In this document: positions 1-64,000 of the stretch, one piece after another
Position numbering within the stretch: position 1 is the first letter of the stretch
Layout: each line of letters begins with the position of its first letter
Assembly (NCBI GenBank): GCA_964594365.1
Contig: CAZQMB010000004.1
Span: 17,257 to 81,256, forward strand
DNA length: 64,000 nt
Reading direction: 5' to 3'
From: an uncultured Conexibacteraceae bacterium
GTDB lineage: Bacteria; Actinomycetota; Thermoleophilia; Solirubrobacterales; 70-9
The notes under the pieces: generated by a model
What the model saw: only the letters and a program-made list of their open reading frames with translations
What the model was told of the DNA's origin: nothing
Database searches by the model: none
Made by a program: the position numbers and the translations under genes

Positions 1-545
1 AGGAATTCCTCGCAGTCCGCGGCGAGGGCGTCGAGCCCGCTCCGGGACTCTCGGCCAACACCGAGATCGAGCGGATGTTCTGGACCTATGGTCTGCGCGG
101 CAGGCCGGTCAGGCAGGTGATGGAGGTGATGGCTGAATTGGTGGATCGCTCGTCAGTGGGTGGGGCGGGGTTCGACCTGGGCGCCGCGACCTTCGACGTG
201 ACCCGAATCGTCACAGGGCAGCTCGACGCCTACATCGAACCCAGTCCGAGGATCGTCGACGAAGTACCCGGCATGCGCGCCGAGTTCGAGCGCGTGGGGG
301 GAGGAGAGGTCCTCAACAACTCCCCCTACGATCTCGCCGCTGCGCTGCTCTGCGCTGAGGAGGCCGGGGTAACCGTCACCGATGCCTGGGGCAAACCGCT
401 GGACGACAGGCCTCTGCTCGGCTCCGGACACGAGTTCCAGCTCTCCTGTGTCGCTGCCTGCACTCCGGAGCTGCACGCGGCCATCTGCAAGGAAATCGAC
501 GCCGGGATAGAGCGGTTGCAGCGGGCGCGCCGCGGCGACGAATAG
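1..545 (+). CDS. Inositol-monophosphatase/FBPase-family phosphatase, C-terminal part (5' end outside window)
   Basis: The reading frame is open from nt 3 to the stop at 545, so the gene starts left of the window. It shows the C-terminal IMPase-family pattern GQLDAYIEP...SPYDLAAALLCAEEAGVTVTDAWGKPL. The substrate cannot be assigned. Confidence 0.7.
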   Translation, partial: EFLAVRGEGVEPAPGLSANTEIERMFWTYGLRGRPVRQVMEVMAELVDRSSVGGAGFDLGAATFDVTRIVTGQLDAYIEPSPRIVDEVPGMRAEFERVGGGEVLNNSPYDLAAALLCAEEAGVTVTDAWGKPLDDRPLLGSGHEFQLSCVAACTPELHAAICKEIDAGIERLQRARRGDE

Positions 546-558
546 GTTTGCCCGCCTA

Positions 559-1794
559 ATGCAGGAAGTAGCCGTCGGACACAAGTCGCTTGCCGATTAC
601 ACGCACCTCGCTGGGAGGGGGCGAATCGAGGAGATCCAGGAACTCGCGGCAGAGCTGCAGGGAAAACGGGTTCTGCACCTCAGTGCGACCGCGTTCGGTG
701 GCGGGGTGTCGGAGATCCTGTTCACGCTGATACCGCTGATGAACGACGTCGGACTGGATACCCACTGGCGGGTGATCATGGGCAAGGAAGAGTTCTTCAA
801 CGCGACCAAACTCCTCCACAACTCACTGCAGGGCGATCCGAACAGCCTCTCCGCTGAACAGTGGGAACTGTTCGACGAGTACCAGCGTCTGAACGGCGAA
901 GCGCTCGAGGACGATTGGGACGTGATCATCGTCCACGACCCGCAGCCGGTCGGGATCCGGAGGATCGCCGCCGAACACTCGGGCAAGTGGATCTGGCGAT
1001 GTCACATCGATCTCTCGACCCCCAACCCCGAGCCGATCGAACGCCTCGAGCCACTGATCGCCGAGTACGACGCGAGCGTCTGGCATATGGAGAAGTATGT
1101 ACCGACTCACCTCAAGGATCTGGACGGAATCCGGATAGTCCCTCCGGCCATCGATCCACTCTCCCCGAAGAACATGGCCCTCTCACCAGAGGACGCCTCC
1201 TTCGTATGCGACCAGTTCGGCATCGACGTGGAGCGGCCACTGATCTGTCAGGTATCCAGGTTCGACCCCTGGAAGGACCCGATCGGCGTGATCGACGCAT
1301 ACCGCCAGGTTCGTGAGGAGATCCCAGAGGCGCAACTCGCTCTGGTCGGATCCATGGCGAGCGACGACCCGGAGGGTTGGGAGTTCTTCCAGAGCACCTA
1401 CGAACACGCCGATTCGGACCCCGACATAAAGATCCTCAACAACCTGAACAACGTGGGAGCGATCGAGGTGAATGCTTTCCAGTCCCAGGCCGACCTGATC
1501 CTCCAGAAATCGATCAGGGAAGGATTCGGGCTGACCGTCAGTGAGGGTCTCTGGAAGTCCCGTCCGGTCATCGCCGGCAACGTGGGTGGAATCCCGCTGC
1601 AGATCGTCGATGGTGAGAGCGGCTTCCTGGTCGACTCGCCCGAACAGTGTGCGGAGAGATCAGTGGAGATCCTGAAAGACCCGGAGCTCGGCAGGCGGTT
1701 GGGTAAGGCCGGCAAGGAACGCACCCGCGAACGTTTCCTGACGCCGAGGCTTCTGGCCGACTGGCTGCGGATCTTCCACGATCTGGACATCTGA
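559..1794 (+). CDS. treT: Trehalose glycosyltransferring synthase TreT (NDP-glucose + glucose -> trehalose), GT4
   Basis: 411-aa ORF with a collinear string of TreT-type motifs: SATAFGGGVSEIL, WRCHIDLS, VSRFDPWKD, SDDPEGW, VNAFQ, SIREGFGLTVSE, QIVDGESGFLV. Confidence 0.9.
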   Translation: MQEVAVGHKSLADYTHLAGRGRIEEIQELAAELQGKRVLHLSATAFGGGVSEILFTLIPLMNDVGLDTHWRVIMGKEEFFNATKLLHNSLQGDPNSLSAEQWELFDEYQRLNGEALEDDWDVIIVHDPQPVGIRRIAAEHSGKWIWRCHIDLSTPNPEPIERLEPLIAEYDASVWHMEKYVPTHLKDLDGIRIVPPAIDPLSPKNMALSPEDASFVCDQFGIDVERPLICQVSRFDPWKDPIGVIDAYRQVREEIPEAQLALVGSMASDDPEGWEFFQSTYEHADSDPDIKILNNLNNVGAIEVNAFQSQADLILQKSIREGFGLTVSEGLWKSRPVIAGNVGGIPLQIVDGESGFLVDSPEQCAERSVEILKDPELGRRLGKAGKERTRERFLTPRLLADWLRIFHDLDI

Positions 1795-1854
1795 CCGTAA
1801 GCGGATGGCCGAGCAGGTAGTGCTGGGGACCGACGCGGCTACTCTGGAAGTGAG

Positions 1855-3351
1855 ATGAATCCGCCACGCCCCCTGACCATCGTCTCGAACCGGGGTCCCG
1901 CCGAATTCGACCGTGACGAGCAGACCGGCGAGCGCATCGTGCGGAAGGGCGGTGGCGGACTGGTCACAGCCCTCAGCGGCTTGGTCTCGCACCGAAAGGC
2001 GCTCTGGGTCGCATCTGCGATGACCGCGGAGGATGTCCAGGTGGCCAGAGAGTCGGGTGGACCAACCGAGATCGAACTCGAGGGGATCGATTACGAGGTC
2101 CTGATGGTCGAGAGTGATCCCGCGGCCTACGAAGGCTTCTACAACATCATCGCCAACCCGATCCTGTGGTTCGTCCAGCACTACCTGTGGGACCTCTCGA
2201 ACGTGCCGGACATTCGCCGCAGTGAGCAGGTGGCATGGCGCGACGGATACCTGGCCGTGAACGCGGACATCGCTCAAGCGGTGATAGAGGCAATCACCGG
2301 CCAGGAGGAACCGTTGGTGATGTTCCACGACTACCACCTCTACACCTGCCCGGGTCTGGTCAAGGCAGCCCGACCGGATGCTGTCTGTCAGCACTTCGTC
2401 CACATCCCCTGGTCGCAGCCCGACTCATGGCGGATCTTGCCCGGCACCTGGAGGGAACGGATCTTCGAAGGGCTGCTGGCCAACGACATAATCGGCTTCC
2501 ACACACTCGCCTACTGCCGGAACTTCCTCCACTGTTGCGATGACCTGATGGGGCTGGAGGTCGACTACGAGCGCAACGCCGTGATCCACGGAGGCAGAGA
2601 AACCTGGGTGCGGGAGTACCCGCTCTCGATCGACGTGGAGCGGATGCACAGGGCAGCGGCCTCTCCCGAGGTGGAGCGGTACGAGAAGGAGCTGACCCGG
2701 CGCCGAAGGGACAATCTGATCATCCGGGTCGATCGGGCGGACCTCTCGAAGAACATCCTCCGCGGTTTCACCGCGTTCGACGTCTTCCTCGAGCAGCACC
2801 CGGAGTTCCGCGAGAAGGTGACATTCATCGCCCATCTCCAACCTTCCCGAGAGGATGTGCCCGAATACGCTGAATACCTGGAGAAGATCGAGGCGCTCGT
2901 CGCCGTGGTCAACCATCGCCACGGCACCACCGACTGGATGCCCATCGACCTGCGGATCTACGAGAACTTCCCCGAAGCGGTCGCGCGCTTCAAGCAGTTC
3001 GACCTGCTGATCGTGAATTCCCTGTTCGACGGGATGAACCTCGTCGCGAAGGAGGCGCCTGCGGTGAACGAGCGTGACGGCGTACTGATGCTCTCCGAGA
3101 ACACCGGTGCGCACGAGGAGCTCGGATCCTGCGCTCTCTCCGTCAACCCGTTCGATATCCAGGAGCAGGCGGACACCATCTTCCGGGCCCTGACCATGGA
3201 TCCAGAGGAGCGAGCTGATCGGGCGGCAAGATTGAAGGCGATCGTGGCCGCACGAAATCCAGGGGAATGGGTGGACGAGCAACTGGCAGACATCTCAGCC
3301 AAGCTGGCCGCCGACGCAGCACCCCCGGATCAACGCTCGAACCCGAACTGA
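1855..3351 (+). CDS. otsA: Alpha,alpha-trehalose-phosphate synthase OtsA (GT20)
   Basis: 498-aa ORF with N-terminal IVSNRGP, FHDYHLY, and length and layout typical of GT20 trehalose-6-P synthases. Confidence 0.9.
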   Translation: MNPPRPLTIVSNRGPAEFDRDEQTGERIVRKGGGGLVTALSGLVSHRKALWVASAMTAEDVQVARESGGPTEIELEGIDYEVLMVESDPAAYEGFYNIIANPILWFVQHYLWDLSNVPDIRRSEQVAWRDGYLAVNADIAQAVIEAITGQEEPLVMFHDYHLYTCPGLVKAARPDAVCQHFVHIPWSQPDSWRILPGTWRERIFEGLLANDIIGFHTLAYCRNFLHCCDDLMGLEVDYERNAVIHGGRETWVREYPLSIDVERMHRAAASPEVERYEKELTRRRRDNLIIRVDRADLSKNILRGFTAFDVFLEQHPEFREKVTFIAHLQPSREDVPEYAEYLEKIEALVAVVNHRHGTTDWMPIDLRIYENFPEAVARFKQFDLLIVNSLFDGMNLVAKEAPAVNERDGVLMLSENTGAHEELGSCALSVNPFDIQEQADTIFRALTMDPEERADRAARLKAIVAARNPGEWVDEQLADISAKLAADAAPPDQRSNPN

Positions 3352-3743
3352 CCCGGCGGATCGGGCCTTGACGGCCGCGGTGCGCTCGTCGCAGGTGACC
3401 AGTAGCTCGGGACCGGAGTGGGTTCATCGGGGGAAGCGGGCGGCCTGCGGGGAGTCTGGTGCCGACGCGCAGGTTTCGGCCTTTTCGGACGGGATCGCCG
3501 CCTCGAACCTGGGCGATCGGTGAGGTCGGAGGAACCCGGTTCCACGAGATCTTCCTCCGGCAGCCGAGGTGCTTCGTTCTCCAACCCGACCAGCCCGACC
3601 CGCTCGGGCAGGGGCGCAGGTTCCGCAGGAGCGAGCAGCCGGGAGACGAGTACGACGAGTGCTACGGAGGCAACGACCAGGCCCATGGCCCTGAGGGCAC
3701 GGCGATGATTCACCCTGAGTCCACGCAGGCGCGGAATCGACAT
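3330..3743 (-). CDS. Hypothetical membrane-anchored Pro/Arg-rich protein
   Basis: The internal ATG at 3743 gives MSIPRLRG..., followed by one hydrophobic segment (AMGLVVASVALVVLVSRLL) and a P/R-rich tail. Third-position GC looks coding-like by eye. No recognisable family. The 3' end overlaps the otsA stop by 22 nt. Confidence 0.3.
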   Translation of the reverse strand: MSIPRLRGLRVNHRRALRAMGLVVASVALVVLVSRLLAPAEPAPLPERVGLVGLENEAPRLPEEDLVEPGSSDLTDRPGSRRRSRPKRPKPARRHQTPRRPPASPDEPTPVPSYWSPATSAPRPSRPDPPGQFGFER

Positions 3744-3821
3744 GGCTATCCCGAAACCTGGCCGTATCGGCTCATGCGATCGATGAGCTTCGTGCGGCTC
3801 CCCTTCTCCCCCGCTATAGTC

Positions 3822-3855
3822 GGCCGCCGCGTCCGGATCAACCGCCGATGCGGCC
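3822..3855 (+). promoter_or_regulatory. GC-rich stem-loop in the rpsF 5' leader, with a TATAGT -10-like hexamer just upstream at 3815-3820
   Basis: GGCCGC (3822-3827) pairs perfectly with GCGGCC (3850-3855) around a 22-nt loop. The structure ends 9 nt before the rpsF ATG. Confidence 0.3.
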
Positions 3856-3864
3856 AAAGACGAA

Positions 3865-4260
3865 ATGACACGAAACTACGAACTCGTACTGATGCTCGAT
3901 GCCGAGGCCACGGATGAGGCCCGCGAAGCCATCGTGGGAGATGTCAAGACCCGGATCGAAGGCGGCGGTGACCTGGACCTCGCCGACAATTGGGGCATCC
4001 GCAAGATGGCCTACGAGATCGATCAGCGAAATGAAGCCGACTACAGGTACTTCCGGTTCAAGGGGGAAAATCCCCTCCTCGAGGACCTCAACCACAACCT
4101 GAAGATCTCCGAAGGCGTTCTCCGCCACCGGATCTTCAAGGTCGACCCCGAGTCGCCCACCACCGCTCCGCCCACATCCGATCGGCCCCACTCAGTCGGC
4201 TCGGAGCGATCGGACGATGGCGAAGGACGCGGTTCCGCGCGGTCCGGCCGCGACGACTGA
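3865..4260 (+). CDS. rpsF: 30S ribosomal protein S6
   Basis: MTRNYELVLMLD..., WGIRKMAYEI, HRIFKV. Canonical position ahead of ssb-rpsR-rplI. Confidence 0.95.
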   Translation: MTRNYELVLMLDAEATDEAREAIVGDVKTRIEGGGDLDLADNWGIRKMAYEIDQRNEADYRYFRFKGENPLLEDLNHNLKISEGVLRHRIFKVDPESPTTAPPTSDRPHSVGSERSDDGEGRGSARSGRDD

Positions 4261-4408
4261 GGACACTCTCCCTCCGCCAATCGGCTTCCGGGTGATTCTC
4301 GTCTCCGGACTTTGCGGGATTGGTTGCCATCGAAGCGCATTCAGTCGCCGCCTTGCGGCCTAAGATTCTGCGCAAGTAAATACCTAACGCAACAGAGGAG
4401 CTGATCGC

Positions 4409-4864
4409 GTGGCTGCAAGCAACATCAACATAGTCGCAATAACAGGCAACCTGACCAAGGATCCCGAACTTCGATCGACAGGCAGTGGGATGTCGGTCTG
4501 CCAGCTCAGGGTCGCCGTCAACAGTCGCCGGAAGGACCAGAACGGCGAGTGGGTCGACAAGCCGAACTACTTCGACGTAACGGTCTTCGGTGCGCAGGGT
4601 GAGAACTGTGCCAACTACCTCGCCAAGGGGCGACCCGTCGCAGTAGAGGGAAGGCTCGACTTCAGCGAATGGGAGGCGAAAGACGGTTCGGGCAAGCGGA
4701 ACAAGGTCGAGATCATCGCCAACTCCGTCCAGTTCCTCGGGTCCCGGTCCGACGGAGCGGGCGGCAACGGAAACGGGTTCGAGGCGACCTCGGACGTACC
4801 GGCGGACACCTCCGATTTCGTCCAGGCGGGGGCCGCTGCAAGCGACGAAGACATCCCCTTCTGA
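4409..4864 (+). CDS. ssb: Single-stranded DNA-binding protein
   Basis: GTG start. OB-fold pattern NIVAITGNLTKDPELR...YFDVTVFG...VAVEGRL, a Gly-rich linker and an acidic C-terminal tip DEDIPF. Confidence 0.95.
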   Translation: MAASNINIVAITGNLTKDPELRSTGSGMSVCQLRVAVNSRRKDQNGEWVDKPNYFDVTVFGAQGENCANYLAKGRPVAVEGRLDFSEWEAKDGSGKRNKVEIIANSVQFLGSRSDGAGGNGNGFEATSDVPADTSDFVQAGAAASDEDIPF

Positions 4865-4889
4865 GGACGCGAGTCCATTCGAATCTCCG

Positions 4890-4914
4890 AACGGCCCGCC
4901 CACGGCGGGCCGTT
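4890..4914 (+). terminator. Hairpin downstream of ssb (possible intrinsic terminator or attenuator)
   Basis: AACGGCCCGCC-CAC-GGCGGGCCGTT forms an 11-bp perfect stem 26 nt after the ssb stop. It is followed by TGCATT, so the U-tract is weak. Confidence 0.4.
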
Positions 4915-4998
4915 TGCATTCCCGGCACCCTGAGAGGAAAGTGAGCCCCTCTGCGTGTACCATCTGCGGCCGCGGCTGAGTTGCCGCTTCCCACACAG

Positions 4999-5262
4999 AT
5001 GGCAAGACCTCAGAAACAAGACGACTCACGGCGCAGGCGCGGTCCTGGTGCCGATCGCTTTCGCCCGCGGAAGTACGCCCGACTCAGCGTCGACTACATC
5101 GACTACAAGGATCTCACTCTGCTGCGCCGATTCCTCTCGGACCGCGGGAAGACCCGTTCCCGGCGGGTTACCGGACTTTCCCGGAAGCACCAGCAGCAGT
5201 TCGCCGTGGCTGTGAAGCGGGCCCGGGAACTGGCTCTGCTTCCCTACGTCGGAGAGCGCTGA
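4999..5262 (+). CDS. rpsR: 30S ribosomal protein S18
   Basis: The ATG at 4999 gives MARPQKQ... (the ORF track's alternative TTG is at 4981). Motifs: [27 protein letters not shown]...[12 protein letters not shown]. Confidence 0.93.
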
Positions 5263-5264
5263 GC

Positions 5265-5717
5265 ATGGCGGAGGCGATCCTCCTGCAGGACGTCGAGGGG
5301 CTCGGCTCGCGAGGTGACGCGATCGACGTAGCACCCGGCTACCTTCGGAACTATCTCGTACCACGCAAGCTGGCTCAAGGGGCGAGCGCTGGAGCCCTCG
5401 AAGAGGCTCGCAGGAAGGTCGAGCAGGCAAGGGCGGCCGAGACCGCCGCTGTCGAGAAGGCCGCAGAGACCGCTGAGTTGCTCTCGAAGACGGTCCTGAC
5501 CATCAATCATCGGGCTGGTGAGGACGGGAAGCTGTTCGGCTCTGTGACCTCGAAGGAGATCGCCGAGGCAATCGAAGCAGCGCGAGGCGTCAAGATCCAG
5601 AAGAAGAAGATCGTCCTCCCGGAACCGATCAGGGAGACCGGAACCTTCATGGTCGAAGTCGAGGTCGCAAAGGGTCACGTCGCCTCGATCAAGACGATCG
5701 TCGCCGAAGCACACTGA
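5265..5717 (+). CDS. rplI: 50S ribosomal protein L9
   Basis: ILLQDVEGLGSRGD...VAPGYLRNYLVPRKLA. Starts 3 nt after rpsR. Confidence 0.95.
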   Translation: MAEAILLQDVEGLGSRGDAIDVAPGYLRNYLVPRKLAQGASAGALEEARRKVEQARAAETAAVEKAAETAELLSKTVLTINHRAGEDGKLFGSVTSKEIAEAIEAARGVKIQKKKIVLPEPIRETGTFMVEVEVAKGHVASIKTIVAEAH

Positions 5718-5728
5718 ATCAACCTCCG

Positions 5729-7168
5729 GTGCCCTCCGACGTGACTCCCGAACCTCCCCGCAGTGTCGAGGCGGTGGATGCCCTCCCTCGTGATCGACTC
5801 CCCGAAAGGACGCGCCTGCGCCTGGAAGGAGGGAAGCGGATACGCGATGGAGTTCCTCGTTCCTCTCAGGGTATCTGGGAGGCACCGGACGACCGCCCAG
5901 ATCCGGTTTCGATCCTCGAGAAGCAGGCAAAGACACGGGTACCTGAACTCGTGCCGATCAGATACGGCCGGATGCTGGAGAGCGCGTTCGCCTTCTTCCG
6001 TGGCGGAGCCGCCATCATGGCTTGGGACCTCTCGAGAACGCCGACGAGCGAACTCCGGGTCCAAGCCTGCGGAGATGCGCACCTCGAGAACTTCGGAGCG
6101 TTCGCCGCTCCGGATCGCACGATGGTCTTCGACCTGAACGACTTCGACGAGACCCTCCCCGCTCCCTTCGAGTGGGACCTGAAACGTCTCGCCGCGAGCA
6201 TCGCGATCGCTGCGAGAGACATGGGCTTCAGCCGGGAGGACTCCCGAATGGCGACCCGTGCAGCGGGAACCTACTACCGGGACCTGATCGGGGAGTTCGC
6301 CGGCATGCGGTTCATCGAACTCTGGTACTCGCGAATACCGATGAAGAAGATCCTCGAATCCGTCGCCGCTACCGGAGACGAGCGGGCGATCAAGCAGGCC
6401 AAGAAGCAGGTCAAGAAGGCCAAGCATCGAACTGCGCTCGGGGCGCTCGCGAAGTTCGCCGTAAAGGACGGCGACGAGTGGAAGATCAAGCCCGAGCCGC
6501 CTCTGATCGAGACGGTCCCGATCGAGGCGCTCCCGGGTGGGCCGGACATGTTCAAGCAGGGTCTCCAGGACTACACAGACACGCTGTCGCCTGAGCGGCA
6601 ACTCGTGATGGAGCGGTATCGATTCGCCGATGTCGCGCGGAAGGTCGTCGGAGTCGGCTCGGTGGGAATGGTCTCGATGATGATCCTGATGGTCGGCGAC
6701 CGTGATGACGACCCACTGTTCCTCCAGCTTAAGCAGGCGACCGAGTCGGTTCTGGCGCAGTACGCCGGAGCCAGCGTGTATTCGCATCCCGGCGAGCGGG
6801 TGGTGCAGGGCCAGCGGATCATGCAGGCTGCAAGCGATTCATTCCTCGGCTGGGTCACCGGCGCGATGGGTCTGGGGCTCGACTACTACGTGCGGCAGCT
6901 TCGCGACATGAAGGGTTCGGTGGATCTGACCAAGATGGATCCGCAGGGACTCATCAACTACGCAGGGCTGTGCGGTAGTTGCCTCGCCCACGCTCATGCG
7001 AGATCCGGAGACGCTGCGGCCATGACCGGCTACATCGGTACGTGTGACGAAATGGTCGATGCGCTGAGTGACTTCGCCGAGGCGTACGCCGATCAGAACG
7101 AGAGGGATTTCGAGGCGCTCGTTGCCGCCGAGAAAGACGGGCGCATCGAAGCCGAGTTCGGCCTCTGA
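5729..7168 (+). CDS. DUF2252-family protein (function unknown)
   Basis: 479-aa ORF with a GTG start. Characteristic DUF2252 stretch: VPIRYGRMLESAFAFFRGGAAIMAWDL...CGDAHLENFGAF..VFDLNDFDET..PFEWDLKRLAAS. Confidence 0.85.
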   Translation: MPSDVTPEPPRSVEAVDALPRDRLPERTRLRLEGGKRIRDGVPRSSQGIWEAPDDRPDPVSILEKQAKTRVPELVPIRYGRMLESAFAFFRGGAAIMAWDLSRTPTSELRVQACGDAHLENFGAFAAPDRTMVFDLNDFDETLPAPFEWDLKRLAASIAIAARDMGFSREDSRMATRAAGTYYRDLIGEFAGMRFIELWYSRIPMKKILESVAATGDERAIKQAKKQVKKAKHRTALGALAKFAVKDGDEWKIKPEPPLIETVPIEALPGGPDMFKQGLQDYTDTLSPERQLVMERYRFADVARKVVGVGSVGMVSMMILMVGDRDDDPLFLQLKQATESVLAQYAGASVYSHPGERVVQGQRIMQAASDSFLGWVTGAMGLGLDYYVRQLRDMKGSVDLTKMDPQGLINYAGLCGSCLAHAHARSGDAAAMTGYIGTCDEMVDALSDFAEAYADQNERDFEALVAAEKDGRIEAEFGL

Positions 7169-7422
7169 GCGATTCCCGCTCCCAGCCACCCGGTGCGGTG
7201 CGGACCTGACTCGATTCGTTACGGATTTTCCCGCCATATGCGGCAACCGGGGCTGATCACGATGCCTGAGTGTGATTTTCTCCATCCGTCTGGGCAATGC
7301 AAGGTTGCGACCGCAAACAGCCGGTCCTGACCGGCGGCCTATGCACACTGATCACGAGGCGCTGAAAACCGAGGTTCCCGTGCACCGACGTTCCGGGGAA
7401 GAAAGTTGAGGATTGGCGAGAG

Positions 7423-8844
7423 TTGGCTGGAGACCAGACAGTAGTTCCGCCGCAGAATCTCGAGGCCGAGGAATCGGTGCTCGGAGCGATGATGGTCTCT
7501 GAGGCCGCTGTGGAGCCCGTGCTGCTGGAGGTCCGGCTGGCTCCCGAGGACTTCTACCGAGATCGACACAGGGTGATCTACCAGGCGATCCTCTCCCTCA
7601 ACGAGGAGAACGCCGCAATCGATGCCCTCACCGTCGCCGAGAGGCTCACACAGCAGGGGACCCTCGAGCAGGCCGGCGGGCGGGATGTGATCGCAGGCCT
7701 CGCGGCGACCGTCCCTGCAGCCGGAAACGCTGCGCACTACGCCAGGATCGTGAAGGAGAACTCCGTGCTTCGGAGACTCGACCGCGCGGCGAAGGAAATC
7801 CAGCAGTCGGTAGTCGATAGGGGCGACACCACCGGGGAGCTGGTCGAACGCGCAGAACGGCTCCTCTTCCAGGTGGCGCACACCGAACAGGCCTCGGACT
7901 TCAAGTCGGTGGAGGATGTCCTCCACGACGAGTGGGACAGACTCCAGCACCTGCACGAGAACAGCAACGAGCTGATCGGCACACCGTCCGGCTTTCGTGA
8001 CCTCGACAGCAAGACCGGTGGATTCCAGGCTGGGAACCTGATCGTGATCGCCGCCCGACCTTCGATGGGCAAGAGCACCTTCGTCTGCAATATCGCCGAG
8101 AACGTCGCGCTGAAAGCGAATCTCCCGGTGGCGCTCTTCTCGCTCGAGATGTCGGAGACGGAGCTCGCACAGAGGTTCCTCGCCTCTCAGGCCCGGATCA
8201 GCTCTGACAAGCTCAGGAGGGGGGCCGTTTCGGAATCCGATTGGCCGAAGGTGATGAGCGCAAACAACAGCCTCGCCAACGCCCCGTTGTGGATCGACGA
8301 CTCCGCCGACCTCAGCCTGCTCGAACTGCGGGCCAAGGCCCGCCGGCTCCATGCGGAGATGAAGCGCCAGAACGGTGAGAGGGGGCTCGGTTTGATCATC
8401 GTCGACTACATCCAGCTGCTCAGAGCCGATGACACTCACGCAAACCGGGTCGAACAGGTGGCTCAGTTCAGCCGTGGACTGAAGCTCCTCTCCCGCGAAC
8501 TCGAAGTGCCGGTGATCGCGGTCTCGCAGCTGTCGAGGGCACCCGAGCAGCGGCCCGACAAGCGGCCCATCCTGTCCGATCTGCGCGAATCAGGATCGAT
8601 CGAGCAGGACGCCGACATAGTCGGATTCCTCTATCGCGACGAGTACTACACGAAGGAGAACTCCGAGGAGCCAGGGATCGGCGATCTGATCCTCGCCAAG
8701 CACAGGAACGGTCCGGTCGGAGTAGTGAAGCTGGCCTTCATCTCCAGATACCCCAAGTTCGCCGATCGGGCGATCAGGGATGTACCGGTGGAACAAACCG
8801 CTACCGACGACCCGCCTGTGACCGACCTTGCAGAAGGTGGATGA
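7423..8844 (+). CDS. dnaB: Replicative DNA helicase DnaB
   Basis: TTG start. N-terminal PPQNLEAEESVLGAMM, Walker A ARPSMGKSTF, Walker B IIVDYIQLL, then VIAVSQLSR and SGSIEQDAD. No intein. Confidence 0.95.
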   Translation: MAGDQTVVPPQNLEAEESVLGAMMVSEAAVEPVLLEVRLAPEDFYRDRHRVIYQAILSLNEENAAIDALTVAERLTQQGTLEQAGGRDVIAGLAATVPAAGNAAHYARIVKENSVLRRLDRAAKEIQQSVVDRGDTTGELVERAERLLFQVAHTEQASDFKSVEDVLHDEWDRLQHLHENSNELIGTPSGFRDLDSKTGGFQAGNLIVIAARPSMGKSTFVCNIAENVALKANLPVALFSLEMSETELAQRFLASQARISSDKLRRGAVSESDWPKVMSANNSLANAPLWIDDSADLSLLELRAKARRLHAEMKRQNGERGLGLIIVDYIQLLRADDTHANRVEQVAQFSRGLKLLSRELEVPVIAVSQLSRAPEQRPDKRPILSDLRESGSIEQDADIVGFLYRDEYYTKENSEEPGIGDLILAKHRNGPVGVVKLAFISRYPKFADRAIRDVPVEQTATDDPPVTDLAEGG

Positions 8845-8845
8845 G

Positions 8846-9589
8846 GTGCGAGTGGCCGGCTCAGGGGCGCTCGCCGATGAACCCTCCATCTGCCCCAAGG
8901 GAACGTGTGACGGCTCCGGATGGATCCTGGGGCCGGAGGACATCGCTCGCCCGTGTGGCTGCCGGGAGCGCAAGATCGCCAAGGCGAAGTCTCACGGCGT
9001 CTCCTCTGTGATCCCGGCGAGATACCGGGGAGTCTCATTCGATCGACCGCCGGTGACACAGATCAACGACGCGGTGGTCAACCAGGTTCGCGAGTACTGC
9101 GATCGACTCGAAGAGAGCCTCGACTCCGGGCGGGGCCTCTGGTTCTTCGGCAACTCGGGCACCGGTAAGACGACCCTCGCGATGCTCGTCTCGAAACTCA
9201 CGCTCGAGGCTGGTCGAACCGCGGCGATCTACTCGATGCCGCAACTGCTCTCGAGGATCCGGCAGACCTTCGACTCGCTGCCGGGCGAGGAGTCATATCT
9301 GGACCTCTTCGGCCAACTCACCTCGGTCGACCTGCTGCACCTCGATGACCTCGGATCGGAGAATCGAACCGAGTGGGTTCTGGAACAGCTCTATGCGTTG
9401 ATCAACGAGCGGTACGAGGCAGAGAGGGCGCTGGTGGTCACGACCAACCTCACGGCCGAGCAGCTCGAGGAGCAGATCGGTGAACGGGTCGTGTCGCGTC
9501 TGGTCGAGATGTGCGGCGACCCGCTTCCTCTGTACGGCGACGACCGTCGTTTGAAGGTCGCTCCACCGCCGTCCGATTCCGCTTCATAA
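8846..9589 (+). CDS. DnaC/DnaI-type AAA+ ATPase (putative helicase loader) with N-terminal Cys4 motif
   Basis: Walker A GNSGTGKTT, Walker B LLHLDDLG, sensor-I VVTTN, C-terminal RVVSRL, and N-terminal CPKGTC...CGC. The start is ambiguous: TTG 8828, or GTG 8837, 8846 or 8852. GTG 8846 is preferred because AAGGTGG lies 5 nt upstream. The dnaB stop is at 8842-8844. Confidence 0.85.
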   Translation: MRVAGSGALADEPSICPKGTCDGSGWILGPEDIARPCGCRERKIAKAKSHGVSSVIPARYRGVSFDRPPVTQINDAVVNQVREYCDRLEESLDSGRGLWFFGNSGTGKTTLAMLVSKLTLEAGRTAAIYSMPQLLSRIRQTFDSLPGEESYLDLFGQLTSVDLLHLDDLGSENRTEWVLEQLYALINERYEAERALVVTTNLTAEQLEEQIGERVVSRLVEMCGDPLPLYGDDRRLKVAPPPSDSAS

Positions 9590-10942
<1,353 letters not shown>

Positions 10943-10946
10943 GCGC

Positions 10947-12167
10947 CTAACGGCCGGTACCGACCAGCTTGACCCGGCGGTACTGGACTCCCTTGCCTGA
11001 GGTGACGGTCAGGTACCCGCTCCTCTTCTTCGCGCTCTTGGGGAGGAATCGGATCTTCACGGTGCAGGAAGCCCCCGATTCGATAGTCGACGTGCAGGTT
11101 CCCCCTGCCCGTTTGAATCCCCGGCCGCTGACCGCGTACTGAGCCACCGTTGCCGGAAGAGAAGACGTTCCATTCAGGGTCACGGACTTGAATCGTTTCC
11201 GACCCACCTTCACCTTGCCGAAACCGAGCGGAGAGGGCGAGCCCGACACGGAGGCAGCGTAATTCCCGATCCAGGTCCGGAAATTGGCCACACGGGTGTA
11301 GGTGCCCGCGAACCCCGGCGCTGCGCAACCGTCACCACCGCTGACCAGCCCGATCAACGCGCGTCCCGAGGCGGTCTCTACCTCGAGCGGTCCGCCGCTG
11401 TCACCCTGACAGGCATCCTTCCCCTCGTCGTTGCCAGGGGGATTCGGTGTGTTCCCTGCACAGAGGGTCGAGAAGAGGGGTACGCCCGGGTACGCCGTCT
11501 CACAGTCGGAATCGGAGACCACCGGCACCTCCACTTCGCGCAGATCGTCCGAGTAGTACTGGGGCGGACAAGGAGGTTCGGGTGAACCTCCGCCGCACTC
11601 AGCCGGCTGTGCGACCGTGCCACCCCAACCCGCCACGTAGGAAGGATCGCCCGGCTCCCAGAACGAGGCCTGCGAGGGCTTGATCACCGCGCGAACCGGC
11701 TGAGTCGACGGCTCCGACAGTTCCAGGAGGGCGAGATCGTTGGCGGCGGTCGAGTCGACGTAGTTGGGGTTGAGCACGATCCGCCGGAGCGAGATCCGCT
11801 CTCCGCCCGGGCCACTCAGTTTGTGCCGGCCGGCCAGCACCTTGAAGTCACTCGCTGGCTGGACTCCGAAGGGATCGCCCTCCACCACACAGTGACCGGC
11901 GGTCAGCACCCACCTGTGCGCGATCAGAGTGCCACCACACTCCCAGCCGTACTCAGGGCCGATGGCTGCATAGTAGAGAGCGACCACGGAGGGCCATGAG
12001 CCTGCAGGAGCGACCGTACCTCCGATGATCCGGGGGGACACCCGAACGGATTCTTCCGAAGCCCTGGCGCTGCCGACGGCGCCCGAGAGAGCGAGGGAGC
12101 ACGCAAACGCGAGCGCGGCAGAGACCAGTCCGACGCGTCCGACCAGAGGATGCGATCGCACCCTCAA
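10947..12167 (-). CDS. Secreted trypsin-like (S1) serine protease with C-terminal beta-sandwich-like domain
   Basis: Signal peptide, then RIIGGT. Catalytic triad contexts LTAGHCV, NDLALLEL and CQGDSGGPL. An extra C-terminal region of about 100 aa (KVKVGRKRFKSVTLNGTS...CTVKIRFLPK). Confidence 0.85.
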   Translation of the reverse strand: MRVRSHPLVGRVGLVSAALAFACSLALSGAVGSARASEESVRVSPRIIGGTVAPAGSWPSVVALYYAAIGPEYGWECGGTLIAHRWVLTAGHCVVEGDPFGVQPASDFKVLAGRHKLSGPGGERISLRRIVLNPNYVDSTAANDLALLELSEPSTQPVRAVIKPSQASFWEPGDPSYVAGWGGTVAQPAECGGGSPEPPCPPQYYSDDLREVEVPVVSDSDCETAYPGVPLFSTLCAGNTPNPPGNDEGKDACQGDSGGPLEVETASGRALIGLVSGGDGCAAPGFAGTYTRVANFRTWIGNYAASVSGSPSPLGFGKVKVGRKRFKSVTLNGTSSLPATVAQYAVSGRGFKRAGGTCTSTIESGASCTVKIRFLPKSAKKRSGYLTVTSGKGVQYRRVKLVGTGR

Positions 12168-13411
12168 AGCTGAGTCAGCTTGCTGGATTCCATACCCCTC
12201 GTAACACCGCGCAGGTCGAGAATGAGCGGTGCTTTGGATACGACTTTCGAGTAGTCGAGCTCAGGATGCGCTGTGACGATCACCGCCAGATCGCATTGAT
12301 CGAGAGCCTGATCGAGCGGCGTCGAGGAGAGCGCGAACTCGGTCAGTTCGGGCACGTGAGGATCGTGGTAGCTGATCTCCGCGCCCGCATCACGCGCCAG
12401 GCCGATCATCTTCAGGGCAGGGGACTCGCGAGTGTCCCCGATTCCGCCCTTGTAGGCGACCCCCAGCAGGAGGATGCGCGCATCCTTCATCGCCTGTCCC
12501 GAATCACTGAGAGCGCGCTCCATTTTCTGGACGCAGAAGTGGGGCTGATCCTGATTGATCTTCCCGGCAAGCTCGATGAACTCGGTGGAGAAGTCGTACT
12601 CACGTGCCTTGTAGGAGAGATAGAAGGGGTCGACCGGGAGGCAGTGACCTCCCATTCCCGGGCCGGGATCGAACCGCATGAACCCGAACGGCTTCGTCCC
12701 TGCGGCCTCCACCACCTCCCAGACATCTATCCCCATCCGGTCACACAGTTGGGCGAGTTCGTTGACGAGAGCGATGTTGACCGATCTGAAGATGTTCTCC
12801 AACAACTTCGCGAGTTCCGCCGCCTCCGGGCCAGAGACCTCCACGACCTGATCGCAGATCGACGAATAGAGCTCGGTGGCCATCTCGGAACACTTCTCGG
12901 ATATCCCACCCACGATCTTCGGGGTGGTACGGATGGTGTGATCCGTGCGGCCCGGATCGATCCTCTCCGGGGAGAACGCCAGGAAGAAGTCCTCTCCGGC
13001 CTTCATACCCGACTCCTCGAGGATCGGCTGCAGACGTTCGCGCGTGGTCCCCGGATACGTGGTCGATTCCAGCACCACCAACTGACCCTCTCTGAGAACT
13101 CTGGCGAGTGAGGTCGCGGCGTCGACCAGGTAGGTCAGGTCCGGTTCACGGGTGGATGTGAGCGGGGTCGGAACGCAGATCAGGATCGCGTCACAGGCGG
13201 AGAGGTCTTCGGGATCGGAGGTGGGTCGGAAGGAGTCGCCGAGAGCGGCGATCCTCGCGTCGTCGACGTCGTCGATGTAGCTCCTGCGCTCCTGGAGCGA
13301 TGCGAGCTTGCGGGTATCGGTTTCGAGACCGATCACCTCGCTGCCAGCTTCGGCGAAAGCCACCGCCAGCGGCAAACCCACGTATCCGAGTCCGACTATC
13401 CCCACGCGCAT
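12164..13411 (-). CDS. Nucleotide-sugar (UDP-N-acetyl-hexosamine-type) 6-dehydrogenase
   Basis: Rossmann motif VGLGYVGLPLAVAFAEAG and catalytic Cys context GMGGHCLPVDPFYL, which is typical of the WecC/WbpA/Cap5O branch. The exact substrate is not assignable. Confidence 0.88.
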   Translation of the reverse strand: MRVGIVGLGYVGLPLAVAFAEAGSEVIGLETDTRKLASLQERRSYIDDVDDARIAALGDSFRPTSDPEDLSACDAILICVPTPLTSTREPDLTYLVDAATSLARVLREGQLVVLESTTYPGTTRERLQPILEESGMKAGEDFFLAFSPERIDPGRTDHTIRTTPKIVGGISEKCSEMATELYSSICDQVVEVSGPEAAELAKLLENIFRSVNIALVNELAQLCDRMGIDVWEVVEAAGTKPFGFMRFDPGPGMGGHCLPVDPFYLSYKAREYDFSTEFIELAGKINQDQPHFCVQKMERALSDSGQAMKDARILLLGVAYKGGIGDTRESPALKMIGLARDAGAEISYHDPHVPELTEFALSSTPLDQALDQCDLAVIVTAHPELDYSKVVSKAPLILDLRGVTRGMESSKLTQL

Positions 13412-13489
13412 AGACGGTTGATTCTAGGCGGGGACAGGTCGGCGCTTGGGAGGGATCCTGCCCAGTCCCCTCCGTCTACCATCAGGTCG

Positions 13490-14146
13490 ATGTCCGAAGG
13501 CGTCGAACTGCAAGGGAAGGTCGCACTGGTCACGGGAGCCTCGTCCGGGATCGGGGCTGCGACGGCGCGTCTGCTGGTCGAGAAAGGGGCCGTGGTGGCT
13601 GCTGTGGCACGCAGGAAGGAACTTCTGGACCAACTCGGCGGAGTCGAAGCCCATTCCGTCGATCTGTCAGACCCGCTTCAGGCCCAGCAGCTCGCAGCGA
13701 ACGTGGAGGATGCCCACGGAAGGGTGGACATCCTGATCAACAACGCCGCGGTCAGGGTCGACGGAGCGGTCGATCAGATTTCGGTCGAGGATCTCGACTC
13801 CTCGTTCCAACTCAATGCACTGACACCGTTCGTCCTGGCCGGGAGACTGCTGCCAGGGATGAAGGAGAGGGGGGAGGGCGTCATCGCCAACGTCGTCGCT
13901 CCCAAGGTCAGCGCCGGCCGCAAGGGAATGGGTGTCTACGCGGCCTCCAAGGCAGCCCTCGAATCCACCACCCAGACCCTGCGGCAGGAGGCGGGGGGAT
14001 CGAGCGGGGTGGCTGTGTTCGCCTTCGACCCAGGATGGGTCAAGACCGATCTCGCCCCCGACGGGACCGATACGCCCGAGGCGGCAGCGGAACGGCTCGT
14101 TGCGCACATCGAGGCAGGAAAAGGAAGCAGGGAGATCCTCTCCTGA
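13490..14146 (+). CDS. Short-chain dehydrogenase/reductase (SDR)
   Basis: The ATG at 13490 gives MSEGVELQGKVALVTGASSGIG. Also NNAA and the YAASKAAL active-site motif. Confidence 0.85.
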   Translation: MSEGVELQGKVALVTGASSGIGAATARLLVEKGAVVAAVARRKELLDQLGGVEAHSVDLSDPLQAQQLAANVEDAHGRVDILINNAAVRVDGAVDQISVEDLDSSFQLNALTPFVLAGRLLPGMKERGEGVIANVVAPKVSAGRKGMGVYAASKAALESTTQTLRQEAGGSSGVAVFAFDPGWVKTDLAPDGTDTPEAAAERLVAHIEAGKGSREILS

Positions 14147-14225
14147 ATCCCGCCATCTACGGAACTTTCGCCGCCCAGCAGGGTTTCAGGATCACCTCTA
14201 GTCCTCCACCAACCGAAGGAGCAGC

Positions 14226-14759
14226 ATGAAGAAGAGACTCTCGATCGTCCTCGCCGCCTCTTGCGTCACGGGCCTGATGTTGGCGCCCGCTTCCCACGCC
14301 AGCCCCGCAGTCGATGCCGGCAAACAGGCGAAGGTCTTCGCTGCCAAACAGTGTGCCGCGCAGGCCAAGCAGGCTCCCAAGGTGTTCAGGGCTCGCTACG
14401 GGAAGGTCCGCAGGACCGCGCTCGCCGCTTGCGTCCGGACCGGAACCAGGGATCTGGTCACCGAAGTGGGTACCGCAGTGGAAACCTGCGCGAACGAGCT
14501 GGTTGCCGACCCGTCAGGTTTCCTGGACGCATACGGCGACAGCAGCGATCCTCTCGGCGTAGTGCAGGCCTTCCCGAACTGCGTCCGATCCAAGCTCGGC
14601 AGCGAGATCCAGGCGAGGATCGAGGCCTTCGCCGTCGCGGGCAGGGAATGCCTGCAGGAGGCGAGGAATGACCCCGAAGCGTTCAGGGGGACATACGGTC
14701 AGGGAGACGGACCCTTGGCAGCGATCGGTCGATGCATCGATTCGAGATTGGCATCGTGA
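14226..14759 (+). CDS. Hypothetical secreted protein
   Basis: Signal peptide MKKRLSIVLAASCVTGLMLAPASHA and several conserved-looking Cys residues. No family recognised. Confidence 0.5.
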   Translation: MKKRLSIVLAASCVTGLMLAPASHASPAVDAGKQAKVFAAKQCAAQAKQAPKVFRARYGKVRRTALAACVRTGTRDLVTEVGTAVETCANELVADPSGFLDAYGDSSDPLGVVQAFPNCVRSKLGSEIQARIEAFAVAGRECLQEARNDPEAFRGTYGQGDGPLAAIGRCIDSRLAS

Positions 14760-14819
14760 ATCCAGCGCGCCACCTCGGGCGCTGATACGGTTCCGGTGGT
14801 GCAGGGAGCAATACATCTG

Positions 14820-15893
14820 ATGCGGGGGCGACTCGCCATAGCCGCAGCGGCTTCGGTGCTGTCCGTCCTCGTGGCTCTGGTGATCGCCGGTGAGTCCAAC
14901 GCGTCCCGCTCGGCAACCGCTCCGCCCAACTCCGTGTCGCAGGAGGAACTCGCATCGCAGTTCAAGTGCGAGCGACACACGGAGGCCGGGGATCTGACCG
15001 GAGAAGCGGCCTTCGTGGGTGACACCCGTACACCGCTGGTGTTCGTGACCGGTACCGGGGCTTCCGGGGATGCTGCCTACGCGATCGGCAAAGATGCCTT
15101 CGACCTCGAGGGAAGGACCGTCTGCTGGACCAACTTCCCCGATCAGCCCGCCGACGGCGTCACTCAGGGCTACAACACCACCGGAGACATCCAGATCTCG
15201 GTCCAGTACCTGGTCTACGCGATTCGCCAGACATATGCGATGGCTGGCCGCAAGGTCGCCGTGTTCGGCATCAGTCAGGGTGCTCTGCTTCCGAGGATTG
15301 CCCTGACCTACTGGAAGGATCTGCGGACCAAGGTCACGGACGTGATCGGAGCTGCCGGGACCCATCACGGGACGAACGTTATCGGGAGCACCTGCACCGC
15401 TTCTGCGCCGTGTCCGCCCGCTGGCTGGCAGCAGAAGAAGGGCTCGAAGCTGCTCCGTGCGCTCAACTCACAGCGGGACGAGACACCCGGCAAGAGCGTT
15501 GGCTGGACCACTATCCGCTCGCTCAGCGATCAGACCGTCAAGCCGGTGACCAAGAACGCCAAGACCTCTTCCTCAGCGCTGCAAGGGGCCACGAACATCC
15601 TGATCCAGGATATCTGCAAAGGCAGGACCGTCTCACACATCGGTACAGCGCTCGACTCGGTCACATTCGCCGCAATCCAGGACGCCATCGACCACCCCGG
15701 TCCCGCGAAGATCAAGCGTCTGCCTCGCTCTCAGGCCTTCTGCGCCAACCGGTACGCGCCTCCCTTCGAGAACGCCGAAGGCGACATCCTCGTTGGCCTC
15801 GCCAACGGGGTCACTGGCGGTAACCAGACGAGCACCCCTCGGGTCTCAGCCGAACCGGCTGTGGACGCCTGGTTCCGCAAGATCCACCGCTGA
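14820..15893 (+). CDS. Secreted lipase/esterase, Candida antarctica lipase B-like alpha/beta hydrolase
   Basis: The ATG at 14820 gives a signal peptide. Collinear with the CalB core: VFVTGTGASGD...CWTNFPDQP...VAVFGISQGALLPR (GxSxG nucleophile elbow)...VIGAAGTHHGT. Confidence 0.72.
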   Translation: MRGRLAIAAAASVLSVLVALVIAGESNASRSATAPPNSVSQEELASQFKCERHTEAGDLTGEAAFVGDTRTPLVFVTGTGASGDAAYAIGKDAFDLEGRTVCWTNFPDQPADGVTQGYNTTGDIQISVQYLVYAIRQTYAMAGRKVAVFGISQGALLPRIALTYWKDLRTKVTDVIGAAGTHHGTNVIGSTCTASAPCPPAGWQQKKGSKLLRALNSQRDETPGKSVGWTTIRSLSDQTVKPVTKNAKTSSSALQGATNILIQDICKGRTVSHIGTALDSVTFAAIQDAIDHPGPAKIKRLPRSQAFCANRYAPPFENAEGDILVGLANGVTGGNQTSTPRVSAEPAVDAWFRKIHR

Positions 15894-15911
15894 GCCTGGA
15901 TCCGAGCTGCC

Positions 15912-16910
15912 TTAGAGGCCGTTCAACTCCCTCGCAGCCCCGATCGCGTCGCCGGTGCCGAGGAAATCCACCGCCAGGATGTTCGGCAGCCTGCCGCGCA
16001 CCGTCCGACATGCCTTGGCTCTCGCTACCAGCGCGGATCGGGTGTTGACCAGTGCGGCATCCTCGATACTCGGTACCGGAGGAAACACGTCGCGGGATAT
16101 CCAGTGGTTCATCAGGAAGAGATTGCCCACGTCGCCCCCTCGTCTGGCGGCGCAACTCGAGGCCAGCGATTCGGGATCGAGGAGCTCGGAGGGCAGCTCG
16201 TAGCTCCAGTCCGTCTCTCGCATCAAACCCGAATACGCGAGGTGGTACCAAGGGACATCACCTACGTCAGTCTGAGCGAACACTACGACGCGGCGCCCTG
16301 ATCTGATCATCGATCCCAAGGTCGGCCAACGGCCGGTGCCGCCCGTGTAGACGTACCTCGACAAACCACTCGCACGAACAGCGCTCGCGAAGTCGTCCGG
16401 AGCAATGTAGTCCTCGTTGATCAACACGACCACCTCGCGCGGATGCCTGCGCAGGAAGTTGGTGAAGTAGCGCAGGCCTGAGGTGAGTTTGGTCGCTCCG
16501 AACTGACACAGGACGTGACACAGGTAGGTCGAGGTATCGGGAAATGCCGAGGGATCCTCTACGGAGTCCACACCGTTCGGATTCAGTACGTTCGGTGCGG
16601 GTCTGCCGTAGTGGGTGTCGATGAGAAAGGCTCTCGCGCCGCGCTTGAGCTGATCGGGGATCGCGAACGTCTGATGAGGGAGACCAAAGCCTGCCTGCGA
16701 GGCTGACATCGAGTTGTGAGTCCCGACGAGCACTACCCGGTCGAGACTGCGTCCACAGAGCTTCGAGGACCCGTTACACGGAAGAGGCTTCTTGGCCTCG
16801 GCTACTCCGGTCGGAGTAATCGAACAGAATCCAAGCACGACGAGACACCCGACTATGGCCCCAGTGAGCCATTTTCCCGGTCTATGCAGCACTCGCCCGA
16901 TCCCCACCAT
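15912..16910 (-). CDS. Secreted PLC-like phosphodiesterase (PI-PLC X-domain family)
   Basis: N-terminal hydrophobic anchor or signal, then LVGTHNSMS and AFLIDTHYG, typical of the PI-PLC X-box TIM barrel. Confidence 0.68.
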   Translation of the reverse strand: MVGIGRVLHRPGKWLTGAIVGCLVVLGFCSITPTGVAEAKKPLPCNGSSKLCGRSLDRVVLVGTHNSMSASQAGFGLPHQTFAIPDQLKRGARAFLIDTHYGRPAPNVLNPNGVDSVEDPSAFPDTSTYLCHVLCQFGATKLTSGLRYFTNFLRRHPREVVVLINEDYIAPDDFASAVRASGLSRYVYTGGTGRWPTLGSMIRSGRRVVVFAQTDVGDVPWYHLAYSGLMRETDWSYELPSELLDPESLASSCAARRGGDVGNLFLMNHWISRDVFPPVPSIEDAALVNTRSALVARAKACRTVRGRLPNILAVDFLGTGDAIGAARELNGL

Positions 16911-17052
16911 GGGACACAGTCTAGACGCGGAACCTCCCTGTCACGCGATCAACGAACGGGCGCCATAGTAGCCACAGGCTGCGGCAGCGAGGCCGTATCC
17001 AGCGGCAACTCCCGCAGAGCCACCGGCGACCACCAAGAAGGGGGTCATCGAG

Positions 17053-17125
17053 TGGGCCGTGAAGGATTCGAACCTTCGACCTTGAGATTAAGAGTCTCCT
17101 GCTCTACCAACTGAGCTAACGGCCC
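17053..17125 (-). tRNA. tRNA-Lys (anticodon CTT)
   Basis: Cloverleaf folded by hand (73 nt): acceptor GGGCCGT/ACGGCCC, D-arm GCTC-AGTTGGTA-GAGC, anticodon loop CT-CTT-AA (one G-A mismatch at 27:43), T-arm GAAGG-TTCGAAT-CCTTC, discriminator A. CCA is not encoded. Confidence 0.88.
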
Positions 17126-17197
17126 CTGTTCTGGTTTCCCGATGCTCCGGGAATCACACGGTTGGGGATTATAGGTAGCGCTCGGTAACGGCAGGGA

Positions 17198-18004
17198 TCA
17201 GGGAGTGCCCAGCGGGGATCCGCCGAAGCCTCCACCACTGAGTGGATTCGAGCCACCGGCGCCAGCGCCGCCTGATTGAGCTTGAGCCTTCGACTCGGTG
17301 ACCACCTGCTTCTCGAATGCCTTCGCGGACTTCTCCACCTGATCGAACTGTTTGCTCAGTTCCTTCCGATCACCAGCGGGGGCCTTCGCGAGGGCTTGGG
17401 AAACGGTGCGCTGGGCTGCTGCGAAGTCACCGGCGTAGAACAGGTAGACAGCGAGGTTGTTCAGATTGCCGACGGTCGGGTTCTGGTCGACCGCGACTTC
17501 TTGAGCCTCCGCTGCGTTCTCCACATCGATCCTGGCGTCGGCTGCGCTCGAGGAAGACTGCGCCATCAAGAAGAAACTGTTGGCGAGCTGGAGCGCAAGG
17601 CCGGAGTCCGGCCTCTTGGGATTCCCTTTCAGGTAGAGGTCCCATTGGTCCGCAGCGAGGTTGTAGGAAGTGGATGCTTCGGGTGTTGCGGTGGACTGAC
17701 CGGTCTGAGGGTCGACCTCGAGTTGCTGGTTTCCACGCTGGATGTAGAGACTGACCAGATCGAGCCGGGCAGCCTCGTTGTCGGGGTTGGTCTTCAAGGC
17801 GGCCTGTGCCGTCTGGATCTCCTTGGCATAGATCTCGCTGCTGTCCTGCTCGCTGTCGCGCAGTCCCAGCGCATCCAACAGACCGCCAGTGGCGTCCGAG
17901 CCGATTCCGAAGAAGAGCAAGCCGCCGCCGAGCAAAATGGCGAGAGTCGAGTAGATGACCTTGATCGCGGCACGTCTGCCTGGACTCTGTAGATCGAAGA
18001 GCAT
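17198..18004 (-). CDS. Membrane-anchored TPR-like repeat protein
   Basis: N-terminal TM segment (VIYSTLAILLGGGLLFFGI), helical repeat region and a Gly-rich C-terminus. Family assignment is weak. Confidence 0.5.
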   Translation of the reverse strand: MLFDLQSPGRRAAIKVIYSTLAILLGGGLLFFGIGSDATGGLLDALGLRDSEQDSSEIYAKEIQTAQAALKTNPDNEAARLDLVSLYIQRGNQQLEVDPQTGQSTATPEASTSYNLAADQWDLYLKGNPKRPDSGLALQLANSFFLMAQSSSSAADARIDVENAAEAQEVAVDQNPTVGNLNNLAVYLFYAGDFAAAQRTVSQALAKAPAGDRKELSKQFDQVEKSAKAFEKQVVTESKAQAQSGGAGAGGSNPLSGGGFGGSPLGTP

Positions 18005-18013
18005 CGTCTAAGG

Positions 18014-18787
18014 CTAGCCGGGGTCGGGCGTCGCTGTCGGGGGGTCATTCGCTTTTTCCGGCTGGGGACTGCCGGCAACACGGGCGAGGAGGATGCTGCC
18101 CTCGTAGAGCAGGTAGAGGGGCACCATCGAGATCAGCATCGTGACCGGATCGGTGCCTGGAAGGAGCATTGCGATCACGGCGATCACCAGGACCGCGTAC
18201 CGGCGATAGCGCGCCAGCATGTCCGGCGTGGTCACGCCCAGACGGGTCAGGGCGAGGATCACGACCGGCACCTGGAACAGGACGCCGAGCGAGAGGAGGG
18301 TGAGGCCGAAGAAGGAGTAGTAGTCCTTGGCCCGCACCTCGATCTTGAATTCCGTCGCGTTGAAGCCGAGCAGGAACTTGGTGGCTGCGGGCATCACCGC
18401 GAAGTAGGCGAAAGCAACTCCGGCGAGGAACAGCACTGGAATCAGGACGACCATGGGTTTCGCCACGTGGCGCTCGCGTGGAGTGAGCGCGGGGAGTATG
18501 AAGGCGTAGGTCTGGTAGAGGATTACCGGGAGGCTGATCACCAGGGCTGCATAGGCGGCGACGGTGATCGTGGTGATGAATGGCTCACCGACGGCGAAGG
18601 TGATGGGCTGAAACCCGTCGGGCAGGGGACGGTTGGCAATCTCCAGCACGAGATCGCTCTGCCAGATACAGAGGCCGAGCGCGACGAGGAATACGGCTAT
18701 GCAGACGATGAGACGAAAGCGGAGTTCGTCCAGATGCTCGACCAGCGTGAACTGGTCGTCCGGTGATGCCGGCTTGATCTTCGGCAT
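18014..18787 (-). CDS. tatC: Twin-arginine translocase subunit TatC
   Basis: LVEHLDELRFRLI start motif and a six-TM layout. Confidence 0.92.
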   Translation of the reverse strand: MPKIKPASPDDQFTLVEHLDELRFRLIVCIAVFLVALGLCIWQSDLVLEIANRPLPDGFQPITFAVGEPFITTITVAAYAALVISLPVILYQTYAFILPALTPRERHVAKPMVVLIPVLFLAGVAFAYFAVMPAATKFLLGFNATEFKIEVRAKDYYSFFGLTLLSLGVLFQVPVVILALTRLGVTTPDMLARYRRYAVLVIAVIAMLLPGTDPVTMLISMVPLYLLYEGSILLARVAGSPQPEKANDPPTATPDPG

Positions 18788-19047
18788 CAGGACTTCTTGT
18801 CGGAGACGACTTCGCCCTGCACGGGCTCGTCGTCCGGGGCTGGATCCCCCGAGCTCGACGTGCCTGCGAGTTCACGGCTCTCCGGGCTGCCCGGAGAATC
18901 CTCACGGTTCTTCCCTGTGACCGAGCTGCGGAACTCCCTGATGCCTCGACCCATCGAGCGGCCGAGTTCAGGCAGACGTTTCGGCCCGAAGATGATCAGG
19001 ACGATGATCAGGACGATCGCGATTTCGAGCGGTCCGATATTGGGCAT
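18787..19047 (-). CDS. tatA: Twin-arginine translocase subunit TatA/E
   Basis: MPNIGPLEIAIVLIIVLIIFGPKRLPELGRSMGRGIREFR. One-nt overlap with tatC. Confidence 0.9.
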   Translation of the reverse strand: MPNIGPLEIAIVLIIVLIIFGPKRLPELGRSMGRGIREFRSSVTGKNREDSPGSPESRELAGTSSSGDPAPDDEPVQGEVVSDKKS

Positions 19048-19115
19048 GAGTCAATCGTAGCGTGGTCATACGTCCCTGCGTGACAGGACCTCACCCAGAG
19101 AGCGGGTGCGGGCGC

Positions 19116-19682
19116 CTAGCGATCGAAGTTGAGGTGGAACCTGCTGGGCGTGGGCTCGCCCTGGCCCTGATACTTCGAGCCCATCTCACCGCTGCCATAT
19201 GGATGTTCGACCGGCTGATCCATGCGCATGAACGACATCTGGCCTATCGGCATCCCGTGATAGATGGTTATCGGGAGGTTCGCGAGGTTGGAGAGCTCGA
19301 GGGTGATGTTTCCTTCGAAGCCTGGATCGACGAACCCCGCAGTCGAGTGGATGACCAGGCCGAGCCGGCCCAGTGAACTCTTCCCCTCCAGGCGGGACAC
19401 GAGATCGTCGGGGAGCCTCACCCGCTCGAGTGTCTGTCCGAGAACGAACTCGCCGGGGTGCAGTACGAACGGCTCATCGTCGGAGATCTCGACCTTCTCG
19501 GTGAGATCGTCGGTCGGTTTCCGGACGTCTATGTATGGATACCGGGAGTTGTGGAAGACCCGAAAACTCCTGTCCACCCTGACGTCGTAACTCGACGGCT
19601 GCACCAACGACTCGTCGTAAGGATCGATGACCAGGCGGCCGGCCTCGATTTCCTGCTTGATCGTCCGATCACTCAGAACCAT
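19116..19682 (-). CDS. dcd: dCTP deaminase
   Basis: [12 protein letters not shown]..., [22 protein letters not shown]. Confidence 0.93.
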
Positions 19683-19735
19683 GGCGCGAGTCTATTCACC
19701 GATGAGGTGGAAGGAGGGCACGTAGGCAAGATCGG

Positions 19736-20719
19736 CTAGGAGTAGCGCTCGACGACGCCGTCGGCGATCATCGAGAACAGTCTGACCTCCTCGGGGTCGA
19801 GCCCAGCCGAGCCGAGCGTGGCCTTCGCGGCGTCGATCTCCTCCCGAGCCCTCGCTCGGACCCGGTCGGTTGCGCGGGTCGCGACGATCCGCTGGCAGAC
19901 CGTGGCGGCTGAATCCTCATCGAGCCCCTCGAGACCGTTTGCGGCGATCTCGGGATCGATCTCCCGCGCCCAGATCAACGGCAATGTCACCGTGCCGTCG
20001 AGCAAATCGGTGCCGATCGCCTTGCCGGTCCGCTCGGGAGGACCGACGACATCGAGCACATCGTCGAGCAGCTGGAAGGCGAGGCCGATCCGGGATCCGA
20101 ACTCGGCAAGCTCGGCGACGCCGGTCTCGGACGTGGACCGCTTCCCGACCCGACACGAGGCCTCGAACAGTCGAGCGGTCTTCAGGGAGCACCGGTGGAA
20201 GTAATCGTGCTCGCTGAGACCGAGATCGTATGCACCCTCACGCTGTGCCAGCTCTCCCCGTGCGAGCGAGGTAGAGGCAGCAGCCAGCGTATGGATCGCT
20301 TCTTGATCGCCGACCGCCGCAAGCTCGGCGAATGCCCTCGACAAGAGGAAATCGCCGACCGCTGTGGCCCGATCGCGGCCGGATCTCGCGAGGACGGTCG
20401 GCTGCCCACGCCGGACGGGGGCTGAATCGAGCACATCGTCATGGACGAGAGTTGCCATGTGGATCAGCTCCACCGCCGTCGCTGCCGCTACAGCCCGATC
20501 ATCGGCCTGCGGCCCAGCGCAGAGGAGCACCAAGAGGGGTCGGAGCCTCTTGCCGCCCGCCCGCAGCGTGGCTTCGGCGTCCTCACCGACCCTCGACCCG
20601 TGTCCCGACGCCAATTCAGCAAGACGCTCCTCGACTCGGCCGAGCGCACGGGGGAGCCAAGGATCGGCAGCGTCCATAGCCGCGGTCACCGGCGCCGGTA
20701 TTGCGGACTTGCGGCTCAA
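19736..20719 (-). CDS. Long-chain trans-polyprenyl diphosphate synthase (menaquinone side chain)
   Basis: Both Asp-rich motifs are present: LVHDDVLD and FQLLDDVLD. Translationally coupled to ubiE/menG. Chain length cannot be read from the sequence. Confidence 0.9.
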   Translation of the reverse strand: MSRKSAIPAPVTAAMDAADPWLPRALGRVEERLAELASGHGSRVGEDAEATLRAGGKRLRPLLVLLCAGPQADDRAVAAATAVELIHMATLVHDDVLDSAPVRRGQPTVLARSGRDRATAVGDFLLSRAFAELAAVGDQEAIHTLAAASTSLARGELAQREGAYDLGLSEHDYFHRCSLKTARLFEASCRVGKRSTSETGVAELAEFGSRIGLAFQLLDDVLDVVGPPERTGKAIGTDLLDGTVTLPLIWAREIDPEIAANGLEGLDEDSAATVCQRIVATRATDRVRARAREEIDAAKATLGSAGLDPEEVRLFSMIADGVVERYS

Positions 20720-21477
20720 GAGTCGGAAGCCGGGCCTGAGCGCGTTGCCGAGTGCAGCGCGATTATCCCTCCGGCGACCAGGACCCAGCGGATGTCCTCG
20801 AAGCCGGCGGCGTCGAGTTTGCCGGCGAGGGTCCGAGGATCCGGGAAGGTCTTCACCGACTCCGGGAGATACGTGTAGGCATCGGGATCACCAGCGACCC
20901 TTCCAAGGGCTGGCACGGCTCGATCGAACCAGAGACCGAAGAAGCTCGCCATCGGCTCGCGAACCGGACGGGTGATCTCGAGGATCACCAACCTCCCTCC
21001 CGGACGCAGCACACGAGCCATCTCGGCGATGCCCTTGTCGAGATCGGCCAGGTTCCGAGCTCCGAATCCGATCGTGACCGCGTCGAAGCTCGCATCGGCG
21101 AAAGGAAGCTCGAGAGCGTCAGCCCAGGAGAACTCGACCCCCAGTCCGCGCTCGCCGCCCTTCTCACGGGCCTTCTCCAGCATCGGCTCAGAGAAGTCGA
21201 CCCCGACCACTCGGCCGTCCGGCCCGATCCGCTCACGCAGAGCGAGCGCGATGTCTCCGGTCCCGGTGCAGAGATCCAGCGCATCCGAGCCGGGCTGAAC
21301 CCTGCTCAGCTCGACCGCGCGATCTCGCCACTCGTGGTGGAGTCCGGCGGTCATCGCGGAATTCATCAGGTCGTAGACCCCTGAGATGCGATCGAACATG
21401 CCACGGACCTCGTCGGCGAACTCGGCCGAATCGCGCGATGGTCGACCTCCCGATGATGAGGTGGCCTCAGGCGTCAC
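20716..21477 (-). CDS. ubiE: Demethylmenaquinone methyltransferase (UbiE/MenG)
   Basis: VRGMFDRISGVYDLMN, SAM motif ALDLCTGTGD, GFGARN. Confidence 0.9.
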   Translation of the reverse strand: MTPEATSSSGGRPSRDSAEFADEVRGMFDRISGVYDLMNSAMTAGLHHEWRDRAVELSRVQPGSDALDLCTGTGDIALALRERIGPDGRVVGVDFSEPMLEKAREKGGERGLGVEFSWADALELPFADASFDAVTIGFGARNLADLDKGIAEMARVLRPGGRLVILEITRPVREPMASFFGLWFDRAVPALGRVAGDPDAYTYLPESVKTFPDPRTLAGKLDAAGFEDIRWVLVAGGIIALHSATRSGPASDS

Positions 21478-21498
21478 GCTCGAACCTCGCTACCGGCG

Positions 21499-22200
21499 CT
21501 ATCGAAGCGACGCCAGATATTCGGTGAGAGCGTCGAGCTTCTTCTTCGGCAAGCCCGCATAAGAAGGCATGATGCCGGGCCCGATGTAGAGGGACCGGGC
21601 GATCGTGGCCCGAGGAAGACGCAGTCCGATCTCGGTCAATTCAGGTCCGGGGCCATGGTTCCCGTTCTCCCCGATCTGGTGGCATGCAAGGCAACCTGAC
21701 TGAGCGGTGACCAACTTGCCTTCCTCGAGAGACGGTGGAACCTTCGCTTCGATCTCGGTCGGCGAACCTGCGTTGGCGCCGAGGAAGGTCAGGTACGCCA
21801 TCGCGATGATCACGAAGAACCCGCTGATAGCTGCGATCGGTCGCCGGGTCAGGCGCCGCTCGGGGTTGCGGTCGTAGAACGGCAGCAGTAGCAGCAGGAC
21901 CATGCACAGGGTCGGGATCCCGATCGTCGCGACCGGCGTCAACCATGGCGGCTTCAGAACCTTGAGCAACTCGAAGAGGAAGAAGAAGTACCACTCAGGC
22001 CGGGGTACGTAACTGGTGGTGGTCGGATCCGCCTTCGGTCCCTGCTCGGCACCGAGCATCAACGACATCACGACGATGACCAGAGCGACCAGGACGAACA
22101 TGACGCCATCCTTGGCGATCGCATAGGGGAAGAAGGGCTTCCCCTTCTTCTTCAGCTGCTCGTACTCGCGGAGGTACTCCTCTTTCTCGTGGCGGTTCAT
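21499..22200 (-). CDS. qcrC: Menaquinol-cytochrome c reductase, cytochrome b subunit-IV-like domain fused to mono-heme cytochrome c (Bacillus QcrC type)
   Basis: PRPEWYFFFLFELLK (C-terminal cytochrome b/subunit IV signature), three TM segments, and a C-terminal CLACH heme-c site. Confidence 0.85.
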   Translation of the reverse strand: MNRHEKEEYLREYEQLKKKGKPFFPYAIAKDGVMFVLVALVIVVMSLMLGAEQGPKADPTTTSYVPRPEWYFFFLFELLKVLKPPWLTPVATIGIPTLCMVLLLLLPFYDRNPERRLTRRPIAAISGFFVIIAMAYLTFLGANAGSPTEIEAKVPPSLEEGKLVTAQSGCLACHQIGENGNHGPGPELTEIGLRLPRATIARSLYIGPGIMPSYAGLPKKKLDALTEYLASLR

Positions 22201-23069
22201 CCGACATCCTTACGACGAAGGGACTTCGGCTTGCTCGCGTGGACCCAAGGCGGCGCGGTGGTGCCGAGCTTGACCACCAGGAAGAGGTGCGCGCCGATCA
22301 ATCCGATGATCAGGCCGGGCACCAACAGCATGTGGATCGCGTAGAAGCGCTGGATCGTGGTGGCGCCGATCTCGGGACCGGCCCTGAGGAAGTCGGCGAG
22401 ATACGGGCCTACGAAGGGACCGCTCGCCGTGATGTTGTTCGCCACCTCGGTTGCCCAGAAGGAACGCTGGTCGAACGGGAGCAGGTAACCGGTAAGACCC
22501 ATGACCAAGGTGAGGATGATCAGCACGACCCCGATCACCCAGTTGAGCTCGCGCGGGTACTTGTAGGCGCCGAAGAAGAAGGTTCGGGCCATGTGCATGA
22601 AGATCAGGATGATCATCACGGTCGCACCCCACTTGTGCATTCCGCGGACGAACTCACCGAGGAATACCTCGTTGGTCAGGTAGGTGATCGACGCATAGGC
22701 CTCGACAGGCGAAGGTGTGTAGTACATCGCGAGGAACACACCGGTGAGCGCCTGGCAGATGAACGCGAACATCGTCGCCGAGCCCAGCGTGTAGAACCAG
22801 TTCGTCCCCTTCGGCACCTTGCGCAGCGCCAGGGCTGTGACGATGTTCGAGGCTCCGGTGCGCTCATCGACCCAACCGACTAGGTCGGCGGGAGAGTCCT
22901 TCAGCTTGCCCTTGAGATCCTCGGTCGCGGCCGAACCGTTCTTCTCCGCGGGTTGACGCAGATCGACGATCCCGTTCCCATTGCCGTTCCCGTTCCCGTT
23001 CCCATTGCCCTCGCCGGGTTTGGCGGGACGACGAAGGGGGGGTGGAATGAGTTTCTCGATGTCGGGCAT
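22197..23069 (-). CDS. qcrB: Cytochrome b6-type subunit (N-terminal half of cytochrome b)
   Basis: NWFYTLGS, FVRGMHKWGA, and four TM helices with conserved His positions. 4-nt overlap with qcrC. Confidence 0.9.
   Translation of the reverse strand: MPDIEKLIPPPLRRPAKPGEGNGNGNGNGNGNGIVDLRQPAEKNGSAATEDLKGKLKDSPADLVGWVDERTGASNIVTALALRKVPKGTNWFYTLGSATMFAFICQALTGVFLAMYYTPSPVEAYASITYLTNEVFLGEFVRGMHKWGATVMIILIFMHMARTFFFGAYKYPRELNWVIGVVLIILTLVMGLTGYLLPFDQRSFWATEVANNITASGPFVGPYLADFLRAGPEIGATTIQRFYAIHMLLVPGLIIGLIGAHLFLVVKLGTTAPPWVHASKPKSLRRKDVG
22971..23009 (-). repeat. In-frame (Gly-Asn)6-Gly tandem repeat in the QcrB N-terminus
   Basis: The plus strand reads cccgttcccattgccgttcccgttcccgttcccattgcc, which encodes GNGNGNGNGNGNG. 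Confidence 0.9.
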
Positions 23070-23083
23070 TGTCGGTTCCTTCC

Positions 23084-23743
23084 CTAGGGCGCCGGCGGCA
23101 CCGAGGGCCGCGGCGGATAGATGACGTTCCAGACTCCTCCGGTGAACTCGCCAGGATCGCGGGCGCGAACCGGCTCGAAACTGTTGGTGACGCTGTAGCG
23201 GGGGCCGATCTCGACCTCCCCGTCACGCACCCGAGTCTGGAAGCGGTCGAGGGGCCGGACAGGGGGACCACCGATGCGCTCGCCCTGGAACCCGTAGACA
23301 CCTCCGTGACACGGGCAGATGAAGTTACCGGCAGCTGCGACGAACCTGACCGCACAACCGAGGTGCGCGCAGCGAGTGCTCACCGCCACCACGGAATTCG
23401 GATCTTCCTTCAGTTCCTCGTTGCCGAGGCGAACGTAGGCTGTGGTCTTGCCGGACTCACCAGTGCCCTCGACCGCGGTGATCACGGTCGCCGTGTACTC
23501 GTCGGCCGAGTACTGATCGATCGAACCGACCGACTGCCAGAAGTCACCCTTCTCCTTGAAGACCGGGGCGAGAGCGAAGCCGATGGTCGGTAGCGCGACG
23601 ACCGCAATTGCACCGCCAGCGAGAACCTGTCCGCCGACCATCAAGGCGGCGCGGCGGTTCATCGACTCGCCTTCGAAGGTGCCGGCCGGTGCCGCCTTCG
23701 GAAGCTTGCGTTTGCCGTTTCCGCTGTTGCCGTTCGTAGCCAA
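23084..23743 (-). CDS. qcrA: Rieske 2Fe-2S subunit of the menaquinol-cytochrome c reductase
   Basis: CAHLGCAV and CPCHGGVY cluster-binding boxes. N-terminal NRRAALMVG resembles a Tat signal. Confidence 0.9.
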   Translation of the reverse strand: MATNGNSGNGKRKLPKAAPAGTFEGESMNRRAALMVGGQVLAGGAIAVVALPTIGFALAPVFKEKGDFWQSVGSIDQYSADEYTATVITAVEGTGESGKTTAYVRLGNEELKEDPNSVVAVSTRCAHLGCAVRFVAAAGNFICPCHGGVYGFQGERIGGPPVRPLDRFQTRVRDGEVEIGPRYSVTNSFEPVRARDPGEFTGGVWNVIYPPRPSVPPAP

Positions 23744-23775
23744 TTGATCTCCGGTGATCGGGGGGTCTGGTGAAC

Positions 23776-24417
23776 TCAGCCAGGAGGCTCTGATCTACTT
23801 CCCAATCCTACCTGTTCGCGCAACCGGGTCCACGCCTCCTCGACGCCCGTCTCAGCGACGCGATGCTCGGCCCAGACCAAGAGCCGATCTGCGAGCCCTT
23901 GCGGATCCTGAGAATCCGGGATTTCCGCTTTCAGAGCGGTGAATTCCGGATTCGCGCCGGATCCGACGGCAACGCCCGTGGCCAACCAGAGCGCTCGATC
24001 CAGCTGATCTGACCCGCGATCGGCAGGGTCCCCATCGGCGTGGATTACGGCCTGCAGCGAGATCAGATCCGCCAGGTGAGCCACCGCCTCGGTGTCACCG
24101 AGTGTGGACAGACGCTCGAGTCCGAGGGCGTAGAGGAAGTCTCCAGCCAGGAGGGCCAGATCCGGCTCGATATCCGAGACGAAGAGCCTTGGTGTGCCGT
24201 AGTGCAGGAGGTAGCCCTCGCGGATCGACTCGATCAGCACTGCGTACTGATCGGGGTCGGTGGATCGGGGGCCCAGGGCGACGAACTCTCCGAATGCCGC
24301 GGGGGCGACGACGTCATCCACCGGTCGCAAGGCGGACCGCAGACCATCCTCCGTCGCGACCTCGTCTCTCAGATCCAGGAAGGTACGGGAACCGCCCATC
24401 CGCGCTGGCTGCTCCAT
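23776..24417 (-). CDS. Hypothetical protein with a degenerate prenyl-synthase-like helix motif
   Basis: The ATG at 24417 lies 12 nt after the hemL stop. It contains LALLAGDFLYALGLERLSTLGD but no DDxxD motif. No firm family assignment. Confidence 0.5.
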   Translation of the reverse strand: MEQPARMGGSRTFLDLRDEVATEDGLRSALRPVDDVVAPAAFGEFVALGPRSTDPDQYAVLIESIREGYLLHYGTPRLFVSDIEPDLALLAGDFLYALGLERLSTLGDTEAVAHLADLISLQAVIHADGDPADRGSDQLDRALWLATGVAVGSGANPEFTALKAEIPDSQDPQGLADRLLVWAEHRVAETGVEEAWTRLREQVGLGSRSEPPG

Positions 24418-24428
24418 CTCCACAGAGA

Positions 24429-25727
24429 TCAGCCGTCGGCGAAGGCCGCATCGAAGGCTTCCGCTGCTGCCGCAGCGGTCGTCTCGACGGTCTCCTCGTC
24501 GTGAGCGAGCGAAGGGAACCACGCCTCGAACTGTGACGCTGGCGGATAGACACCGCGGTCGATCAGTGCGCGGCAGAAGCGAGCGTACGCGTCCATGTCG
24601 CAGGAGTTCGCTCCCTCGAAATCGCTTACCGGCTGATCTGTGAAGAAGGGGGTGACCAGACCGGGAACCGAGACCACCTGCACCGGGTGGTCACCTGCGG
24701 CCTCACGAAGAGCATCGGCCAGAGCATCGGTGGTCTGAGAGAGCTTCAGGTAGGCGGCGTCATCGAGCAACTCCATCGTGGCGAGTCCTGCTGCGACCGC
24801 GAGTGGGTTGCCGGAGAGGGTTCCCGCCTGATAGACGTCGCCAGCCGGTGCGAGGTGATTCATCATCTCGGAACTCCCTCCGAACGCTGCGGCGGGGAGG
24901 CCTCCGCCGATGACCTTGCCGAAAGCCGTCACGTCGGGTTGGACCCCGGTCAACTCCTGCGCGCCTCCCCGAGCTACGCGGAACCCCGAGATCACCTCGT
25001 CGAAGACCAGGACGGCTCCGTACTCGTCGGCCAAGTCCCTCAATCGCTGGAGAAAACCCTCCGCAGGAGGGACGAGGCCCATGTTCGCCGGTATCGGTTC
25101 GACCAAGAGCGCAGCGACCGGTCTGGCCGACAAGGCCGCCTCGACTGCATCTGCGTCGTTCCATGGGACCACTGTGGTTTGTTCCGCTACGGCAGCGGGG
25201 ACGCCGGGACTCGACGGCTTGCCGGCCGTGGCCATTCCCGAACCAGCCGACACCAGGAGTCCATCGGTGTGGCCGTGATACGCGCCAGCGAACTTGACCA
25301 GCGCATCCCGTCCTGTCGCTGCGCGGGCGAGACGAATAGCCCCCATCGCTGCCTCGGTCCCCGAGGAGGTCATGCGGATCATCTCGACGGAGTCGAAACG
25401 CTCCGCGACCTCGCGGGCAAGGACGACCTCACCGGCGGTAGGCGCCCCGTAGGTGGTGCCGCGCTGTGCTGCCGCGCTGACTGCCGCGAGAATCGATGGT
25501 TCGGCATGGCCGGCGATCAACGGACCCCATGAGCAGACCCAGTCGACGTATCGGTTGCCATCGACGTCGAACAGATACGGACCCTCTCCCCTCTCGATGA
25601 AGACCGGGTCACGACCGATGGACCGCATGGCCCGGACCGGTGAGTTGACCCCACCCGGCAACAGCTCCAGTGCTTCCCCGTACAGCTTCCTGGAACCGTC
25701 CCAGTTCAGGAGTTCTCTGCCTCCCAC
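24429..25727 (-). CDS. hemL: Glutamate-1-semialdehyde 2,1-aminomutase
   Basis: LPGGVNSPVRA, class-III aminotransferase layout, FDEVISGFR. The long ORF-track N-terminus overlaps the upstream gene, so the GTG at 25727 is the preferred start. Confidence 0.92.
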   Translation of the reverse strand: MGGRELLNWDGSRKLYGEALELLPGGVNSPVRAMRSIGRDPVFIERGEGPYLFDVDGNRYVDWVCSWGPLIAGHAEPSILAAVSAAAQRGTTYGAPTAGEVVLAREVAERFDSVEMIRMTSSGTEAAMGAIRLARAATGRDALVKFAGAYHGHTDGLLVSAGSGMATAGKPSSPGVPAAVAEQTTVVPWNDADAVEAALSARPVAALLVEPIPANMGLVPPAEGFLQRLRDLADEYGAVLVFDEVISGFRVARGGAQELTGVQPDVTAFGKVIGGGLPAAAFGGSSEMMNHLAPAGDVYQAGTLSGNPLAVAAGLATMELLDDAAYLKLSQTTDALADALREAAGDHPVQVVSVPGLVTPFFTDQPVSDFEGANSCDMDAYARFCRALIDRGVYPPASQFEAWFPSLAHDEETVETTAAAAAEAFDAAFADG

Positions 25728-26797
25728 GCGGCGTAGTCCTCCGTGAAGTAGCGAAGCCGGATCTTCTTGAACTCGGTCGAGGAGTAGAGGACGGCCCGAT
25801 CTTCGCCGTGGAGATCGTGTTGATCGGCGATCGAATCGAGGATCGCGTCGCACTCCTCCTTCGATCGCCCATGAGCCATGGTGAAGACGCTGTACGGCCA
25901 GTCCTCATAGGTGGGCCGCTGATAGCAGTGCGAGATCCCGCGGACCGATGCCATCTCGACGCCCACCTCACGGATCCGGTCCTCCGGGACCCGCCAAACA
26001 CCCATACCGTTTGCGGAGAATCCGGCGCGACGGTGGAAGAGGATCGCGGCCACGCGGCGCAGGATTCCTCGCTCCTGCATCCCGGCGAGGTGGCTCAGAT
26101 AGGAGTCGACATCCATCCCTGCACGTGAGGCCGGCGCATCGAAGGGCCTGGCGACCGGTTCCATCTGGCCCTGGATCGCGCGGATCACCTCGATATCCGT
26201 CTCGTCATAGGCAACTGGCTCCAACTCCCGCGGCATCACAGCCTCTCCTGCGGGAGCCGCGAGGGTCTCGGTGCCCTTCTCCATCTCGAGGTTCATGTTG
26301 ATCTTGAACAGGGTCAGCGTCGGGAGCTGGCGGATCGACTCCGCGCCGGTCAACTCCTGCAGTACCGAGACGGTCCCGTCCAGACCGAGCTTCGAATCCG
26401 GCGGGGTGGCGATCGTGAACCAGAGGTTGAATTCGTGGTCGCGCAGGTAGTTGTGTGACACACCGGGGTGCGAATTGATGATCTTGGCGGCGCGGTGGGG
26501 ATTCTCTGGATCGACCTTCGCCGCGACCAACATCGACTCGTAACCGAGGGCCCGCGTATCGAAGATGGGGGTCAACTCCCGGATGATCCGTTCGTCGAGC
26601 AGACGCTGAGTGCGCTCGAGCACGTCGTCGAGGTCCATACCTGCCTCCGTCGCCACGGCTGCAAAAGGCTCCGGAGTTAGAGGGAAGCTCGACTGCAGGA
26701 GGTTCATCAGCTTGCGATCGTGATCGTCCAGAGGCACCGCCGCTCCGTCCTTGCGCTCGCGAACCTTGGGGGTTGCTCCTGATGCCGGTGTATTCAT
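25706..26797 (-). CDS. Fused AhbA/AhbB (NirD/NirL-like) siroheme decarboxylase-family protein
   Basis: Two tandem AsnC-like plus decarboxylase halves. Half 1: LMNLLQSSFPLTPEPF...HPGVSHNYLRDHEFNLWFT. Half 2: IRAIQGQMEPVARPF...ISHCYQRPTYEDWPYSVFTMAHG. The ATG at 26797 abuts the hemB stop. Confidence 0.8.
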   Translation of the reverse strand: MNTPASGATPKVRERKDGAAVPLDDHDRKLMNLLQSSFPLTPEPFAAVATEAGMDLDDVLERTQRLLDERIIRELTPIFDTRALGYESMLVAAKVDPENPHRAAKIINSHPGVSHNYLRDHEFNLWFTIATPPDSKLGLDGTVSVLQELTGAESIRQLPTLTLFKINMNLEMEKGTETLAAPAGEAVMPRELEPVAYDETDIEVIRAIQGQMEPVARPFDAPASRAGMDVDSYLSHLAGMQERGILRRVAAILFHRRAGFSANGMGVWRVPEDRIREVGVEMASVRGISHCYQRPTYEDWPYSVFTMAHGRSKEECDAILDSIADQHDLHGEDRAVLYSSTEFKKIRLRYFTEDYAAWEAENS

Positions 26798-27783
26798 CGT
26801 GTGGATGCCTCCTCTGCCAGCCAGAGAGCGGCGGCGGTTGCGTAATAGGTGATGATTGCGTCGGCTCCTGCCCTGCGAATCGCCAGCAGCGATTCGAGTA
26901 CAGCAGATCGTTCGTCCAGCCAACCGTTCGCCGCTGCAGCCTTGATCATCGAGTATTCGCCAGACACTTGATAGGCCGCCACGGGAGCCCCGGTGGCCTG
27001 CTTGACCAGCGAGACGACATCCAGGTACGGCATCGCAGGCTTGACCATCAGGACATCCGCTCCCTCGTCGAGGTCGGCTTCCGCCTCGCGCACCGCTTCG
27101 AGTGCATTGGCTGGATCCATCTGATAGCCGCGCCGGTCACCCGATGAGGGGGCACAATCGGCCGCGTCCCGAAACGGTCCGTAGAAGGACGAGGCGTACT
27201 TGGCGGAGTAGGAGATGATCGGCAGACTTTGGTGGCCGGACTCGTCGAGCTGGGCACGGATCGCGCCGATGCGGCCGTCCATCATGTCGCTCGGCGCTAT
27301 CGCGTCTGCGCCGGCGTCGGCATGTGAGATCGCGGTCTTTGCGAGCAGTTCGATCGTGAGGTCGTTGTCCACCTCCTCTCCCTGGAGGACTCCGCAGTGG
27401 CCGTGGGAGGTGTACTCGCAAAGGCAGACATCGGTGATCACGGTTACCTCGGGATGCGCCTCCTTCAAGGCTCTGACGGCCATCTGGACCACACCCTCAT
27501 CGTCGTAAGCCTCGCTGGCGACCTCGTCCTTGGTCGCAGGGATCCCGAACAAGAGCACGGCGCGGACCCCTGCAGAGGCAACGGTCGTCACCTCGGCCAC
27601 CAGTTCCGAGATCGACAGTCGTTCGACCCCGGGCATGGACTCGACCGGCTCCCGCAGGCCCTCTCCGGAGGTCACGAACATCGGCTGGATCAGATGAGAG
27701 GGAGAGAGCTCGGTCTCGGCCACCAGTTCCCGGAGCTGGCCGCTCCTTCGGAGGCGTCGGAATCGGGTTGCTGGAAAAGCCAT
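26794..27783 (-). CDS. hemB: Porphobilinogen synthase (delta-aminolevulinate dehydratase)
   Basis: RFRRLRRS...LIQPMFV, MVKPAMPYLDV, SGEYSMIKAA. Confidence 0.95.
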   Translation of the reverse strand: MAFPATRFRRLRRSGQLRELVAETELSPSHLIQPMFVTSGEGLREPVESMPGVERLSISELVAEVTTVASAGVRAVLLFGIPATKDEVASEAYDDEGVVQMAVRALKEAHPEVTVITDVCLCEYTSHGHCGVLQGEEVDNDLTIELLAKTAISHADAGADAIAPSDMMDGRIGAIRAQLDESGHQSLPIISYSAKYASSFYGPFRDAADCAPSSGDRRGYQMDPANALEAVREAEADLDEGADVLMVKPAMPYLDVVSLVKQATGAPVAAYQVSGEYSMIKAAAANGWLDERSAVLESLLAIRRAGADAIITYYATAAALWLAEEASTR

Positions 27784-27859
27784 GGTCGGGATTCTAGGGT
27801 GCGCCGTTTTCGGCCGTGAGCGTGCGAGTGCGTCGAGTCGCTCCCTCTAGCCTGAGACC

Positions 27860-28636
27860 ATGCGGCTGCTGTTCATCGGAGATGTCGTCGGGAGTCCCGG
27901 GCGGGAGGGTCTGGCCGCAACCATGCCCGCACTGCGTGCAGAACACAAGCCCGATCTCATCGTCGTAAACGGTGAGAACGCCGCTGGAGGCGTGGGCATC
28001 ACCGAGCAGACCGCGGAGGAGATCTTCGCCACCGGTGCGCAGGTGATCACCCTCGGCAACCATGCCTACCGGCAACGGGAAGCCTTCGGATTCCTCAACG
28101 CAGAGGAACGAGTGGTGCGGCCGCTCAACCACTCGCCCGAGTCACCCGGACGAGGCTGGACCATCGTCGAAGCCGGCGGGATGCGGGTCGCGGTGGTCAA
28201 CCTGAGCGGAGCCGTACAACTGCAAGTAGATCGCAATCCGTTTGCGGCCATCGACGAACTGCTCGAAGAGCTCGACGGCCGCGCTGATGCGGTCTTCGTC
28301 GACTTCCACGCCGAGGTGACCAGTGAGAAGGTGGCGATGGGATGGCATCTCGATGGAAGAGTCGCCGCGGTCTGCGGGACCCACACCCATGTCCCGACAG
28401 CCGATCCGCGGATTCTCCCCGGCGGAACCGCCCACATCACGGACGTCGGAATGACCGGATCGAGAGATGGGGTGCTCGGGGTGAAACGCGACGGGGCATT
28501 GGAGTCGCTCCGTACCGGCTTGCCGGTGCGTTTCGAGACAGCAGCGGAAGACGTCTGGGTCATGGGTTGTCTGATCGAGATCCGGGACGACGGCCTCTCG
28601 ACTCGGATCGAACAGATCCTCTCGCCAGCCGGCTAG
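27860..28636 (+). CDS. ymdB: YmdB-family metallophosphoesterase (2',3'-cyclic-nucleotide phosphodiesterase, TIGR00282 type)
   Basis: MRLLFIGDVVGSPGR...VNGENAAGG.GIT...TLGNH...DFHAE.TSEK...GTHTHV. Confidence 0.9.
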   Translation: MRLLFIGDVVGSPGREGLAATMPALRAEHKPDLIVVNGENAAGGVGITEQTAEEIFATGAQVITLGNHAYRQREAFGFLNAEERVVRPLNHSPESPGRGWTIVEAGGMRVAVVNLSGAVQLQVDRNPFAAIDELLEELDGRADAVFVDFHAEVTSEKVAMGWHLDGRVAAVCGTHTHVPTADPRILPGGTAHITDVGMTGSRDGVLGVKRDGALESLRTGLPVRFETAAEDVWVMGCLIEIRDDGLSTRIEQILSPAG

Positions 28637-30321
28637 CCGGCCTTCCGAGCCTCGACGAGGCGATTTCTGGCGAGTAGTGCCACGAAGAGAGGCCCGAGGA
28701 ACCACGGCAAGTAGAGATAGAACCAGTGGTCGAAGGTGATCTCGACCGCGATCAGAACTGCAGCGGCCAATGCCGACAGGACCACTGTGTCCCTGAATCG
28801 GGGCCGAATCGCCACCGCGAGTGCGAAGAGGCCGACCGCGGCCATCACGAACAGTTGGAGTGGCTCGAGCACCGGGAACTGACCCCAGATGCTGAAAGGT
28901 GAGTCCCGCCCGACCTGGTTGCCGATCGTCCGCTCGAAGATCACCAGAGGTCCCGAGTCGTAGAGGGCATCGGCGAAGATCACGAGCAGCCCCAGTGCGA
29001 ACCCGACCAGGTAGGTCAACGACTCCCTCATCGAGAGTGGCGCGAGGAAACGCTTCAGGCGAAGGGAGGTCGAGCTGCCTGCGGTCGGTGGATGCGGGAC
29101 GGAACCGGGGCGAGGCCCGGACATGAACAACGGAACCAACGCCAGCGGAGCGAGCTTGGTCGCGGAGGCGAAGGCGACCAGCACTCCCCGGAGCGGCGCC
29201 GAGGTGACGCCGAGCAGGATCGCCACTACCGTCAGGGCTACCAGCGAGTCATTCGTATTCGATTCGAGCGCGAAAGCCGTATACGGACATGCGGCCCAGG
29301 CGAAGACGAGGAGCGCGCCGAGTCGAGTACCGCTCGAACCCGAGCCCAATCTGCGGCCGAGCAGGAACAGCGCGGCCATCGTTGCGAGATCGAAGAAGAT
29401 CGCAGCGGCGTGAGCGGCCGGAAGATCGTCCCATGAGCCGCTCCAGGGAAAGGCCAGTTCGAACGGTACGTACGCGAAGTACGAGAGCGGACCGTACGTG
29501 TCTCCATTCGCTATGTCGATCGGGAAGTTCGCGTAGAGCGTCCGCCCGTTCGAGATCAGATCACCCCCGATTACACCGGCGTAACCGACATCGATCACAT
29601 TCGAATCCGCCATGTTGAACGCGATCCGCACCCCGATCAGGAAGAGCGCGGCGATCGCGAGCACTCCGGCGGGGATCGAGGGTTCGAGGCCGCCACGAGG
29701 ATCCCGACCGCCGCGACTGGTCGCGAGCCAGATCATCCTCGCCAGCAACCAGACGAGTACCGGGTAGACGAGTGGCACCGAGATGTCTATCCGCCCCAGG
29801 TTGAAGAAGTAGTGAGAGAGCCCGAGACCAGCGGTCAGCGCGAGTAGATCCAGATGGGCGACCCGGAACGGTCTGCGCCAATCGAACAGACCGCAGAAGA
29901 AGATGAGGCAGAGGGGGATCCACACCCACGGTGCGTTGAGCGTCCGCCCGAAGGCACCGGAATAACCGCGCGCCATGGTCCAGGCGACTTGATCACCAGT
30001 CCATTCCTCCCTCACCGTTGCACCTACCGGATCGACGATCACCAGCGCCTCGACTCTCTCGCCGACGAAGAAGCGGACCTCCCAATCGGCTCCGTCCTCT
30101 TTACGCGAGGCGCTGACGGAAGCGCGTGGATGTGCCCGCAACGTCTCGCGGCCCACCGAGGAACTCTCTGCCGCGTCGAGTGCCTGGACCTCAGTTGTTT
30201 CCGCAGGAGGGTCGCCCTCCTGACGAGGAGGTCCTGCGAGGGAGGCTGGCGGCAGCAGGAATGTCGAGGCGACCAGCGCCAGCGCCAGCGCCAGCGCCAA
30301 ACGACAGCGCCGGCCGGTCAC
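28633..30321 (-). CDS. Polytopic GT-C-type glycosyltransferase (DUF2029/GT87-like) with N-terminal extracytoplasmic domain
   Basis: Signal peptide, an extracytoplasmic module of about 90 aa (DWEVRFFVGERVEALVIVDP), then at least 10 hydrophobic segments typical of polyprenyl-phosphate-sugar-dependent transferases. Confidence 0.72.
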   Translation of the reverse strand: MTGRRCRLALALALALVASTFLLPPASLAGPPRQEGDPPAETTEVQALDAAESSSVGRETLRAHPRASVSASRKEDGADWEVRFFVGERVEALVIVDPVGATVREEWTGDQVAWTMARGYSGAFGRTLNAPWVWIPLCLIFFCGLFDWRRPFRVAHLDLLALTAGLGLSHYFFNLGRIDISVPLVYPVLVWLLARMIWLATSRGGRDPRGGLEPSIPAGVLAIAALFLIGVRIAFNMADSNVIDVGYAGVIGGDLISNGRTLYANFPIDIANGDTYGPLSYFAYVPFELAFPWSGSWDDLPAAHAAAIFFDLATMAALFLLGRRLGSGSSGTRLGALLVFAWAACPYTAFALESNTNDSLVALTVVAILLGVTSAPLRGVLVAFASATKLAPLALVPLFMSGPRPGSVPHPPTAGSSTSLRLKRFLAPLSMRESLTYLVGFALGLLVIFADALYDSGPLVIFERTIGNQVGRDSPFSIWGQFPVLEPLQLFVMAAVGLFALAVAIRPRFRDTVVLSALAAAVLIAVEITFDHWFYLYLPWFLGPLFVALLARNRLVEARKAG

Positions 30322-30746
30322 CGGCCGTCGAAGGTCCAGAGTTTGTTGCCGATGAAGTTGACCGGGGTTGCTACCGCGACGGCGATTGCCTGGGCTCCGA
30401 TCTCAGGCATGCCGAGCGCGATCAAGCCTTGGAGGATCAGGAGGTTCACGCCGAGCGAGATCACGCTGACGGTCAGGAACCGAGCGGCTTGGAACCCGGC
30501 GTGGCCGGCAGATGCCCGGAAGGTCCAGTGCCTGTTCCAGAGGAAGTTGTTGGTGACCGCCACCACGAACGCGATCACTGCGGCCAGCACGTGGTGCAGA
30601 TCGGCCTTCTCCGTGGCGAGCCAGAAGACCAGCAGGTTGATCACGTAGCCCGACGCGCCGACCACGGCAAAGCGAACCAGCTGAGCCCAGTTCTCGGGCT
30701 TCCTGGTGCCACGGCCGATCCGTCGCGCGGTATTGGCAGGGGTCAT
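30318..30746 (-). CDS. GtrA-family membrane protein
   Basis: The ATG at 30746 overlaps the upstream stop by 1 nt. LVRFAVVGASGYVINLLVFW, FLWNRHWTF, NFIGNKLWTF. Confidence 0.8.
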   Translation of the reverse strand: MTPANTARRIGRGTRKPENWAQLVRFAVVGASGYVINLLVFWLATEKADLHHVLAAVIAFVVAVTNNFLWNRHWTFRASAGHAGFQAARFLTVSVISLGVNLLILQGLIALGMPEIGAQAIAVAVATPVNFIGNKLWTFDGR

Positions 30747-32302
30747 CAGCCCGTGCCGATCAGACTCGGAGATGGCGAGGCAAGTGGAACCCCGAAGTGG
30801 CCCAGGATCACCGGGGCGATATCGCGAAGCGTCCACTGTGGGTACGTGGAGACGTCCGTTGGACCGCAACCCACGAACAGGAGTGGCGAGAGCGAATCCT
30901 CACGTGCGAGCGCACCGTGGCTGCCGCCTCCGACGTGTGTGACCCCTCCCCAATCCACGAACTCATAGCCTGACGCTGCGGACACCAGGATGTCGCCAGC
31001 GTGTGGCGAGATCAGTGCCGACCAGAGCCGTGAGAGGGCGTCCGGGTACTCGTGACTGTCGAAACTCGTCCCGCTCGATTCCGCCTCGAGCGTCGAGCTG
31101 TCGCCCCTGACCGACCACGGGACACCACGGCGATCGGTGACCGGACCACCCGGCGAGAATCTGAGTTCGAGGCCGTTGCGCTCGACCACCGCCTCGTGGG
31201 CGTGCTCGGGGAATCCGATGGCGTTCCTCACCACCGGGTCGCCGTTGGAATCCGCCAACCACGCGATCAGGTCGACCCCCTCGGTGTCGAGAATTCGTCC
31301 GCGCAAACGCTCATGGGTGCGGGAGTGGGTCGGATCTGCATGGAGGAGATAGACCGCCGCGGCGCGGGAGGTCGGACTCACGGCGATCTCGGCTGATTCG
31401 GGGTCCTCGGCGTTGGGTTGGAGCACCGCCCATTCGCCGGAGAGCCTCTCGATCAGCGGGAGAGAGTGATTCACCGGCACCTGTGCATGATCCGAGGTGA
31501 GGATTACCGCGTACCTCGCGAGGAAGGAGTCGAGGCCACCCGCCGCGTCGATCAAACGCTGGAAACAGCGATCTGCGCGTGCGATCGACTGGATCTGACC
31601 GGACGGGCCCTGGCGGTGCGAATGGAAGTCGTTGTCCGGGAGGCTGAGGAGCAGGAAATCGAATGCGTCCGCAGCGATCAGCTCGGCCGAGGCACACGCT
31701 GCATACTCGTCCCGATCGCCCGGGCGGGTCAGAGCCGATCCGCACTCGGTAGGCCGGCTCGCATAGAGGTCGCCGTAGAAGAACTCGTCGGGACCCCAGA
31801 CGGCATGTCGGAAGCTGATGGCTTCGGCCGCCCGACGGGCCAACCCCTCGAGGGAGAGCTCATGGCGTCGGGAGCCACGGTAGATGAGGAAGGGTGTGGT
31901 GGCGGTCCTGACTCCCGAAGCTCCGAGAGACTCGAACAGGGTCGGAGCCTCCCAACTGAGATGATCGAGATTCATGTTGTAGACGAGGTCGTACATCGCT
32001 CTGAACAAACCGAAGATGCGGGTGGCCTCGAAGGACGAGCCGTATTCGATGTAGCGCCGCTCCACCCGATGGAACCAGTTCATCCCCATCACCCAGTGGC
32101 CACCTGGACCGAGACCAGTGAGGATCTCCGAAGAAGCAACAGGCGTCACCGAGGGGAAGCTCGAGACACAGTCCTCGACCAGTTGTCCGCGTTCCATCAG
32201 GGAACCGAACGCCGGTGCAGCACCGGCCGCGACCGCCTCCGAGAGGAGACCGGGATGCATCGCATCCACGACCGTCAGGATCAACTTCGGCGGGGAAGCC
32301 AC
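30746..32302 (-). CDS. Alkaline-phosphatase-superfamily enzyme (nucleotide pyrophosphatase/phosphodiesterase family)
   Basis: LILTVVDAMHP...SSFPSVTPVASSEILTG (metal/nucleophile region) and ILTSDHAQ. No obvious signal peptide. Confidence 0.78.
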   Translation of the reverse strand: MASPPKLILTVVDAMHPGLLSEAVAAGAAPAFGSLMERGQLVEDCVSSFPSVTPVASSEILTGLGPGGHWVMGMNWFHRVERRYIEYGSSFEATRIFGLFRAMYDLVYNMNLDHLSWEAPTLFESLGASGVRTATTPFLIYRGSRRHELSLEGLARRAAEAISFRHAVWGPDEFFYGDLYASRPTECGSALTRPGDRDEYAACASAELIAADAFDFLLLSLPDNDFHSHRQGPSGQIQSIARADRCFQRLIDAAGGLDSFLARYAVILTSDHAQVPVNHSLPLIERLSGEWAVLQPNAEDPESAEIAVSPTSRAAAVYLLHADPTHSRTHERLRGRILDTEGVDLIAWLADSNGDPVVRNAIGFPEHAHEAVVERNGLELRFSPGGPVTDRRGVPWSVRGDSSTLEAESSGTSFDSHEYPDALSRLWSALISPHAGDILVSAASGYEFVDWGGVTHVGGGSHGALAREDSLSPLLFVGCGPTDVSTYPQWTLRDIAPVILGHFGVPLASPSPSLIGTG

Positions 32303-32748
32303 TATCGGAGGATCCGGAGACCCTCGTGCTTCTCGGGCCTCGCTCGTCGTCGGCGGAAGTAGAGCAGGACTACTGCGAGAGCGACGACGATGGCCAGCGG
32401 AGGAGCGAGCCAGCAGGCGGCGGCGACCACGAGCGCCGAGATCACACCTGTGGCGATCAAGAACCCCGAGGCACGACCTCTTGACTCCTCACGCGACTGG
32501 AGGGACTCGCGCCGCGACGCGCCAGCGAATACATCACCGATCACTCCCGCGGTGAACATCCCGAACAAGCCGATCGGCAGCATCGGCCAGAACGTCACCT
32601 CTTCTGACCGCAACCAGAGACCCGCGACGGCAGTAGCGATCGATGCGGCGAACGGAAGGCGCAGGCGGACCGGGAGGACCGCACCGCACAGGACCCCGAC
32701 GGCGAGTCCGAATCCGAGTGCCTGGCAGATCGAGTTGAAGAGATCCAC
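32302..32748 (-). CDS. Hypothetical small membrane protein (about 4 TM)
   Basis: Hydrophobic segments throughout. Its stop overlaps the downstream start by 1 nt. No family recognised. Confidence 0.5.
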   Translation of the reverse strand: MDLFNSICQALGFGLAVGVLCGAVLPVRLRLPFAASIATAVAGLWLRSEEVTFWPMLPIGLFGMFTAGVIGDVFAGASRRESLQSREESRGRASGFLIATGVISALVVAAACWLAPPLAIVVALAVVLLYFRRRRARPEKHEGLRILR

Positions 32749-32783
32749 GGATGGGGCTCAGGCTGACCGGGAGCCCGGTCGGC

Positions 32784-33275
32784 CTAGTCTTCGCCTCCGG
32801 CGAAATCCTCCGGAGACACGTTGTCGAGGAAGTCCTTGAACTTCTCGACCACCTCCTCGGTGTCCTCCACTTCGTGCTCGAACTCGATTGCCGACTCCTC
32901 GATCACCTCGTCAGCGGCATAGATGGGAGCGTCTATACGTACCGCGAGCGCGAGGGCGTCGGAGGGGCGGGAATCGATCTCCACCGTCTGCCCGTTGACC
33001 AGCAGGTTGATCTGGGCGAAGAAGGTGTTGTCCTTCAACTCCGTGACGGTGACCGATTCGCATTGGGCTCCTACCTGACCGACCAGATCCGCGAAGAGAT
33101 CGTGGGTCATGGGCCTGGGGGTCTCCTGCCCCTGAAGCTTCATCAGGATCGCAGCGGCCTCGGGATGTCCGATCCAGATCGGCAGGAACTTGTTGCCCTC
33201 CTCGGTCTTCAGCAAGACGATCGGCTGCTTGCCGACCATGTCGAAACTGACTCCGTAGATGCTCATTAGCTGCAC
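32784..33275 (-). CDS. Bifunctional nuclease family protein (DUF151/BFN)
   Basis: QPIVLLKTEEGNKFLPIWIGHPEAAAI...RPMTHDL...IDSRPSDALALAVR. Confidence 0.85.
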   Translation of the reverse strand: MQLMSIYGVSFDMVGKQPIVLLKTEEGNKFLPIWIGHPEAAAILMKLQGQETPRPMTHDLFADLVGQVGAQCESVTVTELKDNTFFAQINLLVNGQTVEIDSRPSDALALAVRIDAPIYAADEVIEESAIEFEHEVEDTEEVVEKFKDFLDNVSPEDFAGGED

Positions 33276-33308
33276 GGTTTCACCTTGGTTTCGGACTCAT
33301 TCCCACAG

Positions 33309-33382
<74 letters not shown>

Positions 33383-33442
33383 TCGCTTCCGTGCTCATCT
33401 GACCATCCGGCCACTCGGAGCGCGAGAGCGCGCAGTTTACCG

Positions 33443-34384
33443 CTAGGCAGGGGGCTGCTGGAGTGGGCCGTAGGTATCGGGTCGCCTCGTCTCCAGGAAG
33501 GGGAAGAGTTCGAGCCAGTCACGCCGCTGATCGAGATCCAGGTCGCACACCAACACGGCGGGTTCATCCCGTGGAGCCTTGACCAGGACCCGTCCGTAGG
33601 GGTCCGAGATGAACGACGAGCCGTAGAACTCGATCGGCCCCTCACGGCCGATCCTGTTCACCGCGACCATGAAGGTGCCGTTCGCGATGCCATTCGCGGT
33701 GATGACCCTCTCCCAGAGCGGTTCGGTGTCGAAATCCGGGTGATCGGGTTCGGAACCGATTGCCGTTGGATAGACCAGCACCTCCGCTCCGGCCAGGGAG
33801 TAGGTTCGTGCCAACTCGGGGAACCACTGGTCCCAACAGGTAGGAAAACCGACTTTGGCAGCCTCGAGGGCGATCACCGGGTAGCCGGTGTCGCCCGGCC
33901 GGAAATACCGGTCCTCGTAGTAGCCAGCCGTGACCGGAATGTGCAGCTTCCGGGTCCTCGCGATCAATTCCCCATCGGGAGAGAAGCAGACGGCCGTGTT
34001 GTATCCGCGTCTGTCCTCCCCTCCTCCGGAGGCTTCGTAGAGGGAAGCATGGACATAAGCACCCGTCTCTCGCGCCATGCGCTCGGCGAAGCGACAAGTG
34101 GGACCGTCGGGGATCGCCTCGGCTCGCTCGAGGGCGGAATCCAATTCATCCTCCGTGATGGCGAAATAGGGGGAGAGCGTGAGCTCCTGCAGACAGATGA
34201 GCCGTGCTCCCTCATCGGCGGCCAGCCTGATCCCCTGCCCGAGTGCCTCCATGTGTTCCTCGGGATCGGGATTCCAGCGTTGCTGTACCGCGCCAACCCG
34301 AAACGGCTTCCGCTCCGGATCCCGAGTCCGCGCCGGAGAAGAGATCGGTGCTCCGACCGAGCTGACCAATCGGAGCTCAGCCAC
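33443..34384 (-). CDS. aguB: N-carbamoylputrescine amidase (carbon-nitrogen hydrolase)
   Basis: LICLQELT, FPTCWDQWFPE (catalytic Cys context). Coupled to agmatine deiminase by an 8-nt overlap. Confidence 0.86.
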   Translation of the reverse strand: MAELRLVSSVGAPISSPARTRDPERKPFRVGAVQQRWNPDPEEHMEALGQGIRLAADEGARLICLQELTLSPYFAITEDELDSALERAEAIPDGPTCRFAERMARETGAYVHASLYEASGGGEDRRGYNTAVCFSPDGELIARTRKLHIPVTAGYYEDRYFRPGDTGYPVIALEAAKVGFPTCWDQWFPELARTYSLAGAEVLVYPTAIGSEPDHPDFDTEPLWERVITANGIANGTFMVAVNRIGREGPIEFYGSSFISDPYGRVLVKAPRDEPAVLVCDLDLDQRRDWLELFPFLETRRPDTYGPLQQPPA

Positions 34385-35429
34385 TGTCGGCCTGTCCTCG
34401 GACAGCAGGCACCTGCTGAGTGATGCAGTGGATCCCGCCGCCTCCGAGAGCGAGGGTCGTGGAAGGTACGCCTACGACCTCCCGATCAGGAAAGGCGCCG
34501 GCGATCACTGCCAACGCATCAGCCTCGCTCGGGTCTCCTCCGTCGGGTGTGGGCACGATGACCCCGCCGTTGACCAGATAGAAGTTCGTGTACGGAATCG
34601 CAACGGGTCTCCCCTCGTGCTCGACTCGCGGGAGGAACGGGAGCTCGATCGCCTCGATCGGGTTGCCGCGTGCGTCCGTTGCATCGGCCAGACGTCTCAG
34701 GTTCTCGCTCAGCAGTGGATGATCGGGATCATCTGCACCCGGAGCGGTCTGACAGATCACCTTCCCGGGTTCGACGAATGCACAGAGGTTGTCCACGTGT
34801 CCGTCGGTGTCGCGGTCCTCTACCAACCCATCCCCGAGCCAGACCACTTCGGTGACCCCCAGCCAATCGCCGAGCGCGGCCTCTATCCCGTGCCTGTCGA
34901 GTTCGGGGTTGCGCTTCGGATGCAGGAGACACTGCTCGGTGGTTATCAGGGTTCCGAGACCGTCGACGGTGATCGAGCCGCCCTCGAGCACGATCGGTGC
35001 CCTCCGGGAGTCGATCCCGAGCAAATCGCAAAGCGTCCCGGCAACCGCATCATCGGCGTCCCAGGTGGAGAACTTCTCGCCCCAGGCATTGAAACGGAAG
35101 TCGACACCCAGGCGAGTGCCTTCCTCACCGGTGACGAAGATGGGACCCGAGTCACGCAACCACGCATCGTCGATCGGGATCTCGACGACCTCGATCTCCT
35201 CTGAGCACTTGGCTCGCGCCTCGGCGGCGAACGCCGGATCGGCGACCATCGTGACGGGTTCGAATGCGGCAGTCGCATTGGCAACCGCCGCATAGTTGAC
35301 GAATGCCTGCTCGAGCAGCCCGAACTCGTCCCAACGGCCGCAGGGCCAGGCCATCAAGGTGCGCTCGTGCCGAGACGATTCAGCCGGCATGGACAAGGCT
35401 TCGGCTCTCGGCGTGGTCTGGGAACCCAT
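34377..35429 (-). CDS. aguA: Agmatine deiminase
   Basis: MAWPC, AWLRDSGP, DGHVDN, and C-terminal GGGIHCITQQ. Confidence 0.9.
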   Translation of the reverse strand: MGSQTTPRAEALSMPAESSRHERTLMAWPCGRWDEFGLLEQAFVNYAAVANATAAFEPVTMVADPAFAAEARAKCSEEIEVVEIPIDDAWLRDSGPIFVTGEEGTRLGVDFRFNAWGEKFSTWDADDAVAGTLCDLLGIDSRRAPIVLEGGSITVDGLGTLITTEQCLLHPKRNPELDRHGIEAALGDWLGVTEVVWLGDGLVEDRDTDGHVDNLCAFVEPGKVICQTAPGADDPDHPLLSENLRRLADATDARGNPIEAIELPFLPRVEHEGRPVAIPYTNFYLVNGGVIVPTPDGGDPSEADALAVIAGAFPDREVVGVPSTTLALGGGGIHCITQQVPAVRGQADSG

Positions 35430-35509
35430 CGCTCGGAGAGTAATGACTGGGGCGCAATCAGCGGGGATCGGACCCGAGACAGCCGGGTGAAGCAGCGCTC
35501 GGCTTGCGC

Positions 35510-36370
35510 CTAGCGCTTGCGGAGGCGCTTGGCGAGCTTGGCAAGCTCTCCGAGGTCGTCAAAGCGGAGTTCCGCCACGAAGCCGCTGCCGGATCTCTTC
35601 ACCTTGACCTCATGGCCGATCGCCTCCTCCAGACCCTCGCCGGCCTCACCGAGAGCGGTTCGCTCCTCAGCCGAGATACGGCCCGTCGCGGGCTTCTTTC
35701 CGGCTTTGGTATTCCGAGGTTTGGCCTGCCGCTCTGTTTCGCGAACCGACCAGCCTTCCTTTGCGGCCTTACGGCCGAGACGCAGTCGAGCCGTCTGATC
35801 CGGAGCCATCAGGAGAGCTCGACCATGACCCTCGCTGAGGCGGCCGTCGGCCAGCAACTCCAGCACCCCGTCCGGCAGGTCGAGCAACCGCACCAGATTG
35901 GATATCCCCGCTCTGGACCGGCCCAGTCTCTTGGCCAGATCCTCCTTGGAGATGCCGAGGTCGTCGACGAGGGCAGCGCAGGCCCGTGCCTCGTCAACGG
36001 GGTTGAGATCCTCGCGGACCACGTTCTCGATCAGGGCGGACTGGAGTCGCTCATCCTCCGGCGAGGAACGCACCACCACCGGCACTCGGTCAAGTCCGGC
36101 CTTCTGTGAAGCCCTCCACCGACGCTCTCCCGCGACCAACTGGAATCTCCCGTCCTCGAGTGGGCGAACGATCAGTGGCTGGAGGAGACCAGCCGTGCCG
36201 ATCGAATCAGCGAGCGCCTGAAGAGCTTCGGGCTCGAAGACGGTCCTCGGCTGATCGGGGTTCGGTTCGATCGAACCGACGGGTACCTCTCTCAGCTCTG
36301 GGCCACCCGCGGTGGCGTCGGGGAGGATCGCAGCCAAACCTCGTCCCATTCCGCGTTTGCGGTCAGCCAA
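35510..36370 (-). CDS. parB: Chromosome partitioning protein ParB/Spo0J
   Basis: RGMGRGLAAIL, GERRWRA, and an HTH region. The TTG at 36370 is the preferred start; the ORF-track TTG at 36391 and the ATG at 36349 are alternatives. Confidence 0.92.
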   Translation of the reverse strand: MADRKRGMGRGLAAILPDATAGGPELREVPVGSIEPNPDQPRTVFEPEALQALADSIGTAGLLQPLIVRPLEDGRFQLVAGERRWRASQKAGLDRVPVVVRSSPEDERLQSALIENVVREDLNPVDEARACAALVDDLGISKEDLAKRLGRSRAGISNLVRLLDLPDGVLELLADGRLSEGHGRALLMAPDQTARLRLGRKAAKEGWSVRETERQAKPRNTKAGKKPATGRISAEERTALGEAGEGLEEAIGHEVKVKRSGSGFVAELRFDDLGELAKLAKRLRKR

Positions 36371-37121
36371 GCGAGGCCACCTCCTCGGCAAGATCTGAGT
36401 AGGCCCTCGATCCGGACGATTCCGGCGCGTGCTGCGTTACCGGTTCTCCGTAGCTGGGTGCCTCCGCGACCCGGATGCTTCGTGGGATCACGGTTTTGAA
36501 CACGCGTGCCGGGAGGTTTTCGCGGAGTTCGCGCTCTACGTCTTGAGAGAGTCGGGTTCGGTCGTCAGCCATCGTGATCAGGATGCCGGCCAACTCGAGA
36601 GATGGGTTGAGTTCCCGCTGAACGAGTTTGAGGGTGTCGAGGAACTGGACCAGTCCCTCGAGCGCCAGGTACTCCGCCTGGACCGGCACGATCACCCGAT
36701 CCGCGGCCACGAGTGCATTCACCGCCACCGGGCCGAGGGAAGGTGGGCAGTCCAGGAACGTGAAACCGAAACGCTCCCTGACCGGGCCGAGGGAGTCGCG
36801 AAGTCGGAGTTCGAAGGATTCGATTCTCGGGAGCTCGACACTCGCACCCGCAAGATCCTCGTTGGCGGGAACCAGCCAGAGATTGTCGGGGCCGGCCGGT
36901 CTCGCGGCCTCGGCGACCGAAACCTCGCCCGCCAGACAATCGTAGGAAGACGGTTCGAGGTCTCGAGGGTGGCCGAGAGCCACGGTTGCGTTGCACTGCG
37001 CGTCGAGATCGACGACGAGGGTCTGTGCGCCGGTTCGTGCGACACAGGCACCCATGTTGACGGTGGTCGTGGTCTTCCCCACCCCACCCTTCTGATTCGC
37101 CACCGCGTAGACGGTTCCCAT
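36363..37121 (-). CDS. parA: Chromosome partitioning ATPase ParA/Soj
   Basis: Deviant Walker A: VANQKGGVGKTTT. Confidence 0.95.
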   Translation of the reverse strand: MGTVYAVANQKGGVGKTTTTVNMGACVARTGAQTLVVDLDAQCNATVALGHPRDLEPSSYDCLAGEVSVAEAARPAGPDNLWLVPANEDLAGASVELPRIESFELRLRDSLGPVRERFGFTFLDCPPSLGPVAVNALVAADRVIVPVQAEYLALEGLVQFLDTLKLVQRELNPSLELAGILITMADDRTRLSQDVERELRENLPARVFKTVIPRSIRVAEAPSYGEPVTQHAPESSGSRAYSDLAEEVASLG

Positions 37122-37215
37122 CGCTCAGGCCATCCATTCCGTCGGCACGCCGACTGCGGGAAACCAGTTCGTTCGTGAATCGACCATTCGTGGCAGAACC
37201 TCTCTCATCGCTCGA

Positions 37216-37884
37216 TCATTCGGTACCGAACGGACGCTTCGACGCCATACCCGGCCTTCGGGGCAATCCCTCCGGTGTCGGACCATTCTTGCGAAGAAGG
37301 TGGATGTGCCTGTCGCGGGAACCTGGATACGGCGAGACGGAGCGGACCTCGACCGTCTCGAGAGCGAGGCGCTCCCCTGCGATCTCTTCGAAGACCCGTT
37401 CGGATTCGGAGTCGCGAGCACCCCGCCAGATCAAGAGATGACCTCCCGAACGAAGCAGGGGCGATGCGAGTTCAGCGGTCGTCGCCAATGAGCCGACGGC
37501 ACGAGCTGTGACGAGATCGAACGCCTCCCTGCCTTCCGGTGCCGAAGAGAACTCCTCGGTTCGCGTTGCCTCCACCTGGACGTTGGTCAAACCCATCTCC
37601 GATACTGCACGTTCGATGAAGCGGCACTTCTTCCCGGTTGCCTCGATCAGGACCCACTCGGCCTCCGGCAAACTGGCTGCGAGAGGCAGCCCCGGCAGTC
37701 CTGCACCGCTACCGATATCGGCAGCGCATGTCGCAGATCGGGCCTCGGAGAACTCCAGCCCAACGAGAGAATCCGCCAAGTGGACAGTCGGGATCTCGGA
37801 CTGAGAAGCAACCGAGACGGGAGCATCCGGCTCGCTCAGCAAGCGCTCGAGGTGGGAGAGTGAGCTAGCGGTACCCGCGCTCAA
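37216..37884 (-). CDS. rsmG: 16S rRNA (guanine527-N7)-methyltransferase RsmG (GidB)
   Basis: DIGSGAGLPGLPLA SAM motif. Conserved position between jag and parA. Confidence 0.9.
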   Translation of the reverse strand: MSAGTASSLSHLERLLSEPDAPVSVASQSEIPTVHLADSLVGLEFSEARSATCAADIGSGAGLPGLPLAASLPEAEWVLIEATGKKCRFIERAVSEMGLTNVQVEATRTEEFSSAPEGREAFDLVTARAVGSLATTAELASPLLRSGGHLLIWRGARDSESERVFEEIAGERLALETVEVRSVSPYPGSRDRHIHLLRKNGPTPEGLPRRPGMASKRPFGTE

Positions 37885-38372
37885 CCGGAAACCAGAGGTG
37901 CGACGACGAGGAAGCGATTGGGTTCGTCGCCCTCGCTGTAAGTCTCGATCTCGGTTCGATCGCGGAGATGCTCGTGGACGACTCTTCGCTCCGCCGACGA
38001 CATGGGCTCCAGTTCGACCGGACGGCCGGATGCGACCGCCTCCTCCGCTGCCACATCCCCTTGGCGTCGGAGGGACTCGTTCCTTCGCTCGCGGTAATCA
38101 GCAGCATCCACGACCACTCGCTTGCGGGAATCGGGATCCATCACCCGCTGGGCAGCCTGGTGACAGAGGAGTTGAACCGCGTCGATGGTCTGACCGTGTT
38201 TACCGATCAGGAGACCGACCTCCTCCCCTCCAATCACGCCGCGTATCTCGTCATCGGTCTCGGTCACCGTCACGGTCTCGTCCAGGCCGAGGGCAGCAGC
38301 GACCGCCTGGAGGATGACCTCGACTCGACCTGCCGCATCATCGGGCAACGGGGGTGTGGCGGGTTCAGGCAT
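37881..38372 (-). CDS. Jag/KhpB-type KH + R3H RNA-binding protein
   Basis: LIGKHGQTIDAVQLL (KH domain) and ERRVVHEHL (R3H domain). Conserved position after yidC. Confidence 0.85.
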   Translation of the reverse strand: MPEPATPPLPDDAAGRVEVILQAVAAALGLDETVTVTETDDEIRGVIGGEEVGLLIGKHGQTIDAVQLLCHQAAQRVMDPDSRKRVVVDAADYRERRNESLRRQGDVAAEEAVASGRPVELEPMSSAERRVVHEHLRDRTEIETYSEGDEPNRFLVVAPLVSG

Positions 38373-38411
38373 GCGGAGATCCGAGTCTAGGCGTGAGGGG
38401 AGGGTGGGCGC

Positions 38412-39167
38412 TCACCGGTTCCGACTCTTCTTCTTCGGTGGGGGAGGTGGCGGCTTCGCGGCGCGGATCTCCTCGGGCGTGGGTTGTGGGGGCGGAGGGA
38501 AGAAGACCTTGACCACTGCCTGCTGGCCCATGGTCCAGAAGTTGGTCGCGATCCAGTAGACGAGGACACCGGCAGGGAAGCCGATCACGAAGGGGATGAA
38601 CAACAGCGGCAAGCCCAACGTGATGAACCTCTGTTGTTTGCTCGCGGTGGTGCCGGTCATGATCAGGCCTGCGATTACGGACGTACCTGCGTAGAGAACG
38701 AGCAGGATGACCAGATCGATCCCCACGGCCTTCTCCGTCAGATCCGGGATGAACAGGAAGCCCGGGTTGCCGGTGGCGTAGATCTCCTCCTGGAAGGTGT
38801 CGCTGCGCAGCAGGTAGAAGAGCGAGAGGAACACGGGGATCTGGAGCAGCAACGGCAGGCATGACGCGAAGGGATTTACGTTGTTCTCCTGGTAGATCCG
38901 CATCATCTCGCGCTGCTGACGCTCGCGGTCGTCCTTGTACTTCTCCTGGATCTCCTTGATCTGGGGCTGGAGTGCCGCCAGCGCCCGCATCGAGCGGATC
39001 TGCTTCACCGACAGCGGGAGTATCAGCGCACGGGTGAGGAAGGTCAGGCCGATGATCGAGAGGCCCCACGAGAGACCGACCGTGTCGTGGAAGAAGAGCA
39101 GGACCGCATTCGCCACCTCGATGAGGGGTGAGAGGATGTCCGCGATGATGTCCGCGACGGGAATCAT
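38412..39167 (-). CDS. yidC: Membrane protein insertase YidC
   Basis: PLSVKQIRSMRALAALQP, NPFASCLPLLLQIPVF, and a basic Pro/Lys-rich C-terminal tail. Confidence 0.93.
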   Translation of the reverse strand: MIPVADIIADILSPLIEVANAVLLFFHDTVGLSWGLSIIGLTFLTRALILPLSVKQIRSMRALAALQPQIKEIQEKYKDDRERQQREMMRIYQENNVNPFASCLPLLLQIPVFLSLFYLLRSDTFQEEIYATGNPGFLFIPDLTEKAVGIDLVILLVLYAGTSVIAGLIMTGTTASKQQRFITLGLPLLFIPFVIGFPAGVLVYWIATNFWTMGQQAVVKVFFPPPPQPTPEEIRAAKPPPPPPKKKSRNR

Positions 39168-39445
39168 CTGACCGGCGCTCCTGACGGGTCATGACCGCAC
39201 GAGTTGCGGGGTCGATCAGCCCGGAAGAGGGTGCGGTCGGCAACGTCATCGATACCTCCGTTGCTGAGCGGATTGCATCGAAGGAGGCGCCAGGAAGCGA
39301 GAATCGACCCCTTCAACGGCCCGAGCTCACTCACAGCCTCGACTGCGTAGCGAGAGCAGGTCGGCTCGTACTTGCAGCGGCGTGGAAAGGCGGGGGAGAT
39401 CCAGCGTTGATAGACGCCGAGCAATAGGAGAAGCGCGCGTTTCAC
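39164..39445 (-). CDS. yidD: Membrane protein insertion efficiency factor YidD
   Basis: The GTG at 39445 lies directly after the rnpA stop. YQRWISP...CKYEPTCSRYA...RLLRCNP. Confidence 0.9.
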   Translation of the reverse strand: MKRALLLLLGVYQRWISPAFPRRCKYEPTCSRYAVEAVSELGPLKGSILASWRLLRCNPLSNGGIDDVADRTLFRADRPRNSCGHDPSGAPVR

Positions 39446-39446
39446 G

Positions 39447-39830
39447 CTAAACGGTTCCTTCCTGACTGGTGGACGACGGGAGGAGTTCTTCGATCTGGGC
39501 ACGCACAGCCTGCGAGCCCTCGGAATCAAGCAGGTTACCCAGATCGGGCCTCGCGACGACCACATAGTCCGAGGTGTCCGAAACCCGCTCCTCGAGCGCC
39601 CAGAATTCCTCGCGGATCACACGCTTGACGCGGTTGCGACGCACTGCGTTACCCACCTTCTTGCCGACGGATATGCCCAGCCTGGGCGGACCCTCCGCAT
39701 CCGGACTGCGGGGGAACACGTGCAACACGAGAAAGCGGTTCCCCTTCGACTCGCCGGAGCGATAGACCCGATCGAAGTCCGCGCTGCGAGAAAGTCGACC
39801 ACGGCGAGACTGATTCCTGCCTGCAGCCAA
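39447..39830 (-). CDS. rnpA: Ribonuclease P protein component
   Basis: The TTG at 39830 follows the rpmH stop. RLSRSADFDRVY, GISVGKKVGNAVRRNRVKR. The longer track ORF runs through rpmH in another frame and is rejected. Confidence 0.88.
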   Translation of the reverse strand: MAAGRNQSRRGRLSRSADFDRVYRSGESKGNRFLVLHVFPRSPDAEGPPRLGISVGKKVGNAVRRNRVKRVIREEFWALEERVSDTSDYVVVARPDLGNLLDSEGSQAVRAQIEELLPSSTSQEGTV

Positions 39831-39832
39831 GG

Positions 39833-39967
39833 TCAGGCGGAGAGCCGGCGGCGACCCTTCTTGCGTCGCCGCTTGAGTATCGCCCTTCCTCCACGGGAAG
39901 AACTCCGCACGCGAAAGCCGTGTGTCTTGGAGCGCTTGCGTTTCTTGGGTTGGTAGGTCCGCTTCAT
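39833..39967 (-). CDS. rpmH: 50S ribosomal protein L34
   Basis: Translated by hand (below the ORF-track length cutoff): [44 protein letters not shown]. Confidence 0.95.
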
Positions 39968-40072
39968 TGAGTTTGGTCACCGCCACTCGATACTGATCTA
40001 CAGATCGAATTCGACCCGCTCGGGCGAATGCGGAGTATAGGCGCGTAATAGTCAACGGCGGCGGGAGGGCAG

Positions 40073-40081
40073 TCATCCACA
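40073..40081 (+). promoter_or_regulatory. Single DnaA-box-like 9-mer in the rpmH-dnaA spacer
   Basis: TCATCCACA matches TTATCCACA at 8 of 9 positions. Confidence 0.35.
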
Positions 40082-40254
40082 TCGCTCCGGGAAGGTTTTT
40101 CCCGCTCGGTGCGGGGCAGGAGGAATTCCGAGCCCGGACAGAGCCCCGGTCGTGAATATGATTCCGCGCCCGCGGAGGTCGTGGGAGTGTCCGAAAGCGT
40201 CGAGTGAAACCGAAGGGGTCAGAGATTCGAGATTCATCCCAGACGGGACCAGAG

Positions 40255-41598
40255 ATGGAGGAGAGACTCGCTCCCCTCGAGCCTCAGGAGGCATGGTCGA
40301 TCCTGAAGGCGGATCTGCGGACCATGGCCGGTCGCTCGACTTTCGACCTCTGGTTCTCGCAGCTGGAACCACTCCGGATGAGCAACGACGTCCTCTACCT
40401 CACTGGTCCGAATCACGTGATCGCTTGGGTGGACCGCCGTTACGAGGATCTGCTCGCCAGGTCGCTCCGCCAACTCGGGGGCCGGGTGAGCGAGATACGG
40501 CTGGTCCAGAGAGAGGGCCAGGTCCCTTCGGCGCCGCAGGGAGCGGGGTTCGCCGACTCGTCCATTCCTCGACAGCGAGATCGACAGACCTTCGACAGGT
40601 TCGTGATCGGCCCTGGAAACAGGATCGCGCACGGTGCTGCACTGGCCGTAGCCGAGGCGCCCGGGGAGGCCTACAACCCACTCTTCCTGCATGGGAACCC
40701 GGGTCTCGGGAAGAGCCATCTTCTCGGCGCGATTGCCGACTACATCGACCGCAACAACCCCGAGCTCAAGATCCATTCCACCACGGCCGAGAGTTTCACC
40801 GCCGAGTTCATCCAGGCGGTTCAGACCCGCGGAATCGAGGAGTTCAAGAACCGCTACCGGAGAGTGGACGTCCTCTTGATCGACGATGTCCAATTCCTCG
40901 AAGGAAAGGCACGAACCGCTGACGAGTTCTTCCACACCTTCAACGCCCTCCACCTCGTCGGGTCACAGATAGTCCTCTCGGCAGACCGGATGCCGAGTGA
41001 GTTGTCCACACTTGCCGACCGCTTACGGGAGAGATTCGAATGGGGTCTGGTGGTGGACATAGACCAGCCGGACCTCGCCACCAGAAGAGCGTTCCTCGAG
41101 ACCTTCGCTGCCGCCGAGGAGATCGAACTCCCTCCAGAGACGACCGAGGTCCTCGCCGACTACTCCCTTGCGAGTATCCGGGCAGTCGAGGGTGCCTTGA
41201 CACGCGTTATGGCCAGAGCGTCGCTGGGAGGCGGGGACCTGACACCGGAGCTGGTGGAGGCTGTCCTCGGAACAGCCGAACTCGAGCGGGAATTCGAAGA
41301 GAGGTCGGTCGTCACGGTCGACCAAATCAAATCGCTCGTGTCCGAACGATTCTCGGTGTCTCTCGAGGACCTCGATTCCTCCAAGCGATCGGAAAGGGTA
41401 TCTAGCGCCCGACAAGTGGCGATGACGCTAACCCGTGAGTTCACCGCCATGTCATTGCCCGCTATCGCCTCAGCCTTCTGCCGGAAGGATCACTCCACCG
41501 TCATCCACGGAATAAATCGAATCGATTCCAGGGTCCAGACGGACCGCGAGTTCGCAGACCTCGTGGAAAGATGCCGATCCGAGCTTCGAGCCGGATAG
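40255..41598 (+). CDS. dnaA: Chromosomal replication initiator DnaA
   Basis: The ATG at 40255 is preferred (MEERLAPLE...). TFDRFVIGPGN, Walker A GNPGLGKSHLL, LLIDDVQFL, and the DNA-binding signature KDHSTVIHG. Confidence 0.95.
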   Translation: MEERLAPLEPQEAWSILKADLRTMAGRSTFDLWFSQLEPLRMSNDVLYLTGPNHVIAWVDRRYEDLLARSLRQLGGRVSEIRLVQREGQVPSAPQGAGFADSSIPRQRDRQTFDRFVIGPGNRIAHGAALAVAEAPGEAYNPLFLHGNPGLGKSHLLGAIADYIDRNNPELKIHSTTAESFTAEFIQAVQTRGIEEFKNRYRRVDVLLIDDVQFLEGKARTADEFFHTFNALHLVGSQIVLSADRMPSELSTLADRLRERFEWGLVVDIDQPDLATRRAFLETFAAAEEIELPPETTEVLADYSLASIRAVEGALTRVMARASLGGGDLTPELVEAVLGTAELEREFEERSVVTVDQIKSLVSERFSVSLEDLDSSKRSERVSSARQVAMTLTREFTAMSLPAIASAFCRKDHSTVIHGINRIDSRVQTDREFADLVERCRSELRAG

Positions 41599-41620
41599 AC
41601 CGTGACCGAACAGAGTGAAA

Positions 41621-41694
41621 CAATCCACCTTCTCCACAATTCCGCACGCTATCCACATCCCTATTACAACTGAACAGGGAAACTTGAATAGGGA
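41621..41694 (+). promoter_or_regulatory. Candidate oriC core: DnaA-box-like 9-mers plus an 8-bp inverted repeat in the dnaA-dnaN spacer
   Basis: Same-orientation boxes: CAATCCACC (41621-41629, weak), TTCTCCACA (41630-41638, 8/9 to TTGTCCACA) and CTATCCACA (41649-41657, 8/9 to TTATCCACA). The inverted repeat is TCCCTATT (41658-41665) / AATAGGGA (41687-41694). Locally AT-richer than the surroundings. Confidence 0.5.
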
Positions 41695-41700
41695 CCAGAA

Positions 41701-42810
41701 ATGAAACTCAAGACCACCAAACGCGAACTAGTCGATGCCCTCTCCGTTACCGCGAGGGCGACCTCGACTCGTAGTGCACTCCAGGCACTCTCTGGCGTCT
41801 TGCTGGACGCGAGTTCTGACGGGACCGTGGTGAGGGCAACTGACGCGGAGATCTCTCTCGAACTCTCTCTCGCCGCAGAAGTCGAGCTGCCCGGATCGAT
41901 TCTGGTCCCGGGACGGCTGTTAGCCGACGTTTCCAAGACCCTCCCTGATGGAGATGTGACCCTCGCGACCAGGGAGCCGGAAGGAGACCTCGAGATCAAG
42001 GCGGGGTCGTCGAGCTTTCACCTGCGTCTCTTGCAGGCCGAAGATTTCCCCAAGTTCCCGGATTCATCTGGAGACCCTGTATCGCTGGATGCGCAGGCTG
42101 TCTCCGAGACCATCGGAAGGGTTGCCGGCGCAGCGTCCACCGATGAGGGTAGGCCTGTTCTCACTGGTGTCTTCATGACCGCTGAAGCCGATTCACTCAC
42201 AATGGTCGCGACGGATTCCTATCGGCTCGCCGTCAAGACCACGAAGCTCTCGACCGCAGTCTCTTCTCAAATCGAAGCCAACGTACCCGCTCGCGCCTTG
42301 CGCGAGCTCTCACGTCTGATCGAAGCCGCTGGCGAAGACGCCGAGCTCCAACTCTGGTTGGGAGAGAATCAAGCGGTATTCGGTTGCGGTGGTACTCGCC
42401 TCGCATCTCGGCTGATCGATGGCCAGTTCCCGAACTACAAGCAACTGATACCCGACAAATTCGACCACGAGGTGAACCTGGACCGCGAGGAATTGCTCGA
42501 TGTGGTGAGGCGGGTATCGCAACTCGCACAGAGAAACGCCGCACTCAAACTCTCCTTCTCCGAGGGCGAGTTGACGATCTCGGCAGAGACGCAGGACCTC
42601 GGTGACGCCAAGGAGTCCATGCCAGTGTCATTCCAGGGTGAAGCTCTCGAGGTTGGTTTCAACCCTGATTTCGTGCGTGCAGGGCTCGAGAGCATCCAGG
42701 AGGACGAGATCGTCTTCAAGTTGATCTCACCATTGAGGCCGGGCTTGCTCGAACCTTCGGCTGGGGACGACTTCAGCTATCTGGTCATGCCGATCCGACT
42801 CAACGACTGA
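41701..42810 (+). CDS. dnaN: DNA polymerase III beta sliding clamp
   Basis: 369 aa with three-domain clamp layout; LIDGQFPNYKQLIP motif. Confidence 0.95.
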   Translation: MKLKTTKRELVDALSVTARATSTRSALQALSGVLLDASSDGTVVRATDAEISLELSLAAEVELPGSILVPGRLLADVSKTLPDGDVTLATREPEGDLEIKAGSSSFHLRLLQAEDFPKFPDSSGDPVSLDAQAVSETIGRVAGAASTDEGRPVLTGVFMTAEADSLTMVATDSYRLAVKTTKLSTAVSSQIEANVPARALRELSRLIEAAGEDAELQLWLGENQAVFGCGGTRLASRLIDGQFPNYKQLIPDKFDHEVNLDREELLDVVRRVSQLAQRNAALKLSFSEGELTISAETQDLGDAKESMPVSFQGEALEVGFNPDFVRAGLESIQEDEIVFKLISPLRPGLLEPSAGDDFSYLVMPIRLND

Positions 42811-42818
42811 GGCCTTCG

Positions 42819-43931
42819 GTGATTGCCTCGTTGGAGGCCAGGGGTTACCGCAACCTGGTCGGGGAGTTGTCGCTCCCCATAGATCCCAACTTGACCGTGT
42901 TCCATGGGCCGAATGGCGCGGGTAAGACCAATCTGCTGGATGCGCTCCATTTCGGACTCACAGGAGCCTCGATGCGTTCCGGCACGATCAAGAATTCGAT
43001 CGGCTTCGACGCGGAGAGCGCGCGGGTAGAGGTCGAGTTCTCGGATCGGACCGGCACGATGCACAAGACACTCGCCTCTCTGGATCGCTCAGGTCAGCGG
43101 CGGAACCTCTTGGACGGGGCAGCTCCGACCGCATCTGTACCTCTGCCGAGGGTCGCCCTCTTCCATCCGGATCATCTCCAGACCATCAAGGGCCCTCCAG
43201 CTCACCGACGGGCATTGGCAGATCAGGTGGCCGGGTCCCTGTCCCCCTCGCAGGCAGATCTCCGGGCACGGTATGGAAGGACCCTTGCTCAACGCAACGC
43301 GCAGCTGAGAAGGGTGAGGGCAGGAGAGATCGCGGTTGCCGAACTCGAAGTGTGGGACAGCCGTCTGGCCGCAGATGCGCAGCCTCTGGTCGCTTCACGT
43401 CGAGCAGCGATCGATAGCCTTGCTCCGCATTTCCGCGAGGCCGCTACCACTCTCGGACTGATCGAGCCAGACCTTTCCTACAAGACCCGGGCTGGAGGGG
43501 ATGAAGAGTCGATCCGCTTGCGTCTGGCCGAACTGCGCGCCGAGGACCCAGGACGTGCTTATGTCATGTATGGCCCCCATCTCGATGATCTGCATGTAGA
43601 GGCGGAGGGAAGGGCCCTCAAGCAATTCGGGTCTCAGGGTCAGCAACGCGCTGCGGTCCTCGCGTTACTGCTCGGTGAGCGCGCAGCGTTGGCCGGAGCC
43701 GGCAGGGAGGCTCCGCTCCTGCTGTTGGATGACGTGATGAGCGAGCTGGATCCCCGTCGCCGCGAGTTGCTGATCGGGGCCGCTGTGTCCGGCGGCCAGG
43801 TCGTGGTGACCGCCACAGATCTTTCTCAGGTTCCCTCGGAAGGGCTGGCGCCGAGCAGTACCTCGTATCGGGTCGAGGCTGGCCGCGTGGACAGCGGGTC
43901 CGATTCCCCCTCGGTGGCGGAGGCCGCCTGA
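42819..43931 (+). CDS. recF: DNA replication and repair protein RecF
   Basis: GTG start. Walker A GPNGAGKTNLLDA, signature GSQGQQR, Walker B LLLLDDVMSELD. Confidence 0.94.
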   Translation: MIASLEARGYRNLVGELSLPIDPNLTVFHGPNGAGKTNLLDALHFGLTGASMRSGTIKNSIGFDAESARVEVEFSDRTGTMHKTLASLDRSGQRRNLLDGAAPTASVPLPRVALFHPDHLQTIKGPPAHRRALADQVAGSLSPSQADLRARYGRTLAQRNAQLRRVRAGEIAVAELEVWDSRLAADAQPLVASRRAAIDSLAPHFREAATTLGLIEPDLSYKTRAGGDEESIRLRLAELRAEDPGRAYVMYGPHLDDLHVEAEGRALKQFGSQGQQRAAVLALLLGERAALAGAGREAPLLLLDDVMSELDPRRRELLIGAAVSGGQVVVTATDLSQVPSEGLAPSSTSYRVEAGRVDSGSDSPSVAEAA

Positions 43932-43934
43932 ATC

Positions 43935-44246
43935 GTGGCCCCGCGCAAGCAGCCGGAGAGAATAGGTGTGCCCCTCGACCGCCTTACCGCCTCCCTCGCT
44001 CCCTCCACCCCTCTCGGGTCCGTTCAAACTGTCTGGCGCAACGCGGTGGGTGACCGGATCGCTGACCGTTGTAATCCCGTGAAAGCTCAGGAGGGCGTCC
44101 TCACCGTGGTTTGTGAGAGCTCGGCCTGGTCCCAGCAACTCACGATGATGCAGGTCGACCTGTTGGAAAGGCTGAGAGCGGAGATCGGTGATCCCGCCCA
44201 TGCACCAACCGAACTTCGATTCGTCGTGACGGACGATCAGGCGTGA
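43935..44246 (+). CDS. dciA: DUF721 domain protein (DciA-type, canonical recF-gyrB slot)
   Basis: VWRNAVGDRIADRCNPVKAQEGVLTVVCESSAWSQQLTMMQVDLLERL aligns by eye to the DUF721 core of the mycobacterial recF-gyrB intergenic gene. GTG start 4 nt after the recF stop. Confidence 0.82.
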   Translation: MAPRKQPERIGVPLDRLTASLAPSTPLGSVQTVWRNAVGDRIADRCNPVKAQEGVLTVVCESSAWSQQLTMMQVDLLERLRAEIGDPAHAPTELRFVVTDDQA

Positions 44247-44433
44247 CGCGTCCACGTAGCGGTATACGTTTCATTCGTAATTTGCAGGGAATTCGACTCT
44301 ATATGGCGAGGTTCCACCAGATGCGACTGGTAGAGTCGTCCTCAAGTTGATCGGTCGCTACCCGTGTATGCCCGTGCTCATGGCGCCGGGCGCCCAGGCC
44401 GCGGCCTCCCACCATCCGATCGAGAGGGGCTGA

Positions 44434-46884
<2,451 letters not shown>

Positions 46885-46908
46885 ATCTCACGCCGGGGCA
46901 GGTAGCTG

Positions 46909-49542
46909 ATGGCCGACGAACCCAAGGACGTCAACTCCGAAGCGATCGTGGATCGCATCGAGGAGCGCGATCTCGATCAGGAGATGCGCTCTTCCTACCT
47001 CGATTACGCCATGAGCGTGATCGTCGGGCGCGCGCTTCCTGACGTAAAGGACGGCCTCAAACCGGTCCACCGCCGGGTGCTCTACGCCATGCACGATCTG
47101 GGCCTTCAGCCGAATCGCGCTTACCGCAAGTGTGCGTTCATCGTCGGAGAGGTCATGGGCAAGTACCACCCCCACGGCGACTCGGCCATCTACGAGACCT
47201 TGGTCCGGATGGCTCAGGACTTCTCGCTTCGTTATCCGTTGGTCGACGGTCAGGGCAACTTCGGCTCGATCGACGACGATCCGGCGGCTGCCATGCGTTA
47301 CACGGAGGCGCGTCTCGATTCCCTCGCCACCGAGATGCTTCGCGACATCGATGCCGACACGGTCGACTTCGGACCGAATTACGACGAGTCGACCCGCGAG
47401 CCGCTTCTGCTCCCCGCCCGTTTCCCGAATCTCCTGGTCAACGGCGCTGCGGGCATCGCGGTCGGGATGGCGACGAACATCCCGCCGCACAACCTCCGCG
47501 AGGTCGCGGCTGCGGTCGAGGCCTACATCGACGATCCTTCGATCGACCTCAAGGGTCTGATGAAGCACGTGAAAGGTCCGGACTTCCCGGGCGGCGGGAC
47601 GATCCTCGGTGTCGGCGGTGTTCGCGACGCCTATGCAAGCGGCAAGGGGAGCCTCAAGTTGAGGGCGACCGCTCACATCGAGGAGATGAAGAAGGGTCGC
47701 GAGGCGATCGTGGTCACCGAGCTGCCGTTCCAGGTCAAGAAGGGTGGCGACGGCGGTTTGATCACGAAGATCGCCGATCTGGTCAGGGAGAAGAAACTGA
47801 CGGGAATCGCCGACCTGCGTGACGAGTCGGATCGCAACGGGATGCGACTCGTGATCGAACTCAAGAAGGGCAGCGGACCGTCGACGGTGGTCTTGAACCA
47901 GCTCTACAAGCGGACCTCGATGCAGATCTCCTTCGGCATCAACATGGTCGCTCTGGTGGATGGAGTCCCCAAGACCCTGGGTCTGAGGGAACTGATCGAG
48001 CACTACGTGGGCCATCAGAAGGAAGTCATCACCCGCCGCAGTCAGTTCGAGCTCGCACGCGCCGAAGCTCGCGCGCACATCCTCGACGGGCTGCTGATCG
48101 CTCTCTCGAAGCTGGATCAGGTGATCAAGCTGATCCGCGCGTCGAAGGACCCAGAGACCGCCCGCGAGGGATTGATGTCCAAGTTCGGTCTCAGTCAACC
48201 GCAGGCACAGGCGATCCTCGACATGCGATTGCAGCGCTTGACCGCTCTGGAGTCCGACAAGATCAAGGAGGAGCACGACGAGCTGACCAAGCGGATCAAG
48301 GAGCTTCGTACGCTTCTCGCCGACGAGAAGAAGGTTCTCGCTCTGGTCAAGTCGGAGCTCGCCGAAGTCGTCGAGCGGTTCGGAGACGATCGTCGCACCA
48401 AGATCGGCAAGGCCGAGGGCGACATGGAGATCGAGGATCTGATCGCGGATGAGCAGATGGTCGTCTCCCTCACCTCATCCGGTTACATCAAGCGGATCCC
48501 GCTCGCGAGCTACCGCAAGCAGCACAGAGGCGGCCGAGGTGTGCGCGGGATGGATACAAAGGAGGGTGACTACATCGAGCACCTCCGCATCTGTTCCACC
48601 CACGACTACCTCCTCTTCTTCACCAACCGGGGCAAGGTCTATCGCCTCCGTGCCCACGAACTTCCCGAGGGCTCCCGCCAGGCAAAGGGCCGTGCGCTGG
48701 TCAACCTCATCCCGCTCCGGGACAAGGAGAAGGTGATGGCGATGATCCCGACTCGGGATTTCTCGGAAGGCAAGTTCCTGGTCTTCGCGACGGCCGACGG
48801 CATGATCAAGAAGACGGAGTTCATCGACTACAACACCCCGATCCGGGCCGATGGGATCATCGCGATAAAGATCAAGAAGAACGATGCCTTGGTCGATGTC
48901 CGGTTGACCAACGGCACCGACGACATCATGTTGATCTCCAAGTCAGGTCACGCCGTCAGGTTCAAGGAGAAACTGGTCAGGGGAATGAGTCGCGACACCT
49001 CGGGTGTCAAGGGAATGAACGTCAGCGAGAAGACCAACGCCGTCATCGCGATGGAGGTCGTCCAGCCGAAGTCGCAACTCTTGGTGGTGACCGAGAACGG
49101 CTACGGCAAGAGGACCCCGATCGAGGATTACCCGATCAAGGGACGAGGTACCAAGGGCGTCTTGACTGCGAAGTTGACCGCGAAGAAGGGTGGCCTCGCG
49201 GGCGCTCTGGTGGTCGACGAGAACCAGGAACTCCTTTTCATCTCGCAGAAGGGGATGGTGCAGCGCACCTCGGCAGGGGAGATCTCCCAGACGGGACGCG
49301 CGACCCAAGGTGTCAAGGTGATGAATCTCAAGTCCGGCGACAAGGTCAGCGCAACCGCACTCGTAGCCGAGCCAGACGAGCAAGAGCTCGAGAGGGCTGC
49401 GGCGAGTGCCGACCCTCCCACCAAGGGTGGCGCTGCTCAGAAGGCCCCCACGAAGAAACCTGCCGCGAAGAAGACGACCGCCAAGAAATCCTCGGCGGCG
49501 AAACCACGGACCAAGAAGCCTCCCGCGAAGAAGAAGAAGTAG
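46909..49542 (+). CDS. gyrA: DNA gyrase subunit A (with Lys-rich C-terminal tail)
   Basis: [14 protein letters not shown], active-site region [10 protein letters not shown], GyrA-box-like QRRGGRG-type [11 protein letters not shown], and C-terminal beta-pinwheel repeats. Confidence 0.96.
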
Positions 49543-49554
49543 TCGGAGGGGAAG

Positions 49555-50127
49555 TCAGGCGACTTCGGGTAGGTACGGCTCCCAGGTTCGCGGGACCCGT
49601 GGGCTGGCGATGCGGATGAAGATGTTCGGAGAAGGCGCCCGCGGTGCCTTCTTGGGTTGCATCCCGGCCTCTCGAGGCAGCCGATCGCCCTTCTGGCGGT
49701 TGCACGGAGCGCAGGACGCGACGATGTTCTCCCACTCCGAACCTCCTCCCTTGCTCTTGGGAATGACGTGATCGACGGTCAATTTGAGCCGGGTATCTCC
49801 GCAGTACTGACAGGTCCAATCGTCCCGGGCCAACACCGCTCTCCTGGTGATCCTCCTGCGATGGACGTCGCGCGGCACTCGCACGTACGAGACCAACCGG
49901 ATCACGTCTGGCCGTGCCAACTCCATGGTTTCCGATCGCAACAGGCCCTTGCCCTTCTCCAGGACCTCGGCCTTGCCCTTCAACAGGAGCACCAGAGCCC
50001 TTCTGACCGTGCATACGTTCAACGGCTCGTAGGTTGCGTTGAGGACCAGAACCCGCCCTTTGGCAAGCGACGTCTCGCGGCCGGTCGCGTCCCGGCCGAT
50101 ATCTGCGAGGGGAACTGGAGCCGCCAT
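49555..50127 (-). CDS. HNH endonuclease family protein
   Basis: CQYCG...LTVDHVIPKSKGG...WENIVASCAPCNRQKG (HNH/Zn-ribbon core). Confidence 0.85.
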   Translation of the reverse strand: MAAPVPLADIGRDATGRETSLAKGRVLVLNATYEPLNVCTVRRALVLLLKGKAEVLEKGKGLLRSETMELARPDVIRLVSYVRVPRDVHRRRITRRAVLARDDWTCQYCGDTRLKLTVDHVIPKSKGGGSEWENIVASCAPCNRQKGDRLPREAGMQPKKAPRAPSPNIFIRIASPRVPRTWEPYLPEVA

Positions 50128-50171
50128 GACCCGAGGAATGATAGGGGAGGCCCGAGCGACCCCCGACAGGT

Positions 50172-51029
50172 TCAGATGATCGGATAGCTCCCGAGGACCT
50201 TCACCGATTCGGCCATTCCCTCGAGTTCGGTTACCGCCTCGGCGATCGCTTCCGTCTCGGTCGAGCCCTCCAGATCGAGGAAGAACATGTACCTGCCGAG
50301 ATCGCCCCTAATCGGCTGGGACTGGATCCTCGTCAGGTTGATACCTCGCGAGCTGAAGACCGTCAGGGCCCCAGCCAGGGCTCCGGGATGATCCTCCCCC
50401 AATTCCGAGAAGACGAGCGAGGTGCCCCATCGGTCGGACTCGACACGATCGGCATCGCCAACGCGAGAGATCAGGCCGAATCTGGTCACGTTCACACTCT
50501 CGTCTTCGATCTGATCTTCGAGAACCGAACATTCGTAGATCCGCGCGGCCGAGCGCGAGCCGATCGCAGCCCACGGTGCACCGTGTTCGGCCACCAACCG
50601 CACCGCCTCGGCGGTGCTCGCGGCAGCCCTCACCTCCGCCTGCGCGAGTTCCCGCCGCAGGAAAGCGGAACACTGGCCGGTCGCTTGGGGGTGGCTCAAC
50701 ACCACCGTGATCTCCTCCAGGGGCAGTTCGGCCACCGCGACGAGACAGTGCGTAATCGCCATCTCGTGTGTTCCGATGATCTCGAGGCCCTCCGTCCCAA
50801 CCGCCAAAGCGTCGAGTGTTGCGGTGACGGAGCCTTCGAGTGAGTTCTCGAAGGGAACGACTGCCCGGTCGGCCTCACCCTGCGCGACCGCCGCGAGTGA
50901 ATCGAAGATCGATGAACGTGGCAACGGCTCGTACTCGGCGACCCCGAGTCGTTCCATGATCTGATCGACTGCCTCCTCGCTGTAGGTACCCCTTGGCCCG
51001 AGGTAGGCGACTGTCGGACCGCTGGTCAA
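50172..51029 (-). CDS. pheA: Prephenate dehydratase
   Basis: VAYLGPRGTYSEEA, NVTRF, and a C-terminal ACT domain (PGALAGALTVFSSRGINLTRIQS). Confidence 0.9.
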   Translation of the reverse strand: MTSGPTVAYLGPRGTYSEEAVDQIMERLGVAEYEPLPRSSIFDSLAAVAQGEADRAVVPFENSLEGSVTATLDALAVGTEGLEIIGTHEMAITHCLVAVAELPLEEITVVLSHPQATGQCSAFLRRELAQAEVRAAASTAEAVRLVAEHGAPWAAIGSRSAARIYECSVLEDQIEDESVNVTRFGLISRVGDADRVESDRWGTSLVFSELGEDHPGALAGALTVFSSRGINLTRIQSQPIRGDLGRYMFFLDLEGSTETEAIAEAVTELEGMAESVKVLGSYPII

Positions 51030-52102
51030 TTGAAGATGACCTGGTAGTCACCGCTGTTGTTGTCGGTGACTGACTCTCCCGGGACCGGGGATACCAGGAC
51101 GTTCATGGTGGTCTCGATTCCCGTCTCGGGCGCTTGGCTCAACTCGATGGATACGGTCGCTGTGGCTCCTGCTGCGATCGTGTCGATGGTTCCGCTGCTG
51201 GCGACGCCGTCGATGGTCACCGTCACCTCCACTCCCGACTCCTCGGATTCACCTTGGTTCTGGACCTGGACGTCGATCGTTCCGGTCGAGGCAGCAAGTT
51301 CGTTGGTCGAATCGGAGGTCAGCGAAACGCCGTTGGCGGAGACCGAGAGAAGGCCGATTCCGTGTGCACCGGTGGTGGTTGCGGTCCCGCTGACCAGTCC
51401 GAGCGCCGAGATGACCTTCGCCTCACTCAGCCACTCGAGTCCGGTTGGGGGAGGCGGCATGAACCGCGCCTCCGACACCTGTACATCCTCGATGCCCTCC
51501 TCCTCGAGCACTCGCCTGGTCTCCGGTACCGCTCCCTGGAGATAGCTGACATCGCTGGCGTAGAGCGAACTCATCTGATCGGTGATCACCGAGATTGCCT
51601 CTGCTCGTTCAGCATCTCCGAGTGCAGCGGTGATCTGGTCGGCGATCTTGGTCAGCGCGTCCCGTCGCAGCCTCAGCGAGACGAGGGCCGCCTGGTTCGC
51701 CTCGATCAACTGCCCGGGAGGGCTCAGCTCTTCTGCCCGAGTCAGCAACGATTCCGACGCTCCGCGCAGTAGCTGGACCTGCTGCTGGTACTGGAGATCG
51801 GAGGTCTCACCGGGACTCTCCAATTGATCGAAGAACTGCTTTCCGCGCGAACCCGATTCGTTCATGATCGTCGAGACCGCAGTGACGTAGGTGGAGATTC
51901 CACGATCGCTTCGCGCTTGGAGGCAGCCTCTGAGCGCAAAGATCCCGAGCACGAGTATGGCGACGAGCACGCCTACCGCCATCAATCGGCGATTCCGGTA
52001 GGCGTCCGTGGGAGGCCGTGATCCTGACCGGTTACGCGGAGATCTACGTGAGCCGGGCGTGCGGGGCGCGCGCTCAGGCGGGGACGGTGTTCGCTCTGGC
52101 AT
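51026..52102 (-). CDS. Membrane-anchored protein with C-terminal CARDB-like beta-sandwich
   Basis: The ATG at 52102 is preferred. It has a basic Pro-rich N-terminus, one TM segment (LMAVGVLVAILVLGIFAL), a helical middle region and a C-terminal VQVQNQG...VTVTIDG...ATATVSIEL...ESVTDNNSG pattern. The stop overlaps the pheA start by 4 nt. Confidence 0.55.
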   Translation of the reverse strand: MPERTPSPPERAPRTPGSRRSPRNRSGSRPPTDAYRNRRLMAVGVLVAILVLGIFALRGCLQARSDRGISTYVTAVSTIMNESGSRGKQFFDQLESPGETSDLQYQQQVQLLRGASESLLTRAEELSPPGQLIEANQAALVSLRLRRDALTKIADQITAALGDAERAEAISVITDQMSSLYASDVSYLQGAVPETRRVLEEEGIEDVQVSEARFMPPPPTGLEWLSEAKVISALGLVSGTATTTGAHGIGLLSVSANGVSLTSDSTNELAASTGTIDVQVQNQGESEESGVEVTVTIDGVASSGTIDTIAAGATATVSIELSQAPETGIETTMNVLVSPVPGESVTDNNSGDYQVIFN

Positions 52103-52205
52103 CGAGTCCAAGAGACCACAGTATGCCCTCTGTGCCCGACACGCCTGAGAGAGTCCTGAGCTTCTCGCAGGAACACGCCTGTAGGCGTGGAAGAGGAAAG
52201 ACGGA

Positions 52206-53906
52206 ATGGTGGGCGACCTGATACTCGAACGTTTCCTGATCGAGGAGCGCCTCGGTGGCGGGGGATTCGGCACGGTCTATCGAGCCTGGGATGAACGCCT
52301 GCGTCGCTCGGTGGCGGTCAAGGTCGTCGAGAGTCCCGGCGAGGCCGATCGGGTCGCCCGTGAGGCTCAGGCCGCCGCGCGTCTCGCCCACCGCAACATC
52401 GCGATGCTCTACGAACTCGCAAGCGATGGTGAATATGCCTACCTCGTCGGGGAGCTGATCGAAGGCGACACCGTCAGGACCCTCGCCCGAGGAGGGGAAC
52501 TCTCCGACCGCGCTGTGGCAGAGATCGGCGCAGCTTCGGCAGCCGGCCTGGTCCACGCCCATCGCGCCGGAGTAGTCCACAGGGACATCAAGCCCGAGAA
52601 CATCCTCGTCTCCGAGCGGGGTGAGACGAAGCTCGTCGACTTCGGTATCGCGCGAATCGCCGGACAGGAGACCCTCACCGCATCGGGCGCAGTGCTCGGC
52701 ACTCTGGCCTACATGGCGCCCGAGCAGGCGGACGGCCTTCGGCCCGGGCCTGCAGCCGATGTCTACTCGCTGGCACTGACCTTGTACGAGCTCTGGGCTG
52801 GCGAGCATCCGCTGACCGGCGATGGACCGGCTGCGACCGCACGGGCGATAGGCGAGCCCATCCTCTCACTCGGAGAGGTGCGCCCGGACCTCCCACCTGA
52901 GCTGATCGAGGGGATCGATTCGGCTCTCGATCCCGATCCGGAGGAGCGACCTCTGGCATCCGATTTCGAACGCCTTCTGGAGCGGGTTGCGGGGTCGCTC
53001 TCAGGGGCCCCACTTCCCGCACCTCGTGAGCTCGACGGCTCTCATGCGGAGCGCACGGTCAAAGCGTTCAGGCCTTCCGGACTGGATGGCTTCGCTTCTG
53101 CCCGGGTTCTCGGCGCGGCCCTGGTCGCACTTCTCCCCCTCGGCCTGCCGTTCGTCCTCGGCGGTCATCTCCCCGCGATGGTGGCGCTCTCCGGACTCTC
53201 GTTCCTCCTGGCCCTCGCACGACCGAGAGCCGCTTTCGCGGTAGCGGTGTGCGGCTCGGCATTCTGGCTCGTGCTCTCGCAGGGAGCGCCCGGGGCCGCG
53301 CTCTGTCTGGTGATTTTCAGTCTCCCCATCGTCTTCGCGCCCTACGAGCCGGGTCCCGGGCTCTCCCTCCCCGTCCTCGCACCCACCCTCGGCGCGATCG
53401 GACTCGCTGGCGCGTTCCCTGCGCTGGCGGCTCTGCCGAGGCGAGCGGTGGAACGCGCGATGGTCGCTGCTGTCGGTTATCTCTGGCTGGTCGCCATCGA
53501 GGCTGTTGCCCGACGTGATCTCTTGCTCTCTGGTACTCCACCCGCGTCGGCAGGGTGGGAGGACTCCCTGACCTCGGGTCTCTCGGAGGTCTTGATCCCC
53601 GCACTCGCTCCGATGTGCCTGCTCGGCGCCGCAGTCTGGGCGGTCGCGGCCGTATCGCTCCCCCTGATCGTCCGCGGGCGGTTCCTCGCCCTCGATCTGC
53701 TCGGCTTCATCGTCTGGATCGCTGGTCTGATCACGGCCGAGCGACTCCTGGGGCAGGGTGCAGCCTCGCCGTTCGACCTCTCCGTGACCATCGCCGGAGG
53801 TATCGCAGCGGCCTTCTACCTGACCCGCCGGGCAGGACAGGATTCAGGCGTGAACAGGCACACCGGAGTCGCGCGGACTTCGCCTGCCGCCGAGGGCACC
53901 GCCTAG
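52206..53906 (+). CDS. Hanks-type Ser/Thr protein kinase fused to a polytopic membrane domain
   Basis: GGGGFGTVYRA...VAVK, HRDIKPENIL, DFGIA, and an APE-type motif (YMAPEQ). These are followed by about 280 aa containing multiple hydrophobic helices. Confidence 0.88.
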   Translation: MVGDLILERFLIEERLGGGGFGTVYRAWDERLRRSVAVKVVESPGEADRVAREAQAAARLAHRNIAMLYELASDGEYAYLVGELIEGDTVRTLARGGELSDRAVAEIGAASAAGLVHAHRAGVVHRDIKPENILVSERGETKLVDFGIARIAGQETLTASGAVLGTLAYMAPEQADGLRPGPAADVYSLALTLYELWAGEHPLTGDGPAATARAIGEPILSLGEVRPDLPPELIEGIDSALDPDPEERPLASDFERLLERVAGSLSGAPLPAPRELDGSHAERTVKAFRPSGLDGFASARVLGAALVALLPLGLPFVLGGHLPAMVALSGLSFLLALARPRAAFAVAVCGSAFWLVLSQGAPGAALCLVIFSLPIVFAPYEPGPGLSLPVLAPTLGAIGLAGAFPALAALPRRAVERAMVAAVGYLWLVAIEAVARRDLLLSGTPPASAGWEDSLTSGLSEVLIPALAPMCLLGAAVWAVAAVSLPLIVRGRFLALDLLGFIVWIAGLITAERLLGQGAASPFDLSVTIAGGIAAAFYLTRRAGQDSGVNRHTGVARTSPAAEGTA

Positions 53907-53967
53907 GATTGAAACCGAAACCTGTCTTGCCTCATCTCAAGCGAAAGGAACCAGGAGAGATCCAATC

Positions 53968-54732
53968 ATGAGCGTCTTGCGGAATCTCGAGGCACGCATC
54001 GAGGGCCTGGTCGAGGGCGTCTTCTCCCGTGCTTTCTCCTCGGGCGTCCAACCGGTGGAGATCGCCAGGAAGCTCTCGAAGGAGATGGACGCACACCGCA
54101 CGGCTTCGGTCTCGACGGTGTACGTACCCAACGAGTTCACGGTGTGGCTCTCGACCGAAGACCACGATCGGCTGAAGGGCTACGAGTCCTCGTTATCCCA
54201 GGAACTCGCTGCTCACCTCCTCGAACACGCGAGGCGACACGACTATGACCTGCTCACCCGCCCGGTGGTGGATCTCGACGTCGACGACCGGCTGAGGCTC
54301 GGAGAGTTCGGTATCCAGACGCGTCTGGTGCGACCGCCACGGCGGGAAGGATCCAAGCCCACGCAAGGCGAGACCGGACACACGATGATCTACTCGGCTT
54401 CCGAGGTCGAGAAAGCGAAGAAGCGCACCACTCGCGATGAGCTCACAGGCACGAAGGCTGTCGTGACCCTCGACGACCGCCGTTTCGTGCTCGCCGGGCC
54501 GTCGGCGGTGATCGGCCGGTCGAAGGAAGCAGACTGTGTCATCGACGACCCGAATATCTCGCGGCAGCACGCCGAACTCACCCGCGATGACGACGGAGAC
54601 TGGTCGATCGCCGATCTCGGTTCCACCAACGGGATCAAACTGAATGGCCGCAGGGTTCCCTCGGCGCGCCTTACTCCCGGGGACGAGGTCACGCTCGGCA
54701 CGCTGGTCTTCACCTTCGACATCGAGCAGTGA
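53968..54732 (+). CDS. fhaA: FhaA-type protein (DUF3662 N-terminal domain + C-terminal FHA domain)
   Basis: MSVLRNLEARIEGLVEGVFSRAF...VQPVEIARKL, and a C-terminal FHA domain (IGRS...D..ISRQHAEL...DLGSTNG..LNG). Confidence 0.88.
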   Translation: MSVLRNLEARIEGLVEGVFSRAFSSGVQPVEIARKLSKEMDAHRTASVSTVYVPNEFTVWLSTEDHDRLKGYESSLSQELAAHLLEHARRHDYDLLTRPVVDLDVDDRLRLGEFGIQTRLVRPPRREGSKPTQGETGHTMIYSASEVEKAKKRTTRDELTGTKAVVTLDDRRFVLAGPSAVIGRSKEADCVIDDPNISRQHAELTRDDDGDWSIADLGSTNGIKLNGRRVPSARLTPGDEVTLGTLVFTFDIEQ

Positions 54733-54766
54733 GGCAGACGATCCGAGACTACGGGCAGACCGCACA

Positions 54767-55231
54767 GTGAGCGACATCGAACCCATAGCGGTAGTCCTCA
54801 AGTTCGGCTTCCTCGCGGTGCTCTACCTGTTCCTCTTCTGGGTCACTCGCACGGCACTGAGGGAACTTCGCGGCACCGCCAGTCCCGGTCTGGAGACCGG
54901 CTACCACGAGGTAGTCGGTTCGAAGTCCTCCTCACCGGATGCCTGGTTGGTCGTGGTCAAGGCCAAGGGCCTCAAGAGGGGGGAGCGTTACGACCTGTTC
55001 GGCGGTCTCTCCATCGGACGCTCAGACGAGGCCGAGATCAGGATCTCCGACAAGTTCGCATCGGGCCTCCACGCGCGCCTCTACAGTCGGGCCGGGTCCT
55101 GGATCGTCCAGGATCTCGACTCCACGAACGGGACGCTGCTCAACGGAGACGAGCTGCAGGGTGAGTCAGAAGTCCTCGACGGCGATGTGATCGAGATCGG
55201 CGATACCAAGTTCAGAATCGAGCTCGGCTGA
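54767..55231 (+). CDS. fhaB: FhaB-type membrane-anchored FHA-domain protein
   Basis: The GTG at 54767 is preferred. N-terminal TM segment (VLKFGFLAVLYLFLFWV) and an FHA domain (IGRS...SGLHARL...DLDSTNGTLLNG). Confidence 0.85.
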   Translation: MSDIEPIAVVLKFGFLAVLYLFLFWVTRTALRELRGTASPGLETGYHEVVGSKSSSPDAWLVVVKAKGLKRGERYDLFGGLSIGRSDEAEIRISDKFASGLHARLYSRAGSWIVQDLDSTNGTLLNGDELQGESEVLDGDVIEIGDTKFRIELG

Positions 55232-55232
55232 G

Positions 55233-56465
55233 ATGCTGCGAGTCGGCGAGAGCGCCTACAAGACCGATACCGGGAAGCAGCGGCGGGCGAACGAGGATTC
55301 CTACTTCGCACGGGCCCCTGTGTTCGCGGTGGCCGACGGAATGGGCGGGGCTCAGGCCGGTGAGGTCGCCTCTCGGGTTGCTGCCAGTTCATTCGAATCA
55401 GGGTTCCCGACCGGCGATCCCCCCGAGAAGGATCTGGAGAAGCTGTTCGGTAAGGCCAACGACGAGATCCATCTGCTTGCCGGCGAAGATGCGACCAAGG
55501 CCGGTATGGGTACCACCCTCACCGCGGCGTTGGTGGGCGGTACCCAGGTCTCCTTCGGCCACGTCGGGGACAGTCGCGCCTACCTGTTGCGCGACGGGAC
55601 GCTGAGGCAGCTCACCAGCGACCATTCATTGGTCGAAGAGCTCAGACGTCAGGGCCGGATCAGCGAAGAGGAGGCAGCCGAGCACCCCCAGCGTTCCGTC
55701 ATCACGCGGGCGCTGGGTCCGGAGCCGAACGTGAAGGTCGATACGTTCACCGAGCAGGCTCGCGACGGAGACGTCTTCCTGCTCTGCAGTGACGGACTGA
55801 CCACCATGCTGTCCGAGTCGAAGATCTCGGAAATCCTGGTCGAATCGAAGACCCTCCGCTCGGCTGTGTCTCGCCTGGTCGACGCTGCCAACAAGGCGGG
55901 CGGGAAGGACAACATCACGGCGGTCGCATTCCGTCTCGAGGATGCAGGGGACGACCCCGAGGAGGGTGTGACCCTGATCGCCCGGACGGCTGGACAGGCG
56001 GGTCTCACCGCTGACAAGGTTCGTGAAGCAGCCGATCGGATCAAGGGAGATTCACCGATGCCAGCCCCCAGATCGCGTCGGTACGCGGTGCGCGCTGGCG
56101 TGATAGCCCTCTGCCTCGGACTCCTGATCCTGCTCGGATTCCTGCTCGGCAGGCAGGTCTATTTCGTAGGCACCGATGACCAGGGCAGGGTCGCGCTCTT
56201 CCGGGGCGTTCCTTACGAGTTACCACTCGGACTGGATCTCTACTCGGAGCAGTACTCGATCGGGGTGCAGGCGAGTTCACTGTCGCCCGCACGTCGTGTG
56301 GTGATCGTCGACCACCGGCTGCGCTCCAAGGACGATGCGACAGACCTGATCAACGACATCGACGCAAACGAGGGCACCACACCTCCGCCGACCGATCGAG
56401 GAAAACGCGGCAAGGACGAGAAGGAGGGGTCGGGCAAGAAGACCCCGGACGGGCAGTCCAAGTGA
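55233..56465 (+). CDS. pstP: PP2C-family Ser/Thr phosphatase (PstP type) with TM segment and extracytoplasmic tail
   Basis: NEDSYF, VADGMGG, GTTLTA, CSDGL, DNITAV, then the TM segment GVIALCLGLLILLGFLLG. Confidence 0.9.
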   Translation: MLRVGESAYKTDTGKQRRANEDSYFARAPVFAVADGMGGAQAGEVASRVAASSFESGFPTGDPPEKDLEKLFGKANDEIHLLAGEDATKAGMGTTLTAALVGGTQVSFGHVGDSRAYLLRDGTLRQLTSDHSLVEELRRQGRISEEEAAEHPQRSVITRALGPEPNVKVDTFTEQARDGDVFLLCSDGLTTMLSESKISEILVESKTLRSAVSRLVDAANKAGGKDNITAVAFRLEDAGDDPEEGVTLIARTAGQAGLTADKVREAADRIKGDSPMPAPRSRRYAVRAGVIALCLGLLILLGFLLGRQVYFVGTDDQGRVALFRGVPYELPLGLDLYSEQYSIGVQASSLSPARRVVIVDHRLRSKDDATDLINDIDANEGTTPPPTDRGKRGKDEKEGSGKKTPDGQSK

Positions 56466-57808
56466 GCGCACGCAGCCGGGAACTATTCGGGCTGCTGCCC
56501 GTGGCGATACTCGTCACTGCGGGGTTCACGGCTGTCTTCATCGTCGAGTCCGCGCAGCTTGGTGGAACGAGCCTCTTCTACGGCGCTTACTTCCTCGCAC
56601 TCTGCGTTGGCGCGCACTTGATAATCCGTTGGCGCCTACCGGATGCGGATCCCTTCCTCTTTCCTCTGGTGGCGCTGCTGGCCGCTTTCGGATTGGTGAT
56701 GATCTATCGGATGAACGCCGATCTCGCTCGGGATCAGGCGAACTGGTTCGTCCTCGGCCTGATCGCGTTCTCGGCGACCATCATCTTCCTGCGCGACTAC
56801 CACGTGCTCGAGCGATACCGCTACGTGATCGCATCAGCCGGGATAGCTCTTCTCCTCCTGCCCCGGGTACCGGGGATCGGCGCGATCACCAACGACGCCT
56901 ACCTCTCCATCCAGCTCGGGCCGATCACATTCCAGCCGACCGAGATTGCAAAGCTGTGCATAGTCATCTTCCTCGCGAGCTACCTGAGGGAGAAACGCGA
57001 GGTCCTGGTGGTTGGCGCGAGGCGGATCCTCGGTGTGACCCTGCCTCCTCTCAAGCATCTCGGACCCCTGTTGGTGGTCTGGGGCATCGCCATGCTGATG
57101 CTCATCTTCATCCGAGACCTCGGGAGCTCGCTGATGTTCTTCGGCGTCTTCCTGGCCCTGATCTACGTAGCCACAGCGCGGATCTCGTTCGTGATCATCG
57201 GCCTCGGACTGTTCCTCCTCGGCGCCTGGTTCTTCGCCAGTACGGTCGGACACGTCGGAGAGAGGTTCGACATCTGGCTCGATCCCTTCGCCGACGCAAG
57301 CGGCGCCGGCTATCAGATCTCACAATCCCTCTTCGCTCAGGCGGATGGAGGCCTCTTCGGCCAAGGCCTCGGTTCGTCGTTACTCGAGTTGCCACAGGTC
57401 TCGGCTGACTGCGCCGAACAGTTCCCCTCCTGCGGAGCGATCCTGCCAGCACCGCATACGGACTTCGTCTACTCGGTGATCGTCAACGAGCTCGGTCTGT
57501 TCGGAGGAGCAGCGGTGATCCTCATCTACCTGATGATCGCTGCGCGCGGCTTCAAGACCGCCCTGGTGGCAAATGACGGGTTCTCGAAGCTCCTCGCCAC
57601 CGGCCTGACGGCGGTTTTCGCTCTTCAGGCCTTCGTGATCATCGGCGGGGTAACCAGGGTGATCCCCCTGACCGGGGTGACCCTCCCTCTGATCAGCTAC
57701 GGCGGGTCGTCGATCATCGCCAACATGATCCTGTTCGCGCTGCTGTTGATGATCTCCGATGATGCTCGGCGACATGCGCGGACGCAGCAGGCTGGTGATC
57801 TCGTATGA
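56462..57808 (+). CDS. rodA: FtsW/RodA/SpoVE-family peptidoglycan glycosyltransferase
   Basis: Polytopic. FQPTEIAKL, HTDFVYSVIVNELG, PLTGVTLPLISYGGSS. Confidence 0.9.
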   Translation: MSARSRELFGLLPVAILVTAGFTAVFIVESAQLGGTSLFYGAYFLALCVGAHLIIRWRLPDADPFLFPLVALLAAFGLVMIYRMNADLARDQANWFVLGLIAFSATIIFLRDYHVLERYRYVIASAGIALLLLPRVPGIGAITNDAYLSIQLGPITFQPTEIAKLCIVIFLASYLREKREVLVVGARRILGVTLPPLKHLGPLLVVWGIAMLMLIFIRDLGSSLMFFGVFLALIYVATARISFVIIGLGLFLLGAWFFASTVGHVGERFDIWLDPFADASGAGYQISQSLFAQADGGLFGQGLGSSLLELPQVSADCAEQFPSCGAILPAPHTDFVYSVIVNELGLFGGAAVILIYLMIAARGFKTALVANDGFSKLLATGLTAVFALQAFVIIGGVTRVIPLTGVTLPLISYGGSSIIANMILFALLLMISDDARRHARTQQAGDLV

Positions 57809-59241
57809 ACGGCCAGATCGTCAAGCTCTTCGCGTTCATCCTGGCCTTGTTCGTCTTGCTGCTCGGATTCACCTCCTACTGGTCGGTCTTCGATGCTCCC
57901 GGGCTGAAGGCCAATGCCGAGAACCGCCGCGCCCTGTTGCTCGAACAGCGCATACACCGGGGTGACATCCGCTCGGTGGACGGCCAGGTGATCGCCAGAT
58001 CCCTGCCTTCGGGCACCGGCAAGAACCGGATCTGGATTCGCGAGTACCCCTACGGAGGTCTGTTCGGGAATCCGATCGGCTACAGCTACACCGAACGCGG
58101 GCGGGTAGGAACGGAGCTCGCACACAACGACGAGTTGATCGGTGACAAGTCGGAGTTCCTGTCCATCCTCGACGAGCTTTCGGGACACAAGCAGGAGGGG
58201 TCGACCCTCGTCTCCTCTCTCGATGCGAGTGTTCAACAGACGGCTCTCGACGGCCTGGCGGGTCAGGCGGGGGCCGTGGTTGCGATGGTCCCGAAGACCG
58301 GGGAGATTCGAGCGATGGTGAGCACTCCCGAATACGACCCGAATCTGATTCCCGACGACTACTCCCAGCTCAACACCGATCCGGCCGCGCCGCTCTTCAA
58401 CCGGGCGACTCAGTCCGGCTATCCGCCCGGTTCCACCATGAAGGTGGTGACCGCCACAGCGGCACTCGACACCGGAGAGTTCGATCCGGACTCGACCCTG
58501 GATGGCAGCAGCCCTCAGACGATCGATGGTGTTCCACTCTCGAACTCTCAGGGAGAGTCCTTCGGTCAGATCGACTTCGCCACAGCTCTGACCTACTCGG
58601 TCAATACCGCGATGGCGAGGGTCGGGGAGAGGGTAGGCGCGGGAACCCTGCTCGACTACATGGACCGTTACGGCTTCAACGAGAAGCCCGAGATCGACTA
58701 CCCGAGCTTCCAGTTGGCGACCTCTGGCGTCTACGACGGTAGTTCGCTCCTGACCGCCGCCGATGCAATCGATGTCGGCCGGGTGGCGATCGGCCAGGAG
58801 CGCCTGCTGGTGACCCCGCTCCAGATGGCGGAGGTCGCGGCCACGGTCGCGAATCGCGGAGAGCGGATGTGCCCCAGACTGTGGTCCAAGGTGATCGATG
58901 TAGACCAGAGAGTCGACGAACTCGACCCGGAGACCTGCGCCAAGGTGATGGATCGGCGCACCGCCAGGCAACTGACCGAGATCATGAAGGACGTGGTCTC
59001 GGAGGGAACGGGAACCGCCGCGGCGCTCTACGGCGTCGATGTCGCCGGCAAGACGGGAACTGCCGAGGTATCGGGAAGACCGGGTTGCGACGCGCCGAAT
59101 CAAGCCTGGTTCATCGGCTTCGCCCCTGCAGATCGGCCCGAGATCGCAGTCGCAGTGACGGTCGAGTGCACCAGCGGCTATGGCGGCGATGTCGCAGCTC
59201 CGATCGCAGCTCAGGTGATGCAGGAGGCCCTCGATGGCTAG
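57805..59241 (+). CDS. pbpA: Class B penicillin-binding protein (PbpA-type transpeptidase)
   Basis: N-terminal TM segment. SxxK (PGSTMKV), SxN (YSVNT), KTG (GKTGTAE). Confidence 0.9.
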   Translation: MNGQIVKLFAFILALFVLLLGFTSYWSVFDAPGLKANAENRRALLLEQRIHRGDIRSVDGQVIARSLPSGTGKNRIWIREYPYGGLFGNPIGYSYTERGRVGTELAHNDELIGDKSEFLSILDELSGHKQEGSTLVSSLDASVQQTALDGLAGQAGAVVAMVPKTGEIRAMVSTPEYDPNLIPDDYSQLNTDPAAPLFNRATQSGYPPGSTMKVVTATAALDTGEFDPDSTLDGSSPQTIDGVPLSNSQGESFGQIDFATALTYSVNTAMARVGERVGAGTLLDYMDRYGFNEKPEIDYPSFQLATSGVYDGSSLLTAADAIDVGRVAIGQERLLVTPLQMAEVAATVANRGERMCPRLWSKVIDVDQRVDELDPETCAKVMDRRTARQLTEIMKDVVSEGTGTAAALYGVDVAGKTGTAEVSGRPGCDAPNQAWFIGFAPADRPEIAVAVTVECTSGYGGDVAAPIAAQVMQEALDG

Positions 59242-61045
59242 CGCGAGGAAGGGGACCGTCGTAGACGAGCGGTACAAGCTGATCAGGAAGGTCGGCACCG
59301 GCGGTATGGCCGATGTCTGGTTGGCCGACGACACCGAACTCGATCGGGAGGTGGCGATCAAGATCCTCCACGACCGGTTCGCCCAGGACTCGGAGTTCGT
59401 CGAGCGGTTCCAGCGTGAGGCCCGGTCGGCCGCAGGCCTGCAGCACCCGAACGTGGTCAGCGTGTTCGATCGCGGGGAGTTCCGCGATACCTACTTCATC
59501 GCCATGGAGTACGTGGATGGTCCTTCGCTGAAGGATCTGGTCAAGGGCGGGATGAGTGTCCCCGATGCAGTTGCGTTCGTCGAGCAGATTCTCGCCGCCG
59601 CGAAATTCGCCCACCGGAAAGGCATCGTCCACCGGGATCTCAAGCCGCAGAACGTGCTGATCGACGAGGAGGGCAGAGCGAAGGTCGCCGATTTCGGCAT
59701 CGCAGGGGGCGAGGCCTCCGACATCACCCAGGCCGGAACGGTGATGGGCACGGCCGAGTATCTGTCCCCGGAACAGGCCGAAGGTCGTGAGACGACGCGC
59801 CGTTCGGACATCTACTCGATCGGTGTGATCCTCTACGAGGCTTTGACCGGCACCGTCCCGTTCAAGGGCGATTCGGCGGTGTCCGTCGCCCTGAAGCAGG
59901 TGACGGAGACCCCCAAGCGTCCGAGTGCGATCAACCCCAAGGTCCCCCCTGCGCTCGACGCGGTGGTGATGCGCGCTCTCTCGAAGGATCCCGGGGAACG
60001 ATTCAAGGATGCAGACGCCTTCAAGATCGCCCTCGACGCAGCGATGAAGAACCCAGACAAGCCACGCCGGCAGGATGCCGCCGCGTTGGCAGCAGCCGAG
60101 ACCGGTGCCACCCAGATCCGTGACGCCGGAGAGACTACCGAGAGCGAAGACGAAGAGGCGGCCCGAAAGCGCCGGAGGAATCTGATCATCGCCGGTGTGC
60201 TCGTCGCGGCGGTCGCGGGGTTGGTTGCATTCCTGCTCACCCGACCGGGGTCGGTCACGGTGCCGAACGTGACCGGCCTCACCTCCGAGGTCGCCGTGGT
60301 TCGCCTGGAGGAAGAAGGCCTCGACGCCGAGATCGACCCGGTCCCGAATCTGGCCACCAGGAATACGGTTCTCGAACAGGACCCTCTGCCCGACTCGGTG
60401 GTGGATGAGGGAAGCACCGTGACCTTGAGCGTGAGCACTGGCCCCGCCTTGGTCGAGATCCCCGATGTCTCGGGTCTCGGTCCCAAGGAGGCCCGTAGGC
60501 GCCTCGAGGACCAGGGGCTGGTGGTCAGCTTGATCAACAAGCCCTCAGATGCCGTTCCGAAGGGACTGGTCACCAGGACGGATCCTGCAGCCGGAACGGA
60601 GATCTCGGTCGGTTCGACCGTCAAGCTCGTGGTCTCCTCCGGGACTGCCAAATCCACGGTTCCTGATCTCGTCGGGTCTCAGCTGGATGCCGCCCTTGCC
60701 GAGCTGGAATCCGCTGGCCTGACGGCGAACGTCGTGCAGCAGGACGCCTCCGCGCCCGCTGGGGAGGTGGTGGATCAGGCGCCTTCGGCCGGTACGAAGG
60801 TCAAGAAGGGAAGTCAGGTGACGATATTCGTCTCTTCCGGAGCGGTGGTGCTGCCCGATGTGATCGGCGAGGACCGTTCGACCGCAGTTAAACAGCTGAA
60901 GAGGCTGGGCCTGAAGGTGGTCGTACGGATCGACTCGACCTCGCCCCCCGAGGATTTCGGGCTGGTGATCGACCAGTATCCGTCAGCCGACTCCCGGGTC
61001 CAGCGTGGGGACACGGTGACCCTGACCGTGGGCGGAGGATCGTGA
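59234..61045 (+). CDS. pknB: PASTA-domain Ser/Thr protein kinase PknB
   Basis: Kinase core (GTGGMADVW...VAIK, HRDLKPQNVL, DFGIA, SPEQ), one TM segment, then four PASTA repeats (VPNVTGL.., IPDVSGL.., VPDLVGS.., LPDVIGE..). Confidence 0.94.
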   Translation: MASARKGTVVDERYKLIRKVGTGGMADVWLADDTELDREVAIKILHDRFAQDSEFVERFQREARSAAGLQHPNVVSVFDRGEFRDTYFIAMEYVDGPSLKDLVKGGMSVPDAVAFVEQILAAAKFAHRKGIVHRDLKPQNVLIDEEGRAKVADFGIAGGEASDITQAGTVMGTAEYLSPEQAEGRETTRRSDIYSIGVILYEALTGTVPFKGDSAVSVALKQVTETPKRPSAINPKVPPALDAVVMRALSKDPGERFKDADAFKIALDAAMKNPDKPRRQDAAALAAAETGATQIRDAGETTESEDEEAARKRRRNLIIAGVLVAAVAGLVAFLLTRPGSVTVPNVTGLTSEVAVVRLEEEGLDAEIDPVPNLATRNTVLEQDPLPDSVVDEGSTVTLSVSTGPALVEIPDVSGLGPKEARRRLEDQGLVVSLINKPSDAVPKGLVTRTDPAAGTEISVGSTVKLVVSSGTAKSTVPDLVGSQLDAALAELESAGLTANVVQQDASAPAGEVVDQAPSAGTKVKKGSQVTIFVSSGAVVLPDVIGEDRSTAVKQLKRLGLKVVVRIDSTSPPEDFGLVIDQYPSADSRVQRGDTVTLTVGGGS

Positions 61046-62007
61046 GGGTCGCCGTACTGAGCGGCGGGATCTCGGCTGAGCACGATGTCTCCCTGAGCTC
61101 GGGCAGATCGGTCAGCGAGGCGTTGAGCGCTGCAGGGCACGAGGTCATCGATGTCCTGATCACGCGTGAGGGCGGATGGATGAGCGACGGCCAACCGATC
61201 GAGTTCCGGCCGACCGGTGGACTGCTCGATTGCGAGGTGGCGTTCCCCGTCCTGCACGGTCCCGGGGGCGAGGACGGGAGCGTCCAGGCGGTATTCGAAG
61301 TCCTCGACATCGCTTATGTGGGCTCCGGAGTCGAGGCGTCGGCGATCTGTATGGACAAGTTGGCGCTCAAGTCGGTTGCGGCGGCAGCGGGTATCCCGCA
61401 GGTTCCCTATCGGGAGGCGACGATCGAAGATCCCAAGCCGGAAGGCGTGGAGGGATTCGACCTCCCCCTGTGGGTCAAGCCGGCTCACGGCGGCTCGAGC
61501 CTGGGGATCTCGAGAGTCGAGGACGTTGACGATCTGCCGGCCGCTGTGGAGCTGGCAGCCTCCATGGACTCACGCGTGATCATCGAAGGCAACTCAGCCG
61601 GCAAGGAGGTCGAGTGCTCGGTACTCGGCAACAGGGAGTTGATCACCTCCCGCCCCGGCGAACTGCGGGTGAACGCTGATTGGTACGACTATGAGGCCAA
61701 ATATCAGGAGGGCGGCATGGATCTGGTCGTCCCGGCTGACCTACCGGCTTCTGTGATGTCGAGTGTGGAGCAGCTCGCCGCTGAGATCTTCCGTATCGCC
61801 GGTTGCAGAGGCATGGCCCGCTGTGACTTCTTCGTCGAGGGCGACCGGGTCCTGCTCAATGAAGTCAACACGATCCCCGGGTTCACCCCGACCAGCGTCT
61901 ACGCGAGCCTGCTGGAACAGACCGGGTTGTCCTACTCCGACCTCTGCAACCGGCTGCTGGAGTTGGCCGTCGAGGAAAAACAGGCCCGGGACGAGTTCCG
62001 GTCTTAG
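61042..62007 (+). CDS. ddl: D-alanine--D-alanine ligase
   Basis: MRVAVLSGGISAEHDVSL, HGPGGEDG, ATP-grasp region, EVNTIPGFT. Confidence 0.93.
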   Translation: MRVAVLSGGISAEHDVSLSSGRSVSEALSAAGHEVIDVLITREGGWMSDGQPIEFRPTGGLLDCEVAFPVLHGPGGEDGSVQAVFEVLDIAYVGSGVEASAICMDKLALKSVAAAAGIPQVPYREATIEDPKPEGVEGFDLPLWVKPAHGGSSLGISRVEDVDDLPAAVELAASMDSRVIIEGNSAGKEVECSVLGNRELITSRPGELRVNADWYDYEAKYQEGGMDLVVPADLPASVMSSVEQLAAEIFRIAGCRGMARCDFFVEGDRVLLNEVNTIPGFTPTSVYASLLEQTGLSYSDLCNRLLELAVEEKQARDEFRS

Positions 62008-63497
62008 CCGATCAGGTCGAGGTCGCTCACCTCGACTCGGTAGCCGTCGCCCCCGTCAGAGGCTGGCAGGCGCGTGAACCAGATCAGGTAGTAGGAACTC
62101 GGTCCGTTGGAGTCGAGTGCGATCGTCGCCTTCTTCCCCAGACCATCAGCTCGACCGACTGGTGTCCAGCCGCTCAGCGAGTCGGGTGGACCTCCCGCCT
62201 CCGGTGCCGAGTAGACGGTGACCGACGCGCCTGCCTCCGAGAGTCTCAGATCCACCTGCTCGACCGATTGTGGGCCCTCCGTCTCGACCCAGAACCCCAT
62301 CCCGCTCTTGTTGCCGAAGGACTCGACGGAGTAGGTCTCGCTGCTCCATGCACTGCCCGAAGGATCACCGTCGACGATCCTCTCTACCTCTGTGCTGTGT
62401 TCGACTCCATCGCCCTCCGGGTCGAAATCACCGATCGCCGCTACCGGCAGACTCGAGGTGCCCCAGCCCCCGAGTTGTCCTCCTCCCCACACGAGTGCTC
62501 CGATGATCAGCAGAACTCCGCCCAGCCCGACTGCCGCCTTCCACCCGGATCTGGAGCCTCTGCCCGAGGCGGTCAACGGCTTCCGCGCGGGTGGCACGGT
62601 CTTGAGCACGGTCGTGGCCTGATCCGAGCGTCGGAGCGCCGGCGCCCGTGCGGTGCTCTCGTCGAGGGAGATCTCCAGGTCGGCGATCATCTCGGCGATC
62701 GACTCGTAGCGCCTGTCAGGATCCTTCTCGGTGGCCCGATCGACCACTGCTGCCACCGTGGCAGGAACCCCTGGTCGTTCCACTGCGACGTCGGGGATCC
62801 GCTCACTGACGTGTTTCATCGCCACCGCTACCTGACTCTCTGCCTGGAACGGCACCTCGCCGGTGAGCAGTTCGTAGAGGACGATTCCCAGGGCATAGAT
62901 GTCGGATCGCTCGTCAGCCGGCTCACCGCTCGCCTGTTCAGGTGACACGTAATCGGTGGTCCCGACTACCTCACCTGTGTCGGTCACCCCGTCGTCTTCG
63001 AGGGACCTCGCGATCCCGAAATCCGTGACTCGCGCCCGCCCTTCCCTGTCGATCAGCACGTTCTGCGGCTTCACGTCCCTGTGGACCAGCAGGTTCTCGT
63101 GGGCGGCCTGCAGACCACGTGCGATCTCGATCGAGTAGGCGACCGCCTGATCCACGGGGAGCGGCCCTCTGGCGAGGATCAGTTCCTTCAGCGTCTGCCC
63201 TTCGACGTATTCGAACACGATGAACGGTCTGCCGTTCTGCTCCCCCGCGTCGATCACGGGCACGAGATTGGGATTGCTCAGTCGAGCGGCCGACTTGGCT
63301 TCCTTGCGGAACCTCAGGAGCTGGTGATCGGTCCCCGCGATCTCACGGTGCAAGAGCTTGATCGCCACTGGCCTATCCAACGTGAGATCCACCGCGAGGT
63401 AGACGGTGCTCATACCCCCGCTGCCCAGTTTCGACTGGATGCGATAGCGGTCTACCAGGACCGCGCCGATGATCTGTTTGGACTCTGGCTCGAGCAT
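62004..63497 (-). CDS. Hanks-type Ser/Thr protein kinase with TM segment and extracytoplasmic C-terminal domain
   Basis: GSGGMSTVYLA...VAIK, HRDVKPQNVL, DFGIA, SPEQ, then the TM segment AAVGLGGVLLIIGALVW and an external domain of about 150 aa. Confidence 0.88.
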   Translation of the reverse strand: MLEPESKQIIGAVLVDRYRIQSKLGSGGMSTVYLAVDLTLDRPVAIKLLHREIAGTDHQLLRFRKEAKSAARLSNPNLVPVIDAGEQNGRPFIVFEYVEGQTLKELILARGPLPVDQAVAYSIEIARGLQAAHENLLVHRDVKPQNVLIDREGRARVTDFGIARSLEDDGVTDTGEVVGTTDYVSPEQASGEPADERSDIYALGIVLYELLTGEVPFQAESQVAVAMKHVSERIPDVAVERPGVPATVAAVVDRATEKDPDRRYESIAEMIADLEISLDESTARAPALRRSDQATTVLKTVPPARKPLTASGRGSRSGWKAAVGLGGVLLIIGALVWGGGQLGGWGTSSLPVAAIGDFDPEGDGVEHSTEVERIVDGDPSGSAWSSETYSVESFGNKSGMGFWVETEGPQSVEQVDLRLSEAGASVTVYSAPEAGGPPDSLSGWTPVGRADGLGKKATIALDSNGPSSYYLIWFTRLPASDGGDGYRVEVSDLDLIG

Positions 63498-63592
63498 GCT
63501 CCGGTGTTCTGTGGATGGACCTTCCTGCCGGAACGCAGGTTATCCGGCAAGACCCGTGCGTCTGGTCGCGTCCGGCCCCCGTCCGCGCTCGG

Positions 63593-64000
63593 TCAACCCG
63601 CGCGGATTACGGTGCGCTCGCCTGCGGTGATCGAACCGATCCGTCGCGCACCCGGATGGAACTCTCCGAGGATCGAGACGGCCTCCGGCTCGTCGCCTTC
63701 GGGGACCACCACACAGAACCCGCACCCCATGTTGAAGACCTGATGCATCTCCTCATCCGCCACCGAGGCCCGCTCCGCGATCAGCGTGAAGATCTCTGTG
63801 GGCTCCAACGGGTCGGAGATCTCGTAGGTCACGTCTGCATCCAGCCTGAGCAGGTTCTCGAGCCCGCCGGAGGTGATGTGGGCGAGCCCCCTCACCTCCA
63901 CTGCCGACCTGATCAGCGCCATCACCGACTTGACATAGATCGTCGTCGGCTCGAGCAGCGCCTCCCCGAGTGGACGCCCAAGGGTCTCGTCGTCCCATCC
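63593..64000 (-). CDS. purM: Phosphoribosylformylglycinamidine cyclo-ligase (AIR synthetase), C-terminal part (5' end outside window)
   Basis: The frame is open to the right window edge. By hand translation it reads ...LGEALLEPTTIYVKSVMALIRS..., then AHITSGGLENLLR and FNMGCGFCVVV. Confidence 0.88.
   Translation of the reverse strand, partial: GWDDETLGRPLGEALLEPTTIYVKSVMALIRSAVEVRGLAHITSGGLENLLRLDADVTYEISDPLEPTEIFTLIAERASVADEEMHQVFNMGCGFCVVVPEGDEPEAVSILGEFHPGARRIGSITAGERTVIRAG

Follow-up and report, generated by a model that had tools for sequence, protein, structure and literature searches.

The question raised by this locus is whether a soil actinobacterium of the order Solirubrobacterales carries, in one operon with its replicative helicase gene dnaB, a helicase loader of the DnaC/DnaI class, and how such a gene is to be understood in a genome that also encodes DciA. 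DciA is held to be ancestral, and phage-derived DnaC/DnaI ATPases have replaced it at least seven times (PMC5109545; PMC9912922). The two loader types are described in the same papers as mutually exclusive in genomes, and Enterobacteria with dnaC have lost dciA (PMC5109545). None of the seven domestications in Brezellec 2016 lies in Actinobacteria. Loss of dciA is a correlate reported in the literature (PMC5109545; PMC9912922) and stands outside the definition of the protein family. A first-pass annotation of the 64,000-nt stretch of DNA analysed here (the window) had described an ORF behind dnaB as a DnaC/DnaI-type loader in an actinobacterium-like genome and had set it against this background of DciA replacement. 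The host is actinobacterial but can be placed more specifically, its closest relatives being MAGs of Solirubrobacterales (class Thermoleophilia).

Results

The ORF upstream of the candidate loader (7423..8844, + strand; 473 aa from its first in-frame start, TTG 7423) matches Pfam DnaB and Pfam DnaB_C and exceeds the cutoffs of TIGR00665 (520 bits, cutoff 385) and PRK05748 (529 bits, cutoff 525). As TIGR00665 passes its cutoff while the phage_DnaB model remains under its own, this ORF is the chromosomal replicative helicase; its context is the canonical rpsF-ssb-rpsR-rplI-dnaB. The loader-like gene follows directly (8846..9589, + strand; 247 aa), assigned to the DnaC/DnaI-class AAA+ proteins from sequence, profiles and a structure model. 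The candidate starts that the first-pass annotation had listed for it (TTG 8828 and GTG 8837, 8846 and 8852) are all present in the sequence around the dnaB stop (TGA 8842-8844). We take GTG 8846 as the likeliest start; a putative Shine-Dalgarno-like GAAGGTGGA, read from the sequence of the dnaB 3' end (8833..8841, + strand), sits 4 nt 5' of it. Among homologue records, P0001 (250 aa) begins at 8837 and P0002-P0005 (247 aa) begin at the equivalent of 8846. The ORF looks coding because its GC3 is 0.80 versus a GC2 of 0.46, as in its neighbours, and the base composition of the gene is uniform with that of its flanks. The gene lies 1 nt from dnaB and 9 nt from purA, a conserved downstream neighbour (9599..10942, + strand; adenylosuccinate synthase by translation, with PF00709 at the equivalent position in relatives). 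Loader gene and dnaB form one operon, and translational coupling of the loader to the chromosomal dnaB is supported.

Every motif cited for this ORF in the first-pass annotation (GNSGTGKTT, LLHLDDLG, VVTTN, RVVSRL and CPKGTC...CGC) is found in the translation. When aligned to chain 6QEL_G of E. coli DnaC, the protein has its AAA+ module at residues ~95-230 (9128..9535, + strand), with Walker A at G102-T109 (GNSGTGKTT; 9149-9172), Walker B at D167-D168 (in LLHLDDLG; 9344-9349), sensor I at N201 (VVTTN; 9446-9448) and the arginine finger at R218 (RVVSRL; 9497-9499), all on the + strand. The same alignment puts the coupling arginine, R214, and an ssDNA tetrad, R139, F142, T175 and W177, within this + strand module. 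With residue roles in E. coli DnaC taken from PMC8213410, all five AAA+ catalytic residues of the loader align: K108 with K112 and D167-D168 with D169-E170 (Walker residues), N201 with N203 (sensor I) and R218 with R220 (finger). The coupling arginine R214 likewise aligns with R216, and the tetrad with K143/F146/S177/Y179. The Walker B pair is DD, not DE, and is likewise DD in Aquifex DnaC; R234/R235 are the sensor II candidate, by position only. Alignment A2, of 39 cluster representatives, shows no variation at K108, D168 and R218 and at least 90% conservation at W177. The match to the Pfam profile IstB_IS21 (PF01695), at 35.9 bits, clears the gathering score of 24.1. Profile and alignment support the complete DnaC/DnaI/IstB-class AAA+ module that the first-pass annotation had proposed, class placement being made through profile scores at ~20% identity over 170 residues to DnaC, DnaI and IstB.

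Homologues of the loader were recovered at up to E = 1e-162. Its strongest profile match is phrog_50, "DnaC-like helicase loader" (190.9 bits, E = 1e-55, residues 13-240), from PHROGs, which have no curated cutoff; the loader gene itself is chromosomal, not viral. In the profile search the protein falls under the cutoff of every named NCBIfam model, including the DnaC equivalog NF005931 (61.9 bits versus 357), the DnaI equivalog NF006505 (51.4 bits versus 228) and PRK08116 (NF005992; 142.5 bits versus 189), whose match begins at residue 41 and leaves the N-terminal zinc ribbon outside. PRK08116 and PRK06835, the best NCBIfam matches for 39/39 family representatives (best E = 5e-49), are "ATP-binding / hypothetical protein" models that are DnaC-like and have no experimentally defined function. 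Sequence matches in the PDB were two DnaC entries, from Aquifex (1.2e-11) and E. coli (1.5e-11), and four of DnaI (4M4W, 2W58, 2QGZ and 5HE8; E = 7.6e-8 to 1.9e-5), the sole non-loader being a weak match to RecA (3CMU, E = 3.5e-4). An AF2 model of the loader (pLDDT 91.4, pTM 0.83) has DnaC 6QEM, 3ECC and 6QEL as its top PDB structures, the best by Foldseek being the DnaC chain of the E. coli DnaBC complex (6QEM_G, E = 6.7e-10), together with DnaC of Aquifex. These are surpassed as structure matches by DnaC-like phage proteins in BFVD (E = 8e-15, 225-263 aligned columns). Foldseek does not separate DnaC, IstB and DnaA cleanly (6.7e-10 versus 3.3e-8 versus 6.9e-8).

These assignments bear on two other identities for the protein. 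It could be an IstB-type transposition helper, either a remnant of IS21 or domesticated from it, since the Pfam family that it matches is named IstB_IS21, IstB (5BQ5, 8Q3W) shares both PF01695 and the AAA+ clade with it, IS21_help_AAA (NF038214) scores 62 bits, equal to the DnaC score, and IstB is among the Foldseek matches (8Q3W 3.3e-8, 5BQ5 1.3e-7). However, the cutoff for IS21_help_AAA is 200, the IstB/transposase models PRK08181, PRK06526 and PRK09183 reach 20-24 bits against cutoffs of ~300, the PDB sequence search at E <= 1e-3 returned six loader sequences and no IstB, and the protein keeps the tetrad with which DnaC binds ssDNA. There is neither an istA-like ORF nor space for one, dnaB and purA abutting the gene, and a search for terminal inverted repeats found only short, imperfect repeats within coding sequence. 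Unlike IstB, the loader has no IstA partner or IS ends, and its gene occurs once per genome at a constant place in the chromosome. On these grounds (no istA, no terminal repeats, sub-cutoff IstB scores and a fixed, single-copy position) an IS21 remnant was rejected, in agreement with the first-pass annotation, and we regard an IstB identity of either kind as extremely improbable. The second identity, a DnaA-related (Hda-like) regulator that acts on initiation and not on the helicase, draws on weak matches to Bac_DnaA (24 bits) and Hda (32 bits) and on DnaA structures among the Foldseek matches. We consider it very unlikely, as those scores are far under those of the loader families, DnaA domain IV is absent, no clamp-binding motif is seen in the loader translation, and the coupling of the gene is with dnaB, not with dnaA or dnaN. 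Of the profiles named in the first-pass annotation, IstB_IS21 gave a match above its gathering score, Bac_DnaA a weak one and DnaI_N none.

The N-terminal Cys4 zinc-ribbon motif, C16-x4-C21-DGSGW...C37-x-C39 (8891..8962, + strand; numbered from the 8846 start), is defined by conservation and by the AF2 model. All four cysteines are invariant among 20 orthologues, and among the 39 cluster representatives, which extend down to 32% identity, C16, C37 and C39 never vary and C21 keeps at least 90% conservation. The model forms a beta-hairpin (26-36) and then a helix (40-49) in this region, with a pLDDT of ~93. We infer that the motif binds zinc. The N-terminal domain of DnaI binds zinc and the helicase, and the first-pass annotation had noted that the motif recalls that domain. 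That likeness reduces to analogy, because a Pfam profile search at E <= 1 did not detect DnaI_N in the loader protein and a phage DnaC-like loader, MT835689, has the same zinc-ribbon-plus-AAA+ layout.

A scan of one-per-species GTDB genomes with alignment A3 found at least 497 related loci, of which the best 80, close relatives throughout, all belong to Solirubrobacterales, Thermoleophilia or Actinomycetota MAGs except L005 (labelled "bacterium"). The survey of relatives for the dnaB-loader pair, as suggested in the first-pass annotation, gave a uniform result: dnaB lies directly upstream in 84/84 loci examined, and the loader is single-copy and in the same position in each of these genomes. 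The order dnaB-loader-purA is retained down to 51% identity; PurA was found by tblastn in 82/84 loci, and 66 of these 82 pass a filter for the + strand and a start no more than 400 nt past the end of the loader match. The loader start codon lies -4 to +1 nt from the dnaB stop in 68/84 loci, with a 1-nt stop/start overlap in 41 of those 68. For the loader, mean identity to the window protein across the order is 65%, with DnaB at 63%, PurA at 73% and RplI at 68%; the loader is as conserved as DnaB. Synonymous to non-synonymous codon differences from L005 (97% identical) number 25:8 in the loader and 38:11 in dnaB. Pairwise distances for the loader and PurA are correlated (r = 0.79; 0/999 Mantel permutations reach this r), and the two proteins have diverged together.

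A passenger gene of a prophage or mobile element, beside dnaB by chance, would fit with phage DnaC-like loaders being the best profile and structure matches. However, phage genes are absent from the flanks, the arrangement is the same at all 84 loci, and the co-divergence with PurA and the uniform base composition are joined by a lack of close viral or plasmid relatives. Phage matches are all below 60% identity (best ~31-34%), a scan of viral contigs with the orthologue alignment gave 52 pattern matches and 0 relatives, and a plasmid search yielded no close relatives and 8 weak matches (29-39% identity). A prophage passenger was rejected on synteny and co-divergence, and we give this origin a negligible probability. 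Context, co-divergence, constraint and the lack of close mobile copies support a resident, vertically inherited (domesticated) actinobacterial gene. The domestication that the first-pass annotation had thought possible is thereby supported, and the seven cases of Brezellec 2016 include none in Actinobacteria.

The replacement of DciA, by contrast with published cases, is not seen. Within the same window lie, in order and on the + strand, dnaA (40204-41598), dnaN (41701-42810), recF (42819-43931), dciA (43935..44246; 103 aa), gyrB (44434-46884) and gyrA (46909-49542), making up an origin-region operon (40204..49542); this context places the chromosome origin ~31 kb from the dnaB-loader pair. 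The dciA product, the ancestral helicase operator, matches PF05258 at 65.6 bits (cutoff 24). Because an intact, canonical dciA, overlooked in the first-pass annotation, is present in the same window, the locus represents coexistence of loader types and not replacement, and the loss of dciA that is expected to accompany dna[CI] acquisition under mutual exclusion has not occurred here. The first-pass annotation is supported as regards a domesticated loader resident in an actinobacterial lineage, whereas its framing by DciA replacement is not. One relative has a 102-aa DciA in the same recF-gyrB slot, 39% identical to the window DciA, and its RecF is 52% identical to the window RecF. A DciA homologue search gave just 5 near-identical matches, the divergence of DciA being too rapid for a word-index search, and a RecF homologue search found long contigs, none in common with the loader-match contigs. 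Supplementary Data 1 of Brezellec 2016 gives Conexibacter woesei one PF01695 protein and one DciA, and the table of that study gives Rubrobacter one PF01695 protein and no DciA. We found no published description of a domesticated DnaC-like loader coexisting with DciA.

Discussion

Our results make it probable that the ORF behind dnaB is a resident, phage-derived DnaC/DnaI-class loader that is vertically inherited and coexists with DciA. From homology and operon structure, we infer that the protein contacts DnaB and loads it. The gene probably entered the dnaB-purA junction in an ancestor of the Solirubrobacterales, with vertical descent thereafter. Translational coupling would supply loader and DnaB in a fixed ratio. 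The Cys4 zinc ribbon and the helix that follows it may bind the C-terminal tier of DnaB, and the AAA+ modules could oligomerise with ATP at the rear face of the helicase ring. The R139/F142/T175/W177 patch would then grip ssDNA and aid its threading into the ring, and ATP hydrolysis, through the R218 finger and gated by R214, would release the loader. DciA and the DnaC-like loader may split the work, for example with one serving loading at oriC and the other fork restart, or may act sequentially.

Alternatively, the ATPase may be an accessory AAA+ protein associated with DnaB, with DciA loading at oriC and the ATPase acting in a specialised role such as PriA-dependent restart, parking or regulation of the helicase, or defence against takeover of DnaB by phages. 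The intact dciA kept in the recF-gyrB slot, in the window and in one relative, is consistent with this. In other Actinobacteria and Proteobacteria, DciA is by itself both essential to loading and enough for it (PMC5109545; PMC5720831). With an intact DciA present, the ATPase may thus have a task other than primary loading. Moreover, DciA and DnaC share a docking site, the LH-DH module of DnaB (PMC9912922), and simultaneous use of both loaders at one step would be awkward, since both bind this module. Against an accessory factor, none of the DnaC loading toolkit is missing from the protein, which has both the ssDNA tetrad and the coupling arginine; it keeps ~65% identity across the order versus 39% for DciA at comparable divergence (RecF 52%); and its coupling to dnaB suggests a one-to-one complex with each new DnaB. 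We consider a purely accessory role unlikely, albeit a good deal less so than the identities discussed above.

To the known domestications this locus contributes another, with none noted before in Actinomycetota; here the ATPase is fixed in the dnaB operon across a whole order and dciA is kept. Whether Solirubrobacterales stably run two unrelated loader systems, DciA and a DnaC-like ATPase, on one DnaB is a proposition for which we see the chances as evenly balanced. If true, it contradicts the published mutual exclusion of DciA and DnaC/DnaI, implies a division of labour or cooperative loading over hundreds of species, and makes these bacteria a naturally occurring setting in which the contributions of the two loader types could be examined. 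Such a span of species would mean that coexistence is a long-lived state and not a brief intermediate. As the two loaders share the LH-DH docking site, coexistence raises questions of competition, sequence or specialisation (oriC versus restart); it also questions whether loss of DciA necessarily follows dna[CI] acquisition.

Comparison with known loaders shows both shared and distinctive features. E. coli DnaC (6QEL/6QEM), the best PDB structural match, has the same AAA+ initiator-clade fold, is of similar size (245 versus 247 aa) with a short N-terminal domain before the AAA+ module and, like the loader described here, is regarded as of phage origin (PMC5109545). It differs in having ~22% identity to the loader, whose N-terminus is a Cys4 zinc ribbon and whose Walker B is the DD noted above; in addition, E. 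coli dnaC lies apart from dnaB whereas the loader gene is coupled to it, and dciA, present alongside the loader, has been lost from Enterobacteria with dnaC (PMC5109545). DnaI of Bacillus, Geobacillus and Staphylococcus (4M4W, 2W58, 5HE8) has the same layout of a small N-terminal domain and an AAA+ module, but the loader lacks Pfam DnaI_N, scores well under the DnaI equivalog cutoff and occurs with DciA. No genes for DnaD- or DnaB(Bsu)-like co-loaders were seen near the loader.

The phage proteins offer a third comparison. The phrog_50 phage loaders are ~30% identical to the window loader, and their genes adjoin replication-initiator or DnaD-like genes, whereas the window loader follows a host dnaB. 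In the gut phage protein of MT835689, a CxxC...CxC zinc ribbon immediately precedes the AAA+ module, while gp40 of Bacillus phage Pookie and gp35 of Pseudomonas phage phiPSA1 (phrog_50) are without the full Cys4 set. The locus defines a distinct zinc-ribbon-plus-AAA+ loader family. At E <= 1e-30 this family comprises 148 clusters (50% identity). Some of its members are solo chromosomal genes elsewhere.

The putative loader gene and its neighbours

The open reading frame at 8828-9589 (+) is real, with in-frame candidate starts at TTG 8828, GTG 8837, GTG 8846 and GTG 8852 around the dnaB stop codon (TGA, 8842-8844), as the first-pass annotation had described. A Shine-Dalgarno-like GAAGGTGGA (8833-8841, + strand) precedes GTG 8846, which we take as residue 1 throughout, giving a protein of 247 aa. 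Gene callers chose the equivalent start for homologues P0002-P0005 (247 aa) and start 8837 for homologue P0001 (250 aa, 99% identical). Codon-position G+C (GC3 0.80, GC2 0.46) is in line with the neighbouring genes, and the order in the window is treT-otsA-rpsF-ssb-rpsR-rplI-(DUF2252)-dnaB-X-purA, where X is the putative loader. The upstream gene encodes the chromosomal replicative helicase (TIGR00665, 520 bits versus a cutoff of 385; the phage-DnaB model stays below its own cutoff), and purA lies 9 nt past the loader stop. The DUF2252 gene between rplI and dnaB (5729-7168, 479 aa; PF10009, 444 bits) is also present at this position in a 97%-identical relative, L005, and was not detected there in the other 83 loci compared, where dnaB comes after rplI.

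An IS21 element can be ruled out, in agreement with the earlier reading: the gene is abutted by dnaB and purA, no istA is present, and the inverted repeats around it are short, imperfect and within coding sequence. Nor is it a prophage gene: dnaB and purA flank it here as in related genomes, composition is uniform (G+C of ~63% across the whole window), and no close relatives were found on either viral contigs or plasmids; all 489 phage records matching the loader are below 60% identity, the best at ~31-34%.

Protein class and functional residues

Every motif listed in the first-pass annotation was found in the translation. The protein exceeds the threshold of Pfam IstB_IS21 (PF01695; 35.9 bits versus 24.1), which Brezellec et al. 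(PMC5109545) call the 'AAA^CI' domain. The named NCBIfam models all score below their cutoffs (score/cutoff: PRK08116, 142/189; PRK06835, 98/215; DnaC, 62/357; IstB, 62/200; DnaI, 51/228), and the ranking is identical for all 39 family representatives. Of all profiles, PHROG phrog_50 ('DnaC-like helicase loader') matches most strongly, with 190.9 bits and E = 1e-55 over residues 13-240. A PDB sequence search returned Aquifex DnaC, E. coli DnaC and DnaI entries, with a weak RecA (3CMU, E = 3.5e-4) as the sole non-loader; IstB was absent at E <= 1e-3. The AlphaFold2 model, for which 39 sequences were aligned, has high confidence (pLDDT 91.4, pTM 0.83), and its top PDB structural match is the DnaC chain of the E. 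coli DnaBC complex (6QEM_G, E = 6.7e-10), followed by Aquifex DnaC, S. aureus DnaI, IstB and DnaA. Phage DnaC-like proteins in BFVD are closer than the PDB entries (E = 8e-15, 225-263 aligned columns).

Residues were mapped by HMMER alignment to E. coli DnaC, in which their roles were established by Puri et al. (PMC8213410). Counterparts are present for Walker A (K108 = K112), Walker B (D168 = E170), sensor I (N201 = N203), the coupling Arg (R214 = R216), the Arg finger (R218 = R220) and the ssDNA-binding tetrad (R139, F142, T175 and W177 = K143, F146, S177 and Y179). Among representatives reaching down to 32% identity, K108, D168 and R218 never vary and W177 is at least 90% conserved. The gene is a conserved, resident member of the DnaC/I class of AAA+ genes and retains all the catalytic and ssDNA-sensing residues.

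The conserved N-terminal Cys4 domain carries C16, C21, C37 and C39 (C-x4-C-DGSGW...C-x-C), invariant in 20 orthologues and essentially so across the wider family, and is modelled as a beta-hairpin followed by a helix (pLDDT ~93). With no match to Pfam DnaI_N, the proposed likeness to DnaI is one of analogy only. The gut-phage loader MT835689 has CPKCQDTG...CEC immediately before its AAA+ module, and the loaders of Bacillus phage Pookie and Pseudomonas phage phiPSA1 have degenerate versions, showing that the zinc-ribbon-plus-AAA+ layout occurs among phage loaders. We infer that the domain binds zinc and DnaB. It would contact the C-terminal tier of DnaB; the AAA+ modules would oligomerise with ATP behind the DnaB ring, contact ssDNA and help to load the ring, and ATP hydrolysis would then free the loader. 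Loading may take place at oriC, at restart sites or together with DciA. Many orthologues (P0011, P0015, P0019, P0033, P0056, P0058, P0116, P0105 and P0053; columns 245-271 of the orthologue alignment A1) have a C-terminal tail that finishes with a conserved peptide, ...SLGEGGG..LGPLDH, which may be a short docking motif; the window protein is without it and terminates in APPPSDSAS.

Spread, constraint and inheritance

The nearest homologues are from named Solirubrobacterales MAGs, many labelled 'DNA replication protein DnaC' by JGI. A one-genome-per-species GTDB contig scan gave at least 497 related loci, of which the best 80 are all from Solirubrobacterales, Thermoleophilia or Actinomycetota MAGs except L005, titled only 'bacterium'. 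In these 80 and four others (n = 84), dnaB lies directly upstream of the loader in 84/84. A start codon falls -4 to +1 nt from the dnaB stop in 68/84 (including 41 one-nucleotide overlaps) and -20 to +30 nt in 75/84; the loader is translationally coupled to dnaB across an order. PurA was found by tblastn in 82/84 loci, 66 of which passed a filter for the + strand and a start no more than 400 nt past the end of the loader match. The dnaB-X-purA arrangement is present in an uncultured Conexibacteraceae genome (L074) and is kept down to 51% identity (P0271).

Constraint on the loader gene is as strong as on the helicase: over the 84 loci, identity to the window proteins averages 65% (loader), 63% (DnaB), 73% (PurA) and 68% (RplI). 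Synonymous to non-synonymous codon differences against L005 stand at 25:8 (loader), 38:11 (dnaB) and 97:18 (purA). Pairwise loader and PurA distances correlate (r = 0.79, reached by 0/999 Mantel permutations), which indicates vertical inheritance. In some Solirubrobacterales genomes (L040, 2266-4974; also L031, L066 and L081), dnaB encodes ~900 aa and contains, close to residue 397, an intein with a LAGLIDADG homing endonuclease (Pfam Intein_splicing, 98.9 bits; LAGLIDADG_3, 75 bits). Even there the loader gene comes straight after dnaB; the window dnaB is without an intein.

Coexistence with dciA

The window also holds the chromosomal origin region (38412-49542), with yidC on the minus strand and then dnaA-dnaN-recF-dciA-gyrB-gyrA. 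The dciA gene (43935-44246, 103 aa) is intact (PF05258, 65.6 bits versus a cutoff of 24); the first-pass annotation, which viewed the loader against the published idea of such proteins replacing DciA, missed it. In a relative with 52% identity in RecF, the corresponding slot holds a DciA of 102 aa (39% identical to that of the window), and for the cultured Conexibacter woesei, of the same order, Supplementary Data 1 of Brezellec 2016 (PMC5109545) gives a single PF01695 protein and a single DciA. The ATPase therefore exists alongside DciA rather than in its place. The same list gives Rubrobacter xylanophilus one PF01695 protein and no DciA, and Acidimicrobium ferrooxidans one of each; if these proteins belong to the loader's family, they would represent completed replacement or coexistence in other deep actinobacterial classes.

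Elsewhere in this region, a ~1-kb non-coding stretch between yidC (ending at 39167) and dnaA (starting at 40204) probably contains rpmH/rnpA and oriC. The gyrB frame (44434-46884) is 816 aa from its first start (830 aa in relative L092), with ~190 residues between the Toprim and C-terminal domains, more than in a typical GyrB; the extra stretch may be a lineage-specific insertion.

A further domestication

Seven domestications of dna[CI], the phage-derived DnaC/DnaI-type loaders, have been described, in Enterobacteriales, Aeromonadales, Alteromonadales, Clostridia, Bacilli, Aquificae and Chloroflexi, and none in Actinobacteria (PMC5109545). In the published picture, a genome has either DciA or a DnaC/DnaI-type loader, the two being mutually exclusive (PMC5109545; PMC9912922). 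Full-text searches turned up nothing relevant on DciA with IstB in Actinobacteria, dciA/dnaC coexistence or Solirubrobacter DnaC; the nearest precedent is the presence of dciA together with an unrelated viral loader, vdhL2, in three Vibrionaceae genomes (PMC11087808). We class the gene described here as one more domestication of a phage DnaC-like loader, this time in Actinobacteria; what sets it apart is its operon fusion to dnaB, its zinc ribbon and the retention of DciA.

The zinc-ribbon-plus-AAA+ family comprises 148 clusters (50% identity) with E <= 1e-30. Its distant members L085, L089, L090 and L091 (38-47% identity) stand alone on the chromosome in unrelated contexts, with neither dnaB nor istA nor phage genes close by, and may point to other lineages in which such a loader is resident. 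In L090, the solo gene follows secDF-recJ-relA.

Follow-up and report, generated by a model that had tools for sequence, protein, structure and literature searches.

The question raised by this locus is whether a bacterium can keep two types of loader for its replicative helicase over long periods and, if so, what each of them does. The 64,000-nucleotide stretch of DNA analysed in this work (the window), from a freshwater actinobacterium of the order Solirubrobacterales, carries dciA in its replication operon and, 34.3 kb upstream, a gene for a DnaC/DnaI-like AAA+ ATPase adjoining the end of dnaB. Resident dna[CI] genes and dciA have been stated never to share a genome, dciA being lost on the arrival of dna[CI], and replacement of DciA by a protein of the DnaC/DnaI type has been described as the usual outcome (Brezellec et al. 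2016, PMC5109545). The exclusivity is repeated in a structural paper of 2026 (PMC13696075), and the remark of the initial annotation that the two genes are reported to be largely mutually exclusive is in agreement with both publications. The published rule is limited to dna[CI] genes that are 'resident', i.e. monophyletic, congruent with the species tree and found in a conserved context (Brezellec et al. 2016). Simply having both domains, PF01695 and PF05258, is nothing unusual for a genome, since PF01695 is encoded also by IS21 IstB and by prophage genes.

The dciA gene between recF and gyrB

The replication operon of the window has the order dnaA-dnaN-recF-dciA-gyrB-gyrA and is composed of the following genes:

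40204-41598, + strand: dnaA (open reading frame list with translations)
41701-42810, + strand: dnaN (open reading frame list with translations)
42819..43931, + strand: recF, the upstream neighbour of dciA (open reading frame list)
43935..44246, + strand: dciA, encoding a minimal DciA of 103 amino acids with the DUF721 domain only (PF05258 match, AF2 fold, dN/dS)
44434..46884, + strand: gyrB, the downstream neighbour of dciA (open reading frame list, tblastn synteny)
46909-49542: gyrA (open reading frame list)

The dciA gene starts with a GTG 3 nt past the recF stop codon (TGA 43929-43931) and is preceded by a GGAGG 11 nt upstream. In Actinobacteria dciA has been placed in the recF-gyrB slot (Brezellec et al. 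2016, PMC5109545), and the order recF-dciA-gyrB is kept in 32 of 32 loci examined across the class; together with the open reading frame list, this bears out the canonical position claimed for the gene at the outset.

The product of 43935-44246 contains the DUF721 core GVLTVVCESSAWSQQLTMMQVDLLERL quoted in the initial annotation. Against the Pfam family PF05258 (DciA/DUF721; cut-off 24 bits) it scores 65.6 bits with an E value of 4.9e-18, residues 27-87 aligning to HMM positions 22-82 of 89, and a search of the whole 1.63-Mb, 93%-complete genome returned it as the sole PF05258 match. In the Foldseek comparison of its AF2 model (pLDDT 72.7, from a shallow input alignment of 4 sequences) the top-ranked PDB entry is 7YKM, the DUF721 domain from DciA of Deinococcus radiodurans (E 1.1e-5, TM 0.74 on the target, 36% identity), followed by Vibrio cholerae DciA bound to DnaB (8A3V, ranks 2-3) and by domain I of DnaA (4TPS). 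The predicted fold matches the KH-like, DnaA-domain-I-like fold of DUF721. The conserved tryptophan is kept as W65, in the motif SSAWSQQL. The public gene calls of close relatives list the same product of 103 amino acids; the protein homology search returned only five such relatives, and the DciA comparisons given below were built on loci from genome searches. The assignment of the open reading frame to the DUF721 family, first made without database searches, is upheld by the profile match and by the predicted fold, and 43935-44246 is confirmed to encode a genuine DciA.

In profile searches the protein falls below the cut-offs of two mycobacterial-type NCBIfam equivalogs, one of them being PRK03195, against which it scores 52.8 bits (cut-off 246). 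Beyond DUF721 there are 16 amino acids after the Pfam match and about 5 before the start of the domain, and by this length check the protein has neither an N-terminal nor a C-terminal DnaB-binding extension. Such extensions are typical of the studied DciAs of Groups 2 and 3 and are not needed for membership of the family.

The AAA+ ATPase gene downstream of dnaB

The second locus of interest is composed of three genes:

7423..8844, + strand: dnaB, the replicative helicase (PF03796 334.6 bits, PF00772 101.7 bits)
8828..9589, + strand: gene for the DnaC/DnaI-like AAA+ ATPase (PF01695, PDB matches, AF2/Foldseek)
9599..10942, + strand: purA, the downstream anchor of the putative AAA+ insertion site (synteny)

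The product of dnaB matches the DnaB chains of the PDB with E values of 1e-125 to 1e-100. TTG 8828 opens the longest reading frame of the AAA+ gene, but GTG 8846, 1 nt past the dnaB stop codon, is the likelier start; this GTG is preceded by a Shine-Dalgarno-like sequence, GAAGGTGGA, at 8833-8841, within the last part of dnaB. The proteins called in relatives have 247-250 amino acids. The gene abuts or overlaps dnaB whichever of the candidate starts is used, and it is predicted to be translationally coupled to it.

Against PF01695 the AAA+ protein scores 35.9 bits (cut-off 24.1), and with this match and that of PF05258 the presence in the window of both a DciA and a DnaC/DnaI-like gene, noted in the initial annotation as lying about 34 kb apart, stands. 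Of the NCBIfam models PRK08116 scores highest, followed by DnaC, IstB and DnaI. The protein is below the NCBIfam cut-offs of PRK08116 (142.4 bits, cut-off 189), DnaC PRK07952 (61.8 bits, cut-off 357) and DnaI PRK08939 (51.3 bits, cut-off 228), and it is therefore a divergent relative, being by the NCBI criteria a member of none of them. The closest solved relatives by sequence are Aquifex DnaC, Escherichia coli DnaC and Geobacillus DnaI (about E 1e-11). The top Foldseek matches of the AF2 model (pLDDT 75.8, poor for residues 1-40) are E. coli DnaC from its complex with DnaB (6QEM), Aquifex DnaC (3ECC) and Staphylococcus aureus DnaI (5HE8), while IstB and DnaA rank after DnaC and DnaI.

Residues invariant in 37 orthologs of the AAA+ protein include the Walker A motif GxxGTGKT (108-115), the DD of Walker B (173-174), TTN at 205-207, and further R220, S223-R224 and R241. 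Two helices (137-149 and 157-166) lie between beta2 and beta3 in the model, in accordance with the initiator-specific motif, and the protein combines intact ATPase motifs with a predicted initiator-clade fold. The cysteines of C22-x4-C27-x15-C43-x-C45 are also invariant in the 37 orthologs; this motif, whose first part lies in the region of residues 1-40 where the model is unreliable, suggests a DnaI-like zinc module. A DnaD-like partner was sought at the sequence level by tblastn of two DnaD-domain proteins of family f24 (described below) against the whole genome, and none was found, all matches having E > 0.9.

Distribution, inheritance and selection

The AAA+ gene has an ortholog in 41 of 41 relatives of the same genus, family and order, with identities of 48-97%, and DciA was found in 40 of these; nine further members of the order, from the phylum sample, have both genes. 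Both are present in 49 of the 50 Solirubrobacterales genomes tested for both, and the carriers belong to six families of the order. Among 151 genomes sampled across the class, all 26 members of the order have the AAA+ ortholog, and outside the order only 1 of 125 genomes gives even a weak, sporadic match. DciA lies between recF and gyrB in 20 of 20 sister-order genomes examined; the state of the sister orders is DciA without the AAA+ gene. The initial annotation had foreseen that co-occurrence might prove common in the clade, at the expense of its novelty and not of the annotation. Common it is, and since the pair is fixed, the exception to the rule becomes stronger, not weaker. The closest orthologs in public records are from freshwater and soil MAGs labelled Solirubrobacterales (Thermoleophilia, Actinomycetota).

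The genomic context of the AAA+ gene is equally conserved. In 101 of 106 loci dnaB is found directly upstream and on the same strand, within the order rplI-dnaB-AAA+-purA. In three genomes of family f3 the AAA+ gene is unlinked from dnaB, yet these genomes keep the junction of the AAA+ gene with purA and keep DciA. The identity of the AAA+ protein tracks that of DnaB (Spearman 0.79) and of PurA (Spearman 0.82), so that the gene was inherited vertically. In the sister family f7 dnaB abuts purA directly, and this junction marks the empty site of the AAA+ insertion. By the criteria of Brezellec et al. 2016 the AAA+ gene is resident.

The comparison of dN/dS for dciA and the AAA+ gene, which had been proposed with the initial annotation, gives purifying selection on both. 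Within the genus, dN/dS of the AAA+ gene is 0.04-0.12 versus 0.04-0.10 for dnaB, and that of dciA is 0.13-0.17 versus 0.07-0.11 for recF; DciA is faster-evolving than RecF but clearly constrained. Both genes persist in the reduced genomes of the genus (1.5-1.7 Mb).

Loss of the C-terminal extension of DciA

The twelve Solirubrobacterales DciAs examined all end 3-17 amino acids past the domain, with a total length of 96-103 amino acids. In families f7-f10, 15 of 16 DciAs carry a further C-terminal extension of 63-96 amino acids, which includes a linker rich in proline and a conserved helical motif similar to DPxLRxLVxRAAxASLAR. In a tree of RecF and GyrB the Solirubrobacterales are monophyletic (support 98), and nearest to them are f9 (85) and then f7 (83), both long-tailed; the values for the attachment of f9 and f7 are no more than moderate, and the tree does not resolve the position of family f11. 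Taken together, the tree and the tail lengths place both changes, acquisition of the AAA+ gene and truncation of DciA, on one and the same stem branch, and the link between the two is based on one evolutionary event.

Short DciAs are likewise found in family f11 (4 of 4), which belongs to the class and from which the AAA+ gene is absent. Bacteroidota, Thermotogota and further groups without an AAA+ loader also commonly have domain-only DciAs (Blaine et al. 2022). By analogy with f11 and these phyla, DUF721 alone may be enough for loading. As an alternative dnaB-coupled loader in f11 the gene following dnaB was considered and rejected; its product of about 490 amino acids resembles, by sequence alone, a chorismate-binding enzyme.

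The helicase itself was also inspected for a signal of the loader used. The 'determinant residue' of DnaB (Marsin et al. 2021), S296 in V. cholerae and G299 in E. coli, maps to Ser279 of the DnaB of the window, and was discarded as a signal, the column varying freely in Solirubrobacterales and in the sister orders. Other DnaB columns do distinguish Solirubrobacterales from the sister orders (E170, which lies in the linker helix, and columns 222, 252, 262 and 296); these were discounted as evidence, because a long stem branch is expected to give such columns anyway.

Loader replacement in family f24

In a 401-genome sample of the phylum only one other clade, family f24, has a fixed homolog of the AAA+ protein (34-39% identity). 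This family may be Rubrobacter-like. In the table of Brezellec et al. 2016 Rubrobacter xylanophilus has 1 AAA protein and 0 DciA. The AAA+ protein of f24 is a full member of PRK08116 (241 bits) and its gene lies downstream of a DnaD-domain gene. No f24 genome of the phylum sample gave a PF05258 match, and in 10 of 10 f24 genomes the recF-gyrB gap measures 115-238 nt, which is too small to hold dciA, so that the gene is gone.

The f24 protein is the closest homolog of the AAA+ protein outside the order and shares with it the Cys-rich N-terminus and its fixation in the clade. The two clades differ in the DnaD-domain partner found upstream in f24, in the position of the AAA+ gene, which in f24 is away from dnaB, and in the deletion of dciA. 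Family f24 is a textbook case of replacement, dciA having been removed from between recF and gyrB, and Solirubrobacterales differs from it: the exclusivity rule is obeyed in f24 and is broken in Solirubrobacterales, where 49 of 50 genomes have both genes.

Relationship to characterised loaders

The DciA of the window is most similar to the domain-only, 'Group 4'-like DciAs, as those of Thermotoga maritima and Bacteroides fragilis, which have about 100 amino acids and no helicase-anchoring extension (Blaine et al. 2022). The position in the recF-gyrB slot is a further common feature. Those organisms are without a resident AAA+ loader, whereas the bare DciA of the window coexists with one and derives from an ancestor whose nearest relatives have the C-terminal extension. 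By its Pfam envelope (residues 27-87) it would count as Group 1, the group usual for Thermoleophilia, and the function of the bare DUF721 domain in Group 4 DciAs has been named an open question (Blaine et al. 2022). With the DUF721 domain of D. radiodurans (7YKM) it shares the PF05258 domain and the predicted fold.

DciA of Mycobacterium tuberculosis (Rv0004; Mann et al. [quoted passage not shown] Unlike the protein of the window, the mycobacterial DciA has 167-187 amino acids with a DnaB-binding N-terminal extension and is the sole loader of its genome (PMC5720831). The fold of the DUF721 domain is shared also with V. cholerae DciA in complex with DnaB (8A3V; PMC9912922, PMC13696075). The latter has a C-terminal helical domain docking on the LH-DH module of DnaB, which the DciA of the window does not have.

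The AAA+ protein shares the initiator-clade AAA+ fold of DnaC (6QEL/6QEM, 3ECC) and DnaI (4M4W, 5HE8), and motifs common to all are Walker A, Walker B, sensor I and the box VII arginine; its N-terminal module, rich in cysteine, is reminiscent of the N-domain of DnaI, which binds zinc. The gene of the AAA+ protein adjoins dnaB, while the known loader genes are joined to dnaT or to dnaD/dnaB(Bsu). The protein differs from the DnaC and DnaI loaders further in that it coexists with DciA, in a genome without a detectable DnaD-like partner.

Possible roles of the two proteins

V. cholerae DciA is anchored on the LH-DH module of DnaB by its C-terminal domain, and its DUF721 or N-terminal domain is the wedge that holds the cracked ring open; a shared docking site on DnaB has been offered as the cause of loader exclusivity (PMC13696075). 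The reading that we prefer, with a probability of about 0.45, is that a functional, bare-DUF721 DciA stably coexists in Solirubrobacterales with a vertically inherited AAA+ protein, and that the two have separate, non-redundant roles on DnaB. The identities, the synteny, the distribution, the selection and the domain loss are observed, and for this reading we infer the contacts between the proteins and the division of labour. On the stem of Solirubrobacterales the AAA+ gene would have been inserted between dnaB and purA, and on the same branch the helical C-terminal extension, kept by the nearest sister families, would have been lost from DciA. The AAA+ protein would be the main DnaB-binding, ATP-switched loader, acting via its Cys4 N-terminal module and an AAA+ oligomer, and the trimmed DciA would retain a role of the core domain, candidates being the cracked-ring wedge, contact with ssDNA and contact with DnaA. 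Loss of the anchor would remove the competition for the single docking site on DnaB; a DciA without it would not compete with the AAA+ loader, which could explain the retention of both. The lineage-specific loss of the DciA C-terminal extension is what favours divided roles. A bolder reading, which we advance tentatively, is a composite loader, in which the AAA+ protein sits on LH-DH and provides the ATP switch while the DUF721 domain acts as wedge on the same DnaB hexamer. Deletion of the DciA anchor would in that case have made the hybrid possible by ending the competition for the docking site, and such a loader, if real, would combine the 'ancestral' mechanism of loading with the 'phage-derived' one in a naturally occurring hybrid.

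Divided roles may also be thought of, as in the initial annotation, as a split by pathway, one protein loading DnaB at oriC with DnaA and the other at stalled or collapsed forks (PriA-type restart). Both genes are conserved and under purifying selection, and dciA lies in the origin operon while the AAA+ gene lies with dnaB, all of which would fit such an arrangement. E. coli DnaC and B. subtilis DnaI serve initiation and restart alike, which makes it conceivable that the two tasks could be parted. However, we know of no bacterium in which DciA serves one of these pathways and a DnaC-type loader the other, and such a split leaves unexplained why DciA lost its tail on the same branch, so that we regard it as unlikely. 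The idea that the whole pair is a transient intermediate in the replacement of DciA by a loader of the DnaC/DnaI type, put forward in the initial annotation, has in its favour the presence of both genes, the usual course of replacement (Brezellec et al. 2016) and the example of f24 in the same phylum. It does not agree with a pair which is fixed in 49 of 50 genomes of six families, in which the AAA+ identity goes down to 48%, nor with the purifying selection on both genes and their retention in the reduced 1.5-1.7-Mb genomes; the pairing of DciA and the AAA+ protein is not transitional, and we give the idea hardly any credence.

It is less easy to decide whether both proteins are still loaders, which the initial annotation also called into question. 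If the AAA+ protein were the only one, the bare DUF721 protein would have been repurposed, for modulation of DnaA or DnaB or for a role in the recF-gyrB operon. The loss of the extension that in V. cholerae anchors DciA on DnaB (PMC13696075), the evolution of DciA at a faster rate than its neighbours and the coupling of the AAA+ gene to dnaB all point in this direction, but the domain, the slot and the conserved W65 are all retained, the ring wedge of V. cholerae is the DUF721 domain itself and not the tail (PMC13696075), and in many phyla a domain-only DciA is the sole loader candidate (Blaine et al. 2022), which makes repurposing rather improbable. The reverse, DciA as the only loader and the AAA+ protein with another task on DnaB (regulation, a checkpoint, or a domesticated ATPase of a mobile element), appears improbable to the same degree. 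Family f11 and many phyla get by without the AAA+ gene, having a domain-only DciA, and the AAA+ protein is under the curated cut-offs of DnaC, DnaI and PRK08116, has no detectable DnaD-like partner, unlike that of f24, and counts IstB and DnaA among its close structural relatives too. Against this stand its tight coupling to dnaB in 101 of 106 loci, its invariant catalytic motifs, a dN/dS which equals that of DnaB, and best matches in sequence and structure which are true loaders, among them DnaC in complex with DnaB.

The pairing challenges the view of the field that DciA and DnaC/DnaI are mutually exclusive solutions to helicase loading. An abundant soil and freshwater order that has kept both for long, and whose DciA has lost the anchor-type extension, represents a natural experiment on the docking-site explanation. 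Two matters are opened to testing, what a bare DUF721 domain is able to do alone and whether an AAA+ loader and a DciA can act on one helicase, and the experiments are practicable in cultured relatives, Conexibacter woesei being one of them.

Earlier records of the pair

A literature search found no paper that discusses coexistence of DciA and a DnaC/DnaI-like protein in Solirubrobacterales. Supplementary Data 1 of Brezellec et al. 2016 lists, without comment, one AAA protein and one PF05258 protein for C. woesei; added here are the loss of the DciA tail, the empty site, the contrast with f24 and the selection figures. The NCBI label of the AAA+ gene is only 'ATP-binding protein', and because of this label surveys based on names or on KEGG orthologs overlook the pairing.

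DnaB and the genes around it

Between rplI and dnaB, the genus to which the window belongs carries a gene encoding a 479 amino acid protein (window 5729-7168). In most relatives just some 250-700 nt separate rplI from the downstream dnaB, so this gene appears to be a lineage-specific insertion. Downstream of dnaB, and nearly abutting it, several sister families of the same class (f8, f10 and f11; loci L137-L142 and L145) carry another gene. Its product, about 490 amino acids long, looks from its sequence like a PabB/TrpE-type chorismate-binding enzyme.

In many relatives DnaB is matched only piecewise, for example over residues 218-471 alone (loci L032, L046, L050, L054, L059, L060, L062, L063, L065, L066, L070, L071, L105, L107, L108 and L116). 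This pattern fits the presence of inteins in dnaB of these relatives; the dnaB gene of the window itself has no interruption. Compared to the sister orders, the DnaB of Solirubrobacterales carries an insertion of 5-12 residues after the RAKARRL helix, which in the window is the following:

8340-8375, DnaB residues ~307-318, sequence HAEMKRQNGERG

Five DnaB columns, including E170 of the linker helix, completely separate the Solirubrobacterales from the sister orders. These order-specific features might be an adaptation to the AAA+ partner, the DnaC/DnaI-like ATPase encoded next to dnaB, or might simply reflect a long stem branch.

The AAA+ gene in Solirubrobacterales and in f24

In an alignment of the AAA+ orthologs, many of those from Solirubrobacterales extend about 20 amino acids beyond the C-terminal end of the window's protein (window 9560-9589), and this tail ends in the conserved peptide SLGxGxGxxLGPLDH. 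The tail is absent from the AAA+ proteins of the window's genus and of several other sublineages. The peptide looks like a candidate short docking motif for a partner.

Three genomes of the Solirubrobacterales family f3 (L113, L118 and L119) still have purA downstream of the AAA+ gene and no longer have dnaB upstream; in L118 the place of dnaB is taken by a small 153 amino acid ORF and a divergently oriented ORF of 331 amino acids. All three retain DciA.

The genomes of f24, a family of the same phylum, have a conserved gene directly after the dnaD-like and AAA+ gene pair, exemplified by two loci:

L121:2141-2869, gene directly after the dnaD-like + AAA+ pair
L132:875-1753, gene directly after the dnaD-like + AAA+ pair

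Its product of 240-290 amino acids has no match to Pfam and may be a third member of this replication module.

A short DciA in f10

The DciA of L155 (genome G055, sister family f10) is the only one in f7-f10 without the C-terminal extension. Its reading frame stops 12 amino acids past the domain, and on the N-terminal side the frame stays open over a long stretch. This shape could come from a frame shift or a misassembly, or it could be a genuine variant.
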